Below the pieces are notes generated by a model that searched no databases, had not been told where the DNA came from, and saw only the letters and a program-made list of their open reading frames with translations. The position numbers and the translations under genes were made by a program. Shown here one piece after another: positions 1 to 64,000 of a stretch of DNA of 64,000 bases; positions within the stretch are counted from its first letter, which is position 1, and each line of letters starts with the position of its first letter. The DNA lies in assembly GCA_977020255.1 (NCBI GenBank), contig CDROCS010001209.1, forward strand, positions 186,001-250,000, read 5' to 3'. Source of the stretch: Obrimoposthia wandeli (taxonomy: Eukaryota).

Positions 1-1
1 A

Positions 2-394
2 AGTTTCTTATTAATCCCCTCTTTAAATGCGGTTGAAAATGTCATGTTACCCGCCATTATTAAAGGCGATGTAGGTGATGAGGCTCGAGCATCAGACTTA
101 TTAAAATTGGTCGGTTTAGCGGGTAGAGAAACCCATTTACCTTCACAGTTATCGGGTGGTGAGCAACAACGCGTAGCCCTTGCGCGTGCATTCATGACAC
201 GCCCTCAGGTACTGTTTGCTGATGAACCAACCGGTAACCTTGATGAGCAGACAGCGGCGAATATCATTGATTTACTTTTTGCATTAAACCGAGATCACGG
301 CACAACCTTGGTGTTAGTGACCCACGATGCGGTACTTGCAGAGCGTTGCGATCGTACTTTACGAGTGCAAGGTGGAAAGGTGGAGGCGGCATGA
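2..394 (+). CDS. ybbA: ABC transporter ATP-binding protein (LolD/YbbA-like), 5'-truncated by the window edge
   Basis: LSGGEQQR signature, Walker [12 protein letters not shown] and H-loop VTHD; the frame is open back to base 2; ATGA overlap with the next gene. Confidence 0.85.
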
Positions 395-2856
395 CAGACA
401 TGACTGACTCACAAAAAGAACAAAAACGGCAGCAGCCCAAACTGTTGTTGAAATGGAGCTGGCGAGAATTGTGGCAAGGTCAGCTTTGGCCGGTGGCTGT
501 TGCACTCACTTTGATTATTGCTTGTGTGTTTGCATTGGCAGCATTAGTTAGTCGGGTTGAGAAGATCATGACAGATCAGGGGCGATCAGTGCTCGCCGCT
601 GATTTAGTGCTGGTTTCTAATAACCCGATAGAGCCGACATTGCTAAGCAAAGCCGAAGCGCTTGGTTTGACGTTTTCAGAGCAAACACGTTTTGGCACGA
701 TGGCATTTAGCGAACAACAAATGCAGCTGATCAGTGTTAAAGCAGTAGAAAGTGACTTCCCATTACGCGGGCAATTGGCGTTACAAAATCTGCAACGTTC
801 ACAAAGCAAAGTTAATCCGGGGGAGCTGTGGTTATCGGAACGTTTATTTTCACTTCTGGATGTTAAACAAGGGGATACTGTTGCGATTGGTGATGCTGAA
901 TTAAGGGTGTCAGGTAAAATAACACAAGAGCCTGAACTGTCGTTTAACCCTTTTAGTCAGATGCCCGCGGTGCTCATTCATGAAAATGATGTTACAGCGA
1001 CAGGGGCGGTCCAACCTGGTGGACGTGTACAGTATCGCCTGTACCTTATGGGCAGTGACGATAAGCTTGCTGCTATTCAAGATTTTGCACCGTTAGAACC
1101 TGGTCAGCGTTGGTTGAGTGAAACGTCACAAGGTCGTACCGGAGAATTTATTGATCGCGCTAGACAATATCTGTCTTTGACGTTAATTCTGGTCATTTTA
1201 ATGGCGACAGCGACTTTGGTACTGACGTGCCAGCATTACACCTCAACCCGCGTTGAAACCGTTGCCATGATGAAAAGCTTGGGGGCGAGTAAGCGATGGT
1301 TATGGCGTTGGTTATCTGGTCAGCTTGCGATGTTATTTGGGCTTTCAGCCATTGCTGGGCTATCGATTGGCTGGGGGCTTGAAGTCTTACTGCGTTTACC
1401 CTTGGCAGATATTTTACCAGATCCATTACCTGAGATGGGAATGTCTCCATTATTAATCAGTATGTTTGTTGCCTTGCTGGTGGCGATCCCTGGGATTGGT
1501 ATTCCTTTAATTCGCTTGCTTGATGCGCCAGCTATTTCAGTGATTCAGCAACAAGCTGATAGGCCGAAAAATAATAAAGCCTACGCCTTATTGTTATTAC
1601 CTGTTGCCGCTGCATTAATTTGGTTTGGCGATAATAAATTAATGTGGATGACCTTAGCGGGTATCGTGGTCGTATTGGTGCTACTCGCCTTCTTTGGCTT
1701 AGTGATTTTATCATTATTACGCAAAAGAACGTGGGGACCAGCCATAACGTTAGCGTTGAGCCGCATAAGTCGCAGCCCATTAACAACAGGGGCTCAATTA
1801 GCGGCACTCACGAGCTCATTAATGCTATTGGCCGTTATTTGGTTATTACGATCCGATTTATTAGCCGATTGGCAGCAAACATTGCCCATTGATGCACCTA
1901 ACGTATTTGCGATTAATATCAGTGCCGAACAGCAGCAAGACTATTTAGCGAAACTCGATCAAGAAAATATTCCTCATTCTGAAGCTTATCCGGTTATTCG
2001 TGGCCGAATAGTCGCAGTGAATGGGGTTGATCTATTGACGCAGGCTGATGATCCCGAGCAGCGTGATGAAGCACTACGTCGTGAGCTAAATTTCACATGG
2101 CGTGAAACCTTGCCTATTCATAATGATGTGCTAGACGGTAATTGGCCAGAACCTGGATTAGCAATAAAAGGGGTGTCAGTTGAATCTGGCATTGCTGAGC
2201 GGTTAGGATTATCGGTAGGTGATGAGCTGGGTTTTAATGTGAATAGTCAGCCATTTTCAGCCACGGTGAATAGTATTCGCCATGTTGAATGGCGAAATAT
2301 GCGACCTAATTTTTATTTTATTTTCACCCCTGATGTCATGACGGATTTACCCGCTACATGGCTTGTCAGTTTTAGAATCGAGTCAAACCAAAATGATGTG
2401 GTAAACCAGCTAGGGCGGGACTACCCAACTGTAAGTTTGATGGATTTACGCACCATGGCATCGCGTATTCAACTGATGCTCCAACAAGTATCTTTATCTT
2501 TATCAGTTTTAGCCGCGCTAGGAGTGATTAGTGGACTATTACTGGTGATGACGCTACTACGCCTGAGTATGGCTCAGCGCCAACAAGAAATTAAATTGTA
2601 TAGAACATTAGGCGCGAGTCGAAAACGTATCTCAGCGACTGTATGGGGCGAATATGGTTTGATGGCATTGATTGCAGGCTTGATGGCTGTTGTCGGTGCT
2701 GAAGCTATTGTTGCTGCGCTGGTAAAGTGGGGATTTGAAATGCCACCACAATGGCACCCAATGTTATGGATAATACTGCCTACCGCTGCGATTGGTTTGG
2801 TTCTATTTATTATTAGCACCATGCTGAAGCAGTTATTACAGCCACTGAAGTCTTAA
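391..2856 (+). CDS. ybbP: ABC transporter permease, duplicated FtsX-type (YbbP)
   Basis: ~820-aa multi-TM protein with two 'K/RxLGAS' FtsX-type motifs; likely ATG at 391 after GGAGG, overlapping the upstream stop. Confidence 0.85.
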
Positions 2857-2865
2857 TGAATCGCA

Positions 2866-2895
2866 ATAAACATCCGTGTATCCGCGGATGTTTAT
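2866..2895. terminator. Hairpin between convergent ybbP and yfcH
   Basis: ATAAACATCCG...CGGATGTTTAT inverted repeat. Confidence 0.6.
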
Positions 2896-2916
2896 ACCCA
2901 AGTTAGTTTGGGTATA
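2893..2916. repeat. Collapsed footprint of the ERIC-like miniature inverted-repeat element (two fused ends)
   Basis: TATACCCAAGTTAGTTTGGGTATA equals the outer parts of both TIRs seen at 60075-60247. Confidence 0.65.
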
Positions 2917-2924
2917 TTTCATTA

Positions 2925-3842
2925 TTAGGTCAGCGTGTTTTTCAGGGCATGCTCTAGTTCGGGGTAACAAAAATGAAAGCCTTGTGATTCCAATTTAGCG
3001 GGTAAAGCACGTTGACCATCGAGCAATAATGAGGCTGATTCCCCTAATCCGATTTTAAGTAACCAAGCTGGTGTGCTTAAAATATGCGGGCGATGTAAAA
3101 CCTTCGCTAAGGTTGTACTGAATTCTTTATTGGTAACGGGGTTTGGAGCGGTGAAGTTAAATGCACCGTGTGCTTGTGGAGTTTTAAGTAAAAATAAAAT
3201 TCCTTTCACCATGTCCTGCAAATGAATCCAAGGGAAATATTGTTGCCCGTCTCCGAGTGGCCCACCAAGCCCTAATTGATAAGCGGGCAGCATTTTTGCT
3301 AATGCACCACCATGTTTAGCGAGCACGATACCGGTGCGTAATAAGCATACCCGCGTTTTATCTGATTGCGCCAGTAAGGCTGTATCTTCCCATTTTGTAC
3401 AGACGGTTTGAGCGAAATCAAGAGGGGAGGAGCTTGCGTCATCCTCGTTTTTTATTTGTAGGCTTTCATCAAATTGATTAGATTTTTGATCACCATAGAT
3501 CCCCACCGCTGAACCACTGATAAATGTATGGGGAGGGTTACTGCTCGCATTTATTTTATCTACGATTGCATCAGTAATTGCCCAGCGGCTTTCACAAATA
3601 ATCTGTTTTTGTTTGTCGCTCCAACGTTTATTAACAATGGGCTCACCCGCAAGATTAATGACCACATCAATATCATTGAAGTCACTGAGTTCTTCGATAG
3701 ATGAGATGGCTTTGATGTGATGCCCTAATCGTTGATAGGCCACTGTTGGGTTACGACTGAGTACGGTTATATGATCATGATTGAAATGCGGCAGCAGTGC
3801 TTTACCTATAAATCCAGTTCCACCTGTTATTAAAATATTCAT
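2925..3842 (-). CDS. yfcH: TIGR01777-family NAD-dependent epimerase/oxidoreductase (YfcH-like)
   Basis: N-terminal GGTGFIG Rossmann motif, NLAGEPI, RTGIVL and WIH motifs. Confidence 0.85.
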   Translation of the reverse strand: MNILITGGTGFIGKALLPHFNHDHITVLSRNPTVAYQRLGHHIKAISSIEELSDFNDIDVVINLAGEPIVNKRWSDKQKQIICESRWAITDAIVDKINASSNPPHTFISGSAVGIYGDQKSNQFDESLQIKNEDDASSSPLDFAQTVCTKWEDTALLAQSDKTRVCLLRTGIVLAKHGGALAKMLPAYQLGLGGPLGDGQQYFPWIHLQDMVKGILFLLKTPQAHGAFNFTAPNPVTNKEFSTTLAKVLHRPHILSTPAWLLKIGLGESASLLLDGQRALPAKLESQGFHFCYPELEHALKNTLT

Positions 3843-3992
3843 GTCAGTGCTTCTCCTTCTGCTACCTGTTCAGATAATACGTCTCTTTTGAGCTATTCGA
3901 TCAAGAAATTATTGCTGAACATAGTGTATAGACACAAGTATTTAGGTGTCAGTCGGTATAAGTATAACCAAGTGTGTTTGCTCAGGAATAAA

Positions 3993-4063
3993 TATCCTTA
4001 AATTCCCTCAAGATGCTCGCTGAAATCGGTCTGAATTCTGCACCATGAAGTGGTTTAGTTATA
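3993..4063. repeat. Degenerate short (71-bp) copy of the ERIC-like miniature inverted-repeat element
   Basis: CCTCAAGATGCTCGCTGA...CTGAAT core shared with the copies at 31263, 51343 and 60075. Confidence 0.65.
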
Positions 4064-4232
4064 CAGGCCTTAGAAATAGCAGAATGAGAAAAAACACTAC
4101 TTTTACAAGGTCTTTTTATTATGAATATTTAATAGTGTGGTGGGCTTCTCGCCTCGAGTAATAAAAGTTGTGTCTAAATATTAATGAGCCATAAATATAG
4201 TAGGTCGAGTTAATATCACAATAAGGAGATGC

Positions 4233-4967
4233 ATGAAATCTATCATGGCATTATTGAAAGCAATGCTCTCTAGTTTTCGTGATTTATTACCGATTATTTT
4301 TGTGATTAGTTTTTTTCAACTGGTGGTATTACAACAGCCGTTACCGCAATGGGGGCCGATATTACTTGGTCTCATTTTTGTTGTAATGGGGCTCACCTTT
4401 TTTATTTTTGGTTTAGAGATGGGATTGTTTCCCATTGGTGAATCAATGGCGAACGCTTTTGCTAAAAAAGGCAGCTTAGCTTGGTTATTAGTCTTCGCTT
4501 TTTGTTTAGGCTTTGGTACCACCATTGCTGAACCCGCATTAACCGCCGTCGCCACAGAGGCCGCAGAAGTCGCAGCAGAAGGAGGCATGATAGATAACAA
4601 TCAAGAAGCGCAATTAGAGTATGCATCTGGCTTACGATTGACCGTCGCCTTTTCTGTCGGGCTAGCCATTATGTTAGGGGTTATTCGTATTCTAAAAGGC
4701 TGGCCAATTCAATGGATGATCGTCGGGGGTTATATACTGGTAATGATCATGACATGGTTTGCTCCACCTAGCATTATCGGTATTGCTTATGATTCTGGGG
4801 GGGTAACGACATCGACCATTACTGTGCCTTTGGTAACCGCTTTAGGCGTGGGCTTAGCCTCGTCAATTAAGGGGCGAAATCCGATGATTGACGGCTTTGG
4901 TTTAATTGCGTTTGCCTCATTAACGCCGATGATTTTTGTCATGGGGTACGGCATGGTGTTGAGCTAA
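4233..4967 (+). CDS. DUF1538 family membrane protein
   Basis: Hydrophobic; [24 protein letters not shown] and [11 protein letters not shown] motifs. Confidence 0.8.
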
Positions 4968-4985
4968 TGAGGATGACCTAAAGAA

Positions 4986-5768
4986 ATGAGTCAATTTGCT
5001 TCAACACTTGTACAATTTTCTGACACCTTAATGATGACGGTGCGCGATGTTGCACCCATAGTAGTGATTATCTTTGGGTTTCAGTTAGCTGTTTTACGCC
5101 GTCCCGTTGCAAATTGGCGCCGTGTTGTCTTGGGGTTTGTTTACGTTATTGTTGGTTTATCGTTGTTTTTAATGGGGTTAGAGCTGGCGTTATTTCCGCT
5201 GGGTGAATCGATGGCCGAGCAACTGACGGCTCCTGAGTTTTTGTATGGTGAAGGCGCAGTCATTCCTTTGGTTATTGACTGGGTAGATTACTATTGGGTG
5301 TATATTTTTGCCGCCGCAATAGGGTTTAGTACCACAGTGGCAGAGCCATCGTTGATTGCGGTTGCGATTAAAGCGAGTCAGGTATCGGGCGGTACAATTA
5401 AAGTAAATGGATTACGTATTGCCGTTGCATTAGGCGTTGCCATGGGTATTTCTTTAGGGAGTTATCGTATTGTGGTGGGTGACCCTTTGCATTATTACAT
5501 TATGGCGGGGTATATCATTGTGGTGATACAGACTTACTTTGCACCTAAATCAATTGTGCCGTTAGCGTATGACTCTGGTGGCGTGACAACATCGACGGTG
5601 ACCGTTCCGATAGTAACTGCATTAGGATTAGGGTTAGCCTCTACGGTTCCGGGGCGTAACCCGATGTTAGATGGTTTTGGTTTGATCGCGTTTGCCAGTT
5701 TATTTCCGATGATCACAGTGATGGGGTATGCCCAATTGTCGGTTTGGCTGGAAAGGAGAGCTGAATAA
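4986..5768 (+). CDS. DUF1538 family membrane protein (paralog of the upstream gene)
   Basis: Same motifs: [35 protein letters not shown]. Confidence 0.8.
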   Translation: MSQFASTLVQFSDTLMMTVRDVAPIVVIIFGFQLAVLRRPVANWRRVVLGFVYVIVGLSLFLMGLELALFPLGESMAEQLTAPEFLYGEGAVIPLVIDWVDYYWVYIFAAAIGFSTTVAEPSLIAVAIKASQVSGGTIKVNGLRIAVALGVAMGISLGSYRIVVGDPLHYYIMAGYIIVVIQTYFAPKSIVPLAYDSGGVTTSTVTVPIVTALGLGLASTVPGRNPMLDGFGLIAFASLFPMITVMGYAQLSVWLERRAE

Positions 5769-6118
5769 TGCGTTTTAAATTGTTAATTGCTTTTGTTGAA
5801 GATTCAAAAACAGATTCTGTACTCGATGCAGCGCGTGATGCTGGGGCGACTGGCGCCACTGTTATTAATAATGCACGTGGAGAAGGGCTGAATAAAAAGA
5901 AAACGTTTTTCGGTCTTACTTTAGAGGTACAGCGTGATGTTATCTTATTTGTGGTTGAAGAGCATTTGGCACGCTCGATTTTAGAGACGATTGAAAAAGT
6001 CGGCGAATTTGATAGTGAGAAAGGGCAAGGTATTGCACTTCAGCTAAATATTGAAGATGTCGTCGGTGTTGCTCACCAAATTGAAGAGTTAACCAAGGTG
6101 GTTGGAGATAAGCTATGA
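5768..6118 (+). CDS. P-II-like small regulatory protein
   Basis: 116 aa; AGATGATVINNARGEG N-terminal pattern and a C-terminal GQGIA resembling the PII B-loop; TAATG coupling to the upstream gene. Confidence 0.7.
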   Translation: MRFKLLIAFVEDSKTDSVLDAARDAGATGATVINNARGEGLNKKKTFFGLTLEVQRDVILFVVEEHLARSILETIEKVGEFDSEKGQGIALQLNIEDVVGVAHQIEELTKVVGDKL

Positions 6119-6546
6119 ATGAATATAATTTGAGTCATCGTGAGTTTGGCGATCAGCGTATTATTCGGGTACGCGATGTAATGATGGATGCTTACGTGAT
6201 GGTTGAAGGCGTCATGACGGTTGCTGATGCTATTGTTATTGCCAAGCAGCGTCAGGTAAAAGCGTTAATTGTTAATAAGCGCAATGCAGACGATGAATAC
6301 GGTATTGTGTTGATGAATGATATTGCCAAGCAAGTTTTAGCTCAAGATCGCTCGCCGAAGCGCACCAATATTTATGAGATCATGACCAAGCCTGCATTAT
6401 CAGTCAATGCTTCGATGGATGTTCGCTATTGTGCTCGATTATTTGAACGCTTTGGGATCAGTCGTGCCCCCGTTATTGAAGATGGCAAGGTATTGGGCAT
6501 GGTGAGTTATAACAATATTGTATTAAATGGCATGTTGCATGATTGA
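6115..6546 (+). CDS. CBS-domain pair protein
   Basis: VRDVM...YGIV and IYEIMTKP...PVIEDGKVLGMVS tandem CBS repeats. Confidence 0.8.
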   Translation: MNEYNLSHREFGDQRIIRVRDVMMDAYVMVEGVMTVADAIVIAKQRQVKALIVNKRNADDEYGIVLMNDIAKQVLAQDRSPKRTNIYEIMTKPALSVNASMDVRYCARLFERFGISRAPVIEDGKVLGMVSYNNIVLNGMLHD

Positions 6547-6664
6547 GCGTATTTAACGGCGTTTCAATCTTAGATTGAGTGTGTTTTGAAACGATGTTGA
6601 ATAGATAAAAAACTTGGATAAGCGTAATATGCTGTTCTTGTTTTACAACGTGTGACTTTGCTTT

Positions 6665-7213
6665 ATGAAATTATTTTTTGCCTCCGATATACATGGTTGC
6701 TACGACAGCGCGAAAAAAGCGATTGCTGCATTTGAGCAAAGCGGAGCTCAGCATTTAATCTTATTAGGCGATGTCTTGAATCCTGGTCCAAGAAATACCG
6801 TTCCTGTAGGTTATGCGCCGACTAAAGTCGCTGATTTATTGAACCAGTTTGGTGACTGTATTACTGCCGTGCGTGGCAACTGCGACAGTGACGTTGATCA
6901 GATGCTACTTGATTTCCCGATGTTAGCTGACTATAACTTAGTGCTATTGCCAAATGGTCGACGTTTATTTTTGACCCATGGCCACTTATATAATGCCGAT
7001 AAACACCCACGCTTAAAAGCGGGTGATGTGATTGTATCGGGTCATACACATATCCCTGTTGCTGAACAAAAAGGGGACCTTGTATTGTTTAACCCTGGCT
7101 CAGTCACCATGCCTCGTGGTGATCATCAAGCAAGCTTCGGTCTGCTGGAAGACAATATCCTTAAGGTGGTTACCTTTGATGGTGATGTGCTTTGTTCTGT
7201 AACACTGAACTAA
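6665..7213 (+). CDS. yfcE: Metallophosphoesterase / phosphodiesterase YfcE
   Basis: SDIHG, LGD, VRGNCD, THGH and GHTH calcineurin-like motifs. Confidence 0.9.
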   Translation: MKLFFASDIHGCYDSAKKAIAAFEQSGAQHLILLGDVLNPGPRNTVPVGYAPTKVADLLNQFGDCITAVRGNCDSDVDQMLLDFPMLADYNLVLLPNGRRLFLTHGHLYNADKHPRLKAGDVIVSGHTHIPVAEQKGDLVLFNPGSVTMPRGDHQASFGLLEDNILKVVTFDGDVLCSVTLN

Positions 7214-7383
7214 TTGCTTGAATCCAGAGTTACTCACTAAAAACGCCAAGATAATTAAGTAACACTAATAAAGTGCCAGAGAGCCCTGAAAGCATGAGTA
7301 ACCAGTAAAATACAAAACCTAATACTTGATCAAACTTAGTTGTATTTTCGAATAAAACCGTTGCATTAGCCTCCATAAATGAA

Positions 7384-8400
7384 CCTGATTACCACTTAAA
7401 TTCCGCCAATTGACTACACTTAAAATGAAATAAAAAGTGAGGCGATCGGCTATTTCAAAAATAAAATTCAAAAAAGTATTTTTAATACATGCTTTTTTAT
7501 TTTCACAACTAGGTACTGAAGAGCAATATCGAAAACGACTGTTTGATATGCGATGGCCTACTGAACCTATGTGAACATTGGGGCTGTGATAAGTATTGTG
7601 GTGGAAATCAAGAAAACTTTATCAATGTAACCAGTGCCATCATCAAGGATCAGTTACGTCTGGCACCTTATTTTCCGCTTCAAAATTGCCATTAAACATA
7701 TGGTTTTAGCTATTTACCTCATAACTCAAGAGAAAAATGGTATTTCTGCATTAGAGCTGTCTCGCCAGCTTGGCATTTCCTATAACGCGGCATGGCGTAT
7801 GAAGCATAAATTGATCAAAACAATGAAAAGAGCGAGATGATAGAAAAACACCATTGAATGGTTACACATTCAACTGGACGATGTTTATTGGGGAGGAGTC
7901 CACCGTGGCACCCGAGGGCGTGGAGCCAAAGGAAAACGTCCTTTCGTTGCCGCAGTATCAATGAACGAAGATGGTCACCCAATTAACATGCGATTTAGTG
8001 TTGTAACAGGTTTTAAAACCAAAGAATTAACGCGTTGGGCGAAAGCGAATCTTGTACCTAAATCTCTCGTTATTTCTGATGGTTTGGCTTGCTTTAAGGG
8101 GGTTAAAAAAGCGGATGTTTTTCACCTAGCTATCGTCACTGGCGGCGGTGCTGATTGGCATTGCGCCTTGTACTTTTCAATGAGTCAACACAATGATTAG
8201 TAATGTGAAAAATTCAATGCCCAGTACTTACCATGCAATAAACAAAAACATTTACCTCGTTATCTCGGAGAATTCTGTTTTAAGTTCAATAGGCGCTTCA
8301 ATCTTGAATAAATGCTCGAACAGCTCATTTACTCAAGTATCCAGACAGCACCGATGCCTGAGCGGTTACTTAAACTGGCTGAGGCTCGGTGGTAATCAGG
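7384..8400 (+). mobile_element. IS1595-family insertion sequence, degenerate (1017 bp)
   Basis: Terminal inverted repeats starting CCTGATTACCAC; 8-bp target duplication TAAATGAA at 7376-7383 and 8401-8408; transposase remnants inside. Confidence 0.9.
7425..8395 (+). pseudogene. IS1595-family DDE transposase with multiple frameshifts and stops
   Basis: Fragments ...KNGISALELSRQLGISYNAAWRMKHKL, DDVYWGG...RGRGAKGKRPFVAAV, SDGLACF and YLGEFCFKFNRRF lie in different frames. Confidence 0.85.
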
Positions 8401-8628
8401 TAAATGAAAGAGGGCTCTTTTCTAATACACGGCTCCATGAACTGGGCAACGCTAATGCTTGTGCAACGTTAATAATATCCCAGCCACTCGCAAATTCTAC
8501 ACCAAGCGCATCTTTTGTTTTTGGGTTCTGTCTTAATTTTCGAACAGTGATTTGCCCAAAAGCAACATATAAGATACATGCAAAAAACATAAAAAGAGCG
8601 ACGATACCTAATAGTTGAGAAAAAACAC

Positions 8629-8943
8629 TTACAGGTCACCTATTGATTTCATTACAGAATCATACCAACTACCACTATTGTTTTTTACAGCATTATTCAT
8701 TCCTATTGAGGCAGCCGCCGCCGTCCCTGCAACAGCAACCCCTCCCACAATTAAACCCACCCAACCAATGGGTGTTGCCACCATTAAAAACATTAGAGCG
8801 GATCCTCCAGCATTAACAACTGCTGTTCCAGTCGCTGCACTTAAAGCAAAACTACTCGATTCAATAAATATCTCTCGCTCCCAGTTACCACCGGCTTTAT
8901 AGCTATTATGAATATTGCCCACACGGCTACCAAAGTCGATAAC
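8629..8943 (-). pseudogene. Orphan C-terminal cassette (tip 4) of the 10571-11548 toxin-like gene
   Basis: VIDFGSRVGNIHNSYKAGGNWERE is identical to the full gene, followed by a variant hydrophobic hairpin; no N-terminal region. Confidence 0.85.
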
Positions 8944-8976
8944 TAGGGTGTATTGATGTTTTAAGGCTTGTAATCG

Positions 8977-9354
8977 CTATTTAGCAAATACACTTAAAGC
9001 ATTTAAAATAACTAATACAAAACCAAAAAAACCAGTTGAAAGCCAACACCAAAAAAAGATGCAACCTAAAATCCGATCAAATTTAGTTGTATGTTTGAAT
9101 ATTAAATTCGAATTGGCATATAAAAAAGAAAGAGGGCTACTTTCAAGTTTTTCACTCCAGCCTTTAGGGAGAGATAATGCTTTGGCCACATTTAAAATAT
9201 CCCAACCACTTACAAATTCATTTCCAAGTGCATTTTTTGTTTTTGGATTTTTTCGTAATTTTCGAACAGTGACTTGCCCAAAAGCAACATATAATATTCC
9301 AGTCACCATTGAGGCAGCGATCATTATTCCAACTAATATTGTTATAATATCCAT
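8977..9354 (-). CDS. Putative immunity protein copy 3 (2-TM membrane protein, intact)
   Basis: 125 aa; shares GQxTVRKLRxNPKTKxxLGxE..SGWDI.NVA with the other copies; TAATG overlap with tip 3. Confidence 0.75.
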   Translation of the reverse strand: MDIITILVGIMIAASMVTGILYVAFGQVTVRKLRKNPKTKNALGNEFVSGWDILNVAKALSLPKGWSEKLESSPLSFLYANSNLIFKHTTKFDRILGCIFFWCWLSTGFFGFVLVILNALSVFAK

Positions 9355-9620
9355 TAATTATATACACTTTTAATTAATGAATCATATGTGTTGCCAGCAT
9401 TACCTTTAATTAGGTTATTCATTCCCAGTGATGCTGATGCTGCAACTCCTGCAATAGCTAAACCACCGACAACAAGTCCCATCCAACCTGCTGGCGTTGC
9501 AAAAACAAGAAGAGCTAAGCCAGCATCAACAACTAAAGTACCAGTAATTGCACTATCAGCAAAACTACTCGATTCAATAAACATCTCTTGCTCCCAGTTT
9601 CCATCGGCTTTATAGCTATT
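9354..9620 (-). pseudogene. Orphan C-terminal cassette (tip 3)
   Basis: NSYKADGNWEQEMFIESSSF...ATPAGWMGLVVGG homologous to the full gene; begins abruptly after copy 2. Confidence 0.85.
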
Positions 9621-9650
9621 TGTTTGCCTTAACAGATTGATAATAAATAT

Positions 9651-10025
9651 CTAATTAGTAAATATTCCTAGCAAATCTAGCAGCATCAAACTAAAAAACA
9701 TTAGACCTGAAACCATCCAACATAAAAAAAACACACCACCTAAAAAGCGATCTAACTTATTTGTATGCTTTAATATGAGGGTTGAATTAGCATACATAAA
9801 AGATAAAGGGCTGTTTTCAAACCTTTTACTCCATGCTCGCGGGAGGGCTATCGCATTAGCTACATTTAATATATCCCAACTACTAACTAACTAACTCACT
9901 ACCCAAAGCCTCTTTTGTTTTAGGATTTTTCCTAAGTTTCCGCACAGTGATTTGCCCAAAAAGTACAAATAGGATGATTGCAAAAAAACCAATAATAGCA
10001 GCTATAGCTAAGAGTAATGAAACAT
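9651..10025 (-). pseudogene. Putative immunity gene copy 2, frameshifted
   Basis: Reconstructs as ...LFVLFGQITVRKLRKNPKTKEALGSELVSSWDILNVA...GIFTN*; one T is missing after the ATG and there is an extra TTAG unit at ~9883-9897. Confidence 0.8.
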
Positions 10026-10027
10026 GA

Positions 10028-10196
10028 TTACTTCAACCAATTCATGATATCGTCATACCACTCACCACTATTGCTCTTAAGCTTATTATTCGTCCAGATA
10101 GATGTACCTGCTGCCGTCCCTGCAACAGCAACCCCTCCCACAATTAAACCCATCCAGCCAAAAGGTGTCGCCACGATTAGAAAGCTTAAAGCAGTT
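10028..10196 (-). pseudogene. Orphan C-terminal cassette (tip 2), shortest
   Basis: RTALSFLIVATPFGWMGLIVGGVAVAGTAAGTSIW...WYDDIMNWLK abuts the stop codon of copy 1. Confidence 0.8.
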
Positions 10197-10574
10197 CTAC
10201 TCACTAAAAACGCCAAGATAATCAAGTAACACTAATAAAGCGCCAGAGAGCCCTGAAAGCATGAGTAACCAATAAAATACAAAACCTAATACTTGATCAA
10301 ATTTCGTTGTGTTTTCAAATAAAACCGTTGCATTAGCATTCATAAATGAAAGAGGGCTCTTTTCTAATACACGGCTCCATGACTTGGGAAACGCTAACGC
10401 TTGTGCAACGTTAATAATATCCCAGCCACTCGCATACTCTACGCCAAGTAGATCTTTTGTTTTTGGGTTCTTTCTTAATTTTCGTACAGTGATTTGTCCA
10501 AATGCAACGAACAATATACCCGTCACCATTGAACTTAAAATTATAATCATAACAATTATTGTAGTCGGCTTCAT
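10197..10574 (-). CDS. Putative cognate immunity protein copy 1 (2-TM membrane protein)
   Basis: 125 aa with N- and C-terminal hydrophobic helices; ATGA overlap with the toxin-like gene. Confidence 0.75.
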   Translation of the reverse strand: MKPTTIIVMIIILSSMVTGILFVAFGQITVRKLRKNPKTKDLLGVEYASGWDIINVAQALAFPKSWSRVLEKSPLSFMNANATVLFENTTKFDQVLGFVFYWLLMLSGLSGALLVLLDYLGVFSE

Positions 10575-11548
10575 AAGCGGCTTAACTCTTTAGTAATAAT
10601 ATCGTAAGCATCACCACTATTATTTTTAATATAGCCATTTATTCCTATAGAAGTTGCAGCAGCCACTCCTGCAACAGCAACCCCTCCTACAATTAAGCCC
10701 ATCCAGCCGATGGGTGTCGCCACCATTAAAAACATTAAAGCAGCCCCGCCGGCCTTGACTGTTGCAGTTCCAGCCATTGCACTAGCAGCGAAACTACTCG
10801 ATTCAATAAACATCTCACGCTCCCAGTTACCACCGGCTTTATAGCTATTATGAATATTGCCCACACGGCTACCAAAGTCGATAACAGCAAGACCATTTCC
10901 TAAGAATTTTGCGTGCTTACTAAATTTAACAATATTGTCGGCTTGAACGGGGGTCATTATGTCTAGTTTTGCAATGCTTCTGCTACTTCTGGCGATACTT
11001 GCGCCTCTATCAAAATTAGCTAGCGGCGTACCACGACTAGATTTAACTTGACTGGATACAACCTTAACTTCGTGTTTAAAGCGATTTTGCATTTTATCAA
11101 ACGCGATTTTGGCTTTTTGTTTAGCGGCGGATTTTAAGGGAGATTTGGTTGTTGTGGCCTGTCGGTATTCCATTAAGGCTGATTGATAGTTTTTAACTGA
11201 GCCAACAAAACCATCCATTCTATTTGCGTAAATACTGGTTGATGCACCCATTAACCCTACATTGTATTCTTGCAGTTGAGCGTTAAGAGATGAAAGCGCA
11301 ATCAGATTGTCACCACCAAAAGACAACGCTAAATTGGTGAGGTTTTGTGAAATAGCTGAATTAGATAATTTTGCCAGTGTAGCCGACCCAATAGCGGGAT
11401 TCCCCCCTTTTAATAAATAAGGTCTCTTCGCGAGAATCATATCAGGATTAGTACAAGTAAGAGATGAAGCTAGCCCTATGTCAATACCGCACTCATTTTT
11501 AAACGCGCTGGCACTAAAAGTGCGATTACATAAAATCATCCTGCTCAT
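10571..11548 (-). CDS. Putative pore-forming toxin/effector with a colicin-like C-terminal hydrophobic hairpin
   Basis: The C-terminal GNW..E..S...A...(Gly/Ala-rich hairpin)...ATPIGWMGLIVGG pattern resembles colicin A/E1 channel domains by eye; no signal peptide; RBS AAGGA upstream. Confidence 0.6.
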   Translation of the reverse strand: MSRMILCNRTFSASAFKNECGIDIGLASSLTCTNPDMILAKRPYLLKGGNPAIGSATLAKLSNSAISQNLTNLALSFGGDNLIALSSLNAQLQEYNVGLMGASTSIYANRMDGFVGSVKNYQSALMEYRQATTTKSPLKSAAKQKAKIAFDKMQNRFKHEVKVVSSQVKSSRGTPLANFDRGASIARSSRSIAKLDIMTPVQADNIVKFSKHAKFLGNGLAVIDFGSRVGNIHNSYKAGGNWEREMFIESSSFAASAMAGTATVKAGGAALMFLMVATPIGWMGLIVGGVAVAGVAAATSIGINGYIKNNSGDAYDIITKELSRL

Positions 11549-11779
11549 TTGCTTTTTAAATTCCTTTTAAAATTTGAGTTATGATTTAGCGGCTTATCTT
11601 ACAATTGAAAGATAAATAGATAAAAATATCAGTTTCAATCTTTGCGATTGAAACCTCTTTTATTCCATTATGGGAAGCGCGTACGAGGGGAAGCATATTG
11701 TTTGATTGTATGGGCAGGAAAGGCTATTAATTTCGTATTTTGGTATGACCCGTTTTTTCGGACTAACCCGTTTTAAAAC

Positions 11780-11813
11780 AAAAAAAACGCCCCTGCATTA
11801 CTGCAAAGGCGTT
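11780..11813 (-). terminator. Rho-independent terminator of pta
   Basis: AACGCC...GGCGTT stem followed by a T tract on the minus strand. Confidence 0.65.
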
Positions 11814-11850
11814 CGATATTGTTTGTTTGTTTAGCTAAGCTAAGCAGTAA

Positions 11851-14007
11851 TTACTTCGCAGCGTCTTCAGTTTGCTGAGCCTGAATCGCAGTTAGTGCTA
11901 CTGTGTATACGATATCGTCTACTAGTGCGCCACGAGAAAGGTCGTTTACCGGCTTACGCATGCCCTGAAGCATAGGACCGATAGAAACTAGGTCAGCTGA
12001 ACGCTGTACCGCTTTGTACGTCGTGTTACCAGTATTTAGGTCTGGGAATACGAATACTGTTGCTTTACCCGCTACAGGAGAATTAGGCGCTTTAGAAGCG
12101 GCTACATTTTCCATAATTGCAGCATCGTACTGTAGAGGACCATCGATGATTAGATCAGGACGTTTCTCTTGAGCAATGCGTGTCGCTTCACGTACTTTAT
12201 CAACATCAGCACCCTTACCAGATGTACCAGTAGAGTATGAAATCATAGCAACGCGAGGTTCGATACCGAATGCTTTTGCAGAATCAGCAGATTGAATCGC
12301 GATTTCAGCAAGTTGCTCAGCATTTGGATCTGGGTTGATTGCACAGTCACCGTATACCAGTACTTGATCAGGCAGAAGCATGAAGAAGATAGAAGATACG
12401 ATAGAAGCATCAGGTGCTGTTTTGATGATTTGGAACGGAGGAACGATCGTGTTTGCTGTGGTGTGAACCGCACCAGAAACAAGACCATCAACTTCACCCG
12501 CTTCAAGCATCATTGTGCCTAGGAAAACAGAATCTTGAAGTTTTTCACGTGCAACAACGTCGGTCATGCCCTTCGCGCCGCGAAGTTCAACAAGACGTTT
12601 AACGTAGTTTTCACGTACAGTTTCAGAATCGATGATTGTAACACCAGCACCTAGTGTAACGCCTTGCTGTTCAGCAACACGTTTGATTTCTTCTGGGTTA
12701 CCAAGAAGAACACACTCAGCAATGCCGCGTTCAGCACAGATTGCAGCAGCTTTAACAGTACGAGGTTCGTCACCTTCAGGAAGAACAACACGCTTAGCGG
12801 CTTTACGCGCTAGCTCTGTTAATTCATAACGGAATGCTGGTGGGCTTAGACGACGCTCTTTAGCAGAGCCTTCAGTTAATGATTCAATCCACTGACCATC
12901 GATGTGGCTAGCCATGTATTCATTAACGAATTCTACACGTTCTTTATCGTCTGCTGGTACTTCAAGGCTGAAGCTCTGAAGATTCAGAGATGTCTGCCAA
13001 GTGTTACCTAGAGCAGTCATTACAGGTAGACCAGTTGCGAATGCACGCTCACAAAGATCCATCACTGGCTTAGGTAGCTCATAGCCGCCAGTAAGAAGAA
13101 GTGCACCGATTTCAACGCCGTTCATTGCTGCAAGACATGCCGCAACGATAACGTCAGGACGGTCTGCAGAAGTGACTAGTAGTGAACCAGGACGGAAGTG
13201 CTCAACCATGTGCGGAATAGAACGCGCACAGAAAGTGATGCTCTTGATACGACGAGTCGCAATCTCACCTTCGTTGATGATTTCAGCATTAAGGTGCGCT
13301 GCAATATCTGTCGAACGTGTTGCAATTAGCTCAGAGCTCCATGGTGCGCAACCAAGTACACGAATAGGGCTAGAGTTGTATACTTGCATTACTTCAACGT
13401 TTAGCGGAATAGTTGTACCGTCTACATCGTCAAAGATTTCAGATAGGTCAGGGCGAGTACGGCCTTCAGCATCTACAGGTGCGTTTAGTTTGTTAACAAT
13501 AACGCCTGAGATTTGCTTGTTTTTAATGCCGCCGAAGTTAGAGCATGCTACTTGGATACGCTCTTTTAGTTGTGCAGGGTTATCAGTACCGTGCGCAATA
13601 ACGAATACGATTTCCGCACCCAGCGTTTTAGCAATTTCATAGTTAATCTGGTTCGCAAATGGGTGTTTGCGAGTAGGTACAAGACCTTCGATTAATGCTA
13701 CTTCAGATTGAGAGGTTGACGCTTTGAAACGCGCTACTATGTCTTCTAGCAGTACATCACTTTGGTCGTTACGAAGAAGCTCTTCGGCACGTGCCATTGT
13801 AAATGGTTCTGCAATTTCCATATCGCTGTTAGCACGGATGATCGTTGTAGTCAGATCCGGCTGCTCACCACCATGACGTGGCTGTGCGATAGGCTTAAAG
13901 AAAGAAACACGAACGCCTTTGCGTTCCATTGCACGTAAAACACCAAGGCTTACGCTTGTTAGACCAACACCAGCGCCAACTGGGATGAGCATAATAGTAC
14001 GGGACAC
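11851..14007 (-). CDS. pta: Phosphate acetyltransferase (long form with DRTGG domain)
   Basis: GVGLTSVS N-terminus; [24 protein letters not shown] and PDLNTGN motifs. Confidence 0.97.
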
Positions 14008-14171
14008 TATGAATTCCTCAAACTATTGAATAATACAGCGCTGTTCGATAACGATTCTAAAGGCAGGTCGATCTGCAAATCAGAACAATTATGGAGCAAC
14101 GCCACAACAGACAATTGTATTACACATGAAAAAACGGCCAGCCTAGGCCAGCCGTTATAATAATCGTTAAA

Positions 14172-15368
14172 TTAGATAGCAGCTAGAAGCGCTGTATCTT
14201 CTGCGATAACTAGTTCTTCGTTAGTAGAAACTACCATTGCAGGTACACGGCTGTTTGCAGTCGTGATAACACCTTCGCCACCGAAGCGTGCTTTTAGGTT
14301 CGCGTCGCCGTCTACTTCGATACCGAAGATAGATAGACGGTTAAGTACCATTTCACGGATAGGTGCAGAGTTTTCACCGATACCACCAGTGAATACGATA
14401 GCGTCTAGACGGCCTTCCATTGTCGCTGCGTAGCTAGCTACGTACTTAGCTAGACGGTGACAGAATACGTCCATTGCACGTGTTGCTTCTTCTTTCTTGC
14501 CGTAGTTTTCTTCAACGAAACGACAGTCAGAAGTCACACCAGTAAGACCAAGTAGGCCAGACTCTTTAGTGAACATTGTGTTAATTTCAGCAACGCTCAT
14601 ACCTAGACGGTCGTGTAGGTGGAACATAACTGCAGGGTCAAGGTCACCACAACGTGTACCCATTACTAGGCCTTCTAGAGGAGTAAGACCCATAGAGATA
14701 TCTACAGATTTACCGCCTTTAATTGCACATACAGATGCGCCGTTACCTAGGTGACAGTTGATGATGTTTAGTTCATCAAGTGGCTTGTCTAGTAGTTTTG
14801 CTGTTTCACGAGCGATGAAACGGTGAGATGTACCGTGTGCGCCGTAGCGACGGATGCCGTTTTCTTTGTATAGACGGTAAGGAATCGCGTATAGGAACGC
14901 TTCCTGAGGCATTGTTTGGTGGAATGCTGTATCGAATACAGCAACGTTTTTAAGAGCTGGGAAGTTGTGCTTAGCAGCCTCAATACCAATAACGTGTGCT
15001 GGGTTATGAAGAGGCGCGAAATCAGACGCATCAATAACACCTTGAAGAACTACATCGTCAATAAGTGCTGATGCAGAGAACTGCTCGCCACCGTGAACGA
15101 TACGGTGACCGATAGCGCCTAGTGCGTCTTTAAGTTCTGGCTTAGAAGCAAGGATAGTGTCAACCATGAATGCTAGTGCTTCTTCGTGCGCAGCGCCTTC
15201 ACCTAGTTGAGCTTCGTGCTTACCATCAAGTTTCCATTTGATGCGTGATTCTGGAAGACCTAGACATTCTGCTAGACCTGTTAGGTGCTCTTCACCTGAT
15301 ACAGGATCAATGATTGCGAACTTAAGAGATGAACTACCGCAGTTTAGAACTAAAACCAGCTTAGACAT
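14172..15368 (-). CDS. ackA: Acetate kinase
   Basis: [32 protein letters not shown] and FTGGIGEN motifs. Confidence 0.97.
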
Positions 15369-15707
15369 GAGAGTGACTACCTATAATCTGTCTGTAGAAT
15401 TGATATTCGTGAGAATAAAAAAAAGTACCCATAGCGTAGACGACTTTTGATACAGTCAGTCTAAATCGGGTTAAATTTGTGCACTATCCGTAGGGCGAGA
15501 ATTGAGTAACCCACAATCCAGGGTCATCCTTGATGGCTGCTTTAGGTTGCCTAAATGGTAATTACAGGCAACAATTATCTTAAAGCGTGCTTAGGATAGC
15601 CGATTGTTACCCAATATAACAAAAAGATTTTAGAAAAATTTAATTTGAATCAAGTTTATTACCACTTTATTTTAATCTTTATGTTTTTTTTTGATGAATG
15701 GTGCTTT

Positions 15708-16157
15708 ATGACTCAACGTACGGTTTGGCAACACTTCCAAAATGGTCAGCAGTACATGGCAACATGGCCTATGCGCAAAGAGCTAGCAGCCATATTTCCA
15801 GAACAGCGCTACATTAAAGCGACAAAATTCGCGACTCGTGTTATGCCAGCCGTTGCAGTAATGAGTGTATTAAGCCAAATGGCATTCAATAACTATGGCG
15901 CGCTACCACAAGCGATGACGGTGGCACTATTTGCATTGACCATGCCTTTGCAAGGTTTGTGGTGGTTGGGTAAGCGCAGTCGAACGACGTTGCCACCTTC
16001 ATTAGCTATTTGGTATCGTGAAATTTATGAAAAGATCACCAGTGAAGGGCACGCAATGCAGCCGTTGAAAAAACAGCCTCGGTATCTTGAATTGGCAGAA
16101 GTATTGAATCGCGCGTTTAAGCAACTGGATAAAACATCGTTAGAAAGGTGGTTTTAA
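15708..16157 (+). CDS. yfbV: YfbV (DUF412) membrane protein
   Basis: GQQYMATWP and [11 protein letters not shown] motifs; divergent from ackA as in enterobacteria and vibrios. Confidence 0.9.
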
Positions 16158-16221
16158 CGACAAATATGGTGTGATTTCGTGGAAGTCGTAAAATGATACC
16201 TACTATCAGAAAGAAGAAAGT

Positions 16222-16247
16222 AAAAAAGCCCTGAGTAAGGGCTTTTT
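16222..16247. terminator. Bidirectional terminator
   Basis: AAAAAAGCCCT...AGGGCTTTTT. Confidence 0.7.
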
Positions 16248-16355
16248 AGTTCAGGTTAATCACCTTCTGTTATTCGCCAGACGATAGTGAATGTATCAAG
16301 CTATCGTAAAGCCCAGCCAGTGTTGTTACCTTCAATATCATTAACAGCGAAATGT

Positions 16356-16667
16356 TTATTCGTCGTCAAATAAACCGTCTAGTGGCTTTTTAGTACGAAT
16401 GCCATCTTTAACTAAAATCTCAAGATAGAATGAAGTCAGTTCTAATTTCTCAGCTTCATCGATGCACTTGTTGATTTCTTTAAGGTGGATTACTTTTGCT
16501 TCTTGTTCGGTGTGACCAAACTTACAATCAAAATCCCAAAAATCGATACCAGAAGGAAGCTGCTTATTGCGCTCTCTTTTGATGTACTTTTTCACTTCAC
16601 TTTTAACTGATTCAACGATTCTTGGCACAGCTTTTTTTGGGTGAGTTAAAGCAAATGTTTTTTTCAT
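16356..16667 (-). CDS. Small conserved hypothetical protein (DUF6172-like)
   Basis: MKKTF.L...KYIKRERNK.LP.G.DFWDFDCKFG pattern. Confidence 0.6.
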   Translation of the reverse strand: MKKTFALTHPKKAVPRIVESVKSEVKKYIKRERNKQLPSGIDFWDFDCKFGHTEQEAKVIHLKEINKCIDEAEKLELTSFYLEILVKDGIRTKKPLDGLFDDE

Positions 16668-16990
16668 TGTTTTCCTAAATCTAAATAAGGGCTCAGAAAA
16701 GATAGAGCGCTAGGCATATTTTACTTCAATTCTACAACAGTAGCGACGGTGAAGTGGTATTTCAATTAATCCTAAGATTTTTATATGCATAGAGATAACA
16801 GGTAACTCTTTCATTTTTCATCGTTAATAAATATTTGTTGATTGATTAGAATACGGTAGAAGAAGAGGGGAGTAATGAGCGATTTGAGCGAGGCATGGTA
16901 TCAAACGTGACAAATTAATGCGTTGAGATAACCCCGTAATAATCTATATCTAATAATAAAGTTATACAGGGTCATGTTCCTTGAATTTAA

Positions 16991-17785
16991 TTAACTCAGT
17001 AAAAGGCTGTCATCCGCTAATTCTTCGCCCCGCACTTTACTGAACATTTCAAGCAGCTGTTTTACGCCCATTTTGTCTCGTTCTTGACCTTTAACGTCTA
17101 AAACGATTTCACCTTGGTGAAGCATGACAGTGCGGTCACCGTGCGCGAGGGCATCTTTCATTGAGTGCGTTACCATCATTACTGTGAGATCGAACTCTTT
17201 GACCACTTTTGTTGTAAGGGCTAGCACAAAAGCGGCCATTCTTGGGTCTAATGCCGCGGTGTGTTCATCGAGTAATAATAATTTACTGTCGGCTAATGTC
17301 GCCATGACTAAACTCACGGCTTGGCGTTGCCCACCTGAAAGTAAGCCAATACTGTCACCTAAACGATCTTCTAAACCTAAGCCAAGAATACTGATGCGTT
17401 CTTGAAAAAGTTTTCGGCGATTTGATGACAGCGCCATTTTCCAACTGCGTTGGCTGCCACGTTTATAGGCTAATGCCATATTCTCTTCAATCGTCAAAGA
17501 AGCACACGTGCCGGCTAATGGGTCTTGAAAAACACGCGCAGCGTATTGTGCGCGTTGATGAACAGATTTATCCGTTACATCAATATTATCAATTAATACC
17601 TGCCCATCGCTCATCGGGGTTTCGCCACTGACTGCGCCCAGTAATGTTGATTTTCCCGCACCATTTGAGCCAATCACAGTAACAAATTGTTTTTCTGGCA
17701 CCATCAAGTTAATACCACGTAGTGCTTGGTTTTCTAAAATAGTGCCTTCGTTGAAGGTAACGCGAATATCATTTAATTCAATCAT
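16991..17785 (-). CDS. ABC transporter ATP-binding subunit
   Basis: GSNGAGKST, LSGGQRQ and LLLDEH motifs. Confidence 0.9.
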   Translation of the reverse strand: MIELNDIRVTFNEGTILENQALRGINLMVPEKQFVTVIGSNGAGKSTLLGAVSGETPMSDGQVLIDNIDVTDKSVHQRAQYAARVFQDPLAGTCASLTIEENMALAYKRGSQRSWKMALSSNRRKLFQERISILGLGLEDRLGDSIGLLSGGQRQAVSLVMATLADSKLLLLDEHTAALDPRMAAFVLALTTKVVKEFDLTVMMVTHSMKDALAHGDRTVMLHQGEIVLDVKGQERDKMGVKQLLEMFSKVRGEELADDSLLLS

Positions 17786-17800
17786 CTTTAGCTTTACCTC

Positions 17801-18727
17801 CTAGGCGAGTTTTTTAGTGGTTGCTACGCGTTTCTTTTTGCGATTTAAGCTGTTTTTCATTTTGGGTGCAATTAAGGCAACGGCAACAAGAACAGCGGTG
17901 ATCAAATTAAGATCGGAGGCTTTAAGCCCGAACATACCTGAACTTAATGCAAACGCGACCGCGAGGCGATACAACACTGAGCCGACAATAACAGCGACCA
18001 CTGCAACCCATATTTTTCTACCAGAAATAAGGGTTTGTCCTAAGATAACCGCCGCAAGACCGACCACAATGGTTCCGACCCCCGAGGTAACATCAGCAAA
18101 GCTGTTTGTTTGGGCGAATAGAGCGCCAGAAAAACCGACAAAACCATTTGAAAGCGCAAGGCCAAGGTAGGTATATAACGCAGTGTTGCCGCCTTGCGCA
18201 CTTACCATGCGGCTATTCACGCCCGTTGCACGTAAACCTAAGCCAAAATCACTGGCTAACAAACGAATGATGAACCAAGCACTAAAGACCACAAGCAGAG
18301 CAACAACCAATAAGCGAATTAAATTAGAGTCAAAGCCGTAATCCATCGCAAAGTTTTCGAACGGGGTCAAAATAGTCTCTTCTCCTAAAAGAGCAAGATT
18401 AGGGCGACCCATAATGCGGATATTGATAGAGAAAGCGGCAATCATGGTCAGAATGCTGGCCAATAAATGCAAAATATTACAGCGAATGGCTAAGAATCCA
18501 GTCACTAAACCACAAGCACCACCTGCAAATATTGCCATTAACGTGGCAATCCATGGATTAATGCCTGCCACAATAGCGGTAGCAGCGACCGCAGCACCCA
18601 TAGGGAAACTGCCATCGACGGTTAAATCGGGAAAATCTAAAACGCGAAAAGTCAGGTATACACCAAGTGCAACCAATCCATACACTAATCCAATTTCTAG
18701 CGTACCGATGAAGGCAAAGAAAGACAT
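17801..18727 (-). CDS. ABC transporter permease (BPD_transp_2 type)
   Basis: Multi-TM; FPDLTVDGSFP and GLGLRATG motifs. Confidence 0.85.
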   Translation of the reverse strand: MSFFAFIGTLEIGLVYGLVALGVYLTFRVLDFPDLTVDGSFPMGAAVAATAIVAGINPWIATLMAIFAGGACGLVTGFLAIRCNILHLLASILTMIAAFSINIRIMGRPNLALLGEETILTPFENFAMDYGFDSNLIRLLVVALLVVFSAWFIIRLLASDFGLGLRATGVNSRMVSAQGGNTALYTYLGLALSNGFVGFSGALFAQTNSFADVTSGVGTIVVGLAAVILGQTLISGRKIWVAVVAVIVGSVLYRLAVAFALSSGMFGLKASDLNLITAVLVAVALIAPKMKNSLNRKKKRVATTKKLA

Positions 18728-18752
18728 CTATAACACTCCTTGTCTTATATGA

Positions 18753-18782
18753 AAGAGGCAAGAGTTATAGCTCTTGCCTCTT
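18753..18782. terminator. Intra-operon hairpin after the binding-protein gene
   Basis: AAGAGGCAAGAG...CTCTTGCCTCTT. Confidence 0.6.
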
Positions 18783-18794
18783 GCCATTTGAAAC

Positions 18795-19763
18795 TTATTT
18801 TGCGATTGAGGTTGCGCGTGCTAATACTGCCGCTGGGAAGGTAATCCCTAACTTCTTGGCCGCTTTTTGGTTTAAGGCAAGATCTGACCCTTTAGCGACA
18901 TGAACCGGTAAATCAGCGACTTTCGTGCCTTTAAGTAGTGCATCAACATAGTCTGCTGTTTGAATACCAACTTGGTAATAGTCAAAGCCCAATGCTGCAA
19001 GTGCACCATTTTCAATATAAGTAGTCGATGCGCCAATAATCGGTTTGTTTGCTTGGTTTGCTGCGTTCACTAGCCCATCAATCGCACTGGCAATAGTGTT
19101 ATCTGTTGGTGCGTAAATAACATCCACTTTTGATGCGATAATTTGCGCTGCTGATTGAACATCTGCACTTTTAAGCGCTGTGCCTTCTACGACTTCAATG
19201 CCTTTTGCTTTTGCGGCTTCACGAAGTAATTCAACTAACACAACAGCATTGGATTCACCAGGATTAAAGACCACACCGATACTTTTTAGGTTTGGAATGA
19301 TTTCTTGCATTAGTTCAACATGTTGAGCAACGGGTGATAAGTCAGAAAGACCGGTTACATTACCGTTGGGTTTTTCCATGTTTTTAACGAGTTTTGCGCC
19401 AACAGGATCAGTAACAGCTGTAAATACAACGGGAATAGAACGAGTAGAAGCGGCAAGGGCTTGTGCGGTTGGTGTTGCAATACCGACTAGGACATCTGGT
19501 TGTTCGCCGACAAATTGTTTGGCTATTTGAACCGCAATGGCGGGGTTACCCTGTGCTGTCTGATAAGTGAATTCAAGGTTTTCACCTTCGACGTATCCTT
19601 TTGCTTTTAAACCATCGAGTAAACCTTGGCGTGTGGCATCAAGAGCGGGGTGTTCAACGATTTGTGATACTGCGACTTTGGCAACATCAGCGAAGGCAGA
19701 TGCGGATGATAGTGCGAATGATGCCGCTATACCAGCCGCGATAAGTAGTTTTTTACCCTTCAT
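18795..19763 (-). CDS. ABC substrate-binding protein (ABC_sub_bind family; homologs bind aromatic amino acids)
   Basis: Signal peptide; QIVEHPALD, TAVTDPV and PTDNT motifs. Confidence 0.85.
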   Translation of the reverse strand: MKGKKLLIAAGIAASFALSSASAFADVAKVAVSQIVEHPALDATRQGLLDGLKAKGYVEGENLEFTYQTAQGNPAIAVQIAKQFVGEQPDVLVGIATPTAQALAASTRSIPVVFTAVTDPVGAKLVKNMEKPNGNVTGLSDLSPVAQHVELMQEIIPNLKSIGVVFNPGESNAVVLVELLREAAKAKGIEVVEGTALKSADVQSAAQIIASKVDVIYAPTDNTIASAIDGLVNAANQANKPIIGASTTYIENGALAALGFDYYQVGIQTADYVDALLKGTKVADLPVHVAKGSDLALNQKAAKKLGITFPAAVLARATSIAK

Positions 19764-20207
19764 TGCAAGCTCCTTGCTTTATTATTTTATCCATTTAGAG
19801 AGCCGTCTCTAGTTCGAACTGTGATCTCATAGGATAATGTTTTAGCGTAAAGCGAAAAGAAAGAACATCTAATTTTTAACAAGTCTGAAACATTACATCT
19901 ATCTAATATGTGGTTTGTTAATGAAATGGCGGGGGATTGATTTGAATTTTGGAGGTCGAGTAGTGTTTAAATGCTGTATTTTGGGTATCAGTCTGGTTAA
20001 TTATGTTTTATTGGAATTTTTGATAATATTGTTCTTAACTGACTTATTTTTCATGCTGAAAAACTCAAAGCCTATTCAGTTTCAAGAAAGGTCAATGCAG
20101 GATACTGAACCAGTAAAAGGGATATTTAGCTGTATCTCTCCTAAGTCCCCCACCAGCTGGCCGCCGATGGGGGACTACTCTTTTCTGGCTTGTTATTAGC
20201 AATTTCT

Positions 20208-21173
20208 TTACTTGGTATAACACTTCAATTCTTTATTTCTACCTGAAATATTCTTCATTGCAGCCATCATATTATCTTCACTGACATAACTTTTGGGCAG
20301 TGGCATTACATTGACTCGATAATCAGGCGCATTCTCAGCGATATTCGATTGCTCAGTGACAGGGGTAACCATAACGACGTTAAGTTCAGGGTTACGTGCC
20401 TTAATACGCGATGCCGTACCTAGCCCTTCAGCAACATGGAAGCGCCCCGCAACATGGATAATTTGTTTACCAGGATGTTTTGCTAAATAGTCCACCATAC
20501 TTTCTGCCATGGTGTCATCCCAAGCGGTTTGTGCTGCAAACTGGCGTTGTGTTTTTGCTTCATCACCGTGATGCATTGATGCCTTGAATTTCGCTTGGTA
20601 GGCATCTGATGTTAGCGTTAAATCATCAGCTACCCACTTACGTTCGTTACTAGGCAGACGCTCAAGATAATCAGCGCCTTCTCGGCCAATACAGCGAACA
20701 ATAGGCTTAGGCGCATTTGCGGCAATCACATCCAAACCATTTTGCTTTGCTAATTCCACTAAAGGGCGGTAGTCACTGATGTAGTTAGGCCAAGCACTCC
20801 CTTCTTTTATGAGCGTTTGTTCGCCAATCTCTCCCGCTAAATATTGATCAACTAAAGGCTGCTTATCGCGGGTAAATTGTTCCATCGATAAAGCCATATT
20901 GGAGTTTTGACGATAAAGTTCAGCAAATAGTTGAGCTTGCATTAAATGCGCTCCCGGATGTCCATGCCATTCACCCACAAGCACAATATCTGCATCGCTA
21001 ATTGCTGAGGCAAGCTTTGATAGGTTAAGCGTTACACCTTGTGGAGAGGTAATTGTGTAATCATACATTGTAGGCGGTAAGGGCTGCGTAGTTTTTGTAT
21101 TTACTGGTAATTCAGACTGTGTTGCACAGCCCATAAGCATGCCAGTTAGCCCAAGAGAGAACCACTTTTTCAT
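20208..21173 (-). CDS. ChaN-family (heme-binding/uptake-associated) lipoprotein
   Basis: Lipobox LMGC; VGEWH, LSMEQF, WPNY.SDYRPL and QTAWDDTMA motifs. Confidence 0.75.
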   Translation of the reverse strand: MKKWFSLGLTGMLMGCATQSELPVNTKTTQPLPPTMYDYTITSPQGVTLNLSKLASAISDADIVLVGEWHGHPGAHLMQAQLFAELYRQNSNMALSMEQFTRDKQPLVDQYLAGEIGEQTLIKEGSAWPNYISDYRPLVELAKQNGLDVIAANAPKPIVRCIGREGADYLERLPSNERKWVADDLTLTSDAYQAKFKASMHHGDEAKTQRQFAAQTAWDDTMAESMVDYLAKHPGKQIIHVAGRFHVAEGLGTASRIKARNPELNVVMVTPVTEQSNIAENAPDYRVNVMPLPKSYVSEDNMMAAMKNISGRNKELKCYTK

Positions 21174-21387
21174 TTGAATATCACACCTTAAAAAATAACG
21201 AGCATGCGAAAATGTGCATGCTAAAGTCAAAATACACAGTATGAATACCTACTTTATTCAAGATGGGATCAAATCCACATGCAATAGGTATAACTGTAGA
21301 CGGTGTGTGATAGTAATGGAGTTGATATTGATTATCAAATACAACTGATAATCAATACCAATAAATCAGAAAAGGAAATACTAACAG

Positions 21388-22203
21388 TTATTGGCGACGA
21401 TAAACGCGGATTGAAAAGTCGGCTTCACAGCGTAAATCAACCGCCGTTTTTAATTGTACCCATACAGCATCTGATGTTTTCCATGCGAAAGGTGTCATTT
21501 GCATTAAGGCTGTTGCCTCTTCACCGTTTAGCGTCATATCGTAATGTAATTGCTGATCGGTGACTAAATCGAACCCTTCAATGACTTCAGGCTCCATGTC
21601 GTGCAAGTGTACGCCGTTATAAATTAACTCTTTTAACTGGTATAGGTGACGCGCCGCAGGCGAAACTGTCACTAAAATACCGTCTTTTTTAACTGCGCGT
21701 TGTAATTCTTCATCTTTACAAGGTGCGTAAATACGCACGATACCGTCAAGATATGCATCGGAATAGGGTAAACGATGGCTCGATGCGACACAGAAGTGGC
21801 AGTTTTTGTAGCGTTTGGCTGCATAGCGAACAGCCACTTTCGATATGTCTAATCCATGTACGGTTAATTCAGGATGCTTAGCCTGTAATTGGGTAAATTC
21901 AGACGTGTAATACCCTTCGCCACAGCCAATATCTAATAATTGTTGCGCGTTTTCAGGTAATTGTTCATCAAGATGCTTGATCACAGCTTCGCGCAATGGG
22001 TGGTAGTGGTTGGTATTTAAAAACAAACGTCGTGCTTGCATCATTTCTTGGTTATCACCAGGGTTCTTTGAACCTTTATGCTGAACGGGCATTAAATTCA
22101 CATAGCCTTCTTTGGCTAGATCGAACTGATGATTATTCTCGCAGCGCCAGTATTGAGTATGGTTGACTAAAGCTGAGTGACACAAAGGGCATTGATAAGA
22201 CAT
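21388..22203 (-). CDS. rlmA: 23S rRNA m1G745 methyltransferase
   Basis: Zn finger CPLC...CENNH, LDIGCGEGYY, GLDISK. Confidence 0.92.
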   Translation of the reverse strand: MSYQCPLCHSALVNHTQYWRCENNHQFDLAKEGYVNLMPVQHKGSKNPGDNQEMMQARRLFLNTNHYHPLREAVIKHLDEQLPENAQQLLDIGCGEGYYTSEFTQLQAKHPELTVHGLDISKVAVRYAAKRYKNCHFCVASSHRLPYSDAYLDGIVRIYAPCKDEELQRAVKKDGILVTVSPAARHLYQLKELIYNGVHLHDMEPEVIEGFDLVTDQQLHYDMTLNGEEATALMQMTPFAWKTSDAVWVQLKTAVDLRCEADFSIRVYRRQ

Positions 22204-22668
22204 GATGAAAACCGCACGATTAAATTCAGTGCTCATTGTAATACCAAACTTCGAAAGTAACTACCCACTGAATATCTCCTTATATGCCTTCTATACGCTC
22301 GTTACTCAAGAGTTTAAAGGATATACATCACATAATTCGCGATGAGAAAATAGACCTTAATCACAGTTGAAAACTATTATTTCACAGCGCGAAATAACGG
22401 TCGGCTTGTTCAGCGTTTATTCAGCACTCTCGGTTATCTTGCAGCTTAACTTGAACAAGAAATGTATATAAAGTCATTTTTTGCTCTCGTTTATTTCCAT
22501 TAAACAATTTGTATTGTCCTCTATGTAGTAGAAGGTATATCGCTGTTGCTATTGAGTTTCAGTGATGTTTCAAGGAAGAAAAGAGCTGCATGATTTTGTC
22601 TGTGTGACCGCCGAATCCACAGAGTCAAAGTCAGGATGAAAAAAATAACAATATTAGGATTTCAAACA

Positions 22669-23724
22669 ATGAAAAAAACAGTATTAGCAGCTCTTTTACC
22701 TGCAATGTTAGTCGCTGGAACAGCACAAGCCGCAACCGTTTACCAAGGTGAAGATGGTTCAAATGTTGATGTATACGGCCGTTTAGGTTTTAACGTTAAT
22801 GACCGTGACAATAACCCTGATGACAGCAAATTTGTTGGTCAATTTGATGGTCGTCTAGGTCTTGGAGGTTCTCAAACGGTTAACGATAAAGTATCGGTAA
22901 TTGGTTGGGCTGAATACCAAGTGGGTGCTGCTGAAGGTAAAAATGAAGGTTCTGATTTAAGTGCTCGTTACGTATGGGCAGGTATTGATGCATCTGAGTA
23001 CGGTAAAATTACTGGCGGTCGTGTGGCTTCTGGCCTGATCATGTCAACAGATATTGCTGATGTGTTCTCTCTATCTGATGTGACACTTGCACGTCAAGCG
23101 GGTCTTGTGAACAAGAACGCAACGCAAGTTTTCCGTCAAGATGATACGTTACAGTACCAAAATAGCTTTGGTGCATTAGATGTATCTGCAGCTTACATCT
23201 TAGGTAACAACGTTACAGATTACGAAACTAAGAATGGTTATAACCTTGCAGCGCGTTACACCATCGATATGGGTAATGCGGGTAAGTTAGCGCCAGTTGT
23301 GTCTTACCAGCAAAACAATGCTGACAGCGATCGTGCTGACAACGTTGATCAATACGATTTCTGGGCTGTAGGTACACGTTACTACTTGAACGATTTAATG
23401 TTGGGTGCGGTGTACTCTGAAGATGAAGTAACGTACAAAGGCCAAGAAAATTCACAAGATAAAGTGTACGAATTGACGGCAGTTTATGATGTGAATGCTG
23501 ACTGGGTACTTCGTGCTGGTTACCGTAACCTAGAAAACACAGGCGGTGACGAAACGAAATACAAAGATACAACGATAGAGGCACAATACAAAATGACTGA
23601 TCGTTCATCTATCTTTACTAGTTATGTATTCCGTGATGGTGATAACGGTACCGGTAATATTTGGAGTGATTGGAACAACGCTGAAGAAGACTACGTCAAC
23701 GTTGGTCTACGTTACGAGTTCTAA
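22669..23724 (+). CDS. Trimeric-type outer membrane porin
   Basis: Signal peptide ending AQA; DVYGR..., alternating beta-strand pattern, terminal GLRYEF. Confidence 0.85.
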   Translation: MKKTVLAALLPAMLVAGTAQAATVYQGEDGSNVDVYGRLGFNVNDRDNNPDDSKFVGQFDGRLGLGGSQTVNDKVSVIGWAEYQVGAAEGKNEGSDLSARYVWAGIDASEYGKITGGRVASGLIMSTDIADVFSLSDVTLARQAGLVNKNATQVFRQDDTLQYQNSFGALDVSAAYILGNNVTDYETKNGYNLAARYTIDMGNAGKLAPVVSYQQNNADSDRADNVDQYDFWAVGTRYYLNDLMLGAVYSEDEVTYKGQENSQDKVYELTAVYDVNADWVLRAGYRNLENTGGDETKYKDTTIEAQYKMTDRSSIFTSYVFRDGDNGTGNIWSDWNNAEEDYVNVGLRYEF

Positions 23725-23746
23725 TTGAACCGTTAACGTGTGAGAC

Positions 23747-23772
23747 AAAGCCAGCGGTGATTCGCTGGCTTT
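23747..23772 (+). terminator. Porin terminator
   Basis: AAAGCCAGCG...CGCTGGCTTT. Confidence 0.65.
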
Positions 23773-23807
23773 ACTGTTTATTGAATACCTATTTTCAGAG
23801 AGAAAGC

Positions 23808-24449
23808 ATGATGAAAAAAACACTGTTAGCATTTTCGTTACCCTTAGTATTGGTATCACAAGCTGCCATGGCTGATGTTACTTTGAAAGTGCCTGGCAAT
23901 TTTGAAATCCTGGCGGCTCAACATCTGGAAATCAAAAAAGCGACAAAAACAGTAGCACTACCAGAGGGGGATCAGCAGGTGCTGGTACGTTTTGATAGTC
24001 CTACTAATCCACATTCGACGGGTCAATCGATGGGGTATGTGTCATCGCAACCGATTTTAATTCGTTTTTCAGCGAATGATGGTGAGGTGGTTGAATTAGT
24101 TGCTCCTCGTGTTGACACTCAGCAAGACGTAAAACGTTTTGCGAAGAACCCTAGTTTTGAATTAACAGATACAGCAGGCAAGTCTGTTAGTTTTGCGAGT
24201 AAAAAGGTGGTTGTCTCTGGTTCTCCATTAATGGCGAACTATAACGCTATTTTAGCGGCTCAGGTTGCGCCTAGTGAAAAACAGACCTTGCCACAGCCGA
24301 CGGTGACGACAGCGCCTTCTCAAGCGGTATCAACGGTTGATATTAACCAATTAACGCCAGCCCAAACAGATCAATTGATGAAAGATTTATATCAAAATTC
24401 TGATGAAAAACGCCGTAAGGAATTTATACGTTGGGCGCTAGGGTTATAA
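23808..24449 (+). CDS. DUF2057 (YccT-like) exported protein
   Basis: Signal peptide; 'GDQQVLVRF', 'SQPILIRF' and C-terminal 'R.EFIRWAL' patterns. Confidence 0.7.
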   Translation: MMKKTLLAFSLPLVLVSQAAMADVTLKVPGNFEILAAQHLEIKKATKTVALPEGDQQVLVRFDSPTNPHSTGQSMGYVSSQPILIRFSANDGEVVELVAPRVDTQQDVKRFAKNPSFELTDTAGKSVSFASKKVVVSGSPLMANYNAILAAQVAPSEKQTLPQPTVTTAPSQAVSTVDINQLTPAQTDQLMKDLYQNSDEKRRKEFIRWALGL

Positions 24450-24501
24450 ATGTAGAACGTTAAATTAGCGTATTTAAGCGAAAGCTTTAATTATCAGAAA
24501 C

Positions 24502-24538
24502 AAAAAGCCCCACAAGGTTATGTCTTGTGGGGCTTTTT
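24502..24538 (+). terminator. Rho-independent terminator
   Basis: AAAAAGCCCCACAAG...CTTGTGGGGCTTTTT. Confidence 0.75.
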
Positions 24539-24658
24539 CGTGGTCTCTGTAAGCAAGATGACACTTTATTGATCGACATCTCAATTATGATCAACATTGA
24601 TTTACTTGGTCTGTCATAAGCGTATTATTTAAATGTTCAAAAAAATGAAGATTTAAAT

Positions 24659-25541
24659 ATGTCCAAGCAATACATAAAAAAAGAAGGTGCCGCAGTCATC
24701 AATATCGCTCGATATTTGATGTCACAAAAAAAAGGTGCCCGTTTACGTACCATTGATTCGCTGGCTGAAGAGTTCGAGCTGTCGGTTGGCTTAGTCTGTG
24801 CCCTGAAAAGATTGAAGCGGATGGGTGATTGCCCTTTCACGGCAAGCATGGCTGCGACTTATATTTCTCTAGACAGCGAAGAAATTGTCCGTCTGGCGGC
24901 TTTGGTCACGCTGCGTTATGCTGCTGCCTTACACTAAACATTCCGAGGGATTGGCAAGCGGGATTAAAAGCCCAGATGGCGAAAGCCACGTTATTTTGCC
25001 CACATGCGAGGTGCTGGCGTTAGAGCTAAATTATTAAGCTCTGGCGTGCATGATATTGCCATTATGTCAAAGCTTGCAGCACAGAGTTACAGCGACGGTT
25101 TGACGGTTGCTGTGAATTTGGGAAAAAATTCCTATTCGCATGATCACAGGGTGATTTACCGTAAGGGCGAATATGGTGCCATCCGTCGTGTTGGCGTCGA
25201 CTCGGATTCTCCTGACCAGCAGATCCTGACCAAACAGGCTTTTCCGGATCAAGACATTGACATTGTCGAAATCAATTGATGCATAGCTCTGGTCCATTTG
25301 GCGAGCAGAAATATAGATGCGGTGATTTGGGCTGACGGAAGCGATAGATGGCGACAACGTTGGTCTGGCAGAAAAATCGCTTAACCATATTCCCCAGTGT
25401 GAAATGGCCTCTGAGGCAGTACTACTGGTTCGTAATGAAGCACCGCATATTAAGGCACTCTTGAGAAATCTAATCAACAAGGATGCCCTAATCTCTCATC
25501 AGAAAAAAGTTGTGACAGGCGAAATTACGCCGAGCTATTAG
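24659..25541 (+). pseudogene. yhfZ: yhfZ copy 1 (HTH regulator), multiply frameshifted
   Basis: Colinear with 34920-35816 but with many small indels at ~24790-25010 and more near 25275-25350. Confidence 0.85.
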
Positions 25542-25560
25542 TAAAGAATTAGGAGGAATA

Positions 25561-25917
25561 ATGCAGCAAAGGTTAGCTTTACTTAAGGATGCCGGGGTGA
25601 TATCCCAGATCGCTTATGACGGAACCGTAAAAGCAGTTGATCTGTTGGTATCCGAATGGCAGTTGGACACGTCAACAGATCAGTTACAGATGGCCATGAC
25701 GCATCTTGCACGCGCAACGGATCGTATTCTTTCCGATCAAGCTATCACGCAAGGGCTGGACGAAGATGTTCTTGCTGAGATCATCAGCGACGATGACTTC
25801 CCAGTGATTCAGGCGACGAATAGGAAGATCCTCGACGGCTTTGGTATCGAACAGGCTCCGGATGCGGAAAACACATTCTTTCTCAGTAACCTTTTCTCGC
25901 TCTATTGCGCGAAATAA
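25561..25917 (+). CDS. yhfY: PRD-domain-like protein YhfY
   Basis: MQQRLALL..AG...MAMTHLARATDRI pattern; position after yhfZ. Confidence 0.75.
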   Translation: MQQRLALLKDAGVISQIAYDGTVKAVDLLVSEWQLDTSTDQLQMAMTHLARATDRILSDQAITQGLDEDVLAEIISDDDFPVIQATNRKILDGFGIEQAPDAENTFFLSNLFSLYCAK

Positions 25918-25939
25918 ATTGTGACGGGAAAAAAATAAT

Positions 25940-26813
25940 ATGATTGACGACAGCGGTTATACCTATGTTCACGAACACCTGCATATTGACTTATCACCGC
26001 AAAAAGGCGATGTCGACTGCAGGCTAGATCAGTACGATCTGATCAAAGAAGAGCTGTTGCAACTTAAGTTACGCGGTGTATTCAACATCGTAGAAGTGAC
26101 TAATCGTTTTATGGGCAGAAATCATCATTTTATTGAAGATTTAATGGTTGATACCGGAATGAATATCTTGCTCTCTACGGGTTACTACATCGATGGCTTT
26201 TTCCCACCCGAACTGCACGCTATGTCGGCACAGAAATCAGCCGCGAGATGGTGGTGAAATCGAAAATGGCATTGCCGGAAGTGATTTGAAAGCCAGCTTA
26301 ATCGGTGAAATTGGCAGCAGTGAGAACACGTTTACCGACATGGAGAAAAAAGTATTTGAAGCTGCCGCTTATGCCCACCTAGAAACAGGACGTCCAATCT
26401 CCACTCACCAGTCGATGAGTTCCATGGGCCGCCAGCAGGTAATGTGGCTGAAGCAGTATGGCGTCAACATGAACAACGTGACGATCGGGCACTGCGATCT
26501 GAAAGACAACATTGATGACATTGCCTGGCTGATTGATCAGGGCTGCTATGTGCAGTTCGATACGATCGGAAAAAATGATTATTACCCAGATACCAAACGT
26601 GTAGACATGCTGGAAGTGCTATCTGAACGCGGTTATTTAGAGCGGGTTATGCTTTCTATGGACATTACTCGGCGGTCTCACTTGAAAGAAAATGGTGGTC
26701 TTGGTTTTTGTTACCTGATGGATGTATTCATCCCCATGCTACGAGAGCGTGGAATTAGTCAGCAAGAGATAGACACAATGCTAAAACACAATCCCAGCCA
26801 GCTATTTGGCTAA
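25940..26813 (+). pseudogene. php: Phosphotriesterase-homology protein copy 1, frameshifted by two single-G losses
   Basis: Identical to copy 2 except D4/G4; CAG-AAA (26231-26236) and GTGG-TG (26251-26256) each lack one G. Confidence 0.8.
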
Positions 26814-26830
26814 ATAAAAGAGGTTAGCGT

Positions 26831-27190
26831 ATGAAACAAATAGGTATTGCGGGTCTGCAGCGTGAACAGATAAAAGAGCAAATTGACGCCACCGCGCCAG
26901 GTGTTTTTAACTGCCACATTCTGAACGACATGGAAGCGGCCATGCAAGTGAAATCCGGTCAGCTGGATTATTATATCGGTTGTTGCAACACGGGGGCAGG
27001 CGCGGCGTTATCCATGGCAATCGCGATCATTGGTTATCCGCAGAGTTGCACCATCGCCAAGCCATCCATTCAGGCCAAACCAGACGAAGTCGAGCGTTTT
27101 GTCGGTGAGGGCAAGGTGGCTTTCGGACTTTCCATTGAGCATATCGAACACGCCATTCCCATGCTCATTTCTATCCTCTCTAAGAAGTAA
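26831..27190 (+). CDS. yhfU: DUF2620 family protein YhfU copy 1
   Basis: DYYIGCCNTGAGAALSMAIA motif. Confidence 0.8.
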   Translation: MKQIGIAGLQREQIKEQIDATAPGVFNCHILNDMEAAMQVKSGQLDYYIGCCNTGAGAALSMAIAIIGYPQSCTIAKPSIQAKPDEVERFVGEGKVAFGLSIEHIEHAIPMLISILSKK

Positions 27191-27199
27191 GGACATAAA

Positions 27200-28501
27200 A
27201 TGGATGTTGTACATTTAGGATTAGTTGCATCGCTCTGCGCCATGACGGCAATAGTTGCTAACATGAGCGCAGCAGTATTCCACGATGGGATCCGTCCCAT
27301 TCTTCCTCAGGTCGTTGAAGGTAATATGACAAGGCGAGATGCAGGCTCTGTTGCATTTGGTCTGTCTATCGGCTTCGTTGCCTCGGTGGGGATTTCATTT
27401 ACTCTTTCAACGGGTTTGCTCAATCCTTGGTTACTCTTTTTACCCACTGATATTCTTGGCGTGATGATCGGTAGCCGCGTACTGGCCGGGCTGGCTGGTG
27501 GCTTGTGGGGGATATTGGTGGTCACATCACTTTCAGCCGTCAATACCGTATTAACCGGGTTGCCGATCGATGCTTTAGGTGCACTGGCCGAACTGGGTAC
27601 CCCGGTAATGTCGGCATTCGCCTTGTTCCCGCTGCTTGCTATTTTCTATCAATTTGGTTGGCGAGCAGGGGCTGTGGCAGCCATTGTTGTTATTGTTTCC
27701 CGTCTGTTGGTCATGAAATACACTGCAATCTATCCTGAATCTATCCAGATTTTCATTGGTATGCTCATGTTAGTCGGTATCGCTATCCGCAAAGATCTGA
27801 TTGACAGGAAAAACGGAATATCACCACCCGATATGTCAGGTATGCACAGTCTGTTTGACGAACGCACCAAGCGGATCGTCAAAAACCTACCTTTCCTTGC
27901 CGTTACCGGTGCCCTGGTTGCCGCAGTGACGAATGCCGGTATTTTTGCTGGATCGGAAGTGTCCATCTACTCACTGGCCGAGGCATACAAACTGACCGAT
28001 CCGGTTGCTCAAGATGCCGCGATGAAGCAGGTAGCACTGTCTGAGTTTATGCGCGGTCTTGGATTTATCCCGCTGATAGCGACCACAGCTCTCACGACAG
28101 GTGTTTATGGTGTTGTCGGAATGACCTTTGTGTTCGTTGCTGGCTACCTTGCTCCAAGTATTCCCGTCGCAGCAGCATTGGGTGCTGTCATTATCTGCGC
28201 TGAAGTTTTCTTGCTACGGGGGATCGGTGGCTTCCTAGAGCAATTCCCTTCCATCCGTAATTCTTCAGACAACATTCGTAATTCAATGAATACCTTAATG
28301 GAGTTTGCATTATTGATTGGTGGCGTGCTGGCAGTGATGAAAATGGGTTCTACAACCGGATTCACCATTTTCGCCATTCTCTACTACCTCAATGAAGTTA
28401 TGGGTCGACCAATACTCAAAATAGCAGCGCCTGCTGTTGCCGCTATCCTGACTGGTTTTGTCCTTAATGTGCTGTATTTAATGGGACTTTTCGCAATTTA
28501 A
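27200..28501 (+). CDS. yhfT: YhfT-family inner membrane transporter copy 1
   Basis: 433 aa multi-TM; AVFHDGIRP and NPWLLFLPTD motifs. Confidence 0.85.
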   Translation: MDVVHLGLVASLCAMTAIVANMSAAVFHDGIRPILPQVVEGNMTRRDAGSVAFGLSIGFVASVGISFTLSTGLLNPWLLFLPTDILGVMIGSRVLAGLAGGLWGILVVTSLSAVNTVLTGLPIDALGALAELGTPVMSAFALFPLLAIFYQFGWRAGAVAAIVVIVSRLLVMKYTAIYPESIQIFIGMLMLVGIAIRKDLIDRKNGISPPDMSGMHSLFDERTKRIVKNLPFLAVTGALVAAVTNAGIFAGSEVSIYSLAEAYKLTDPVAQDAAMKQVALSEFMRGLGFIPLIATTALTTGVYGVVGMTFVFVAGYLAPSIPVAAALGAVIICAEVFLLRGIGGFLEQFPSIRNSSDNIRNSMNTLMEFALLIGGVLAVMKMGSTTGFTIFAILYYLNEVMGRPILKIAAPAVAAILTGFVLNVLYLMGLFAI

Positions 28502-28576
28502 CATCAAATAATAGTTCGCTCAGCTCCCCCTAAGCAACAACGGGCGGGCTCTTATCCTATTAAGAAGGTTCTCTTT

Positions 28577-29758
28577 ATGTTTCTAACTGCCCTAAAAAAG
28601 CAGAATCAGGCTCTTATAGATACTGCCGCCGATTACTTAAGGAAAGGCAGGTTATTACCTGATACCTATGTCATTGACGTTGATCAGTTCAAAGCCAATG
28701 CCAATCGCATCAAAGCCAAAGCGGACGAGCTGGGTATCAAGCTGTATGCGATGACCAAGCAGATCGGGCGCAACCCGGAACTTGCCCGGATATTGGTAGA
28801 CGAGTGTCAGTACCAAGGTATCGTCTGCGTAGATTTTAAGGAGGCTCGTCAACTAGCAGGGGCCGGAATAAAAGTAGCCCATATCGGACATCTGGTTCAA
28901 CCGCCAAGCGGTATGGTTACCTCAATAGTGGAAAATATTCAACCTGAAGTGATCACCGTTTACTCACTGGATAAGGCCCGAGAAATATCTGCAGCAGCAG
29001 TCAATGCGAACAGAACACAGGGCATTTTACTCAAGTTTTACCGAGTGGATGATCACATGTATGTAAATCAGGAATCAGGCTTCCCTTTTGAGCAACTAGA
29101 ACAGGTTCTGGCAGCGATAACAGCCTTACCAAACATCAAGTTAGCGGGGCTGACGCATTTCCCTTGCTTTTTATACAATCCAAAAACCAAAACAACCCAG
29201 CCCACGAAGAATCTCAGCACCTTAAAATTATCAGGAGATCAGGCTAAAGCGTTGGGTTATAGCATTGAACAACTAAACGGCCCGTCATCAACAAGCTGTG
29301 AAACACTTCCCATGCTGGCGGAATACGGGGGCACGCACGGTGAACCCGGACATGCGCTGACTGGTACCACTCCCGCGAATCAAGATGGCAGCCAGCCTGA
29401 AAAGATTGCGATGCTCTATCTTAGTGAGGTTTCACATCATTACGAAGAGCATAGTTATTGCTATGGTGGCGGCTATTACCGCCGAGGTAACCTTGTTTCG
29501 GCATTGGTTTGGCAAAATGATATAAACCAAACGGAGCAGGAGATGATCGTGCCCGTTAGCAACGATGACGATTCAAGTATTGATTACCACTTAAAACTTG
29601 AGGGGAACTTCGCTATTGGCTCGCCAGTGGTTATGGCATTTCGTACCCAAATATTCGTTACCCGTAGTGATGTTGCGCTTATTTCCGGTATTTCGCAGGG
29701 TGCTCCGCAGTTAGTGGGCACTTATGACTCTTTAGGTAATGAGGTGTCGCATGGCTAG
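28577..29758 (+). CDS. yhfX: YhfX-family PLP-dependent enzyme (alanine racemase fold)
   Basis: MFL.AL..QN..L start, LYAMTKQIGRNP, THFPC, GEPGHALTGT. Confidence 0.85.
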   Translation: MFLTALKKQNQALIDTAADYLRKGRLLPDTYVIDVDQFKANANRIKAKADELGIKLYAMTKQIGRNPELARILVDECQYQGIVCVDFKEARQLAGAGIKVAHIGHLVQPPSGMVTSIVENIQPEVITVYSLDKAREISAAAVNANRTQGILLKFYRVDDHMYVNQESGFPFEQLEQVLAAITALPNIKLAGLTHFPCFLYNPKTKTTQPTKNLSTLKLSGDQAKALGYSIEQLNGPSSTSCETLPMLAEYGGTHGEPGHALTGTTPANQDGSQPEKIAMLYLSEVSHHYEEHSYCYGGGYYRRGNLVSALVWQNDINQTEQEMIVPVSNDDDSSIDYHLKLEGNFAIGSPVVMAFRTQIFVTRSDVALISGISQGAPQLVGTYDSLGNEVSHG

Positions 29759-30977
29759 ATTTATCGTGGTGGTATTAGATGGTTTTGGCGTCGGTGAAAT
29801 GCCCGATGTTGCGGTGGTACGCCCTCAGGATACTGGCGCTAATACTGCGGTAAAATTACTCAATCACTTCCCGCTTAAAACGCTCCCGACGCTTGAAAAG
29901 TTGGGGCTAATCAATGTCGTGGGCGATACCCAATCGGTCATGAAGGCAAACCCCGATGCGAACTGGGGCCGCGCATGGCTAGCACATGAAGGCGGAGATA
30001 CTTTTATGGGTCACCAGGAGATCATGGGCACCCTGCCCAAACCGCCAGTTGTCCTGCCATTTCAGCAGTCGATTGATGCCATAGAACAGGCATTACTCAA
30101 AAATGACTATCAGGTTAAGCGGCTGGAAAAAGATGGTTTGCAGGCGCTGATGGTAAATGATTGCGTGGTGGTGGGCGATAACCTTGAAGCCGACTTGGGT
30201 CAGGTATACAACTTGACGGCAAATTTCTCTCAAATCAGTTTCGATCAAGTTAAGCAGATTGGTCAAGTAGTGCGCTCTGCCAATGGTGTAGGTCGCAATA
30301 TTGCCTTCGGTGGCTTTGTGAATTCAATACAGCAAATACTCGATGCCATCGAAACCAAGGCTGATCTCAATGGGAACGTAAAATACATAGGCGTTAACGC
30401 GCCAGATTCCGGTACTTATGACAACGGATTTCAGGTGGTTCATCTGGGCTATGGCGTAGATGCTGCCAAACAGGTTCCGCAAAAATTGAACGAAGTGGGT
30501 ATCCACACTTATCTGTACGGCAAAGTTGCAGATATTGTCCAGAATGAAACCGGCACCTCTTACCTTTCAGTGGTCGACACTGAGAGGGTGTTTGAGCTAA
30601 TGCATCAGGATTTGCAGCAGCAAACAACAGGCTTTTTCTGCGCCAATATTCAGGAGACCGATTTATCCGGACATCTGCAGGATCCGCGTCAGTACTGGAA
30701 AATACTTGAGAAATCAGACAAGGGGTTAGAGCAGGTCATCGCGATGATGGAAAGCGATGATGTGTTGGTGGTAATGGCTGATCACGGCAATGACCCTTTC
30801 ATCGGCCATACCCGACACACCCGGGAGCAGGTGCCCTTGCTGGTGTATCAAAAACATACTCAGGGCGTTGAGATGGGGACAAGAACCACACTTGCCGATG
30901 TGGGCGCCAGTGCAACGGCATTTTTTGGTGCGGAGTTGCCCGTAAGCGGGAGCTCGTTCTTATCTCTTATTAAATAG
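29751..30977 (+). CDS. yhfW: Phosphopentomutase-like metalloenzyme YhfW
   Basis: VVLDGFGVG, DTFMGHQEI, ETDLSGH and MADHGNDP motifs. Confidence 0.85.
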   Translation: MARFIVVVLDGFGVGEMPDVAVVRPQDTGANTAVKLLNHFPLKTLPTLEKLGLINVVGDTQSVMKANPDANWGRAWLAHEGGDTFMGHQEIMGTLPKPPVVLPFQQSIDAIEQALLKNDYQVKRLEKDGLQALMVNDCVVVGDNLEADLGQVYNLTANFSQISFDQVKQIGQVVRSANGVGRNIAFGGFVNSIQQILDAIETKADLNGNVKYIGVNAPDSGTYDNGFQVVHLGYGVDAAKQVPQKLNEVGIHTYLYGKVADIVQNETGTSYLSVVDTERVFELMHQDLQQQTTGFFCANIQETDLSGHLQDPRQYWKILEKSDKGLEQVIAMMESDDVLVVMADHGNDPFIGHTRHTREQVPLLVYQKHTQGVEMGTRTTLADVGASATAFFGAELPVSGSSFLSLIK

Positions 30978-31132
30978 AATTATGCGACAGCACAAGATCA
31001 GAGAACGTTTATCAGCCTCAAAAAAACTACTGGCTGCAACACTTTCGACATAGCTAAAACTGTTTTGATAGTACCAAGCAATCACCCCGCACCATTTTCT
31101 ACAGCTATACCTTTAAGGCTTGCCCTAAACAT

Positions 31133-31165
31133 AAATCCTCAACTGAAAGGTTGAGGTTTTTTTTT
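31133..31165 (+). terminator. Terminator after the yhf operon
   Basis: CCTCAAC...GTTGAGG followed by a long T run. Confidence 0.7.
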
Positions 31166-31262
31166 GCTTAATCATCACATCAATATTTGTCTTACTGATC
31201 TCAACAGGTAAACCTGTTGCTGTACTCGTACCTTGACTCATTAATTAATGATGGATCCTGAT

Positions 31263-31333
31263 AACCGCCAAGTTGCCTAAAGATGCTCGCTGAGCTCAAT
31301 CTGAATCCTGCATCTTGAGGTAGCGTGGGTATT
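31263..31333. repeat. Short (71-bp) copy of the ERIC-like miniature inverted-repeat element
   Basis: CCAAGTTGCCTAAAGATGC...GCATCTTGAGGTAGCGTGGGTAT. Confidence 0.75.
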
Positions 31334-31430
31334 ATAGTGAAAGATATTCTAACCAAGTCACGACACATCCTCATGGTATTAAGGTTCGGTTAGAAAGCGG
31401 TGATGTAGGTCGAGTGAAGGAAATTTCTGG
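31334..31430 (+). pseudogene. 3' remnant of a YwbE/DUF2196-family gene
   Basis: IVKDILTKS/(frameshift)THPHGIKVRLESGDVGRVKEI; no 5' half visible. Confidence 0.65.
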
Positions 31431-31490
31431 TATTAACGTACACATTTTCACAGGGCCTCCCACCATTTATGAGCGACTGATGAGTGCACA

Positions 31491-31521
31491 AAAAAAGGAG
31501 GTCTGTTAAACAGACCTCCTT
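31491..31521 (-). terminator. Terminator of the PTS operon
   Basis: AAGGAGGTCTGT...ACAGACCTCCTT with an A tract on the + strand. Confidence 0.7.
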
Positions 31522-31550
31522 AATAGTTAGTTAGCGTTATTTACTTAGCG

Positions 31551-32441
31551 TTATCGTCGGTTAGCCATACGTTTGTATTGATGGCGACGACCGCGAATTG
31601 TCATGCCCATACGGATGATGTTTTCTGGTAGTGCGATACCACCATATCCACCATCACCAATATGAACGATGTCAGCTCCCGCTCCTTTCGATGCCATCGC
31701 GACTTGCTCTATATAGCTCTCTGATGCACCTTCTTGAGATGTACCAATTGCTAATAGCCCAAGCATTCCAGCATTGTGAACAGCATCCATCATCTTATGG
31801 GCTATATCGGGTGAAACGCTAGGTGTTGTATAAGGGGCAGGGAACATCATAATGTCAGCACCAGCTTCTGCAAAATCGCTAACGATGTCTAAGTTATAGT
31901 CGTTACCAACACCGCCACCGTGCATCTTGCCCGCGATGATAACGATGTTCTGCGACACTTCACGACATAAGCGAATAGCATCAAGAATGGTTTCCTGTGA
32001 TACACTCATTCCCGGGTTGCCCGTTAACATAATATAGTTCATGCCTAACTCAACAGCATGCGCTACAGTTTCACGAGTCACTGAACGACCGACCTCAATA
32101 TCAGTAAACCCGGCCGGTACTGGCTCAAGGTTACACCCGATTAGGCGGCCTGTTAGATCGCGTAATTCTTCAATAGTGAAATGGTCCTTAACGCCATGGT
32201 TATCGGCCCCTGTCACTTCTGCTCGAGGGTTAAAGATATCTAGGCAGTTAAGGGTGATCATATCAGCACCGAATGCTGCCGCAATCTCAGCACCTGAGAC
32301 GAGATCTAGTGGTGGTGCCATAGATACAACGTTCTCAACCATCATGGTGCGACCTTCAGATTGCTTGATACACTCAACAATTTCGGTACGAGTCATGTTA
32401 TTAACATCATGACGCGTTAAATCAAAAATACGCTTCTTCAT
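31551..32441 (-). CDS. Conserved uncharacterised probable TIM-barrel enzyme
   Basis: AEIAAAFGADMITLN, GCNLEP, LTGNPG, AGKMHGGG and GADIVHIGDGG repeats of beta/alpha-barrel type. Confidence 0.6.
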   Translation of the reverse strand: MKKRIFDLTRHDVNNMTRTEIVECIKQSEGRTMMVENVVSMAPPLDLVSGAEIAAAFGADMITLNCLDIFNPRAEVTGADNHGVKDHFTIEELRDLTGRLIGCNLEPVPAGFTDIEVGRSVTRETVAHAVELGMNYIMLTGNPGMSVSQETILDAIRLCREVSQNIVIIAGKMHGGGVGNDYNLDIVSDFAEAGADIMMFPAPYTTPSVSPDIAHKMMDAVHNAGMLGLLAIGTSQEGASESYIEQVAMASKGAGADIVHIGDGGYGGIALPENIIRMGMTIRGRRHQYKRMANRR

Positions 32442-32451
32442 TTCAGTTGCC

Positions 32452-32790
32452 CTATGCGTTATTTAGCTGACGGTGAATAGCGATGATCTCATTCGCCATA
32501 TCGCGGCATAACATAGCAGTCATAATGTGGTCCTGAATGTGCGTAAGAATAAGAGTCATCGTGACCTTACCTTCACCTTCATCGAAACCAATTAAGCCTG
32601 TTTGCGTTTTGTGTACTTCGATAAGCGCTTCTTCGGCAGCGACTAACATCGCTTCAGAACGCTCAAATTCACCATTACGAGCCTCACTCATCGCTTGCAT
32701 AACAGCTGAACGTGCTTCACCTGCTTTGCAAAGTAGTGTCATCAAAAACTCTTCAGTAATATCTTCTTGAGTATTAATTTCGAAAGTCAT
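32452..32790 (-). CDS. PTS lactose/cellobiose-family EIIA
   Basis: AGEARS, VHKTQT and HIQDHIM motifs. Confidence 0.9.
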   Translation of the reverse strand: MTFEINTQEDITEEFLMTLLCKAGEARSAVMQAMSEARNGEFERSEAMLVAAEEALIEVHKTQTGLIGFDEGEGKVTMTLILTHIQDHIMTAMLCRDMANEIIAIHRQLNNA

Positions 32791-32792
32791 GA

Positions 32793-34118
32793 TTAAGCCT
32801 TTACTGGTTCAGAGTTTGGTGCATCTTCAGCATTTGCCTGCTCTTCGATAAGCAGTTGCTTTTCATGCATCTTGAAGAATGGATAGAAAATAGTCATGCT
32901 CACAAGTACGCAGACGCCAACCAAAATGGCCGCTGTGCCTGAGTTTGTCGCAATAACCGCACCAATAGGCGCTGGCATAGTCCACGGTGGAAGCGCAACG
33001 ATCTTAGAAACAAATTCAGTCTTAAAGGCTACCCACACAATACAGGTATTAACCATTGGTGAAAGCATCCAAGGGATGAAGTAGTTCGGGTTCATTACGA
33101 TAGGCGTACCAAAAATAACAGGCTCATTGATATTGAAGCTGCCAGGAATGATAGACATTTTCCCGATTACATTCAGGTGGGTAGCCTTTGAGCGCATCAT
33201 TAGAATAACGAAGCCCCAAGTACCACCAGCACCACCAACAAAGACAAAGAAGTCAAGTAGCGGGTTAACGAAAATCTTCGGAAGCTCAGCACCAGCGGCT
33301 AATGCATCCTGATTCATACCAAGGTTGACCAATAGGATTGGAGCCAAGATACCAGTAGTAACAACAGCTGAACCGTGAATACCAGCAAACCAAAGTAGCT
33401 GAATCATAACAACGGCAAGTAGACATGCTAAGAACGAGTCTGATGCCGATACTAACGGTCTAAATAATTCCATAACAGCAGATGGAATTGTTAGGTCGTA
33501 GCCACCAAGAATATGATTAAGACCCGGAACCAATATTGAGAGAATGACGATTGGAATTAGCAGGTCAAACGACGCCGCAATTTTTTCAGGCACAGCTTCA
33601 GGTAATTTGAGGCTGATGTTTTTATCACGCAAGAAACGCTGTAATTCAGGAACAAACAAACCAGCCATGATTGCGGTAAATGCGCCAGTACCACCGAGGT
33701 AAGCCGCTGGTATCACACCACCAATACCCTCAACGGATTGAATAGGAGCTGCCGCCAAAAGGAAGGTGAACATAGATAACATGCCAGTGTTTAGTGCGCG
33801 TAGCTTATATGCTTCAGCCAAACTAAAACCAATACCAAATGCTGCATAAACAGCAAAAATACCCATACTGATCTGGAACGGTATAAGAATATTATCTCGA
33901 CCAATCATCTCCATAAGGGCAGTCCAGCCATTAAGGAAAAAGTTATCTCCCGGTGGTGGGAAAGCTAATACCAAAAGTAAAGAGCCCACGATCAAAAACG
34001 GCATTGTTGCCACGAAACCATCTTTTATTGCATTGATATGACGCTGAGTTGAAACTTTCGAGGCAATAGGAGCCACGACTTTTTCAACGAAGTTCATTAT
34101 TCCATTAAGAACTGACAT
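32793..34118 (-). CDS. PTS lactose/cellobiose-family EIIC
   Basis: AIKDGFVATMPFLIVGS, LWFAGIHG, GGAGGT and FNINEPVIFGTPIVMNP motifs. Confidence 0.92.
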   Translation of the reverse strand: MSVLNGIMNFVEKVVAPIASKVSTQRHINAIKDGFVATMPFLIVGSLLLVLAFPPPGDNFFLNGWTALMEMIGRDNILIPFQISMGIFAVYAAFGIGFSLAEAYKLRALNTGMLSMFTFLLAAAPIQSVEGIGGVIPAAYLGGTGAFTAIMAGLFVPELQRFLRDKNISLKLPEAVPEKIAASFDLLIPIVILSILVPGLNHILGGYDLTIPSAVMELFRPLVSASDSFLACLLAVVMIQLLWFAGIHGSAVVTTGILAPILLVNLGMNQDALAAGAELPKIFVNPLLDFFVFVGGAGGTWGFVILMMRSKATHLNVIGKMSIIPGSFNINEPVIFGTPIVMNPNYFIPWMLSPMVNTCIVWVAFKTEFVSKIVALPPWTMPAPIGAVIATNSGTAAILVGVCVLVSMTIFYPFFKMHEKQLLIEEQANAEDAPNSEPVKA

Positions 34119-34135
34119 GAATTAACTCCATTTAA

Positions 34136-34453
34136 TTACTTGTTATTCATCGATTGATAAAGATTAACTGCTTGATCAAGAACTACGTCACCTTTCATCA
34201 TGCCGTAGGTCATCATGTCGATAAGGCCACAAGCTTTACCGCTATCTTCAGCACGTTTCTTGAACTCTTCAAATTGGAATTTAACTTGCGGTGCTACCAA
34301 ACAAACATCATTCTCAGCCAGTGATGCTTCAAATTCAGAAATTGAATAAGCATTAATTGAGCAATCAATACTTTGCTTATCAGCAGCTTCACGCATTTTT
34401 TTTACAAGCATGCTGGTTGACATCCCAGCAGCACAACATAGAAAAATCTTCAT
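34136..34453 (-). CDS. PTS lactose/cellobiose-family EIIB
   Basis: CCAAGMSTSMLV phospho-Cys loop; LVAPQV. Confidence 0.92.
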   Translation of the reverse strand: MKIFLCCAAGMSTSMLVKKMREAADKQSIDCSINAYSISEFEASLAENDVCLVAPQVKFQFEEFKKRAEDSGKACGLIDMMTYGMMKGDVVLDQAVNLYQSMNNK

Positions 34454-34919
34454 ACTATTTCCTTTAAACTTATTTCACTCTAAAAATTTAGAGCTCGATA
34501 ATAATCTCCCTTTAAATAAAAATAATTGTGCAAACTCACATCTTTTAAACATTCATTTTTTTGATGATAAGTAAGGCACTAATTTGCGACGCAATTAGAA
34601 CTATCAATGTTTCTGTTGCAAACTGAGATGGAAAATTATGAACTGAGTACCCGCGAAGTGGAGGCGATATTTTCAGAACACGGTATCCTTGAATTGATCG
34701 GCGTATCAATCACGTTCTTTAATTGGAATATCGGTCTCATAAAATGGAAAAACGTCACTTCTTCATAGAAAATTGATAAGTAAGGTGATATCACTGCTTT
34801 TTAATCGCAAACGTTATGCCGCAATCTTATTGATAGATGCCTCATTTGTGTTTGACGCTAATTTACTTAGCCAATAATTGGCGTATTATTGGAACTTTCA
34901 TAAAACTGAAGGTTTGGGT

Positions 34920-35816
34920 ATGCCCAAAAAATACATAAAAAAAGAAGGTGCCGCAGTCATCAATATCGCTCGATATTTGATGTCACAAAAAGAAGGTGCC
35001 CGTTTACGCACCATTGATTCGCTGGCTGAAGAGTTCGAGCTGTCGGTTGGCTTAGTTCAGAAAGCCCTGAAAAAGATTGAAGCGGATGGGGTGATAGCCC
35101 TTTCACGGCAAGGCCGCAATGGCACTTATATTTCTCGCTTAGACAGCGAAAAAATTGTCCGTCTGGCGGGGCTTGGTCACGTCGTATGTGCCATGCCGCT
35201 GCCTTATACCAAACATTACGAGGGATTGGCTAGCGGATTAAAAGCCCAGATGAGCAGCTTACCGTTGTATTTTGCCCACATGCGAGGTGCCAGTGTTAGA
35301 GCAAAATTATTAAACTCCGGTGTGCATGATATTGCCATTATGTCAAAGCTTGCAGCACAGAGTTACAGCGACGGTTTGACGGTTGCCGTGAATTTGGGAA
35401 AAAACTCCTATTCGAACGATCACAGGGTGATTTACCGTAAGGGTGAATATGGTGCTATCCGTCGTGTTGGCGTCGACTCGGATTCTCCTGACCAGCAGAT
35501 CCTGACCAAACAGGCTTTTCCGGATCAAGACATTGACATTGTCGAAATCAATTACGGTGACAGTTTGGTCCATTTGGCGAGCAGAAATATAGATGCGGTG
35601 ATTTGGCTGACGGAAGCGATAGATATGGATAACGTTGGTCTGGCAGAAAAATCGCTTAACCATATTCCCCAGTGTGAAATGGCCTCTGAGGCAGTACTAC
35701 TGGTTCGTAATGAAGCACCGCATATTAAGGCACTCTTGAGAAATCTAATCAACATGGATGCCCTAATCTCTCATCAGAAAAAAGTCGTGACAGGCGAAAT
35801 AACTCCGAGCTATTAG
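34920..35816 (+). CDS. yhfZ: YhfZ-family transcriptional regulator copy 2 (intact)
   Basis: N-terminal winged HTH (..EFELSVGLVQKALK..GRNGT); MPLPYTKHYEGLASGL; VTGEITPSY. Confidence 0.85.
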   Translation: MPKKYIKKEGAAVINIARYLMSQKEGARLRTIDSLAEEFELSVGLVQKALKKIEADGVIALSRQGRNGTYISRLDSEKIVRLAGLGHVVCAMPLPYTKHYEGLASGLKAQMSSLPLYFAHMRGASVRAKLLNSGVHDIAIMSKLAAQSYSDGLTVAVNLGKNSYSNDHRVIYRKGEYGAIRRVGVDSDSPDQQILTKQAFPDQDIDIVEINYGDSLVHLASRNIDAVIWLTEAIDMDNVGLAEKSLNHIPQCEMASEAVLLVRNEAPHIKALLRNLINMDALISHQKKVVTGEITPSY

Positions 35817-35848
35817 CAACATAAATTGTGACGAAAAAAAAGGCCAAT

Positions 35849-36724
35849 ATGATTGACGGCAGCGGTTATACCTATGTTCACGAACACCTGCATATTGATT
35901 TATCGCCGCAAAAAGGCGATGTCGACTGCAGGCTAGATCAGTACGATCTGATCAAAGAAGAGCTGTTGCAACTTAAGTTACGCGGTGTATTCAACATCGT
36001 AGAAGTGACTAATCGTTTTATGGGTAGAAATCATCATTTTATTGAAGATTTAATGGTTGATACCGGAATGAATATCTTGCTCTCTACGGGTTACTACATC
36101 GATGGCTTTTTCCCACCCGAACTGCACGCTATGTCGGCACAGGAAATCAGCCGCGAGATGGTGGGTGAAATCGAAAATGGCATTGCCGGAAGTGATTTGA
36201 AAGCCAGCTTAATCGGTGAAATAGGCAGCAGTGAGAACACGTTTACCGACATGGAGAAAAAAGTATTTGAAGCTGCCGCTTATGCCCACCTAGAAACAGG
36301 ACGTCCAATCTCCACTCACCAGTCGATGAGTTCCATGGGCCGCCAGCAGGTAATGTGGCTGAAGCAGTATGGCGTCAACATGAACAACGTGACGATCGGG
36401 CACTGCGATCTGAAAGACAACATTGATGACATTGCCTGGCTGATTGATCAGGGCTGCTATGTGCAGTTCGATACGATCGGAAAAAATGATTATTACCCAG
36501 ATACCAAACGTGTAGACATGCTGGAAGTGCTATCTGAACGCGGTTATTTAGAGCGGGTCATGCTTTCTATGGACATTACTCGGCGGTCTCACTTGAAAGA
36601 AAATGGTGGTCTTGGTTTTTGTTACCTGATGGATGTATTCATCCCCATGCTACGAGAGCGTGGAATTAGTCAGCAAGAGATAGACACAATGCTAAAACAC
36701 AATCCCAGCCAGCTATTTGGCTAA
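35849..36724 (+). CDS. php: Phosphotriesterase-homology protein copy 2 (intact)
   Basis: HEHLHIDL metal motif, IGEIG, STH, IGHCD, QFDTIG, LSMDITRRSH. Confidence 0.9.
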   Translation: MIDGSGYTYVHEHLHIDLSPQKGDVDCRLDQYDLIKEELLQLKLRGVFNIVEVTNRFMGRNHHFIEDLMVDTGMNILLSTGYYIDGFFPPELHAMSAQEISREMVGEIENGIAGSDLKASLIGEIGSSENTFTDMEKKVFEAAAYAHLETGRPISTHQSMSSMGRQQVMWLKQYGVNMNNVTIGHCDLKDNIDDIAWLIDQGCYVQFDTIGKNDYYPDTKRVDMLEVLSERGYLERVMLSMDITRRSHLKENGGLGFCYLMDVFIPMLRERGISQQEIDTMLKHNPSQLFG

Positions 36725-36740
36725 ATAAAGAGGTTAGCGT

Positions 36741-37100
36741 ATGAAACAAATCGGTATTGCGGGTCTGCAGCGTGAACAGATAAAAGAGCAAATTGACGCC
36801 ACCGCGCCAGGTGCTTTTAACTGCCACATTCTGAACGATATGGATGCAGCCATGCAAGTGAAATCCGGCCAGCTGGATTATTACATCGGTTGCTGTAACA
36901 CGGGGGCAGGCGCGGCGCTATCCATGGCAATCGCGATCATTGGTTATCCGCAGAGTTGCACCATCGCCAAACCATCTATTCAAGCCAAACCAGACGAAAT
37001 CGAGCGTTTTGTCGGTGAGGGCAAGGTGGCTTTCGGACTTTCCATTGAGCATATCGAACACGCTATTCCCATGCTCATTTCTATTCTCTCTAAGAAGTAA
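36741..37100 (+). CDS. yhfU: YhfU copy 2
   Basis: Three amino-acid differences from copy 1 (manual count). Confidence 0.8.
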   Translation: MKQIGIAGLQREQIKEQIDATAPGAFNCHILNDMDAAMQVKSGQLDYYIGCCNTGAGAALSMAIAIIGYPQSCTIAKPSIQAKPDEIERFVGEGKVAFGLSIEHIEHAIPMLISILSKK

Positions 37101-37109
37101 GGACATAAC

Positions 37110-38411
37110 ATGGATGTTATGCACATAGGTTTAGTCGCACTGCTCTGCGCCATGACCGCAGTTATCGCCAACATGAGCGCAGCAGTATTCCACGATGGGA
37201 TCCGCCCCATGCTTCCTCAGGTTGCGGAGGGTAACATGACAAGGCGAGATGCGGGCTCTACCGCATTTGGTCTGTCTATTGGTTTTGTTGTCTCGGTGGG
37301 GATTTCATTTACCCTTTCAACTGGCTTACTCAACCCTTGGTTACTCTTTTTACCCACTGATGTTCTGGGTGTGATGATCGGTAGCCGCGTACTGGCCGGG
37401 CTGGCTGGTGGCTTGTGGGGAATATTGGTGGTCACATCACTTTCGGCAGTCAATACTCTATTTACCGGGTTGCCGATCGATGCTTTAGGTGCACTGGCCG
37501 AACTGGGTACCCCGGTAATGTCGGCATTTGCCTTGTTCCCGCTGCTTGCGATCTTTTATCAATATGGCTGGCGAGCAGGGGCTGTGGCTGCCATTGTCAT
37601 TATTATTTCCCGTCTGTTGGTCATGAAATACACTGCGATCTATCCTGAACCCATCCAGATCTTGATTGGTATGGTCATGTTAGTCGGCACCGCTATCCGC
37701 AAAGATCTGACTGACAGGAAAAACGGGATATCACCACCCGATATGTCAGGTATGTACAGCCTGTTTGACGAACGCACCAAGCGCATCGTAAAAAATCTGC
37801 CTTTCCTTGCAATTACTGGTGCCCTGATTGCTGCGGTAACGAATACCGGTATTCTTGCTGGCTCGGAAGTGTCCATCTTTTCACTGGCCGAAGTGTACAA
37901 GCAGACCGATCCGGTTGCTCAAGATGCCGCGATGAAGCAGGTAGCACTGGCGGAGTTTATGCGCGGTCTCGCATTTCTCCCGCTGATCGCGACCACGGCT
38001 CTCACTACAGGTATTTACGGCGTCGTCGGAATGTCCTTTGTGTTCGTTGCTGGCTACCTTGCTCCAAGTGTTCCCATCGCAGCAATACTGGGTGCCGTTA
38101 TTATCTGTGCTGAAGTCTTTCTGTTACGGAAAATCAGTGGCGTTCTGGAGCAATTCCCTTCCATCCGTAATTCCTCAGACAACATTCGTAATTCAATGAA
38201 TACCTTAATGGAATTTGCATTATTGATTGGTGGCGTACTGGCAGTTATGAAAATGGGCGCCACGACTGGTTTCACCATCTTCGCCATTCTTTACTACCTC
38301 AACGAAGTTATGGGGCGACCAATACTCAAAATAGCAGCGCCTGTTGTTGCGGCGATCCTGACAGGTGTCATCCTTAATATACTGTATGTACAGGGACTTT
38401 TCGCAATTTAA
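37110..38411 (+). CDS. yhfT: YhfT-family transporter copy 2
   Basis: 433 aa, about 46 substitutions vs copy 1 (manual count). Confidence 0.85.
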   Translation: MDVMHIGLVALLCAMTAVIANMSAAVFHDGIRPMLPQVAEGNMTRRDAGSTAFGLSIGFVVSVGISFTLSTGLLNPWLLFLPTDVLGVMIGSRVLAGLAGGLWGILVVTSLSAVNTLFTGLPIDALGALAELGTPVMSAFALFPLLAIFYQYGWRAGAVAAIVIIISRLLVMKYTAIYPEPIQILIGMVMLVGTAIRKDLTDRKNGISPPDMSGMYSLFDERTKRIVKNLPFLAITGALIAAVTNTGILAGSEVSIFSLAEVYKQTDPVAQDAAMKQVALAEFMRGLAFLPLIATTALTTGIYGVVGMSFVFVAGYLAPSVPIAAILGAVIICAEVFLLRKISGVLEQFPSIRNSSDNIRNSMNTLMEFALLIGGVLAVMKMGATTGFTIFAILYYLNEVMGRPILKIAAPVVAAILTGVILNILYVQGLFAI

Positions 38412-38696
38412 CCTCAACTAAGAGTTCGCTCACCTCCCCCTAAGCAACAACGGGCGGGCTCTTATCTGATACAAATGTTATTGCAGAGCATACAGGGGTC
38501 ACTATCACGTTTACGTAGCCTAGCGAGTGGTGTTTTTGTGAGTGGATTGCATGTCTTAAGACAAGAGGAACATCAGTATTGTGGTAAACCATAGTAGTCT
38601 CTTCATACTTAAATTAAGCATGATCGTTCTACAATAGTTTACTCAGACATAGCTTTTTCAATGTTGCTCTGTGCTTAGAGCGAATGTTTCGAGGCA

Positions 38697-39980
38697 CTAA
38701 AATTCGTTGGCGGGTCTCACCTTGAATTCGGCTTTATCTAAACCGTGTTTTTTCATTCTTAAATACAGTTTTTTTCGTGGTATCTGTAAGTAAGATGACA
38801 CTTCATTGATACGCCCTGTGAAAAGGTATAGCGCATCTTCAATGACTTGTTTTTCATAGCTATCAACTAATTCATCAAGTGGGCTACTCATGTGTTCTAG
38901 TGGTTTAGAACGCTCTTGCCCTGTCAATTTCACTATCCCAATAGCGTATAGCTCTGCAACACTTTTTAGTTCATGTATATTGCCTGACCACTGGTGTCGA
39001 TTGAGTGTATTGATGTACGCTTTATCGACAGCAGGCACAGCTTTGTTTAATTTCTTACAACTACACCTCAGATAATGTTTAAAAATCGGGTTGATATCGC
39101 TTGTGCGTTGACGAAGTGTGGGTACAACAAAGCGTACTTGGCTTAAAAAATAAAAAAGCTCGGGTAACATTTTTTCACTTTCGACGATTTTTTCTGCATC
39201 ACCATCAATGATTGCTAGTACACGGACTTCTTTTTTACCTTGCCGATCTTGCTCTAGTAAAAAGCGGCATAGCCATTGCTGCACTTCCATGGGCATTTTA
39301 TGTGGGTTGGTTAAACATAAGCTGCCACTTCGTACTGAAATCATCGTACGCTGAAGATCGGGTGTACACGTAATTACGCTACCATCAATTTCAACGTAAG
39401 GACCGACGCTTAGCTGGCGACTATGATGCAGAAGTTTTGATACGGTACGTCGACCTGTGCCGCTTTCACCATCAATTAATACATCCTTGTTCGTTAAGGC
39501 GATGTTCGCGATTTGGTCTCGTAACTTGACAGTCAGCGGGCTATCTCCGATTAAAACGTCAGACACGGTATTATTCAAGCTTTGGCGCTGATCGATCACT
39601 TGCTTACGTTTAGGTAGCAGTACTTCAAGCAATGTTAGTAGCTCAGTCGGTTGCAATGGCTTCTGGAGAAAATCGACAGCGCCTTTCTTTACCGCATCGA
39701 CAGCCATCGGAATGTCACCATGGCCTGTAATGAGTATGACTGGTAACTCATTATCAAAGTCTTTAATTTTAGCCAGTAATTCTATGCCATCTAAACCCGG
39801 CATGTACATGTCAGATACAATCACCCCGGACCAATTTTTAGTGATCATAGCTAATACTTGAGTCGGATCGGTGGTTGCCTGTGCTTTGTAGCCTGAAATT
39901 TCAAGTAAATCTTGATAGGCTTCAACAACATCTTTGTCATCGTCAACGATCAGAACTTGTACATCATTATTTATGATCAT
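38697..39980 (-). CDS. pgtA: PgtA-like response regulator (receiver + degenerate AAA + HTH)
   Basis: LIVDDD, SDMYMPG, ITGHGD; GESGTGR; no GAFTGA loop; LYLRMKKHGL tail. Confidence 0.75.
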   Translation of the reverse strand: MIINNDVQVLIVDDDKDVVEAYQDLLEISGYKAQATTDPTQVLAMITKNWSGVIVSDMYMPGLDGIELLAKIKDFDNELPVILITGHGDIPMAVDAVKKGAVDFLQKPLQPTELLTLLEVLLPKRKQVIDQRQSLNNTVSDVLIGDSPLTVKLRDQIANIALTNKDVLIDGESGTGRRTVSKLLHHSRQLSVGPYVEIDGSVITCTPDLQRTMISVRSGSLCLTNPHKMPMEVQQWLCRFLLEQDRQGKKEVRVLAIIDGDAEKIVESEKMLPELFYFLSQVRFVVPTLRQRTSDINPIFKHYLRCSCKKLNKAVPAVDKAYINTLNRHQWSGNIHELKSVAELYAIGIVKLTGQERSKPLEHMSSPLDELVDSYEKQVIEDALYLFTGRINEVSSYLQIPRKKLYLRMKKHGLDKAEFKVRPANEF

Positions 39981-42327
39981 GATTATTTAACTCCAATACG
40001 ACCATAGCCCCCCCATCAATGGTTGAAGCTAGGAAAATATCCCCTCCTAAACGGTTCATAATTGAACGGCAGATACTCAGGCCTAGGCCAAGCCCAACAT
40101 CCTTTGTTGTTGTGAAGGGAATAAATAGTTTTTTTATAATTTCAGCGTCAAAACCATTACCCGTATCACTGACTGCAATACGTAATAATTGATTGTTATT
40201 TAATAAGCTAAATACAGAAATTTCGCGCTGTTCTTGCCCTGCGACCGCATCACAACTATTAACCAATAAATTGACGAGTACTTGCTCAAATTGCACTTGA
40301 TCAGCTCTCGCGAATAGATCCTGATTAATGGTATTGGTGATAATGGTTTTTTGTGTTTTCGCTCGACTTTCAACAATTAACATTGATTGATTAATTGATT
40401 CTCGAATATTGACAGACACTAAAGGGTTATTTGCAGATTGCTTACGCGAGAAACTGCGCAGACTAGTAATAATGCGTCCCATTCGAGCGGTTAGGTTATC
40501 TATCTTATCTAAACTAGCGGGTAATCGAGTATAATTTTCTTTTTCGACTGCCATTTTGGCGGTGAAGACATGGGTTGAAATCGCGGATAAGGGTTGATTT
40601 AATTCATGAGCAAGTGAGGTCATTGTTTGTCCGACAACCGCCATTTTTGTTGCTTGAATCAGATCATCTTGAGCGGCGAGTAAATCATTTTCAACCCGCT
40701 TTCTATCTTCAACCTCCAACTTGAGTTGGTGGTTACGATTGGTCAATGATAACGTTTTTTCACTAACCATATTTTCTAACCAACGAGCAGCATTTTCCTG
40801 CTCTGTAATGTCCGTCATCGTGATAATAACTTTATTACTATTACCTTGGGTAAATAGACGGAAATCGAGTCGTAAATATACACAGTCATCTTTGGTTTTT
40901 TGTTTGAGAGTGAGGTTACACGCCCCTTTGACCAAGAGCGGGCTACTATCGACAAATAAAGATTTCAAACGTTGCTGCATATTTATATTAAACAAATTCC
41001 AGATTGTATTGTTCTTAGAAGATGTATCGTAATTAAATAGCTTTAATGCACTGGTATTGACCGATTCGACTATACCATTTAAATCACAGGTGATGATACT
41101 CGCTTGAGTATTGTTAATCAGATTCAAGGCGTTACTTTGCTGCATCTCTTGCATTTGCTGACAAAAATACTGCAAATTATCACCCAACATTCCAATTTCA
41201 TCATTCCCTGTCACGTTAATTTCAGTATTAAGATTGCCATTGGCCACGTCGTAAAGCGCTTTGCTGAGAAGGTTTAGGCGTTTAACGATACCGCGATTCA
41301 CTAAGTAGATTGAGATCACGATAGCTAAGAAGATAGCGAAGAAGACGACCCCAAAGAGTATAAAATTACTGACAGTAATGGAGTGGCGAGTTTCATCATT
41401 GAGTTGCTTCAATGAGGTTGTCGCTTGTTCTGCCATTGTTTGAATTAATTCTTCTTGATTACGTAATCGGTTCTGAATACGTTCAGCATATTCATTGATG
41501 GTATTGGAGAGCAATACATCTTCTCGTAATTGTATTTCCAGTACGCCCCTAGGTTGGACTAAAACAATTAATTCGTTGAGTAGTTGTCGGTAAGACACCG
41601 TCGAAGGGTAATGGATGAGTGTTTTACTCATATTACTGACTTCTTTGATTTTATAACCAATAAAGTAGAAGGCATTACTAATGTCGCGTTCATGCCGCTG
41701 AAATAATATTTCTTGCACTAATTGGTGCAGTTCATTTTCTTTAACAGTGATTGATTGGATTAATGAAAATTCGGTCATGATTTCAGTGATCGAATGAGTA
41801 TTGATCACATTTGGCAATAGGCGTGTTAGTTGCCACTCGACCTCTTGACGTAGTGGGGTAAGTTCATCAATCAAATCTTGGTGTAGCCATTTAATGCTAT
41901 TCACCGTGGTCGTTAACGACAGTAAATGTTGATTGCGTTGATCTAATAAGACAGTATAAGCAGTAATATCGCTGGCTAAAATGGCATGTTCTGCCTTTAT
42001 TGCAGGGTAGTCGCCTAAGCTGGCGGTTTCGGTTATCGCAGCAGTGATTAATTCCAGTTTAATGAAAATATTTTGCCTAAGGTTACGATGCAAAATGGGA
42101 TCGGTATTATGACTTAATAGGTTGAGGGCTGCCTGCAAACTCGCGGTATTGCGTTCAAGTTGGTAACTCGCACGTAATGTCGGCATGTTTCTATTCACGA
42201 TAGTTTCAATTTTATCGTCTAATGTTTCCCAATTAATAACGGCAATGAGCCCCACACTAATGGTAAGAAACCCCATAAAGGTAATTGCGGATGTGAGTCG
42301 ATAGCCAATCGTTTTCTTGCTAAACAC
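39967..42327 (-). CDS. pgtB: PgtB-like sensor histidine kinase
   Basis: Two TMs, HAMP (GNDEIG), SLAHELNQPL, NLLVN, DTGNG, GLGLGL. Confidence 0.75.
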   Translation of the reverse strand: MFSKKTIGYRLTSAITFMGFLTISVGLIAVINWETLDDKIETIVNRNMPTLRASYQLERNTASLQAALNLLSHNTDPILHRNLRQNIFIKLELITAAITETASLGDYPAIKAEHAILASDITAYTVLLDQRNQHLLSLTTTVNSIKWLHQDLIDELTPLRQEVEWQLTRLLPNVINTHSITEIMTEFSLIQSITVKENELHQLVQEILFQRHERDISNAFYFIGYKIKEVSNMSKTLIHYPSTVSYRQLLNELIVLVQPRGVLEIQLREDVLLSNTINEYAERIQNRLRNQEELIQTMAEQATTSLKQLNDETRHSITVSNFILFGVVFFAIFLAIVISIYLVNRGIVKRLNLLSKALYDVANGNLNTEINVTGNDEIGMLGDNLQYFCQQMQEMQQSNALNLINNTQASIITCDLNGIVESVNTSALKLFNYDTSSKNNTIWNLFNINMQQRLKSLFVDSSPLLVKGACNLTLKQKTKDDCVYLRLDFRLFTQGNSNKVIITMTDITEQENAARWLENMVSEKTLSLTNRNHQLKLEVEDRKRVENDLLAAQDDLIQATKMAVVGQTMTSLAHELNQPLSAISTHVFTAKMAVEKENYTRLPASLDKIDNLTARMGRIITSLRSFSRKQSANNPLVSVNIRESINQSMLIVESRAKTQKTIITNTINQDLFARADQVQFEQVLVNLLVNSCDAVAGQEQREISVFSLLNNNQLLRIAVSDTGNGFDAEIIKKLFIPFTTTKDVGLGLGLSICRSIMNRLGGDIFLASTIDGGAMVVLELNNHDHK

Positions 42328-42329
42328 AA

Positions 42330-43580
42330 TTAATGACCTTCGTGTTCAAGAATGATTTTTTGCGAGATTGCAATTGATAGCTCAAGTTGACTACGCATAG
42401 TACGTCGCCAAGCATCAAGTTGTCTTGTGGTGACTCTATCATTTCGAGATAGTGACAAGTGGTCATATATATCGCTGTTTGATTGCGCCTCTGTCACTGG
42501 TGGTGTAGAGGCCAAGCGTAGCGCTAGGTCATATTGCCGCTGCTGTTCATTGGTCAGATGTGATGAGCATTGAGCAGCTTCATTAATCAGTTGCCATGCT
42601 TGATTGAGTAAAGTCAGCTGATGAGCAATAGTTTGTTCAAATAGATGTTTAATGACGACATCGCGATGCTGCATTAATTTGAAATCTAAGGGGTGTGGTG
42701 TAAAGGTCTGCGTGATTTCACTGTTAATAGGGTATTTATACAATGAACTTTCAGGCAAGTTTTTTTGCATGTCGTCTGATAATAAAAAATCAATAAAATG
42801 GCTAGTATGGTTCGCTTGATGTTGATTTTTTACTGCCGCAATGTAGCTGGGCATAAGAGGGCCATTGATTTGATAAGTAAAATCAATAAATGGGAAACGC
42901 TGCTTATTTTCAAAAGCAAAGCTATCTATAACAGGGCCAATACCGACTAAACCTCGTGAAATAGCATCACTAACCCCAAAACTGCGTGCTGAAATAGAAG
43001 CTAGATTCCCTCCAATTTGTAGTAGCATTTTCCAGCCATTTTTCCATCCGTATTGTTGCAGTATATTTTCGACCATCAGGTGTGTGGTACTTGAACGAGC
43101 AGGGGTGCTCATTATTAAATGACGGAAATATTGCGGATCGATTAGGCTCTGAAAGTTCTTCGGTTGAGTAAGGTTATGCCTCGTTAAATAATCGTTATTC
43201 CACATTATGCCGTAGGCTGAGTAACCAAAAATCGCGATATCGTCAGACTGTTTTTTTAAATTGGTTAGTGGTAATTGGGTTTGATTTATAGCCATAGGTA
43301 GCGGTTTTAATGTGCCTTTTTTGATCAACGGAAGAAAAAGAGCAGGCGACGATGCAATAACAAGATCAATGTCATGGTCACTTTTACTGAGCAGGCGTAC
43401 CCCTGAATCTGCTCGACGGTGCAATACTTTGATTGTCGAATCAGGATACAGTTGTTGGAATTTATTCGTAATAGGAGTTATTGATGCTTCAGTAAAGGTG
43501 GTTAATAAAATTAAATGATTCGTCGGTGTTGCAAAACATGTTGGTGACAAAATAAAGAGTAACAATAGCAATCGAATCAT
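42330..43580 (-). CDS. pgtC: PgtC-like periplasmic phosphoglycerate-sensing protein
   Basis: Signal peptide; LTTF, MSTPARSSTTHLMVENILQQYGW and ISARSFGV motifs. Confidence 0.75.
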   Translation of the reverse strand: MIRLLLLLFILSPTCFATPTNHLILLTTFTEASITPITNKFQQLYPDSTIKVLHRRADSGVRLLSKSDHDIDLVIASSPALFLPLIKKGTLKPLPMAINQTQLPLTNLKKQSDDIAIFGYSAYGIMWNNDYLTRHNLTQPKNFQSLIDPQYFRHLIMSTPARSSTTHLMVENILQQYGWKNGWKMLLQIGGNLASISARSFGVSDAISRGLVGIGPVIDSFAFENKQRFPFIDFTYQINGPLMPSYIAAVKNQHQANHTSHFIDFLLSDDMQKNLPESSLYKYPINSEITQTFTPHPLDFKLMQHRDVVIKHLFEQTIAHQLTLLNQAWQLINEAAQCSSHLTNEQQRQYDLALRLASTPPVTEAQSNSDIYDHLSLSRNDRVTTRQLDAWRRTMRSQLELSIAISQKIILEHEGH

Positions 43581-43779
43581 AAGTGTAATAATTTCCTTTA
43601 ATTACGTACTTATATACAGGATTATTTATTGTGATTACAGCCAAATAATGATTGTTCGCATTAATGTTTTAAGTAGTTATCGCTTTTAAATTCCAATCGT
43701 TTACATCTGTGTCAAAAGTAACTCACCTTACGTTTATTTATGCGATTAATTACAAAAAACGTCCCAGTACAAAAAGGAC

Positions 43780-43805
43780 AAAACCGGAGGGAGTCCTCCG
43801 GTTTT
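43780..43805 (-). terminator. yfbU terminator
   Basis: AAAACCGGAGG...CCTCCGGTTTT. Confidence 0.7.
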
Positions 43806-43850
43806 AAATATCAGTTCTACAATGAAGTTAATTGATTATAACTATATCTA

Positions 43851-44351
43851 TTATGCACTTAATATTTGCGTGATTTCACTGCTAGATAAGTGATATTGAC
43901 GTGGACAGTTACGCCATGTTTGAAGCATACGCTGATATTTATCGTTCATCGGAACTTGGCTGTTGAATTGGTGCTCAGATTTATCAAACTGAGGGTATAA
44001 GCCTTCTTCTTCTGTTAAGAAACGCACGTAGTGCACTTGTTGTGATTCTGTTGCTGCGTCAAACCCTAGGAATTGAAGACGACGAGGTTCTACTTGTGAT
44101 TGACTCGCATCATCTAACATTTTGTACGACTCTTGTAATGCGTGGTGCATTTCCATGTAATCGATAATGTTACGACATGCTTCTTCAGGAAGGCAGCCAA
44201 AATCGTTATCTAATTCACGCATCTGTAAGCCATATCCGCGTTCTACAATAGTTTGTAAACGACGATATTTCGCTTCATTTTCAGGCGTTAGCTGAGACAT
44301 TAGGTAATACTGGTTTGAAAGAATTAAACGTTGAGCGTTTGTCATATCCAT
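43851..44351 (-). CDS. yfbU: YfbU family protein
   Basis: [31 protein letters not shown] motifs. Confidence 0.92.
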
Positions 44352-44568
44352 GGAGATAGGCCTTAAAAAATTTCTTATAATCTGGCAATGAGATTAGCAG
44401 GTTATGTTTAAAAAAACTTGATCTAATGACAAGTAGCAGTCGTTTTTTGTGTGAATAACAATTACCTGATGAAAGCTTATACAGTAAGGGTGTGAGGCTG
44501 ATAAGTCTGAGTATTTAAGCCTAGTAAAAGCATGGGTATAACCACTCTATGCGGTACTCAATTTTAGT

Positions 44569-44582
44569 GTGATTTATATCAA
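44569..44582. promoter_or_regulatory. Possible FNR/CRP-type site upstream of yfbU
   Basis: GTGAT-TTAT-ATCAA, one mismatch to the FNR consensus TTGAT-N4-ATCAA. Confidence 0.4.
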
Positions 44583-44730
44583 CGGGTATAAAAGGGAGTG
44601 ATGGTTATCGTGAGAACGAATGCAGGATAAAATCTCGTGTCAGGCTAGTGTTCAGACACGAGATTTTAATGAAAGAGCTTTAATGGATAACGTAAATTCG
44701 ATTTACTTGATCAAATCAGCGAAAACGCAG

Positions 44731-46485
44731 TTAACTTAAACCAACAATATTACCGTCAGCGTCGATATCAAGATTCATGTAAGCTGGTTTTTCAGGTAAA
44801 CCGGGCATCGTCATTACATTGCCGCACAGTGCGTACACAAACCCTGCGCCCGCACATAATTTCAATTCTCGCACTGGCACCACAAAACCAGTAGGTGCGC
44901 CTTTAATACTAGGATCGGTGGTGATTGAAAGTGGTGTTTTAGCAAGGCAAACTGCGAGGTTATCATGGCCTTGCTTTTTCAGTGCTGCGAGTTGTTCTTT
45001 TGCATAATCAGAGAGTTCGATACTACGTGCACCATAACCGACTTCGGCAACAGCCATTAGCTTCTCTTCAAGAGGCTGCGACAAGCTATATAATGGCTTA
45101 AAGTTGGCTGGCGTTTCACACGCTTTAACAACGGCCTGTGCTAATTCTGTTGCACCTTCACCGCCTTTACCAAAGGCTTCGCTAATAGCGACATCCACGT
45201 AGGTGCTGAAATCCGTGTCTGTAACCATGGTTTTTAGCAGCTCAAGCTCTACATCGGTATCTTGCGGGAAGCGGTTGATTGCCACCACAACCGGTAAACC
45301 ATACTGAGCAGTATTACGGATATGCCATTTTAGGTTATCAAAACCTGCGATTAGGGCTTTTTCATCCGGTGAAAAAATCGTATCGGGTAGTGCTTGCCCT
45401 GGGCGTAAATCATATAAACCAGAATTCGCTTTTAAGCCACGCAATGTTGCGACGACCACGGCGCAATCTGGGCCACGATCGGCTTGTTGCGCTTTAATAT
45501 TACAGGCTTTCTCAAAGCCCATATCAGAACCGAACCCACCCTCGGTAACCGTAAACTCACTCAGCTTTAAGGCGATACGATCGGCAATAATAGAGGAGTT
45601 ACCATGGGCAATATTGGCAAAAGGCCCCGCATGGATCAGCGTTGGTACACCTTCCAACGTTTGCATGAGTGTCGGCTCAATGGCTTCACACATGGTGACG
45701 GTCATCGCGCCAGCCACTTGTAAATCTTCCGCAGTGATTGGGTTGCCGTCGATGTTGTAAGCTAAAACAATGCGACCAATGCGCTGGCGCATGTCTGCGA
45801 GATCTTTTGAAAGGGCAAGAATTGCCATGACTTCAGAAGCGGCAGAAATATCAAAGCCATCTTCACGTTCAAGGCCGTTAATGGTTTTGCCTGCTTCATT
45901 TTTACCGACTGTGATCATGCGTAATGCACGATCATTATGGTCCATCACGCGCTTCCACACGATATTTTCTATATCAATACGTAATGCAGGTAAGCCTGTT
46001 TTCTCGCTAAATGCTTCGTAGCCATGGCGCTCTTCATGATACAGGCGGGCATCAATCGCGGCAGCTGCAAGGTTATGGGCCGCGGTAACCGCATGAATGT
46101 CACCCGTAAGGTGCAAATTCAGCTTTTCCATTGGCGCTACTTGGCTATAACCACCGCCTGCTGCACCGCCTTTTATGCCAAACACCGGCCCCATTGATGG
46201 CTGCCGAATACAGGCGATAACCCGTTTATTAATCTTTGCTAAGCCTTGTGAAAGGCCGATTGTGGTAACGGTTTTACCTTCACCAAGTGGTGTAGGCGTA
46301 ATCGCTGTCACTAATACCAATTTACCTTCTGGATTATTCGCTAAGCGATTGAGGATCGACGGTTTTACTTTCGCTTTTAACGTACCTTGCGGGGTCAAAT
46401 CTTGAGGTTCAATACCCGCTATTAGGGCTATTTGGTCAATAGGAGTGAGTGCGGTATCGCGGCAAATTTGAATGTCGCTTTTCAT
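44731..46485 (-). CDS. fhs: Formate--tetrahydrofolate ligase
   Basis: [40 protein letters not shown] and TMPGLP motifs. Confidence 0.97.
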
Positions 46486-46566
46486 AAGGGCGCATTTCCT
46501 TCTAGTGGTGACAGCAGGGAAGATGTTGATGTATTAATATTCTGCATTTAATTAACTTTACAGTTC

Positions 46567-46582
46567 GCGCAATCGATTGCGC
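46567..46582. promoter_or_regulatory. PurR-type operator upstream of fhs
   Basis: Perfect 16-bp palindrome GCGCAATCGATTGCGC, similar to the PurR consensus ACGCAAACGTTTGCGT, 82 bp before the fhs start. Confidence 0.7.
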
Positions 46583-46760
46583 TGTGTTTATACCATAATT
46601 TTATCACGGATAAACGAAATTATTCCGTGATAAATGTTGTTAATTTATTGGCACTGACAATATTGTTAAAAGGCTAAATACGGGAGCTTGCTAAAAGTCT
46701 TTGAAATGAATAACGAGTACTATGTTTCAATATTGTTATATTCGTTATGAAAGGTGAAGG

Positions 46761-48365
46761 ATGATTCAATGGCAGAAGCTGAATTTTCGGCGACGATTGC
46801 TGATTATTATGACGATGTCGGGCTTACTTGAATTACTGATTCTTTCGGCTTTAGGCTTTAGTTACATTAAAAAATGGGAATCCCAAGATCTAGGTGAAAA
46901 AGCCATTGGTGTCGCGGAATACATAGCCAAAACACCATCAATTATTACCGCGGTAGAGCAAAAAGCTCCGCAGTTACTCACCGAGGGAGTAGAACGATTC
47001 CGACAAGCCATTGGTGCTGCCTTTATTGTGATTGGTGATAATAATGGTGTCCGACTTGCGCACCCTATAGCAGAGCGTGTGGGGCTACCAATGCGTGGGG
47101 GCGATAATATTCGCGCCCTAACAGAAGGGAAGTCTTATATTTCTTATGCTAAAGGCTCTATGGGACACTCTGTTCGAGGTAAAACGGCAGTATTCGACAG
47201 TCGTGGTGAGATCATTGGGGTCGTATCTGTGGGGTATTTACTGACTGGCATTCACGATAAATTATTACCATTTTTAACCTTTTTATTGGCGATGGCCATT
47301 GTGGTTGTTGGTGCTAATGGCTTATTGGCGAACTTATTAGCAAAGCGCTTTCAGCGCACGTTACTGGGTTTTGAGCCTGAAGAAATCGGGCGATTATATG
47401 CCGAGAAAGATGCCACCATGAGCACCTTGCGCGAAGGCGTATTAAGTATTGATAATCAAGGTATTTTACGGTCGATCAATCGCAGTGCGTGCGACATGTT
47501 GGGTGTTGATGCGTCTCGTGCCTTGAATCGACCATTAAGTGAAAGCTTGCCAGAAAGCAGCCTTGAGCGATTGCTGTTAACTCGCCAATCCGAACATGAT
47601 ATTGAATTGTATTTTAACAGTCGGGTGGTGATTGCTAACCGTGAGCCACTATTTCAAAATGGTGTACTCATTGGGGCGGTATCGAGTTTTCGATTAAAAG
47701 ATGAAATAACAGAATTAAATCGTCAATTGTCGCAAGTGACACAATATGCAGAATTATTACGAGCACAAACCCATGAGCACCGAAATAAGCTGAATACGAT
47801 AGCGGGCTTGGTTCAGCTAGGGGCGTACAGCGATGTATTTAAATTAATCGGCCAAGAAAACCAACATTATGAAGCGTTGATCACGTTTTTACGTGGTGCG
47901 ATTGAAGAGCCATTAATTGCGGGTTTGTTGCTGGGTAAAAGTGAACGCGCTCGTGAGCTTGGATTACAGTTAGTGATTGATTCAGAAAGTTGCCTATCTG
48001 GCTTACCTGAACATATCGTGCCTGAAGATTTGGTGACGATTTTAGGTAATTTGGTCGATAATGCGTTCGATGCCACCTTGGCTTCTCATTCAGCTGATAC
48101 GTCAATTCACCTTCATTTGAGTGATTACGGTAATGATTTGATCCTTGAAGTGGAGGATTCAGGTATCGGATTACCTGATGATATGAACAGAGAGGATTTA
48201 TTGCTACGTGGTGTCTCGACAAAAGCAGGCGATAATCATGGTGTCGGTTTATATTTGATCAACCAGATAGTGTCACGTTATAACGGGCAATACACGATGG
48301 AAGACAGGGAGTCGGTAGGAACTAGAATGACGGTTTATTTACCTAAAATAGCACTAATACGCTAA
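46761..48365 (+). CDS. CitA/DcuS-family sensor histidine kinase
   Basis: Cache domain RLAHP, PAS, LRAQTHEHRNKL, GNLVDNA, GVGL. Confidence 0.88.
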   Translation: MIQWQKLNFRRRLLIIMTMSGLLELLILSALGFSYIKKWESQDLGEKAIGVAEYIAKTPSIITAVEQKAPQLLTEGVERFRQAIGAAFIVIGDNNGVRLAHPIAERVGLPMRGGDNIRALTEGKSYISYAKGSMGHSVRGKTAVFDSRGEIIGVVSVGYLLTGIHDKLLPFLTFLLAMAIVVVGANGLLANLLAKRFQRTLLGFEPEEIGRLYAEKDATMSTLREGVLSIDNQGILRSINRSACDMLGVDASRALNRPLSESLPESSLERLLLTRQSEHDIELYFNSRVVIANREPLFQNGVLIGAVSSFRLKDEITELNRQLSQVTQYAELLRAQTHEHRNKLNTIAGLVQLGAYSDVFKLIGQENQHYEALITFLRGAIEEPLIAGLLLGKSERARELGLQLVIDSESCLSGLPEHIVPEDLVTILGNLVDNAFDATLASHSADTSIHLHLSDYGNDLILEVEDSGIGLPDDMNREDLLLRGVSTKAGDNHGVGLYLINQIVSRYNGQYTMEDRESVGTRMTVYLPKIALIR

Positions 48366-48404
48366 AGGAATGCATTATCAAAATACAGAAAGGGAGTGTG
48401 AATA

Positions 48405-49082
48405 GTGTCATTAATTAGTGTCGTGATAGTTGAAGATAATGCCGGAATAGCAGAACTGCATCGCCGTTGCTTAAGTCAGATTGCTGGTATCGAAATACAG
48501 GCGATGGCACACAGCTATCAAGAAGCCATTACGTTATTTGACGTCCTAAACCCTGATCTTGTACTTCTGGATGTACAGCTTCCAGATGGAAGTGGGTTAG
48601 ATTTGTTGCGTTTGTTACGTGCAGACAAACAAGAAACAGATGTCTTGTTGATTACCGCCGCAAGAGATGTCGATACCCTGCAAGAAGCCATGCGAGGTGG
48701 GGTGGTGGACTACATATTAAAGCCTGTGGTTTTCTCACGATTAGAAGAATCGATTCATAAGTATTTGGATTCAAGAGCAACGATTGCAGGGTTAAGCGCT
48801 ATCGATCAAAGTGATGTTGATGCGATGCTAATGCGCCCGAAAGAGCATAAGTCGACAGCCCAATTACCAAAAGGTATTGATAATGTCACCCTCGATAAAG
48901 TACGAGAATTATTTAAATCGCATGCACAATTAACCGCGGAACAATCTGGGCAGTTAATCGGTGCCAGCCGAACGACCGCAAGGCGCTACCTTGAATACTT
49001 GATCAGTAGCGGTGAATTGGAAGCTGACTTGAGCTACGGCACGGTGGGTCGACCTGAGCGTGCGTATGTTAAACGTATGTGA
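48405..49082 (+). CDS. CitB/DcuR-family response regulator
   Basis: VEDN, LLDVQLPDG, ITAA, DYILKP, SRTTARRYLEYL. Confidence 0.88.
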   Translation: MSLISVVIVEDNAGIAELHRRCLSQIAGIEIQAMAHSYQEAITLFDVLNPDLVLLDVQLPDGSGLDLLRLLRADKQETDVLLITAARDVDTLQEAMRGGVVDYILKPVVFSRLEESIHKYLDSRATIAGLSAIDQSDVDAMLMRPKEHKSTAQLPKGIDNVTLDKVRELFKSHAQLTAEQSGQLIGASRTTARRYLEYLISSGELEADLSYGTVGRPERAYVKRM

Positions 49083-49241
49083 GTACGCAATATAGTTACG
49101 TGTTAGCGCAAACAAGTAAAATGTGTCACGTGCTGGTTTTCCGCTATATTGGCGATCATTCAAATGACAAAAAATAATTGAGACTTTTTAATTGGCATAT
49201 CGGTCTTATTGTTTGAATTCGTTATTTGATGAGATGATAAA

Positions 49242-49673
49242 ATGGAATTACAGGTACAAAAAAAGCTATCGTTGAGTTTACTCCTTCTGAGGTTGAGTAT
49301 TTTTCTTGTCTTTTTCCTTTGGGGATTAGATAAAATAATACTCACTGAGCATGCTGTGAAGGTGTTTTCAACATTTTATGGTATTAATATTTCTGAGGGC
49401 GCTATGATGTCTCTTGGAATTCTACAAACATTATTTTTGTTTACCTTTGTCTGTGGTTTTTTTAAAAATAAAACATACTTGATCATTTTAGTTCTTCACT
49501 TAAGCTCCACTCTTTCTTCATTCCCAAAATATATGGAACCGTTTAGTAATTTATTGTTCTTTACAGCTTGGCCAATGCTTGCAGCATGTTTTGCATTATA
49601 TTTATTACGTGATTTTGATACATATTCAGTTGATTATTATCGTTTAAATAACAAATTAAATGCAACTTATTAA
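49242..49673 (+). CDS. DoxX-like membrane protein
   Basis: LLLLRLSI..F..WG.DK pattern, four TMs; AT-rich. Confidence 0.6.
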   Translation: MELQVQKKLSLSLLLLRLSIFLVFFLWGLDKIILTEHAVKVFSTFYGINISEGAMMSLGILQTLFLFTFVCGFFKNKTYLIILVLHLSSTLSSFPKYMEPFSNLLFFTAWPMLAACFALYLLRDFDTYSVDYYRLNNKLNATY

Positions 49674-50040
49674 TCCATAGTATTGTTAGGGGTTTAATGT
49701 ATTCATAAGCCATCTTCTGACTTTTTCTTTGAACGAAAACAGATGATGGCTTTATTCTTTTGCAGTAAAAAGTTGTGTCGTAATTTTCAAAAAAACGATG
49801 AACATCGAGTGGAATATTATTGAATTGCTATTTAGTTGATTTTAAATAAATGTTTTACATAAACGCAGTGGATATCATAACTTGTTACAAAATAAGAGTT
49901 ATTGATTTCCGCTTTGTTCGGTTAAGTTTCACGTTTGTTAGGCTCTGCAAACATACCTAACGATATTATTTTTGATATGAAGTTTGTAGTTTTATCCAGC
50001 ATTGGTATTTGCGCTGGAGTATGTTTTTTTGGAAATAATC

Positions 50041-50595
50041 ATGATTAATATCTTCAAATTTAAGCGGAAAAAGAATGCTGACGAATTAAGACGTGATCGT
50101 TATGAAGGGCTGGTTAAGTCTTACAGTAGTGACCTTTATCGTTATGCTTATTGGTTGTGCAATGACCAACATATTGCGGAGGACCTCGTACAGGATACGT
50201 ACTTAAGGGCATGGCGGTTTATTGATAACCTTGAAGATGATAAAGCGGCTAAGCAATGGTTATTGACTATTTTACGCAGAGAAAATGCCCGACGTTTTGA
50301 GAAAAAGCAATTAGAACTTGTTGATATTGATGATTATGACATTGAAGATAAAGCGGATAATGATGAACAATATCAATGGCTGCATATAGAGATCATGAAA
50401 TTATCAAAAGAGTACAGGGAACCGTTGCTCATGCAGACAATGATGGGTTTCACTGGTGAAGAGATTGCAGATATTCTTTGCCTTAATAATAGTACTGTCA
50501 TGACGCGTCTGGCTCGGGCTAAGAAGCAGTTGAAATCGCGAGTTAATCATCAAGGTGGAATGTCATATGAAAAAACAAGACTTAAAAAATACTAA
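50041..50595 (+). CDS. ECF sigma-70 factor
   Basis: AEDLVQDTYLRAW (region 2), WLLTILRRE, EEIADIL...TVMTRLARA (region 4). Confidence 0.88.
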   Translation: MINIFKFKRKKNADELRRDRYEGLVKSYSSDLYRYAYWLCNDQHIAEDLVQDTYLRAWRFIDNLEDDKAAKQWLLTILRRENARRFEKKQLELVDIDDYDIEDKADNDEQYQWLHIEIMKLSKEYREPLLMQTMMGFTGEEIADILCLNNSTVMTRLARAKKQLKSRVNHQGGMSYEKTRLKKY

Positions 50596-51247
50596 GCATG
50601 ACCCACTCGATGGACCGTATTTTGATAGCCACAGTTTTGATGACAAGCTGTGTAAAGTTCTGGATGTTCCTCCTCCGAGTGACTTAATGGATCGATTAAT
50701 GATGATCCCAGAAAAAGATCAACCAAGAAGTACAACGGCGAAGCGATTATATTTACCCGCTTTAGCTGCATCTGTAATTTTGGCTTTCGGTATTATGGTC
50801 GGGCAAAGTAATGTATTAGAGTTGAATCCAGCTGCTGTGGTTCAAACCGCAAATATCGATAAGATGGCGATTGATCATTACAATGCTCAACGTACATTTC
50901 TACAAACCATTGACGAGAATGTTTCTCTTCGACAAGTGAATTCGAAGTTAGCCCCCTTTGGTTCGAAACTTACTCAGTTACCAGGCCATGTTTATTACGT
51001 GAATCATTGTGTTTTCGGCGATAAGACGGTTTTTCAAATGATCGTTGGTACTGATGATGGTAAAAAAGTGAACATATATATGGTGCCTCAGCAACAGACT
51101 GCTTCTAGTGTGTTTGGTGACAGTAATGTCAGTGGCGTTTCAGTGCCATTTGAAGATGCGAGTCTGATTATTCTCAGTGAAGATAATAATGCCGCTGAAG
51201 CATTTGCAAGTGATATAGATTCAGAGATCCAGTGGGAACTGATATAG
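50567..51247 (+). CDS. DUF3379-like putative membrane anti-sigma factor
   Basis: Overlaps the sigma gene; L.VP.P..L..R, then a single TM 'LAASVILAFGI' and a periplasmic domain. Confidence 0.65.
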   Translation: MKKQDLKNTKHDPLDGPYFDSHSFDDKLCKVLDVPPPSDLMDRLMMIPEKDQPRSTTAKRLYLPALAASVILAFGIMVGQSNVLELNPAAVVQTANIDKMAIDHYNAQRTFLQTIDENVSLRQVNSKLAPFGSKLTQLPGHVYYVNHCVFGDKTVFQMIVGTDDGKKVNIYMVPQQQTASSVFGDSNVSGVSVPFEDASLIILSEDNNAAEAFASDIDSEIQWELI

Positions 51248-51342
51248 GCTATTGGTGAAAATTGAGGCTGATATAAGCTAAAGCCATTGCCAATGAGAAC
51301 GTAGATAAGTACATACACTTAGCTTACTGGCACGAAGGAAGA

Positions 51343-51591
51343 TATACCCAAGTTACCTCAAGATGCTCGTTTCAGCGAGAATTTGTTGTGCTCTAGGCAA
51401 GGCGCTTATTTATAGACCTAGTCATTCTACGTTGAAAATAAGTAACACCGCATAGAGCCCAACAAAACTCGCCCTTCGGGAGTGATTCAGCGTATCTACT
51501 TCTGTGTCAAATGTGTTTGAAAGGGAATACCATTCCTGTACACATTTTCCTTGAATTAAACACGCTGAGACCACTCTGAATCCTGAGTATA
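51343..51591. repeat. Long (~249-bp) nested copy of the ERIC-like element
   Basis: Left TIR intact; the internal module is nearly identical to 60075-60247, with an extra ~90-bp insert; right TIR eroded. Confidence 0.85.
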
Positions 51592-51635
51592 TAGCAGCCT
51601 TTTATACCTTTAGAGTTATTAGAATATTCGTGCCA

Positions 51636-52535
51636 TCACAATACATGCTGAGTGAAGTGTTCTTGCAAGTAATCCAGCAGTAGCTGCATTTTTTTTGAAT
51701 CAGCAGCACGAGGCGGATAGACGCCATAAATCGTAATGTCGCTTAATGCATAGTCTTCTAAAATCGGGGTGAGTTGCCCTGCTTTAATTAACGGTAATGC
51801 GTCGTAGATAGGTAAACGCCCAACGCCATGCCCGCCAACTACAAACGCAGTTCTTGCCGATGCGCTATTGGTGGTAATGCTGCCCTGCATTTTCACATTG
51901 TATGATCGTGTGCCTTTTGTAAGCGTTTGGATTTTTGATGTCTTCTTGTAAACCACCCATTCATGATTGGCTAACTCAGCAGGGGTACGAGGTATGCCGT
52001 GTTGGTTAAAATAGCTGGGTGAGCCGCACAATATATTCTTCATGGTCATCAGCTTTTTGGCGTACAAACCAGAATCAGCCAGTGGCGCACCTCGAATGGC
52101 TAAATCGACCCCTTCTTGAATAATATTAACGATATCGTCGGTCAGGTTCAGATCGATTTCGATTTTTGGATATAAGGTTTTAAACGTATTCAATGCGGGC
52201 ACAATAGTGTGCATGCTGATATTCACTGGGGCGCTAATCGTAAGTTTGCCTTCGGGCTCTTCACGCAGATTTTCAATCTGTAGATTGGCAGCAGCAGCTT
52301 CTTCACTAATACGTTTACACCGTTGAAAGTAACGTTGTCCTGCATCGGTTAGGCTAATGCTACGCGTGGTACGGTTTAGTAATGGCATGCCGATATGATC
52401 TTCAAGCTTTTTGAGATGATAGCTGACGACCCCACGCGATAAGCCCAGTTGCCGCGCGGCGGCTGAAAAGCTCCCTTGTTCGACAATTTTGGCAAAAACT
52501 ACCATGCTTTTCAGTTGATCAAAAGATACATCCAT
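51636..52535 (-). CDS. LysR-family transcriptional regulator
   Basis: GSFSAAARQLG..., LNRTTRSISLTDAG, VDLAIR. Confidence 0.93.
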   Translation of the reverse strand: MDVSFDQLKSMVVFAKIVEQGSFSAAARQLGLSRGVVSYHLKKLEDHIGMPLLNRTTRSISLTDAGQRYFQRCKRISEEAAAANLQIENLREEPEGKLTISAPVNISMHTIVPALNTFKTLYPKIEIDLNLTDDIVNIIQEGVDLAIRGAPLADSGLYAKKLMTMKNILCGSPSYFNQHGIPRTPAELANHEWVVYKKTSKIQTLTKGTRSYNVKMQGSITTNSASARTAFVVGGHGVGRLPIYDALPLIKAGQLTPILEDYALSDITIYGVYPPRAADSKKMQLLLDYLQEHFTQHVL

Positions 52536-52617
52536 TCTTTTACTCTATATCGTTAACGCACCATTTAAGGGGCAAAATGATCAGGGAATAGTGTTCTAGT
52601 ATGCCTAAAGAATAACC

Positions 52618-52640
52618 ATTGTTCTAATTATTCGAACAAT
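52618..52640. promoter_or_regulatory. Probable LysR recognition site in the divergent promoter
   Basis: ATTGTTC-N9-GAACAAT palindrome containing a T-N11-A. Confidence 0.55.
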
Positions 52641-52719
52641 GATTCTTAATTTATCCCCATTGTCGAATTTAATGAACAGGCATACACTCTCATCACGCTT
52701 TAAATAGGACATAACGAGG

Positions 52720-53406
52720 TTGATGATGAAAATTTTAATGGTGTTAACATCTCACGATAAGCTAGGCGATACGGGTCATAAAACAGGCTTTTGGATTGAA
52801 GAGTTTGCAGCACCGTATTACCGCTTCTTAGATGAAAACGCGGATATTACATTAGCATCACCGGCGGGTGGTCAACCTCCTATCGATCCTAATAGTGAGC
52901 TTGAACAATCACAAACAGAAGCAACGGTACGTTTTAATAGCGATGAGCAAGCACAAGCGGTGTTAGCGAATACACGTAAGCTGAGTGATGTGAGTGAACA
53001 AGATTATGATGCAGTTTTTTACCCTGGTGGTCACGGACCATTATGGGATTTGGTAAGCGACAGTGATTCTATTGCGCTAATTGAAGCGTTCTGGCAAGCA
53101 GGCAAGCCTGTTTCTGCTGTGTGCCACGCCCCCGCTGTATTATTAAATGCTAAAACAGCTGTTGGTGAATATATTATTGCTGGTAAAGCGGTGACAGGCT
53201 TTACAAACTCAGAAGAAACGGCTGTTGGTTTAGCTGAAGTAGTGCCATTCTTACTGGAAGATGAACTTAAAGCCCGTGGCGGGCAGTTTGAATCTGCACA
53301 AGATTGGAATTCATTAGCAATTCAAGATGGCATGCTAATTACTGGACAAAATCCAGCGTCATCTGAAGCGGTTGCAGAAGCCCTGCTTAGCTTATTGGCT
53401 AAATAG
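52720..53406 (+). CDS. DJ-1/PfpI (Hsp31-like) protein
   Basis: TGFWIEE, PGGHGPLWDL, AVCHAP, TGQNPASS. Confidence 0.88.
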   Translation: MMMKILMVLTSHDKLGDTGHKTGFWIEEFAAPYYRFLDENADITLASPAGGQPPIDPNSELEQSQTEATVRFNSDEQAQAVLANTRKLSDVSEQDYDAVFYPGGHGPLWDLVSDSDSIALIEAFWQAGKPVSAVCHAPAVLLNAKTAVGEYIIAGKAVTGFTNSEETAVGLAEVVPFLLEDELKARGGQFESAQDWNSLAIQDGMLITGQNPASSEAVAEALLSLLAK

Positions 53407-53552
53407 TGCTGAGTAACATAATAAGTGCCACATATTAAAGTGATGTATTGCACTTAGTGTCTGAATCTAAGGTGTAATACGTCACTTGTAATGCATACCG
53501 ATTATAAAAACACTCTTGAATACTGTATTCATGACTAATAAAGGAATGAGCA

Positions 53553-54704
53553 ATGCTTAATTTCACGTTTCATAACCCTACTCAAATTTTCTTTGGTGAA
53601 GACCAAATCGCAGCGATTGCGAAACAAATCCCTGCGGATGCAAAAATCCTCGTGACTTACGGCGGCGGTTCGATCAAATCAAACGGTGTTTACGAGCAAG
53701 TGAGCACAGCATTAAAAGATCATAACTGGATTGAATTTTCAGGCATCGAGCCAAATCCACAGTTTGATACGTTAATGAAGGCTGTAGATATCGTTAAAGC
53801 TGAAGGCATTACTTACCTTCTTGCTGTTGGTGGTGGGTCTGTTGTTGATGGCACGAAGTTCATTGCAGCAGCTGCACGTTTCGAAGGTGATGAACCTTGG
53901 GATATCTTAGCAAAGCAAGCACAAGTTAAAGATGCAGTGCCACTATCGTGTGTATTAACACTACCTGCAACGGGCTCTGAAAGTAACATTGGTGCTGTTG
54001 TAACACGTGGTGCGACGAAGCTGGCATTTATGTCACCGTTTGTTCGTCCTGTTTTTGCTGTACTGGATCCAAAAGTAACATTAAGCCTTTCTGAGCGGCA
54101 GATTGCTAACGGTGTAGTTGATGCGTTTGTTCACACTATGGAGCAGTATTTAACGTTCCCAGTGAATGCAAAAGTGCAAGACCGCTTCTCTGAAGGTTTG
54201 TTGATGAACTTGATTGAAGACGGCCCGAAAGTACTGGCAAATCCTGATGATCTGGAAGTGCGTTCAAACATCATGTGGTCGGCAACAATGGCACTGAATG
54301 GTTTGATTGGTTCTGGTGTACCTCAAGATTGGAGTACTCACATGATCGGTCATGAATTGACGGGTCAGTACGGTATCGATCATGCGCGTACTTTGGCAAT
54401 TATTCTGCCAGCAGTCATGAAAGTACAGCGTGAGCAAAAACGCGGTAAGTTAGTGCAGTATGCACAACGTGTTTGGAATATTGTTGATGGTACTGAAGAT
54501 GAAGTGATTGATCAGGCTATCGAAAAGACGGAAGCATTCTTTAAAGCGATGGGTATGCCAGTGCGTTTGACTGATGCTGATCTAGATGCTGAAAGTATCG
54601 AGAATATTTTGGCACAACTTGAACTGCACGGTATGACATCATTGGGTGAGCATGGCGACATGACACCAGAAGTGAACCGTAAAGTATTAGAAGTTGCTTT
54701 ATAG
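53553..54704 (+). CDS. yqhD: Iron-containing NADPH-dependent alcohol dehydrogenase (YqhD-like)
   Basis: GGGS, GIEPNP, AVGGGSVVDGTK, TLPATGSE, THMIGHELT, DHARTLA. Confidence 0.85.
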   Translation: MLNFTFHNPTQIFFGEDQIAAIAKQIPADAKILVTYGGGSIKSNGVYEQVSTALKDHNWIEFSGIEPNPQFDTLMKAVDIVKAEGITYLLAVGGGSVVDGTKFIAAAARFEGDEPWDILAKQAQVKDAVPLSCVLTLPATGSESNIGAVVTRGATKLAFMSPFVRPVFAVLDPKVTLSLSERQIANGVVDAFVHTMEQYLTFPVNAKVQDRFSEGLLMNLIEDGPKVLANPDDLEVRSNIMWSATMALNGLIGSGVPQDWSTHMIGHELTGQYGIDHARTLAIILPAVMKVQREQKRGKLVQYAQRVWNIVDGTEDEVIDQAIEKTEAFFKAMGMPVRLTDADLDAESIENILAQLELHGMTSLGEHGDMTPEVNRKVLEVAL

Positions 54705-54780
54705 AAGACCTTGTTCTTGAATACTGTTCTCGAACATTAAATGAGTACCAAAGATTCATTTAATTAAGATAAAACAAGTG

Positions 54781-54816
54781 AAAGCCCTGCTAGTGTATTG
54801 CTAGCAGGGCTTTTTT
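54781..54816. terminator. Bidirectional terminator
   Basis: AAAGCCCTGCTAG...CTAGCAGGGCTTTTTT. Confidence 0.75.
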
Positions 54817-54875
54817 ACGTGGTTTATTTCATGCCAGAGCAGCGATGACTGCTCTGTTGTTATAACGCATTCCTT

Positions 54876-56408
54876 TTATTCCACATTGAGCTTCGCGTCG
54901 TTCGCTTTTTTCTTATACTGCATCGCGGTTCGAATAATAGGGGTGATTAACACGAATGCGGCAATAACCGTGAACACGAGTGTAATAGGGCGTTCCCATA
55001 AGAAACTAATTTCCCCATCACTGATCATCAAAGCTCTACGCAAGTTTTCTTCCATTAATCCGCCCAGAATAAAACCGAGCAGCAACGGTGCAAGCGGGAA
55101 ATTCGCGAGCCTTAACGCAATGGCGGCAATGGCGACTAATAACATGATAAAGACATCGACGGTGTTAAATGAAACCAGATATACCCCAGTGATAGAGAAG
55201 AACAAAATCATCGGTAGCAATACGGTTCTTGGCACCATTAATAGCTTTGAGATGTACGGGATTAACGGCAGATTTAGAATCACTAGCACGATGTTGCCAA
55301 AGTACATTGAGATAATCACTGACCAGAAAATATCAGGGTGATCGACAAACAAGCGAGGCCCAGGTTGAATACCATAAGCAATCAACGCACCCAGCATAAT
55401 CGCAGTTGTACCTGAACCAGGAATACCTAAAGTTAGTAGCGGTACAAACGATCCACTTGAGGCGGCATTGTTGGCTGATTCTGGTGCGACTAATCCACGA
55501 AGGCTGCCTTTACCAAATTCAGCTTGTTTGTCTTTTGGGGCAATACTACGTTCAAAACCATAACTTAGGAATGCTGCGATAGTCGCTCCTGCACCAGGTA
55601 GTACGCCCACAAAGAAGCCTAAAATCGATGAACGGATAGAAACAGGTGCTAGTTCTTTAAACTCTTCTTTGGTCACTTTCATACTGCCAATCTGGCTGAT
55701 TTTTGCTTGCTCTTCTTGGCTAGTATCGTCTTGAGGTTTTAATATCCCCATAAGCGTTTCACCTAAAGCAAAGGTCGCCATTGCCAATAATAGGAAGCTG
55801 AAGCCATCCATCAGATCCGTTAAACCAAAGGTAAAGCGTTCAACACCGACACCTTTATCGATACCCACAGTGGCTAACATTAAGCCAAGAACAGTCATCA
55901 TCCATGCTTTTACCACTTGGTTTTTACCGGCAAAGGCAGCAACGGCTGATAAACCTACGAGCATTAGGGCAAAGTAATCTGAAGACTGAAAACTCAGAGA
56001 GACATTGGCAAGTATTGGTGCGGCAATTAACAACATAATGGCAGAAAGCGTACCACCAACGAATGACGAGTAAGCCGCCAATGCGAGGGCTTTACCTGCT
56101 TGGCCTTTCTGTGCCATTGGGTAGCCATCAAATGCGGTTACTACGGTGGATGAACAGCCAGGGGCATTGATTAAAATTGATGAAGTTGATCCACCAAATA
56201 CTGCACCGTAATACACGCCAGCCATTAAGATCAGGCCCGATGCCGGGTCTAACCCATAGCTGATTGGGATCATCAGCGCGATAGCTGAAATAGGGCCAAG
56301 GCCGGGTAACATGCCGATAAACGTACCAACAAAACAACCTACCATTACCATCATTAGGTTGGTTGGCATAATGGCCGTGGATAGACCTGAAAGGATTCCA
56401 TCTAACAT
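54876..56408 (-). CDS. tctA: Tripartite tricarboxylate transporter large permease
   Basis: GMLPGLGP, GGSTSSIL, PGAGATIA, APESANNA, LGIPGS. Confidence 0.93.
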   Translation of the reverse strand: MLDGILSGLSTAIMPTNLMMVMVGCFVGTFIGMLPGLGPISAIALMIPISYGLDPASGLILMAGVYYGAVFGGSTSSILINAPGCSSTVVTAFDGYPMAQKGQAGKALALAAYSSFVGGTLSAIMLLIAAPILANVSLSFQSSDYFALMLVGLSAVAAFAGKNQVVKAWMMTVLGLMLATVGIDKGVGVERFTFGLTDLMDGFSFLLLAMATFALGETLMGILKPQDDTSQEEQAKISQIGSMKVTKEEFKELAPVSIRSSILGFFVGVLPGAGATIAAFLSYGFERSIAPKDKQAEFGKGSLRGLVAPESANNAASSGSFVPLLTLGIPGSGTTAIMLGALIAYGIQPGPRLFVDHPDIFWSVIISMYFGNIVLVILNLPLIPYISKLLMVPRTVLLPMILFFSITGVYLVSFNTVDVFIMLLVAIAAIALRLANFPLAPLLLGFILGGLMEENLRRALMISDGEISFLWERPITLVFTVIAAFVLITPIIRTAMQYKKKANDAKLNVE

Positions 56409-56418
56409 CCGTGTTCTC

Positions 56419-56928
56419 CTACCAAGCTGAGAATATGTAGCCTGACTCAAGGTAAATATCTAACCCTTGAGTAAGCAATAACCAAAAAGCCGTCACAAAA
56501 GGAAATGACGCACCAAAGAGAATAGATTTACGGCGCTCACCCAGCAGTAAAAAACCACCCAGTAAGAATAAGCTGGTGGAAAGCACAAAGCCTAGCCACG
56601 TTAACCCCACACCATAAGCCGCCATTAAGACTAAAAAGCTAATGAGTAACTTCCAGTTAAAGCCAACTGTCGCACCACTTTGTTCATCATTTTTACCGGT
56701 GATCAGTAGTAATAACGACAATACAACACCTGCAATCGTCAGCAGGTATGGCAGTGTGCGGGCTGTAAAGGGTTCAAATTCATCACCAGGGAATAGGGCT
56801 ATATTCGTAATTTGGTAACCATAAATAAGGGTAACAACAAGAAAAATTAATGCGCCGATACGGTCGCGACTGAGCAATTGTACTGATGATGTCGGTGCTG
56901 AATGAGGCTTCGAAGTAGAGGAATTCAT
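56419..56928 (-). CDS. tctB: Tripartite tricarboxylate transporter small permease
   Basis: Four TMs, PFTARTLP; lies between tctC and tctA. Confidence 0.85.
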   Translation of the reverse strand: MNSSTSKPHSAPTSSVQLLSRDRIGALIFLVVTLIYGYQITNIALFPGDEFEPFTARTLPYLLTIAGVVLSLLLLITGKNDEQSGATVGFNWKLLISFLVLMAAYGVGLTWLGFVLSTSLFLLGGFLLLGERRKSILFGASFPFVTAFWLLLTQGLDIYLESGYIFSAW

Positions 56929-57055
56929 TACGCTCTCCCGAATTAAAAGAACCGCACCTAAAGAGATAGGTATAGTTTTAGTGCGGTATTGATTTGATGA
57001 TAAGGGCTGCTTATACAACCCTTATCGCAGTGTGTAGTGTGATTATTTTAGGTAC

Positions 57056-58048
57056 TTACTGTAAGAACCCAAGTTCACGCATTAGACTGCCCATCTGCTT
57101 CTCTTGTTGTTCAAGGAAGCTATAGAAATCTTTGTCATTTTTGTACGTATCGATCCAGCCGTTACGGTCTCGAACCACAGCCCACTCAGTGGTTTTGTAC
57201 ATACCAGATAGCGCTTTATTCCATGCATCAATTTTTGCTTGGCTTGCACCGGGTGCGGCAAAGAACCCACGCCAGTTTGCAAAAATAGTATCGTTGCCTT
57301 GTTCGATTAAGGTTGGAATTTCAGGGGCGGCTGCTAGGCGCTCTGGTGCTGTAATTGCAAGAACACGCACTTGACCTGATTTGCTCATCTCCAGTACTTC
57401 ACCAAGACCTGTCGATAGCAATTCAGTTTCGCCAGACAGTAGAGCGGCCATGGCTTTACCGCCAGCATCGTAGGCAATGTAGCGTACTTTGCGAGGGTCA
57501 AAACCTTCGCCTTTAAATGCCGCAGCAACGACGAGGTGATCCATCGAACCACGTGCGGAACCGCCCGCGATTTTCACACTACGAGGATCTTTGGTGTACT
57601 GTGCGACTACTTGTTTCCAATCGGTAAAAGGGGAGTCAGCCGATACCACAATAGCGCCATAATCCGCGATAGTGGCCGCAACAGGGGTTAGATCTCGAAA
57701 AGATTGCGGGAAAATACCACTCAGTGAGCGAACAACAATAGGGGTGGAATTCACCATCAAGGTATCAGGTTGGCGCTTCGCTGTTTCGATCAAATGTGCA
57801 ATGGCTTTGCCACCGCCACCGCCAGATAGATTTTGGTAAGATACTTTTTCGACAAGACCTGATTTTGCCAGCACTTCACCCGTACCACGGGCTGTCATGT
57901 CCCAACCTCCACCTGCACCGCCCGGTACGAGGAAGTGAATTTTTTCGAGTGATTCAGCCATCGCAGAGCCAGATATTGCCGCCATGCTTGATGCTAATAG
58001 GGTGACCGCTACACGCGTCGTAAACTGTTTTTTAAAGGTGTTCAACAT
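57056..58048 (-). CDS. tctC: Tripartite tricarboxylate transporter binding protein (Bug family)
   Basis: PGGAGGGWD..AR, GGGGG, GGS..GSMDH, NWRGF. Confidence 0.92.
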   Translation of the reverse strand: MLNTFKKQFTTRVAVTLLASSMAAISGSAMAESLEKIHFLVPGGAGGGWDMTARGTGEVLAKSGLVEKVSYQNLSGGGGGKAIAHLIETAKRQPDTLMVNSTPIVVRSLSGIFPQSFRDLTPVAATIADYGAIVVSADSPFTDWKQVVAQYTKDPRSVKIAGGSARGSMDHLVVAAAFKGEGFDPRKVRYIAYDAGGKAMAALLSGETELLSTGLGEVLEMSKSGQVRVLAITAPERLAAAPEIPTLIEQGNDTIFANWRGFFAAPGASQAKIDAWNKALSGMYKTTEWAVVRDRNGWIDTYKNDKDFYSFLEQQEKQMGSLMRELGFLQ

Positions 58049-58294
58049 GATTAAGCTTCCTTTTTTATCACTGCTGAGATGCCTGTTGGGCTAGCAGGGT
58101 TAATGGGAAGTTAAATTAATATTGCTCGATGCGATATAAAGCGTAAAAAAAGAGATTAAAGAACCTTCTATCCATTTTGTTCATAAAGTTCACGGTGAAA
58201 TAGGAAGGAGTGGGATAAAAGAGTCTGAGAAGGTCGATGCAGCGATAAGCAGCGGTAGAATGATTATTGGAAAGTGAGTAGATGCTTTATAAAT

Positions 58295-58322
58295 AAAAAA
58301 AGCCTCATTAAGAGGCTTTTTT
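58295..58322. terminator. pflA terminator
   Basis: AAAAAAAGCCTC...GAGGCTTTTTT. Confidence 0.7.
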
Positions 58323-58337
58323 ACTGTTTATCTTCGC

Positions 58338-59078
58338 TTAGTAAATCACTTTATGACCATAGCTCGAAATGATTTCTTTCATCTTGTCCATCGATTCTTT
58401 TGATGGTGGTTGAACACCTGAAAGCGGGTAGTCGTAACCCATGGCATCCCATTTATGTTCACCTAGCTGGTGGTAGGGTAGCAGTTCAATTTTTTCGATG
58501 TTATCCATGTCTTTAATGAACGCACCTAAATTGTGGGCAGACAGTTCATCATCGGTGTAACCCGGAACGATCACATAGCGAATCCATGTTTTTTGACCGC
58601 GTTTGTGAAGGTAACGAGCAAAGTCCAGTACACGCTTATTGGGCACACCCACCAATTCTTGGTGAATCGTGTCATCCATCTGCTTAAGATCAAGCATGAC
58701 TAGATCAGTAGCATCTAATACTTCATCAACCACATCAGTATGCTTACGGATGTAACCATTGGTATCAAGGCACGTATGAATATTTTCAGCTTGTGCAGCA
58801 CGGAAAAAATCGCGAATAAATTCAGGTTGAAGCATCGCTTCGCCACCTGAAGCCGTCACGCCACCACCCGATGCTTTCATGAAATGACGGTAAGACACCG
58901 CTTCTTTCATGATTTCTTCAACCGAAATTTCACGACCGCCATGAAGATCCCAAGTATCACGGTTGTGACAGTATTGGCAGCGCATTAAGCAGCCTTGCAT
59001 GAAGATAATAAAACGGATGCCGGGTCCGTCGACGGTTCCGCAAGATTCGAAAGAGTGAATACGACCTTTTACTGACAT
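58338..59078 (-). CDS. pflA: Pyruvate formate-lyase activating enzyme (radical SAM)
   Basis: [13 protein letters not shown]; CLMRCQYCH CxxxCxxC motif. Confidence 0.97.
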
Positions 59079-59327
59079 TACTATCTCCGCATATATATTG
59101 TGCGTGTTATTTACCTGTCATTTTATTACAAAATGACAGGGCAAAGTAGCTCTATATACGTTTAAAGTGTAAGAGCAATTGAAGTGCTTTGTCTGCGTAT
59201 TATGCGTTCTTCTCTTTATCTCGTCATTAAGTAACACTCATTGTTGCTCGGTATATCTATTGGAGGCTAAAACAAAAAACGGAACAAAGTCCGTTTTAGT
59301 GGTCATTATTATCAGAGGCTTTGCCGC

Positions 59328-60032
59328 TTAGCCTTTTCTTTGGCACATGGCTTCACATAGTTCGAGGTATGAAGCATATAAGTCTTTATCAATAATATGG
59401 TTTTTATAAATGAGTAAAAGCAGAGCAACAGCGGTAATACTGATTCTATCCCCTGTTTTTAGCCAAGGTATTGCTTCTTCATATCGACCGTTATCGAAAT
59501 GATAAGTACCGATCTTGACGCTACACTCAACAGCAAAAATACCGTTGTATGTAGAGCCTTCTTTCCATAGCTCCATCATTTGATCCCAAGGGATATCGTT
59601 AAGGTTTGTCAGTCGCAAGCAAGTGGCTTTTCGCATTAATAGTAATGCTCTATCCTCTGCTTTTAGTTCTGTGTCGTGAGTAAGCCATAGGTCGTAGAAC
59701 TCTAGAGCAACTTTATAGTTTACTGGGCAAAATACTTTGCTGAAAGCGCCTCTTCGACCTAGAAAAGCAGCATCCTGACCTTCTGTGATTGCCGGAAGGT
59801 ATCCACGTTTGCCAGCGTTCAGGAGTTGATTTAAGGCGTCTGAACGAACAGCTTTACTAGCGGCTTTTGCGTCTTCCTTTGATAATGTGTTATTGACTAC
59901 CCCTTTGAATTTGTCTTCAAAGACTAGTTTGGCAAACGCGACACATGCCTCATCGTTTTCGGCCTTTGCAAGTTCATGCATCGGAGCGCCTCTCTCCTTG
60001 ATAGGGAGTTTCATTACTTCTTCGAAAGTCAT
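59328..60032 (-). CDS. Hypothetical alpha-helical protein (possible Sel1/TPR-like repeats)
   Basis: 234-aa ORF with its own terminator (59274-59297); 'YKVALEFY' and 'RYEEAIPWLKTG' segments. Confidence 0.55.
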   Translation of the reverse strand: MTFEEVMKLPIKERGAPMHELAKAENDEACVAFAKLVFEDKFKGVVNNTLSKEDAKAASKAVRSDALNQLLNAGKRGYLPAITEGQDAAFLGRRGAFSKVFCPVNYKVALEFYDLWLTHDTELKAEDRALLLMRKATCLRLTNLNDIPWDQMMELWKEGSTYNGIFAVECSVKIGTYHFDNGRYEEAIPWLKTGDRISITAVALLLLIYKNHIIDKDLYASYLELCEAMCQRKG

Positions 60033-60074
60033 ATTAAGTCTTCATATTTGTTAATGTTTGCATTCGATCAATCG

Positions 60075-60247
60075 TATACCCAAGTTACCTCAAGATGCTC
60101 GTTTCAGCGAGAATTTGTTGTGCTCTAGGCAAGGCACTTATTTATAGACCTAGTCGTTCTACGTTGAAAATAAGTAACACCGCATAGAGCCCAACAAAAC
60201 TCGCTGAGATCACTCTGAATCCTGCATCTTGAGGTAGCTTGGGTATA
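60075..60247. repeat. Complete 173-bp ERIC-like miniature inverted-repeat element
   Basis: 24-bp TIRs TATACCCAAGTTACCTCAAGATGC / GCATCTTGAGGTAGCTTGGGTATA (1 mismatch); TA at both ends. Confidence 0.9.
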
Positions 60248-60319
60248 CAAATCGGCTTCTTTTTCATTTTTATATAGAGCAGGGCTTTAATAAGAAGATG
60301 CGACTATGTGGCAGATAAC

Positions 60320-60347
60320 AAAAAACCGACTATAAAGTCGGTTTTTT
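60320..60347 (-). terminator. pflB terminator
   Basis: AAAAAACCGAC...GTCGGTTTTTT. Confidence 0.75.
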
Positions 60348-60400
60348 ATTAGGACAGCGAGAGAAGACTAATGACTAGTTTCTCGTCACTCAGCTCTAAA

Positions 60401-62677
60401 TTATAGAGATGCAGTGAAAGTACGCGCGATTACGTCTTTTTGCTGTTCAGTTGTTAGAGAGTTAAAACGCACTGCGTAACCCGATACACGGATAGTTAGC
60501 TGTGGGTAGTTCTCTGGGTGCTCAACTGCATCAAGAAGCGTTTCACGGTTTAATACGTTAACGTTCAAGTGCTGACCGCCTTCGATGCCTGATTCATGGT
60601 GGAAGTAACCATCCATAAGACCTGCAAGGTTAGCTTTTTGAGTATCTAATTCTTTACCTAGCGCGTTTGGCACGATAGAGAATGTGTAAGAGATACCATC
60701 TTTTGCATCAGCAAACGGTAGTTTACCTACAGATGTTAGAGAGGCTACAGCACCTTTCTCATCACGACCGTGCATTGGGTTTGCACCTGGTGCGAAAGGA
60801 GCGCCAGCACGACGACCATCTGGAGTGTTACCCGTCTTCTTACCGTATACAACGTTAGATGTAATAGTAAGGATTGACTGAGTAGGGATAGCATCACGGT
60901 ACATTTTCAACTTACGGATTTTGCCCATAAATGTTGAAACTAGTTCACAAGCGATATCATCTACACGTGAATCGTTGTTACCGAATTTAGGGTAATCACC
61001 TTCGATTTCGAAGTCGATAGAAATACCGTCTTCGTCACGGATAGGCTTAACTTTTGCGTACTTAATAGCAGACAGTGAGTCAGCTGCAACAGAAAGACCA
61101 GCAATACCACAAGCCATTGTACGACGAACGTCACGATCGTGAAGCGCCATTAGTGAAGCTTCGTAGCTGTACTTGTCGTGGCTGTAGTGAATGCTGTTTA
61201 GCGCAGTCACGTATTGTGTTGCTAACCAATCCATGAAGTGATCTAGACGAGCCATCACATCAGCGTAGTCTAGAACTGCGTCAGTTACTGGTGCAGTCTT
61301 AGGACCGATTTGGATTTTAAGCTTCTCATCAACGCCGCCGTTGATAGAGTAAAGCATTGTTTTAGCAAGGTTAGCACGTGCACCGAAGAACTGCATTTGC
61401 TTACCAACAATCATTGGAGATACACAACAAGCGATTGCGTAGTCATCTGAGTCCATGTCTGGACGCATTAGATCATCGTTTTCGTACTGGATAGAAGAAG
61501 TATCGATAGATACTTTCGCACAGAAACGCTTGAAACCGTCAGGTAGCTGCTCAGACCAAAGAACAGTGATGTTCGGCTCTGGAGAAGGACCCATAGTGTA
61601 TAGGCTGTTTAGGAAACGGAAGTTTGAACGCGTAACTAATGTACGACCATCAATACCCATACCACCCATTGATTCTGTTGCCCAGATTGGGTCACCAGAG
61701 AATAGCTCATCGTATTCAGGCGTACGTAGGAAACGAACCATACGTAGCTTCATTACGAAGTGGTCAATCATTTCTTGTGCTTGAACTTCCGTGATTACGC
61801 CAGCAGCGATATCACGCTCAATGTATACATCTAGGAACGTAGAAGTACGGCCTAGAGACATTGCAGCACCGTTCTGTGATTTAACAGCAGCTAGGTAGCC
61901 GAAGTAAGTCCACTGAATTGCTTCTTGTGCAGTTGTAGCAGGACCAGAAATATCGTAGCCGTATTTAGCTGCCATAGTTTTGATCTGACCTAGAGCACGG
62001 TGTTGCTCTGCAATTTCTTCACGAAGTTGCATTGTCATTTGAAGATCTTCGCCTAACTCGAAACGCTCTTGTAGAGACGTAAACTGGGCGAACTTGTCTT
62101 TCATTAGACGATCGATACCGTATAGTGCTACACGACGGTAATCACCAATGATACGGCCACGACCGTATGCATCTGGAAGACCAGTCAATACACCAGACTT
62201 ACGACATTTCATGATGTCAGGCGTGTAAATATCGAATACACACTGGTTGTGTGTTTTACGGTATTCAGTAAAGATTTTAGAAACTTCAGGATCTAGTTCG
62301 CGATCGTACGCTTTACAAGAACCTTCAACCATACGGATACCACCGTTAGGGATGATAGCGCGCTTTAGTGGAGCTTCAGTTTGAAGACCAACAATCGTTT
62401 CAAGATCTTTGTTGATGTAACCTGCATCGTGTGCAGTGATAGTAGAAATAACTGAAGTATCGAAGTCAACAGGCGCGTGAGTGCTGTTTTCCTGCTTGAT
62501 ACCTACCATTACTTGTTCCCAAAGCTTTGCCGTTGCTGGCGTTGCTTCAGATTCTAGGAAAGACTCGTCACCGACATACGGTGTGTAGTTCTTTTGGATG
62601 AAATCACGAACGTTTACATCGTTCTGCCATTCGCCTGCAGCGAAACCTTCCCAAGCTTTAGCAAATTGCTCTGCCAT
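60401..62677 (-). CDS. pflB: Pyruvate formate-lyase (glycyl radical enzyme)
   Basis: IACCVS active-site Cys pair; TIRVSGYAV glycyl radical motif. Confidence 0.98.
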
Positions 62678-62751
62678 GTTATACCTACCTATATTTGTAT
62701 TCCGAAGAAAAAATAATCGTTATTACCGTATTCTAGAGTGTAAGTGTTAAC

Positions 62752-63624
62752 CTACTTTTTCAGCTCTGGACGACGGTGGATAATCCAATAAGTCATGCCA
62801 ACCAAGAAACCACCGCCAATGATATTACCAATGGTGACTGGAATCAGGTTGTTGAAGATAAAGTTACTTATCGTTAAATCTGTGAATTGCGATGGGTCAA
62901 CGCCTGTTACAGCCCAGAATTCAGGACTAGCAAACGCGTGAATTACAATGCCCATCGGAATCATAAACATGTTAGCAATGCTGTGTTCAAAACCACTAGC
63001 TACAAACATAGCAACTGGTAGCAGCATTACCATAATTTTATCAGTAGCGGTACGACAAGAGAATGTCATCCACGTCGCCAAACAAACCATTAGGTTACAT
63101 AACATACCTAATACGACGGCTTGTGCGAAATTATGGTGCAATTTATGCTGTGCAATTTTCATTGCATTGATGCCCCATTGACCACCGGCTGTCATGTGTT
63201 GTTGAGCAACCCAAATCAATGCAACAAAGAATAAAGCACCAATCATATTACCAAAGTAAACCACGACCCAGTTGCGTAATAACTGTGAGGTTGTAATACG
63301 ACTGCTTGCGCGAGCAACGGTGGTTAATACCGATGACGTAAATAACTCACCGCCACAGATAACCACTAAAATTAGACCAAGGCTAAAAGCCAAACCACCA
63401 ATGAATTTTGACATGCCATAAGGCATATCGCCAGCACCCGTTGTCACTGTGGTGTAAAACACAAAAGCGATTGAAATAAATACGCCAGCGGTAATCGCTA
63501 GAAAGAAAGATTGAAGTGGGTTTTTTGTTGCTTTATAAACGCCAACTTCTTCTGCTTTGTGTGCCATATCTGGTGGCATCAGTGCATCAAAAGGATTATT
63601 TTCTGTCTTCACGAAAGTGCTCAT
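62752..63624 (-). CDS. focA: Formate channel (FNT family)
   Basis: GGELFTS, CNLMVCLA, GFEHSIANM, GNIIGG; upstream of pflB. Confidence 0.95.
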   Translation of the reverse strand: MSTFVKTENNPFDALMPPDMAHKAEEVGVYKATKNPLQSFFLAITAGVFISIAFVFYTTVTTGAGDMPYGMSKFIGGLAFSLGLILVVICGGELFTSSVLTTVARASSRITTSQLLRNWVVVYFGNMIGALFFVALIWVAQQHMTAGGQWGINAMKIAQHKLHHNFAQAVVLGMLCNLMVCLATWMTFSCRTATDKIMVMLLPVAMFVASGFEHSIANMFMIPMGIVIHAFASPEFWAVTGVDPSQFTDLTISNFIFNNLIPVTIGNIIGGGFLVGMTYWIIHRRPELKK

Positions 63625-63676
63625 TTGGGTTTGATTTTGGCTGGAAATATAATACCAAAGGATAGGCTTTAAAAAT

Positions 63677-63690
63677 TTGATGTAGATCAT
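63677..63690. promoter_or_regulatory. FNR box for focA-pflB
   Basis: TTGAT-GTAG-ATCAT, one mismatch to the consensus, 53 bp before the probable focA start. Confidence 0.65.
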
Positions 63691-64000
63691 AGCGGTGAAA
63701 ATTTATAACGGTATAAGTCATGTTATTATACATCATACAAACGTAACACTATGAAATATAAGGATATAATTTTATTTGATGAAACCAAAAAAAATTTTAA
63801 TGTAATTTTATTTCATAATGTAAGACTGTTTTTGTTTTTGATTTTATTCTGTTTATTTTCAATGCTTTATGTGATTTTGTGTGCAATGGTTTAGAGTGAT
63901 GTAGATGCTTTAAATTATGATAAATACCAAACTGATTATCGTCATTTTGCTGAAAACGAGAGATACCATCGAACTTAGCGCATGGATAATGGCAAATATG

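What the first reader, a model, noticed from the sequence alone, without database searches (positions are those of the whole stretch)
7230..11548. Polymorphic toxin-like array: one full gene plus three silent variant C-terminal tips, each paired with its own membrane partner gene
Seen: the minus strand reads [325-aa ORF + partner1] - [tip2 + partner2 pseudogene] - [tip3 + partner3] - [tip4 + partner4 pseudogene]. Each tip encodes only the last ~55-105 residues of the full ORF, with a different sequence, and each stop codon overlaps or nearly abuts the start of a ~125-aa 2-TM paralog (ATGA, TAATG, TAAGTG, TAATCATG). Established: this is the layout of orphan toxin-CT/immunity modules in CDI, Rhs and Maf loci. 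Inference: this is a small, standalone polymorphic competition system inserted between yfcE and pta, with no CdiA/Rhs scaffold and no secretion genes in the window. I cannot place either protein in a named family.
Basis: partly seen in the sequence, partly recalled or inferred. Interest (0 to 1): 0.9.

Follow-up and report, generated by a model that had tools for sequence, protein, structure and literature searches.

The report
Colicin-like toxin–immunity array with spare tips
A Photobacterium contig carries an undescribed two-gene bacterial competition module, a 325-residue protein with a distant colicin-type pore-forming end plus a small membrane immunity protein, followed by three silent spare toxin ends, each with its own immunity gene; genomes carrying the module nearly always also have a type VI secretion system.

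Summary
On the minus strand lie a 325-aa gene and a 125-aa two-TM partner, then three promoterless 3' tips of 58, 90 and 102 homologous residues. Each tip abuts a partner paralog. One partner is frameshifted and one is split by an IS1595-type element.

The pair belongs to a large unnamed family: 416 representatives at 50% clustering and 111 loci among species genomes, mostly marine Gammaproteobacteria. In 67 of 68 full-length genes a partner follows within 60 bp. Orphan tips occur in 12 of 83 loci and extra partner genes in 10.

Residues about 200-312 are a distant relative of the colicin pore-forming domain (hhalign 90%, E 1.6e-6; colicin B E 0.0013). Pfam's own model does not match.

Variation sits in the hydrophobic hairpin and the last 25 residues. 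The hairpin covaries with the partner's C-terminal TM and the tail with its N-terminal TM (partial Mantel r about 0.3, p = 0.001).

No secretion gene is adjacent. However, 29 of 32 carrier genomes encode TssC, against 22-27% of matched samples. The window's own bacterium has a T6SS cluster.

Best reading: an orphan, probably T6SS-delivered, pore-forming effector and immunity system with recombining specificity cassettes. It is a new variant of a known kind. Other first-stage notes on this same stretch raised the colicin-like domain and the 68-bp repeat; both were checked here.

The parts
10571..11548 (-). Full-length 325-aa toxin-like gene (A). Residues 1-~100 are a confidently modelled N-terminal part. 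From about residue 116 to the C-terminus it is a colicin-like helical region. The hydrophobic hairpin is at about 258-300 and the variable tail at 301-325.
   Evidence: family conserved end to end. (colicin similarity). (model; residues 1-90 have pLDDT >90). (hydrophobic segment 268-304).
10197..10574 (-). Partner1 (B), 125 aa, two TM segments. It is the presumed cognate immunity protein and overlaps A by ATGA.
   Evidence: complex prediction gave weak support: score 0.49 against a best control of 0.00.
10028..10204 (-). Silent tip2, homologous to A residues 266-323. It is fused directly to the end of partner1.
   Evidence: Its tail type is found as the active tail of P0030.
9651..10025 (-). 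Partner2 pseudogene. There is an in-frame stop after codon 5 and a second frame change in a ttag repeat near 9886.
9354..9623 (-). Silent tip3, homologous to A residues 233-322. Its hairpin variant carries a 3-residue deletion.
   Evidence: The same hairpin type is in use in P0002. The tail type is close to P0032.
8977..9354 (-). Partner3, an intact 125-aa orphan immunity candidate (TAATG junction).
8629..8943 (-). Silent tip4, homologous to A residues 222-323. It begins with a 68-bp exact repeat of 10818-10885.
   Evidence: The tail type is close to P0049/P0109.
8401..8628 (-). Partner4, 5' part (residues 1-77). It ends at the IS insertion; 8401-8408 is one copy of the 8-bp target duplication TTCATTTA.
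7384..8400 (+). Degenerate IS1595/ISXO2-type element. It has 12-bp terminal inverted repeats (CCTGATTACCAC) and its transposase is in several frames.
   Evidence: ends and duplication read from the sequence. (PF12762 2e-08 on 7961-8200). (broken ORFs).
7230..7383 (-). Partner4, 3' part (residues 76-125). It is 94% identical in DNA to the end of partner1. 7376-7383 is the second copy of the target duplication.
   Evidence: (D4).
11609..11638 (-). Promoter-like site upstream of A, downstream of the pta terminator (11785-11814).
   Evidence: This is a consensus match only.

Best explanation
A is an antibacterial membrane toxin. Its C-terminal half is a distant relative of the colicin pore-forming domain. 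A hydrophobic helical hairpin would insert into a rival's inner membrane and dissipate its potential (inferred).

B is the cognate inner-membrane immunity protein. It would neutralise A within the membrane through helix-helix contacts: B's C-terminal TM with the hairpin, and B's N-terminal TM with the 25-residue tail (inferred from covariation).

The module is an orphan cargo effector, most likely delivered by the cell's type VI secretion system (inferred from co-occurrence only).

New tip+immunity cassettes enter by recombination in the conserved block just upstream of the hairpin. This displaces the old tip+immunity downstream. The old immunity gene can stay useful against former kin, while its tip is silent. 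Shown: anatomy, family, covariation, locus variability, T6SS co-occurrence. Not shown: toxicity, pore formation, protection, secretion route.
For: Family and pairing:
- 67 of 68 full-length A genes are followed by B within 60 bp.
- Members are 315-375 aa, with no fusions to large delivery proteins among the best 150 representatives.

Colicin link:
- All named ESM-feature neighbours are PF01024 (0.94).
- The diverse family profile matches four PF01024 proteins by hhalign at prob 90%, E 1.6e-6.
- Against PDB sequences the profile finds colicin B at E 0.0013 and colicin A at 0.027, aligned over the GNW...E signature and the hairpin.

Specificity:
- Against the SS9-like homologue, identity is 92-97% for residues 1-257 but 36% in the tail.
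- Tail and hairpin types are shared across genera.
- Partial Mantel: hairpin~B86-125 r 0.30 and tail~B1-30 r 0.29 (both p = 0.001); hairpin~B1-30 is not significant.
- Complex prediction gave weak support: 0.49 against a best control of 0.00.

Orphan modules: tips in 12 of 83 loci and extra B genes in 10; a 68-bp identical junction.

Locus variability in Photobacterium.

T6SS:
- TssC in 29/32 carriers, against 66/301 in a class sample and 33/121 in a family sample. Fisher p 9e-15 and 2e-11.
- A contig of the same assembly is 96% identical to the T6SS cluster of the SS9-like relative.
Against: - Pfam PF01024 itself gives no hit.
- Foldseek and VIA-align find no colicin fold. The C-terminal 70 residues of the model have pLDDT below 50.
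- No VgrG, Hcp, PAAR or adaptor gene lies next to the cassette in about 85 loci. No T6SS family recurs there, and no Pfam T6SS domain is found in A.
- 3 of 32 carriers lack a TssC hit.
- The co-occurrence is not corrected for phylogeny.
- B has 2 TM, whereas known pore-colicin immunity proteins have 3-4.
- The complex prediction is only a weak pass.
Confidence: 0.6

Rival explanations
1. A is a diffusible, minimal colicin-like bacteriocin. It would be released without a T6SS and enter targets through an outer-membrane receptor, using its ~100-residue N-terminal part for uptake. B is its immunity protein.
For: The C-terminal region is colicin-like. The gene pair is standalone with no adjacent secretion gene. 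A TonB-dependent receptor gene lies immediately upstream in several loci.
Against: There is no lysis or release gene. The N-terminal part is far shorter than colicin translocation plus receptor domains, and in the model it packs with strands 192-223 into one sheet rather than forming a separate domain. The strong T6SS co-occurrence is left unexplained. TonB receptors are very common in these genomes, and the neighbouring cases include syntenic relatives.
Confidence: 0.12
2. A-B is an intracellular toxin-antitoxin or abortive-infection module. A would depolarise the producer's own membrane on phage attack, and B would hold it in check.
For: There is a weak PADLOC hit to LeoBC (1.4e-4). Some distant members sit beside restriction-modification or other defence genes. 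Cassettes lie near IS and Tn elements.
Against: Displaced silent tips with their own partners, partner-only arrays, and tail/partner covariation across genera are signatures of between-strain competition, not of self-killing. Enrichment in T6SS genomes is not expected under this reading.
Confidence: 0.1
3. The pair is a kin-recognition (identity) system rather than a lethal toxin. A delivered A would have to meet a matching B in the recipient, as with Proteus IdsD/IdsE.
For: Variable parts lie in membrane helices of both proteins and covary. Allelic types are discrete.
Against: The colicin-type signature and hairpin point to a pore-former. Orphan immunity arrays fit protection from toxins.
Confidence: 0.05

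Closest known systems
Pore-forming colicins of the A type (colicins A, B, N, S4; Pfam PF01024) and their membrane immunity proteins
   Same: Both have a 'GNW...E' signature helix followed by a hydrophobic helical hairpin and a final helix near the C-terminus. This is detected profile-to-profile and against PDB sequences. Both have an adjacent small inner-membrane immunity gene. From my own knowledge of colicin A/Cai work, specificity is carried by intramembrane helices.
   Different: The Pfam model does not match. There are no long translocation or receptor domains and no lysis gene. The locus is chromosomal and found in marine bacteria. The partner has 2 TM and no Pfam family. Silent tip cassettes are present. 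The family is enriched in T6SS genomes.
Orphan toxin-CT/immunity modules of CDI, Rhs, MafB and T6SS auxiliary clusters
   Same: A full gene plus immunity is followed by promoterless 3' ends, each with its own immunity gene. A shared homology block sits at the junction (the 68-bp repeat). Content differs between strains.
   Different: The tips are 58-102 residues of the same domain, acting as specificity alleles. They are not unrelated toxin folds. The carrier protein is only 325 aa, with no filamentous or Rhs scaffold.
Ssp4/Sip4 of Serratia marcescens (EMBO J 2025, PMC12669606)
   Same: Ssp4 is a ~331-aa helical protein with one beta sheet. It is an orphan locus inserted among housekeeping genes, has a small membrane immunity gene downstream, and has homologues in marine orders. 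It is T6SS-dependent and forms pores. The model of A has 12 helices plus one sheet.
   Different: Sip4 has 4 TM. The paper's homologue list (Dataset EV2) lacks Photobacterium, Psychromonas, Colwellia, Microbulbifer, Simiduia, Neptunomonas and Bowmanella. In Oleiphilus messinensis it names a different protein (A0A1Y0I3U9) from the A-superfamily member (A0A1Y0I4D1). A direct sequence comparison was not possible.
VasX / TpeX (MIX effectors with a colicin-like TM domain) and Tme/Tmi
   Same: These are T6SS effectors that disrupt the inner membrane from the periplasm and have membrane immunity proteins.
   Different: VasX and TpeX are ~1,085 aa, carry MIX and PH domains, and lie next to vgrG. Tme has a DxxK motif and 3-6 TM DUF1240-type immunity proteins. 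None of these features is seen here.

Membership tests
Colicin pore-forming domain (PF01024) | Match to the Pfam model above its cut-off | tested here: not met
   No PF01024 hit at E <= 1 for A or the tips.
Colicin pore-forming domain (PF01024) | Remote homology over the signature helix and hydrophobic hairpin | tested here: met
   hhalign of A4 against four PF01024 proteins: prob 90%, E 1.6e-6, over A 203-291. The narrower profile A2 gave 41% over 121-288. Against PDB: colicin B E 0.0013, colicin A 0.027, S4 and pyocin S5 weaker. ESM features 0.94.
Colicin pore-forming domain (PF01024) | Ten-helix globular fold burying the hairpin | tested here: inconclusive
   Model pLDDT is 69.6 overall but below 50 for residues 252-306. 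No colicin hit by Foldseek or VIA-align.
Colicin pore-forming domain (PF01024) | Voltage-dependent channel activity | not testable with these tools
   Needs bilayer or depolarisation assays.
Pore-colicin immunity proteins | 3-4 TM protein of a known immunity family | tested here: not met
   B has 2 hydrophobic segments. It has no significant Pfam, NCBIfam or PADLOC match; the only weak hit is TraL at 0.0035, below cut-off.
Polymorphic toxin locus with orphan CT/immunity modules | Full gene plus immunity, then 3' fragments each with its own immunity gene, sharing a junction homology block | tested here: met
   The pattern recurs in 12 of 83 loci.
Polymorphic toxin locus with orphan CT/immunity modules | C-terminal domains of unrelated folds or activities on a large conserved delivery scaffold | tested here: not met
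   The tips align to the same domain at 64-78% identity. All family members are 315-375 aa.
T6SS cargo effector | Encoded in genomes that have a T6SS | tested here: met
   29/32 carriers against 22-27% in samples. A contig of the same assembly is 96% identical to the SS9-like T6SS cluster, and that relative has a full cluster.
T6SS cargo effector | Next to vgrG/hcp/PAAR/adaptor genes, or carrying a T6SS marker domain | tested here: not met
   148 immediate neighbours at the 80 genome loci were scanned, and no T6SS family appears among families matched by two or more of them; single-member families were not listed. Six further loci were inspected individually and none had a T6SS neighbour. No Pfam T6SS domain in A. 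MIX and WHIX motifs were not seen by eye, which is not a rigorous test.
T6SS cargo effector | T6SS-dependent secretion and killing | not testable with these tools
   Needs secretome and competition assays.
Ssp4/Sip4 family | Match to the Ssp4 profile | not testable with these tools
   No Ssp4 sequence could be fetched. Indirect evidence is negative: the family's genera and accessions are absent from Dataset EV2.
Tme/Tmi family | DxxK motif before a TM helix; DUF1240-type immunity with 3-6 TM | tested here: not met
   Motif and immunity type as described in PMC7046647 are absent from the A and B alignments.

The most novel reading that the evidence does not exclude
The family is a self-sufficient minimal colicin. 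Its confidently folded ~100-residue N-terminal part would be a new uptake module, possibly using a TonB-dependent receptor. Target specificity and self-identity would be written entirely in two intramembrane helix pairs, which the silent cassettes can rewrite. The T6SS co-occurrence would then be ecological rather than mechanistic.
Probability: 0.1. Interest if true: 0.8.

Novelty: new variant of a known kind. Interest (0 to 1): 0.55.

Why it matters
If confirmed, this adds a widespread, unnamed family to the small set of pore-forming interbacterial toxins. It is found in hundreds of sequence clusters in marine Gammaproteobacteria and some Desulfobacterota.

It would also be an unusually clean model for how a membrane immunity protein recognises a pore-former. 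Specificity appears confined to a hairpin and a 25-residue tail, and these covary with two single TM helices of a 125-residue partner. Natural allele swaps and silent cassettes supply ready-made test pairs.

It would also be another orphan effector that gene-neighbourhood screens for T6SS cargo cannot find.

Tried and rejected
- Pfam, NCBIfam and PADLOC on A, B and the tips gave nothing significant.
- phmmer of A against PDB gave nothing.
- The first AF2 model was poor (pLDDT 53). Foldseek on PDB for both models, VIA-align wide and the ESM Atlas shape search gave only generic helical matches.
- AFDB clusters returned only unnamed proteins.
- Tme/Tmi was rejected on motif and immunity type. WHIX was rejected because there is no WHxxxH. 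VasX/TpeX were rejected on size and domains.
- Ssp4 membership could not be tested directly. Accession look-ups in its Dataset EV2 were negative.
- Recurrent neighbours turned out to be TonB receptors, ABC transporters, aldehyde dehydrogenases and transposases, not secretion genes.
- A 325-aa unknown ORF beside vgrG/Rhs in the SS9-like T6SS cluster is unrelated to A.
- Literature search for PBPRA2800 found nothing.
- yfcE/pta do not flank the cassette in other genera.
- Complex prediction gave only weak support.
- The search of earlier findings for T6SS notes on this genome found none.
Full report
**Observation.** ORF listing, sequence reading and HMM mapping confirm the array on the minus strand.
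- A 325-aa gene (A, 11548..10571) overlaps a 125-aa gene (partner1, B, 10574..10197) by ATGA.
- Three 3' fragments of A follow: tip2 (residues 266-323), tip3 (233-322) and tip4 (222-323). Each ends at a partner paralog through TAATCATG, TAATG and TAAGTG respectively.
- Partner2 has an early stop and a second frame change in a ttag repeat. Partner3 is intact.
- Partner4 is split after residue 77 by a 1,017-bp element (7384..8400). The element has 12-bp inverted ends, an 8-bp target duplication (TTCATTTA) and fragments of an ISXO2/IS1595 transposase.
- A 68-bp exact repeat joins tip4 to the matching place in A.
- The flanks are a YfcE-like phosphoesterase gene and pta.

**Host.** The assembly holding the window is 1.35 Gb in 6,912 contigs, so the contig is a bacterial passenger in a eukaryote-size assembly. 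Its yfcE and pta products are 92-99% identical to those of four Photobacterium species genomes. One of these has a 4,085,304-bp contig, the same length reported for the record that holds PBPRA2800 of P. profundum SS9.

**The family.**
- A has 556 relatives at E <= 0.001 in the word-indexed protein search (only the 8,000 best candidates were scored), and the listed ones are nearly all 320-325 aa.
- It has 416 representatives at 50% clustering, all about 315-375 aa, with no fusion to large delivery proteins.
- It has 111 loci among species genomes, mostly marine Gammaproteobacteria, with a few Desulfobacterota and others.
- B has 594 relatives of about 125 aa.
- Of 68 full-length A genes in fetched loci, 67 are followed by B within 60 bp. 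The exception ends at a contig edge.
- Orphan tips occur in 12 of 83 loci and surplus partner genes in 10.
- Tips start mostly between residues 187 and 266. This is within or next to the most conserved block of the protein.
- Distant subfamilies keep the same gene pair, sometimes with four partner paralogs in a row.

**What A is.** Curated libraries give nothing. Three independent lines point to the colicin pore-forming domain.
1. All named language-model neighbours carry PF01024 (0.94, 186-189 shared features).
2. A diverse family profile aligns to four PF01024 proteins taken from genomes, with hhalign probability 90% and E 1.6e-6 over A 203-291. A narrower profile aligned 121-288 at 41%.
3. 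The same profile finds colicin B (E 0.0013), colicin A (0.027), colicin S4 and pyocin S5 among PDB sequences. All align over the 'GNW...E' signature helix, the hydrophobic hairpin and the last helix.

Structure prediction does not settle the fold. The better model has pLDDT 69.6, above 90 for residues 1-90 but below 50 across the hairpin, and shape searches find no solved relative. The model shows 12 helices and one sheet built from strands 2-7, 44-46, 192-197 and 213-223. The N-terminal part therefore may not be a separate domain.

**Specificity.** A differs from its SS9-like homologue by 3-8% over residues 1-257, 14% in the hairpin and 64% in the last 25 residues. A second P. profundum protein combines the tip3-type hairpin with this window's tail. 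Each silent tail type is the working tail of full-length proteins elsewhere.

B is nearly invariant in its central ~65 residues. It falls into discrete types in its N-terminal TM and varies in its C-terminal TM.

Across 87 toxin-end/partner pairs:
- Hairpin distance tracks the partner's C-terminal TM (partial Mantel r 0.30, p = 0.001).
- Tail distance tracks the N-terminal TM (r 0.29, p = 0.001).
- Hairpin against N-terminal TM does not track (r 0.03).

For full-length pairs the signal survives control for the N-terminal 220 residues. The window itself shows the same rule. Partner1 and partner4 are 94% identical in DNA at their C-terminal ends and go with similar hairpins. Their N-terminal TMs and the matching tails differ.

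A complex prediction of A186-325 with partner1 gave weak support. The median score was 0.49 and the best control 0.00. Two of three runs scored about 0.5 and the tool reports at least 73% shared contacts between runs. Partner pLDDT was at least 65.

**Locus dynamics.** In Photobacterium relatives the yfcE-pta interval holds one of the following:
- A, B and a second B split by a different, ~3.3-kb insertion (the SS9-like genome);
- only a B remnant;
- no trace of the module (six genomes).

Relatives also carry a 283-aa gene there that the window lacks. Other genera carry the cassette at unrelated sites, often near IS or Tn elements.

**Delivery.** No secretion gene is adjacent. 148 immediate neighbours of the 80 genome loci were scanned, and six further loci were inspected individually. 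No T6SS family recurs; the recurrent families are TonB receptors, ABC transporters and transposases.

However, 29 of 32 carrier genomes encode the sheath protein TssC. This compares with 66 of 301 in a class-level sample and 33 of 121 in a family-level sample of similar genome sizes. Fisher p is 9e-15 and 2e-11, without correction for phylogeny.

The SS9-like relative has a complete cluster: PpkA, Fha, TssJKLM, PppA, TssA-C, TssE-F, ClpV, Hcp, VgrG and Rhs. A contig of the window's assembly is 96% identical to that cluster over 3.9 kb. This is similar to the 91-92% identity seen at the A-pta and yfcE stretches of the window's own locus. This is the same kind of argument used for Tme (PMC7046647) and Ssp4 (PMC12669606).

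**Comparison with known systems.**
- The logic matches pore-forming colicins with membrane immunity, and orphan CT/immunity arrays of polymorphic toxins. Here, though, the tips are alleles of one domain and the carrier is tiny.
- Ssp4/Sip4 is the nearest described analogue in size, orphan context and marine relatives. Its immunity protein has 4 TM, and its published homologue list does not include this family's genera or accessions.
- Tme, VasX/TpeX and WHIX effectors differ in motifs, size or immunity type.
- No paper mentions PBPRA2800.

**Verdict.** The finding is real and correctly read as a polymorphic competition locus. I place it as an undescribed family of colicin-like, probably T6SS-delivered pore-forming effectors. 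They have two-helix immunity proteins and recombining specificity cassettes. This is a new variant of a known kind, of moderate to good interest.

Noticed in passing
whole window / G000:C1209: The assembly is 1.35 Gb in 6,912 contigs, yet this contig is Photobacterium, about 91-96% identical in DNA to an SS9-like genome. It is a bacterial symbiont or contaminant inside a eukaryote-size assembly. TssC hits on at least eight other contigs suggest several bacterial genomes are present, or several T6SS clusters.
   Followed up: partly
L116 (G861:C1:3242500-3255037), oriented coordinates 2167-5891: In the SS9-like relative, the orphan partner of the same N-terminal type as the window's partner4 is also split, near residue 86-89. 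The insertion there is a different, ~3.3-kb element with several transposase-like ORFs. This looks like independent IS hits in the same orphan gene.
   Followed up: partly
window 7214-7229 versus L113/L114/L116: Relatives have a 283-aa membrane-protein gene between yfcE and the cassette or pta. In the window it is missing, and the array ends 17 bp from yfcE.
   Followed up: no
T6SS clusters of carrier genomes; L121 19061-19996 / L122: By hand count, 24 of 32 carrier genomes have two adjacent full-length TssC-like genes (about 500 and 520 aa). About 10 of 300 genomes in the class sample show this. The module may go with one particular T6SS subtype.
   Followed up: partly
partner alignment A6, residues 25-100: The partner's central ~65 residues are almost invariant across orders (F25, Q27, L33, R34, P37, G50, W51, N55, D93 and others). 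By the positive-inside rule this stretch is cytoplasmic. Such conservation suggests a function beyond recognising variable toxin helices.
   Followed up: no
window 9880-9900 (minus strand): The second frame break of partner2 lies in a short tandem 'ttag' repeat, which looks like slippage.
   Followed up: no
P0309 (459 aa): One metagenomic protein is an A-B read-through fusion, probably a frameshift or assembly error.
   Followed up: no
L043, L046, L057, L060, L072 upstream genes: A TonB-dependent receptor gene lies immediately upstream of the cassette in several loci. Some are syntenic relatives, and this could be chance in receptor-rich genomes.
   Followed up: partly
A residues 7, 20, 32: Three cysteines in the N-terminal 35 residues are nearly invariant across the close family. 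No role is assigned.
   Followed up: no

What the first reader, a model, noticed from the sequence alone, without database searches (positions are those of the whole stretch)
10571..11548. Colicin-like channel domain fused to an unrecognised N-terminal (delivery?) domain
Seen: the C-terminal ~120 aa (FSKHAKFLGNGLAVIDFGSRVGNIHNSYKAGGNWEREMFIESSSFAASAMAG...ATPIGWMGLIVGGVAVAG...) have amphipathic helices, a G-N-W motif and then a long uncharged hairpin. Established: colicin A/E1/Ia pore domains show the same order, and their immunity proteins are small inner-membrane proteins that recognise the hairpin region, which is exactly the part that varies between tips here. Inference: the ~200-aa N-terminus has no signal peptide and no PAAR, Rhs or MIX motif that I recognise, so it may be a new trafficking domain (T6SS cargo, or bacteriocin-style release).
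Basis: inference. Interest (0 to 1): 0.75.

Follow-up and report, generated by a model that had tools for sequence, protein, structure and literature searches.

The report
Orphan T6SS-linked colicin-like pore toxin
This Photobacterium gene encodes a 325-residue toxin whose tail is a distant relative of the colicin pore-forming domain and whose unrecognised 210-residue front part occurs almost only in bacteria with a type VI secretion system, so it is most likely a new class of injected membrane-puncturing weapon, paired with its own small membrane immunity protein.

Summary
Window 10571-11548 (-) is an intact 325-aa ORF with a GNW motif (residues 240-242), a hydrophobic hairpin (about 266-303) and no signal peptide.

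Pfam's Colicin model does not match. A family profile does find colicin B (E 0.0022), pyocin S5 and colicin A as three of the top four PDB hits. hhalign against ten colicin pore domains gives 94% probability, against 8% or less for reversed and shuffled controls.

Residues 1-212 fold confidently (pLDDT above 90) into a domain with no clear PDB match, and one relative carries this domain with a different tail.

The gene is nearly always an orphan pair with a conserved 125-aa two-TM immunity gene (79 of 81 loci). It still tracks T6SS closely:
- TssC is present in 42 of 50 carrier genomes, against 76 of 393 sampled non-carriers.
- Within one family, TssC is present in 19 of 19 carriers against 34 of 182 others.
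- A T6SS subtype with tandem tssC genes is present in 16 of 19 carriers against 3 of 182 others.
- In one genome the pair sits inside the T6SS core cluster.

No SOS box or lysis gene is present. Best reading: a T6SS cargo pore-former with a new N-terminal domain, a new variant of a known kind. Secretion and pore activity are untested. The scan had noted this stretch before (s1-241104, s1-241163).

The parts
10571..11548 (-). Toxin gene, 325 aa, intact
   Evidence: ORF list. Full-length alignment to 31 and to 124 relatives.
10913..11548 (-). N-terminal module, residues 1-212. It has a small beta-alpha-alpha-beta unit (1-62, with three near-invariant Cys at 7, 20 and 32) followed by long helices. 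Proposed T6SS loading domain.
   Evidence: AF2 with 125 sequences gives pLDDT above 90 over 1-96 and 111-212. No Foldseek match, and best VIA Z is 7.4 against generic helical bundles. P0203 has the same module with a different C-terminus.
10574..10912 (-). C-terminal toxin module, residues 213-325: conserved amphipathic core (213-256), hydrophobic hairpin (about 266-303) and a variable last helix.
   Evidence: Segment conservation and hydropathy. Profile matches to colicin B, pyocin S5 and colicin A.
10694..10945 (-). Stretch (residues 202-285) that aligns with positions 102-175 of the 200-residue colicin pore domain
   Evidence: hhalign probability 94.2%, E 1.2e-7. Controls reach 8% or less.
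10197..10574 (-). Cognate immunity gene, 125 aa, two predicted TM segments (1-30 and 95-124). Its start overlaps the toxin stop.
   Evidence: Present directly downstream in 79 of 81 loci. TM prediction. No Pfam family for any of 29 members.
10028..10231 (-). Orphan toxin tip 1 (matches residues 270-322), followed by an immunity C-terminal fragment at 9651-9797
   Evidence: blastp and alignment.
9354..9650 (-). Orphan toxin tip 2 (matches residues 246-322)
8977..9354 (-). Intact orphan immunity gene (125 aa) paired with tip 2
8629..8976 (-). Orphan toxin tip 3 (matches residues 229-325, 75% identity)
7230..8590 (-). Last orphan immunity gene, split into an N-half (8396-8590) and a C-half (7230-7376) by a decayed IS1595-family element (about 7377-8395)
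   Evidence: The two halves abut when aligned to the intact immunity protein. DDE_Tnp_IS1595 E 2e-8.
11609..11638 (-). Promoter-like site upstream of the toxin. The pta terminator at 11785-11814 separates the cassette from pta.
   Evidence: Consensus scans only. Sequence.

Best explanation
The gene encodes an antibacterial cargo effector of the type VI secretion system.

Proposed mechanism (inferred): the N-terminal 212 residues form a folded module that loads the protein onto the T6SS of the same bacterium. That system is a subtype with two tandem sheath genes, tssC-tssC', found on contig C122 of this assembly. After injection into a neighbour's periplasm, the C-terminal ~115-125 residues act as the toxin. 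This part is a divergent relative of the C-terminal half of the colicin pore-forming domain. It would insert its hydrophobic hairpin into the inner membrane and depolarise the cell.

The 125-aa two-TM protein encoded just downstream would protect the producer and its kin in the membrane. The downstream tip and immunity cassettes are a store of alternative toxin ends and of extra immunities.

Shown here: the homology signal, the module boundary, the toxin-immunity synteny, and the genomic link to T6SS. Inferred: secretion, loading partner, site of action, pore formation and immunity.
For: Colicin link:
- The family profile finds colicin B (E 0.0022), pyocin S5 (0.046) and colicin A (0.087) among the top four of 177,635 PDB sequences, all on the same region.
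- hhalign against ten colicin pore domains gives 94.2% probability. Reversed controls give about 8%, and 30 column shuffles give 0.5% or less.

Module boundary:
- AF2 pLDDT is above 90 for residues 1-212 and low after that.
- P0203 shares residues 1-202 but has another tail.
- Orphan tips start at residues 229, 246 and 270.

Toxin-immunity pair:
- A 125-aa membrane protein follows the toxin in 79 of 81 loci.

T6SS link:
- TssC is present in 42 of 50 carrier genomes, against 76 of 393 non-carriers in a class-wide sample. In that sample 7 of 8 carriers have TssC. Fisher p = 1e-19.
- Within one family of 201 genomes, TssC is in 19 of 19 carriers against 34 of 182 others (p = 6e-13). Tandem tssC-tssC' is in 16 of 19 carriers against 3 of 182 others (p = 5e-18).
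- In L053 the pair lies between tssC' and tagJ inside the core cluster.
- The window's bacterium has such a T6SS: C122 is 96% identical to the T6SS locus of G487, probably P. profundum SS9. It carries hcp, vgrG and an Rhs nuclease effector.
Against: - No experiment of any kind supports secretion or pore activity.
- Pfam Colicin does not match any of 125 members.
- Only about 74 columns align with colicins, and the C-terminal fold is predicted with low confidence.
- 79 of 80 related loci have no T6SS gene within 10 kb.
- 8 of 50 carrier genomes showed no TssC, four of them isolates: Marinobacter caseinilyticus, Pseudomaricurvus hydrocarbonicus and two Microbulbifer.
- No known T6SS marker domain (MIX, PAAR, Rhs) was seen.
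- The co-occurrence statistics are not corrected for shared ancestry, and the tandem-tssC counts were made by hand from the tables.
Confidence: 0.7

Rival explanations
1. It is a true colicin-type bacteriocin. The cell would release it by lysis or leakage, and target cells would import it through an outer-membrane receptor and the Ton or Tol system, with the N-terminal module serving as receptor-binding and translocation domain.
For: The tail is homologous to colicin pore domains. The gene pair is almost always free-standing. 8 of 50 carrier genomes showed no TssC. The conserved extreme N-terminus (M-S-E-I-L-L-C) could in principle act as a TonB-box-like strand, which is my speculation.
Against: There is no LexA box upstream and no lysis gene. 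The immunity gene is co-directional and overlapping, unlike the opposite-strand immunity genes seen next to the colicin E1, K, Ia, B and S4 genes fetched here. The protein is far shorter than those colicins, whose annotated genes encode about 490-630 aa. AF2 puts residues 2-7 inside a folded domain. The tight link to T6SS, 19 of 19 against 34 of 182 within one family, would be unexplained.
Confidence: 0.1
2. It is a membrane-disrupting polymorphic toxin delivered by another contact-dependent or vesicle route, such as an extracellular contractile injection system or outer-membrane vesicles. The T6SS co-occurrence would then reflect shared ecology and mobile islands, not dependence.
For: It is orphan in 79 of 80 loci. 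It has no known T6SS marker. The co-occurrence is not phylogenetically corrected. The family is patchy and clearly mobile: 3 of 67 Photobacterium species, and members in MAGs labelled Desulfobacterium, Desulfocapsaceae and Nitrospina.
Against: The association holds inside a single family and is specific to one T6SS subtype. One copy is embedded between tssC' and tagJ. No other secretion gene recurs near the toxin in 81 loci.
Confidence: 0.12
3. It is a member of the already described Tme family (Tme1/Tme2, membrane-disrupting T6SS effectors), so nothing new beyond a divergent N-terminus.
For: Same size class (Tme1 is 310 aa), a C-terminal toxic domain with a TM helix, a membrane immunity protein downstream, orphan location, and marine gammaproteobacterial hosts (PMC7046647, PMC10435454). 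Some distant relatives carry D-x-x-K-like strings before the D/N-W motif.
Against: None of six family accessions, nor 'Photobacterium profundum', occurs in the supplementary tables of either paper, though the large tables were truncated in storage. The immunity family shows no DUF1240 match in 29 members. The first 55 residues hold three Arg and are not obviously arginine-rich. I had no Tme1 sequence by reference, so no direct comparison was made.
Confidence: 0.2

Closest known systems
Pore-forming colicins and pyocin S5 (colicin B 1rh1, colicin A 1col, E1, Ia, K, S4; Pfam PF01024)
   Same: There is profile-level homology over the amphipathic helices before the hairpin, the G-N/D-W motif, and the first arm and turn of the hydrophobic hairpin. 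The hairpin lies near the C-terminus and is followed by a short helix with an acidic residue. A small integral-membrane immunity protein is encoded next door.
   Different: Only about half of the 200-residue domain aligns, and the Pfam model does not match. There are no colicin translocation or receptor domains, no SOS box and no lysis gene. The immunity gene is co-directional. The gene is chromosomal, not plasmid-borne, and is tied to T6SS.
VasX / TpeX (Ptx2): MIX-I T6SS effectors with a colicin-like C-terminal TM domain
   Same: They are T6SS-linked, carry a C-terminal colicin-like membrane domain held to be the toxic unit, and have a membrane immunity protein downstream (bioRxiv 10.64898/2026.08.24.746647).
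   Different: Those are about 1,085-aa proteins with MIX and PH-like domains, encoded next to vgrG and hcp. This one is 325 aa, orphan, without a MIX motif, and with an unrelated N-terminal fold.
Tme1/Tme2 with the RIX delivery domain (Vibrionaceae)
   Same: They are small (about 310 aa) orphan T6SS cargo effectors. The N-terminal part drives secretion and the C-terminal part disrupts membranes. A TM immunity protein lies downstream (PMC7046647, PMC10435454).
   Different: The delivery module here is about 210 residues and not visibly Arg-rich, whereas RIX is 55 residues. The immunity protein is not DUF1240-like by Pfam. The family is spread over many gammaproteobacterial orders, whereas RIX is limited to Vibrionaceae and Moritellaceae.
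Polymorphic toxin loci with orphan tip and immunity arrays (Rhs, CdiA-CT)
   Same: One full gene is followed by displaced C-terminal tips, each with its own immunity gene. Similar arrays occur in about ten other loci.
   Different: The carrier is a 325-aa protein, not a giant Rhs or CdiA. The tips are only 65-115 aa.

Membership tests
Colicin pore-forming domain (PF01024) | Match to the Pfam model above its gathering score | tested here: not met
   No hit at E<=1 for the window protein or for any of 125 family members.
Colicin pore-forming domain (PF01024) | Sequence homology to solved or annotated colicin pore domains | tested here: met
   Profile against PDB: colicin B E 0.0022, pyocin S5 0.046, colicin A 0.087. 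hhalign 94.2% probability, controls 8% or less. This covers the C-terminal half of the domain only.
Colicin pore-forming domain (PF01024) | Ten-helix globular bundle burying a hydrophobic helical hairpin | tested here: inconclusive
   AF2 pLDDT is 23-56 over residues 215-325. Fold searches are driven by residues 77-189. The hairpin itself is clear from hydropathy.
Colicin pore-forming domain (PF01024) | Voltage-dependent channel formation and depolarisation | not testable with these tools
   Needs periplasmic expression with potential dyes, or planar bilayers.
Colicin operon (bacteriocin system) | SOS-regulated promoter, lysis gene, translocation and receptor domains | tested here: not met
   No CTGT-N8-ACAG site (one mismatch allowed) between pta and the toxin. 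No lysis ORF. The N-terminal fold has no known match.
T6SS cargo effector | Encoded in genomes that have a T6SS | tested here: met
   42 of 50 carriers against 76 of 393 non-carriers. 19 of 19 against 34 of 182 within one family. The window's own bacterium has one on C122.
T6SS cargo effector | Genetic linkage to T6SS core, vgrG, hcp, PAAR or adaptor genes | tested here: inconclusive
   The pair lies inside the core cluster in L053. In the other 79 loci there is none within 10 kb.
T6SS cargo effector | Known marker or delivery domain (MIX, FIX, RIX, PIX, WHIX, PAAR, Rhs) | tested here: not met
   No Pfam or NCBIfam match. No MIX core motif by eye. No large fusions among the best 150 representatives. 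RIX, PIX and WHIX profiles were not available.
T6SS cargo effector | T6SS-dependent secretion and killing, neutralised by the downstream immunity protein | not testable with these tools
   Requires secretion and competition assays.
Tme family / RIX class | Tme domain (DxxK, TM helix, flanking D) and listing among the authors' Tme or RIX proteins | tested here: inconclusive
   The accessions are absent from both papers' stored supplements, but the large tables were truncated. No clean DxxK in the window protein, though conserved D316 follows the hairpin. No Tme1 sequence was available by reference.
Tme family / RIX class | DUF1240-like immunity protein | tested here: not met
   hmmscan of 29 immunity proteins gives no DUF1240 hit at E<=1. 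The authors used HHpred, which is more sensitive.
LysM domain (PF01476) | Beta-alpha-alpha-beta fold with the LysM sequence profile | tested here: inconclusive
   AF2 topology of residues 1-46 fits. The Pfam model gives no hit in 125 members. hhalign against LysM domains gives 27% probability in correct register, controls 0.9% or less. A distant relative (L126) has a LysM hit at E 0.0028, below the cut-off.

The most novel reading that the evidence does not exclude
Residues 1-212 define a new T6SS delivery (marker) domain. It would be specific to the T6SS subtype with tandem tssC-tssC' sheath genes and spread across many marine gammaproteobacterial orders. Its LysM-like first 60 residues might dock on the spike or hub in the way LysM-type tail proteins do in phage and contractile-injection baseplates, or might hold the toxin on prey peptidoglycan. 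If so, the domain could be used to find further unknown effectors, such as P0203 with its different tail.
Probability: 0.35. Interest if true: 0.65.

Novelty: new variant of a known kind. Interest (0 to 1): 0.5.

Why it matters
T6SS effectors that lie far from the secretion genes and carry no known marker are hard to find. Each new delivery domain (MIX, FIX, RIX, PIX, WHIX) has opened up sets of new toxins.

This family has hundreds of members across marine Gammaproteobacteria. Apart from an automatic UniProt 'channel forming colicins' label on a few members, it is annotated only as hypothetical protein. No paper in the searched library mentions it.

It offers three things:
- A compact, roughly 115-125-residue version of the colicin pore module, useful for asking what the minimal pore-forming unit is.
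- A candidate loading domain tied to one T6SS subtype.
- A new membrane immunity family.

P. profundum SS9 is a cultivable strain, so the predictions should be testable there.

Tried and rejected
- Pfam, NCBIfam and PDB searches with the single sequence found nothing usable.
- The first AF2 run with 32 close sequences gave a poor model, pLDDT 47. The run with 125 diverse sequences replaced it.
- Foldseek against PDB gave no match at E<=0.001. The VIA-align wide search gave best Z 7.4 on generic helical bundles, within the noise level stated for helical models.
- The ESM Atlas search on residues 1-212 returned one unnamed cluster at 0.83, which is not informative.
- An apparent ABC-transporter neighbour in 19 loci turned out to be unrelated ABC ATPases at varied distances and orientations, and was rejected.
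- Complex prediction on toxin residues 195-325 plus the immunity protein returned no verdict (score 0.31, mark 0.34). This is neither for nor against binding.
- LysM membership of the N-terminus remains a lead only.
- Tme and RIX membership: accession look-ups in the supplements were blank but the files are truncated. The Tme1 sequence was available only as a PDB text file, and I did not retype it.
- A LexA-box search found nothing upstream.
- Reads tools were not used.
- G000 is a 1.35-Gb multi-organism assembly. Only bacterial contigs C1209 and C122 and short T6SS loci were read, and no host contig was examined.

Full report
**Setting.** The window is a Photobacterium contig (C1209) inside a 1.35-Gb, 6,912-contig assembly that holds several bacteria besides a large host genome. 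The region around the finding is about 91% identical in DNA to one of two loci in genome G487. G487 is probably P. profundum SS9: the closest protein, PBPRA2800, is 87% identical.

On the minus strand the order is:
- pta, with a strong terminator at 11785-11814;
- a promoter-like site;
- the 325-aa gene at 10571-11548;
- an overlapping 125-aa gene at 10197-10574;
- three displaced toxin tips, each followed by a whole or broken copy of the 125-aa gene.

The last copy of the 125-aa gene is split by a decayed IS1595 element. The island lies between pta and a yfcE-like phosphoesterase gene.

**Observation.** The ORF, the quoted sequence, the GNW motif (240-242) and a single TM-like stretch (268-304) with a conserved T-P-x-G-W turn are all there. 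Single-sequence searches of Pfam, NCBIfam and PDB return nothing.

**The family.** 556 proteins in the 90%-clustered database and 411 clusters in the 50% library match. Nearly all are 310-375 aa long and align end to end. They come from many marine gammaproteobacterial genera: Psychromonas, Colwellia, Pseudoalteromonas, Shewanella, Neptunomonas, Marinobacter, Microbulbifer, Endozoicomonas, Moritella, Methylobacter and others. A few come from MAGs labelled Desulfobacterium, Desulfocapsaceae, Nitrospina or Sphingopyxis.

Within Photobacterium only 3 of 67 species genomes carry the family, and one of those copies is frameshifted. The cassette is therefore mobile. No large fusion to VgrG, PAAR or Rhs appears among the best 150 representatives.

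**The tail.** Pfam's Colicin model matches none of 125 members. Profiles are more sensitive. With 32 sequences the only non-coiled-coil PDB hit was colicin B, at E 0.1. With 125 diverse sequences the results were colicin B at E 0.0022, pyocin S5 at 0.046 and colicin A at 0.087. Those are three of the top four hits, and all align query residues about 198-300 to the same part of the pore domain.

I then fetched ten annotated colicin pore domains from plasmids: E1, K, a K-like one, two Ia/Ib-type, S4, B, and colicin-like genes from E. coli, Klebsiella and Proteus. hhalign against this set gives 94.2% probability, E 1.2e-7, with residues 202-285 aligned to positions 102-175 of the 200-residue domain. 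Reversing either alignment gives about 8%, and 30 column shuffles give 0.5% or less.

The aligned part runs from the amphipathic helices before the hairpin, through the G-N/D-W motif, to the hairpin turn. I conclude that the tail is a divergent homologue of the C-terminal half of the colicin pore domain. The fold could not be confirmed, because AF2 confidence is low from residue 215 on.

**The front part.** With the 125-sequence alignment, AF2 gives pLDDT above 90 for residues 1-96 and 111-212. The predicted elements are:
- a beta-alpha-alpha-beta unit (1-62) holding three near-invariant cysteines;
- three long helices (64-165);
- a short helix, a strand (192-197) and a helix (200-212).

Foldseek finds no PDB match, and the wide VIA search gives only generic helical bundles at Z 7.4 or less.

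The module boundary is real. Relative P0203 keeps residues 1-202 and then switches to an unrelated, apparently strand-rich 146-residue tail. Orphan tips here and in about ten other loci start between residues 148 and 273.

The first 46 residues resemble LysM in topology. A weak in-register profile signal exists (27% probability, controls 0.9% or less). A distant 332-aa relative has a sub-threshold Pfam LysM hit. This stays a lead, not a finding.

**Immunity.** A 125-aa protein with TM segments at both ends and a highly conserved, basic middle (FGQxTVRKLRKNP...SGWDILNVAQALAxP) follows the toxin in 79 of 81 loci. It has no Pfam family, neither DUF1240 nor colicin immunity.

Between tips, the variable parts are the first hairpin arm and the last helix. 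The second arm is conserved. Family-wide, the core (213-256) is the most conserved segment and 301-325 is among the least, on a par with residues 1-62.

**Delivery.** No secretion gene recurs near the toxin. Only one of 80 related loci has T6SS genes within 10 kb. In that one, L053 from a Marinobacteraceae isolate, the pair sits between tssC' and tagJ. The surrounding cluster reads tssM ... tssA-tssB-tssC-tssC', then the pair, then tagJ-tssE-tssF-tssG-clpV-hcp-vgrG.

At genome level the link is strong:
- TssC is present in 42 of 50 carrier genomes.
- In an evenly drawn sample of 401 Gammaproteobacteria, TssC is in 83 overall, in 7 of the 8 carriers and in 76 of the 393 others. Fisher p = 1e-19 for 42 of 50 against 76 of 393.
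- Inside a single family (201 genomes), all 19 genomes with the family or its sister subfamily have TssC, against 34 of 182 others (p = 6e-13).
- In the same family, 16 of those 19 have the tandem tssC-tssC' arrangement, against 3 of 182 others (p = 5e-18).

The tandem counts were read by hand from the tables, and none of these tests corrects for shared ancestry.

All three Photobacterium carriers have the tandem type, which 18 of 67 species have. In this assembly the tandem-type T6SS on C122 is 96% identical to the T6SS locus of G487 (probably SS9). It carries hcp, vgrG, two unknown genes (96 and 325 aa), an Rhs-nuclease effector and a YezG-like immunity gene. It is therefore an antibacterial system in the same bacterium.

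Nothing points to bacteriocin-style release. There is no LexA box and no lysis gene, and the immunity gene is co-directional.

**Comparison with known systems.** Colicin-like pore domains on T6SS effectors are known from VasX and TpeX and are widely predicted on MIX effectors (PMC6267618). Small orphan membrane-disrupting effectors with an N-terminal secretion domain are known from Tme1 and RIX. This family works like these.

It differs in its 210-residue N-terminal fold, its immunity family, its host range and its tie to one T6SS subtype. I could not compare it directly with Tme1. The family's accessions are not in the stored, truncated supplementary tables of either paper. No paper in the library mentions PBPRA2800 or the accessions.

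**Verdict.** This is a real, intact and widespread toxin-immunity module. It is most likely (about 0.7) a T6SS cargo pore-former with a new delivery domain: a new variant of a known kind. Interest is moderate, as a useful lead for effector discovery and for minimal pore modules, but not a new principle.

Noticed in passing
G000 as a whole; window = C1209:186001-250000: The 'genome' is a 1.35-Gb assembly of 6,912 contigs. Bacterial T6SS loci (tssC and hcp) lie on at least eight contigs, and seven of these also carry vgrG, from more than one bacterium. C122 is 96% identical to the T6SS locus of G487 (probably P. profundum SS9), while C5637 is only about 70% identical. The window is therefore a symbiont or contaminant contig in a host assembly.
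   Followed up: partly
window 7230-8590: A decayed IS1595-family (ISXO2-like) element with frameshifted transposase pieces is inserted in the last orphan immunity gene. It separates the N-half (8396-8590) from the C-half (7230-7376).
   Followed up: yes
G000:C122:420157-422673; L053:6848-9921; many other genomes: A T6SS subtype carries two adjacent full-length tssC paralogues, about 38% identical to each other in L053. The gene order is tssA-tssB-tssC-tssC'-tagJ-tssE-F-G-clpV-hcp-vgrG. Within one family it is present in 16 of 19 genomes that carry the toxin family and in only 3 of 182 that lack it. The role of the second sheath gene is unknown to me.
   Followed up: partly
L053:10001-11346: In Marinobacteraceae bacterium S3BR75-40.1 the toxin-immunity pair is inserted inside the T6SS core cluster between tssC' and tagJ. 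It is the only such case among 80 loci.
   Followed up: yes
P0203 (348 aa, six metagenomic contigs): This relative has the same N-terminal 202 residues joined to an unrelated 146-residue tail that looks strand-rich by eye and has no Pfam match. It may be a second toxin type on the same delivery module.
   Followed up: partly
L074, L075, L078, L081, L083, L085, L086: The most divergent subgroup (about 40% identity, gammaproteobacterial and Chromatiales MAGs) shares extra conserved genes after the immunity gene. One is an ORF of about 300 aa. In L083 there is a 2,625-aa ORF (12132-20009) with no Pfam match at E<=0.001.
   Followed up: no
L121:5147-6447 (G000:C122, downstream of vgrG): Between vgrG and an Rhs-endonuclease effector lie a 96-aa and a 325-aa ORF with no Pfam match. 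They may be a PAAR-like or chaperone pair for the Rhs protein.
   Followed up: no
L126:1064-3071 (a Vibrionaceae genome, G622): A 332-aa protein with a weak N-terminal LysM hit and a tail distantly matching this family (E 1.9e-5) is flanked by two copies of a different 126-128-aa multi-TM protein. It looks like a sister toxin-immunity system.
   Followed up: partly
L042 / L111 (Photobacterium marinum AK15): The copy in this species is split into two frames (residues 1-81 and 80-322), so it is probably a pseudogene. Its immunity gene is still present downstream.
   Followed up: no
P0190 (459 aa, metagenomic): This ORF reads from a toxin straight into an immunity-like sequence (…VTVRKLRRNPATRHALG…). 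It is probably a frameshift or assembly fusion of the two genes.
   Followed up: no
window 11363-11548 (residues 1-62): Three near-invariant cysteines (C7, C20, C32) sit in the small N-terminal unit of a protein predicted to be cytoplasmic in the producer. They may form a disulfide after delivery or a metal site.
   Followed up: no
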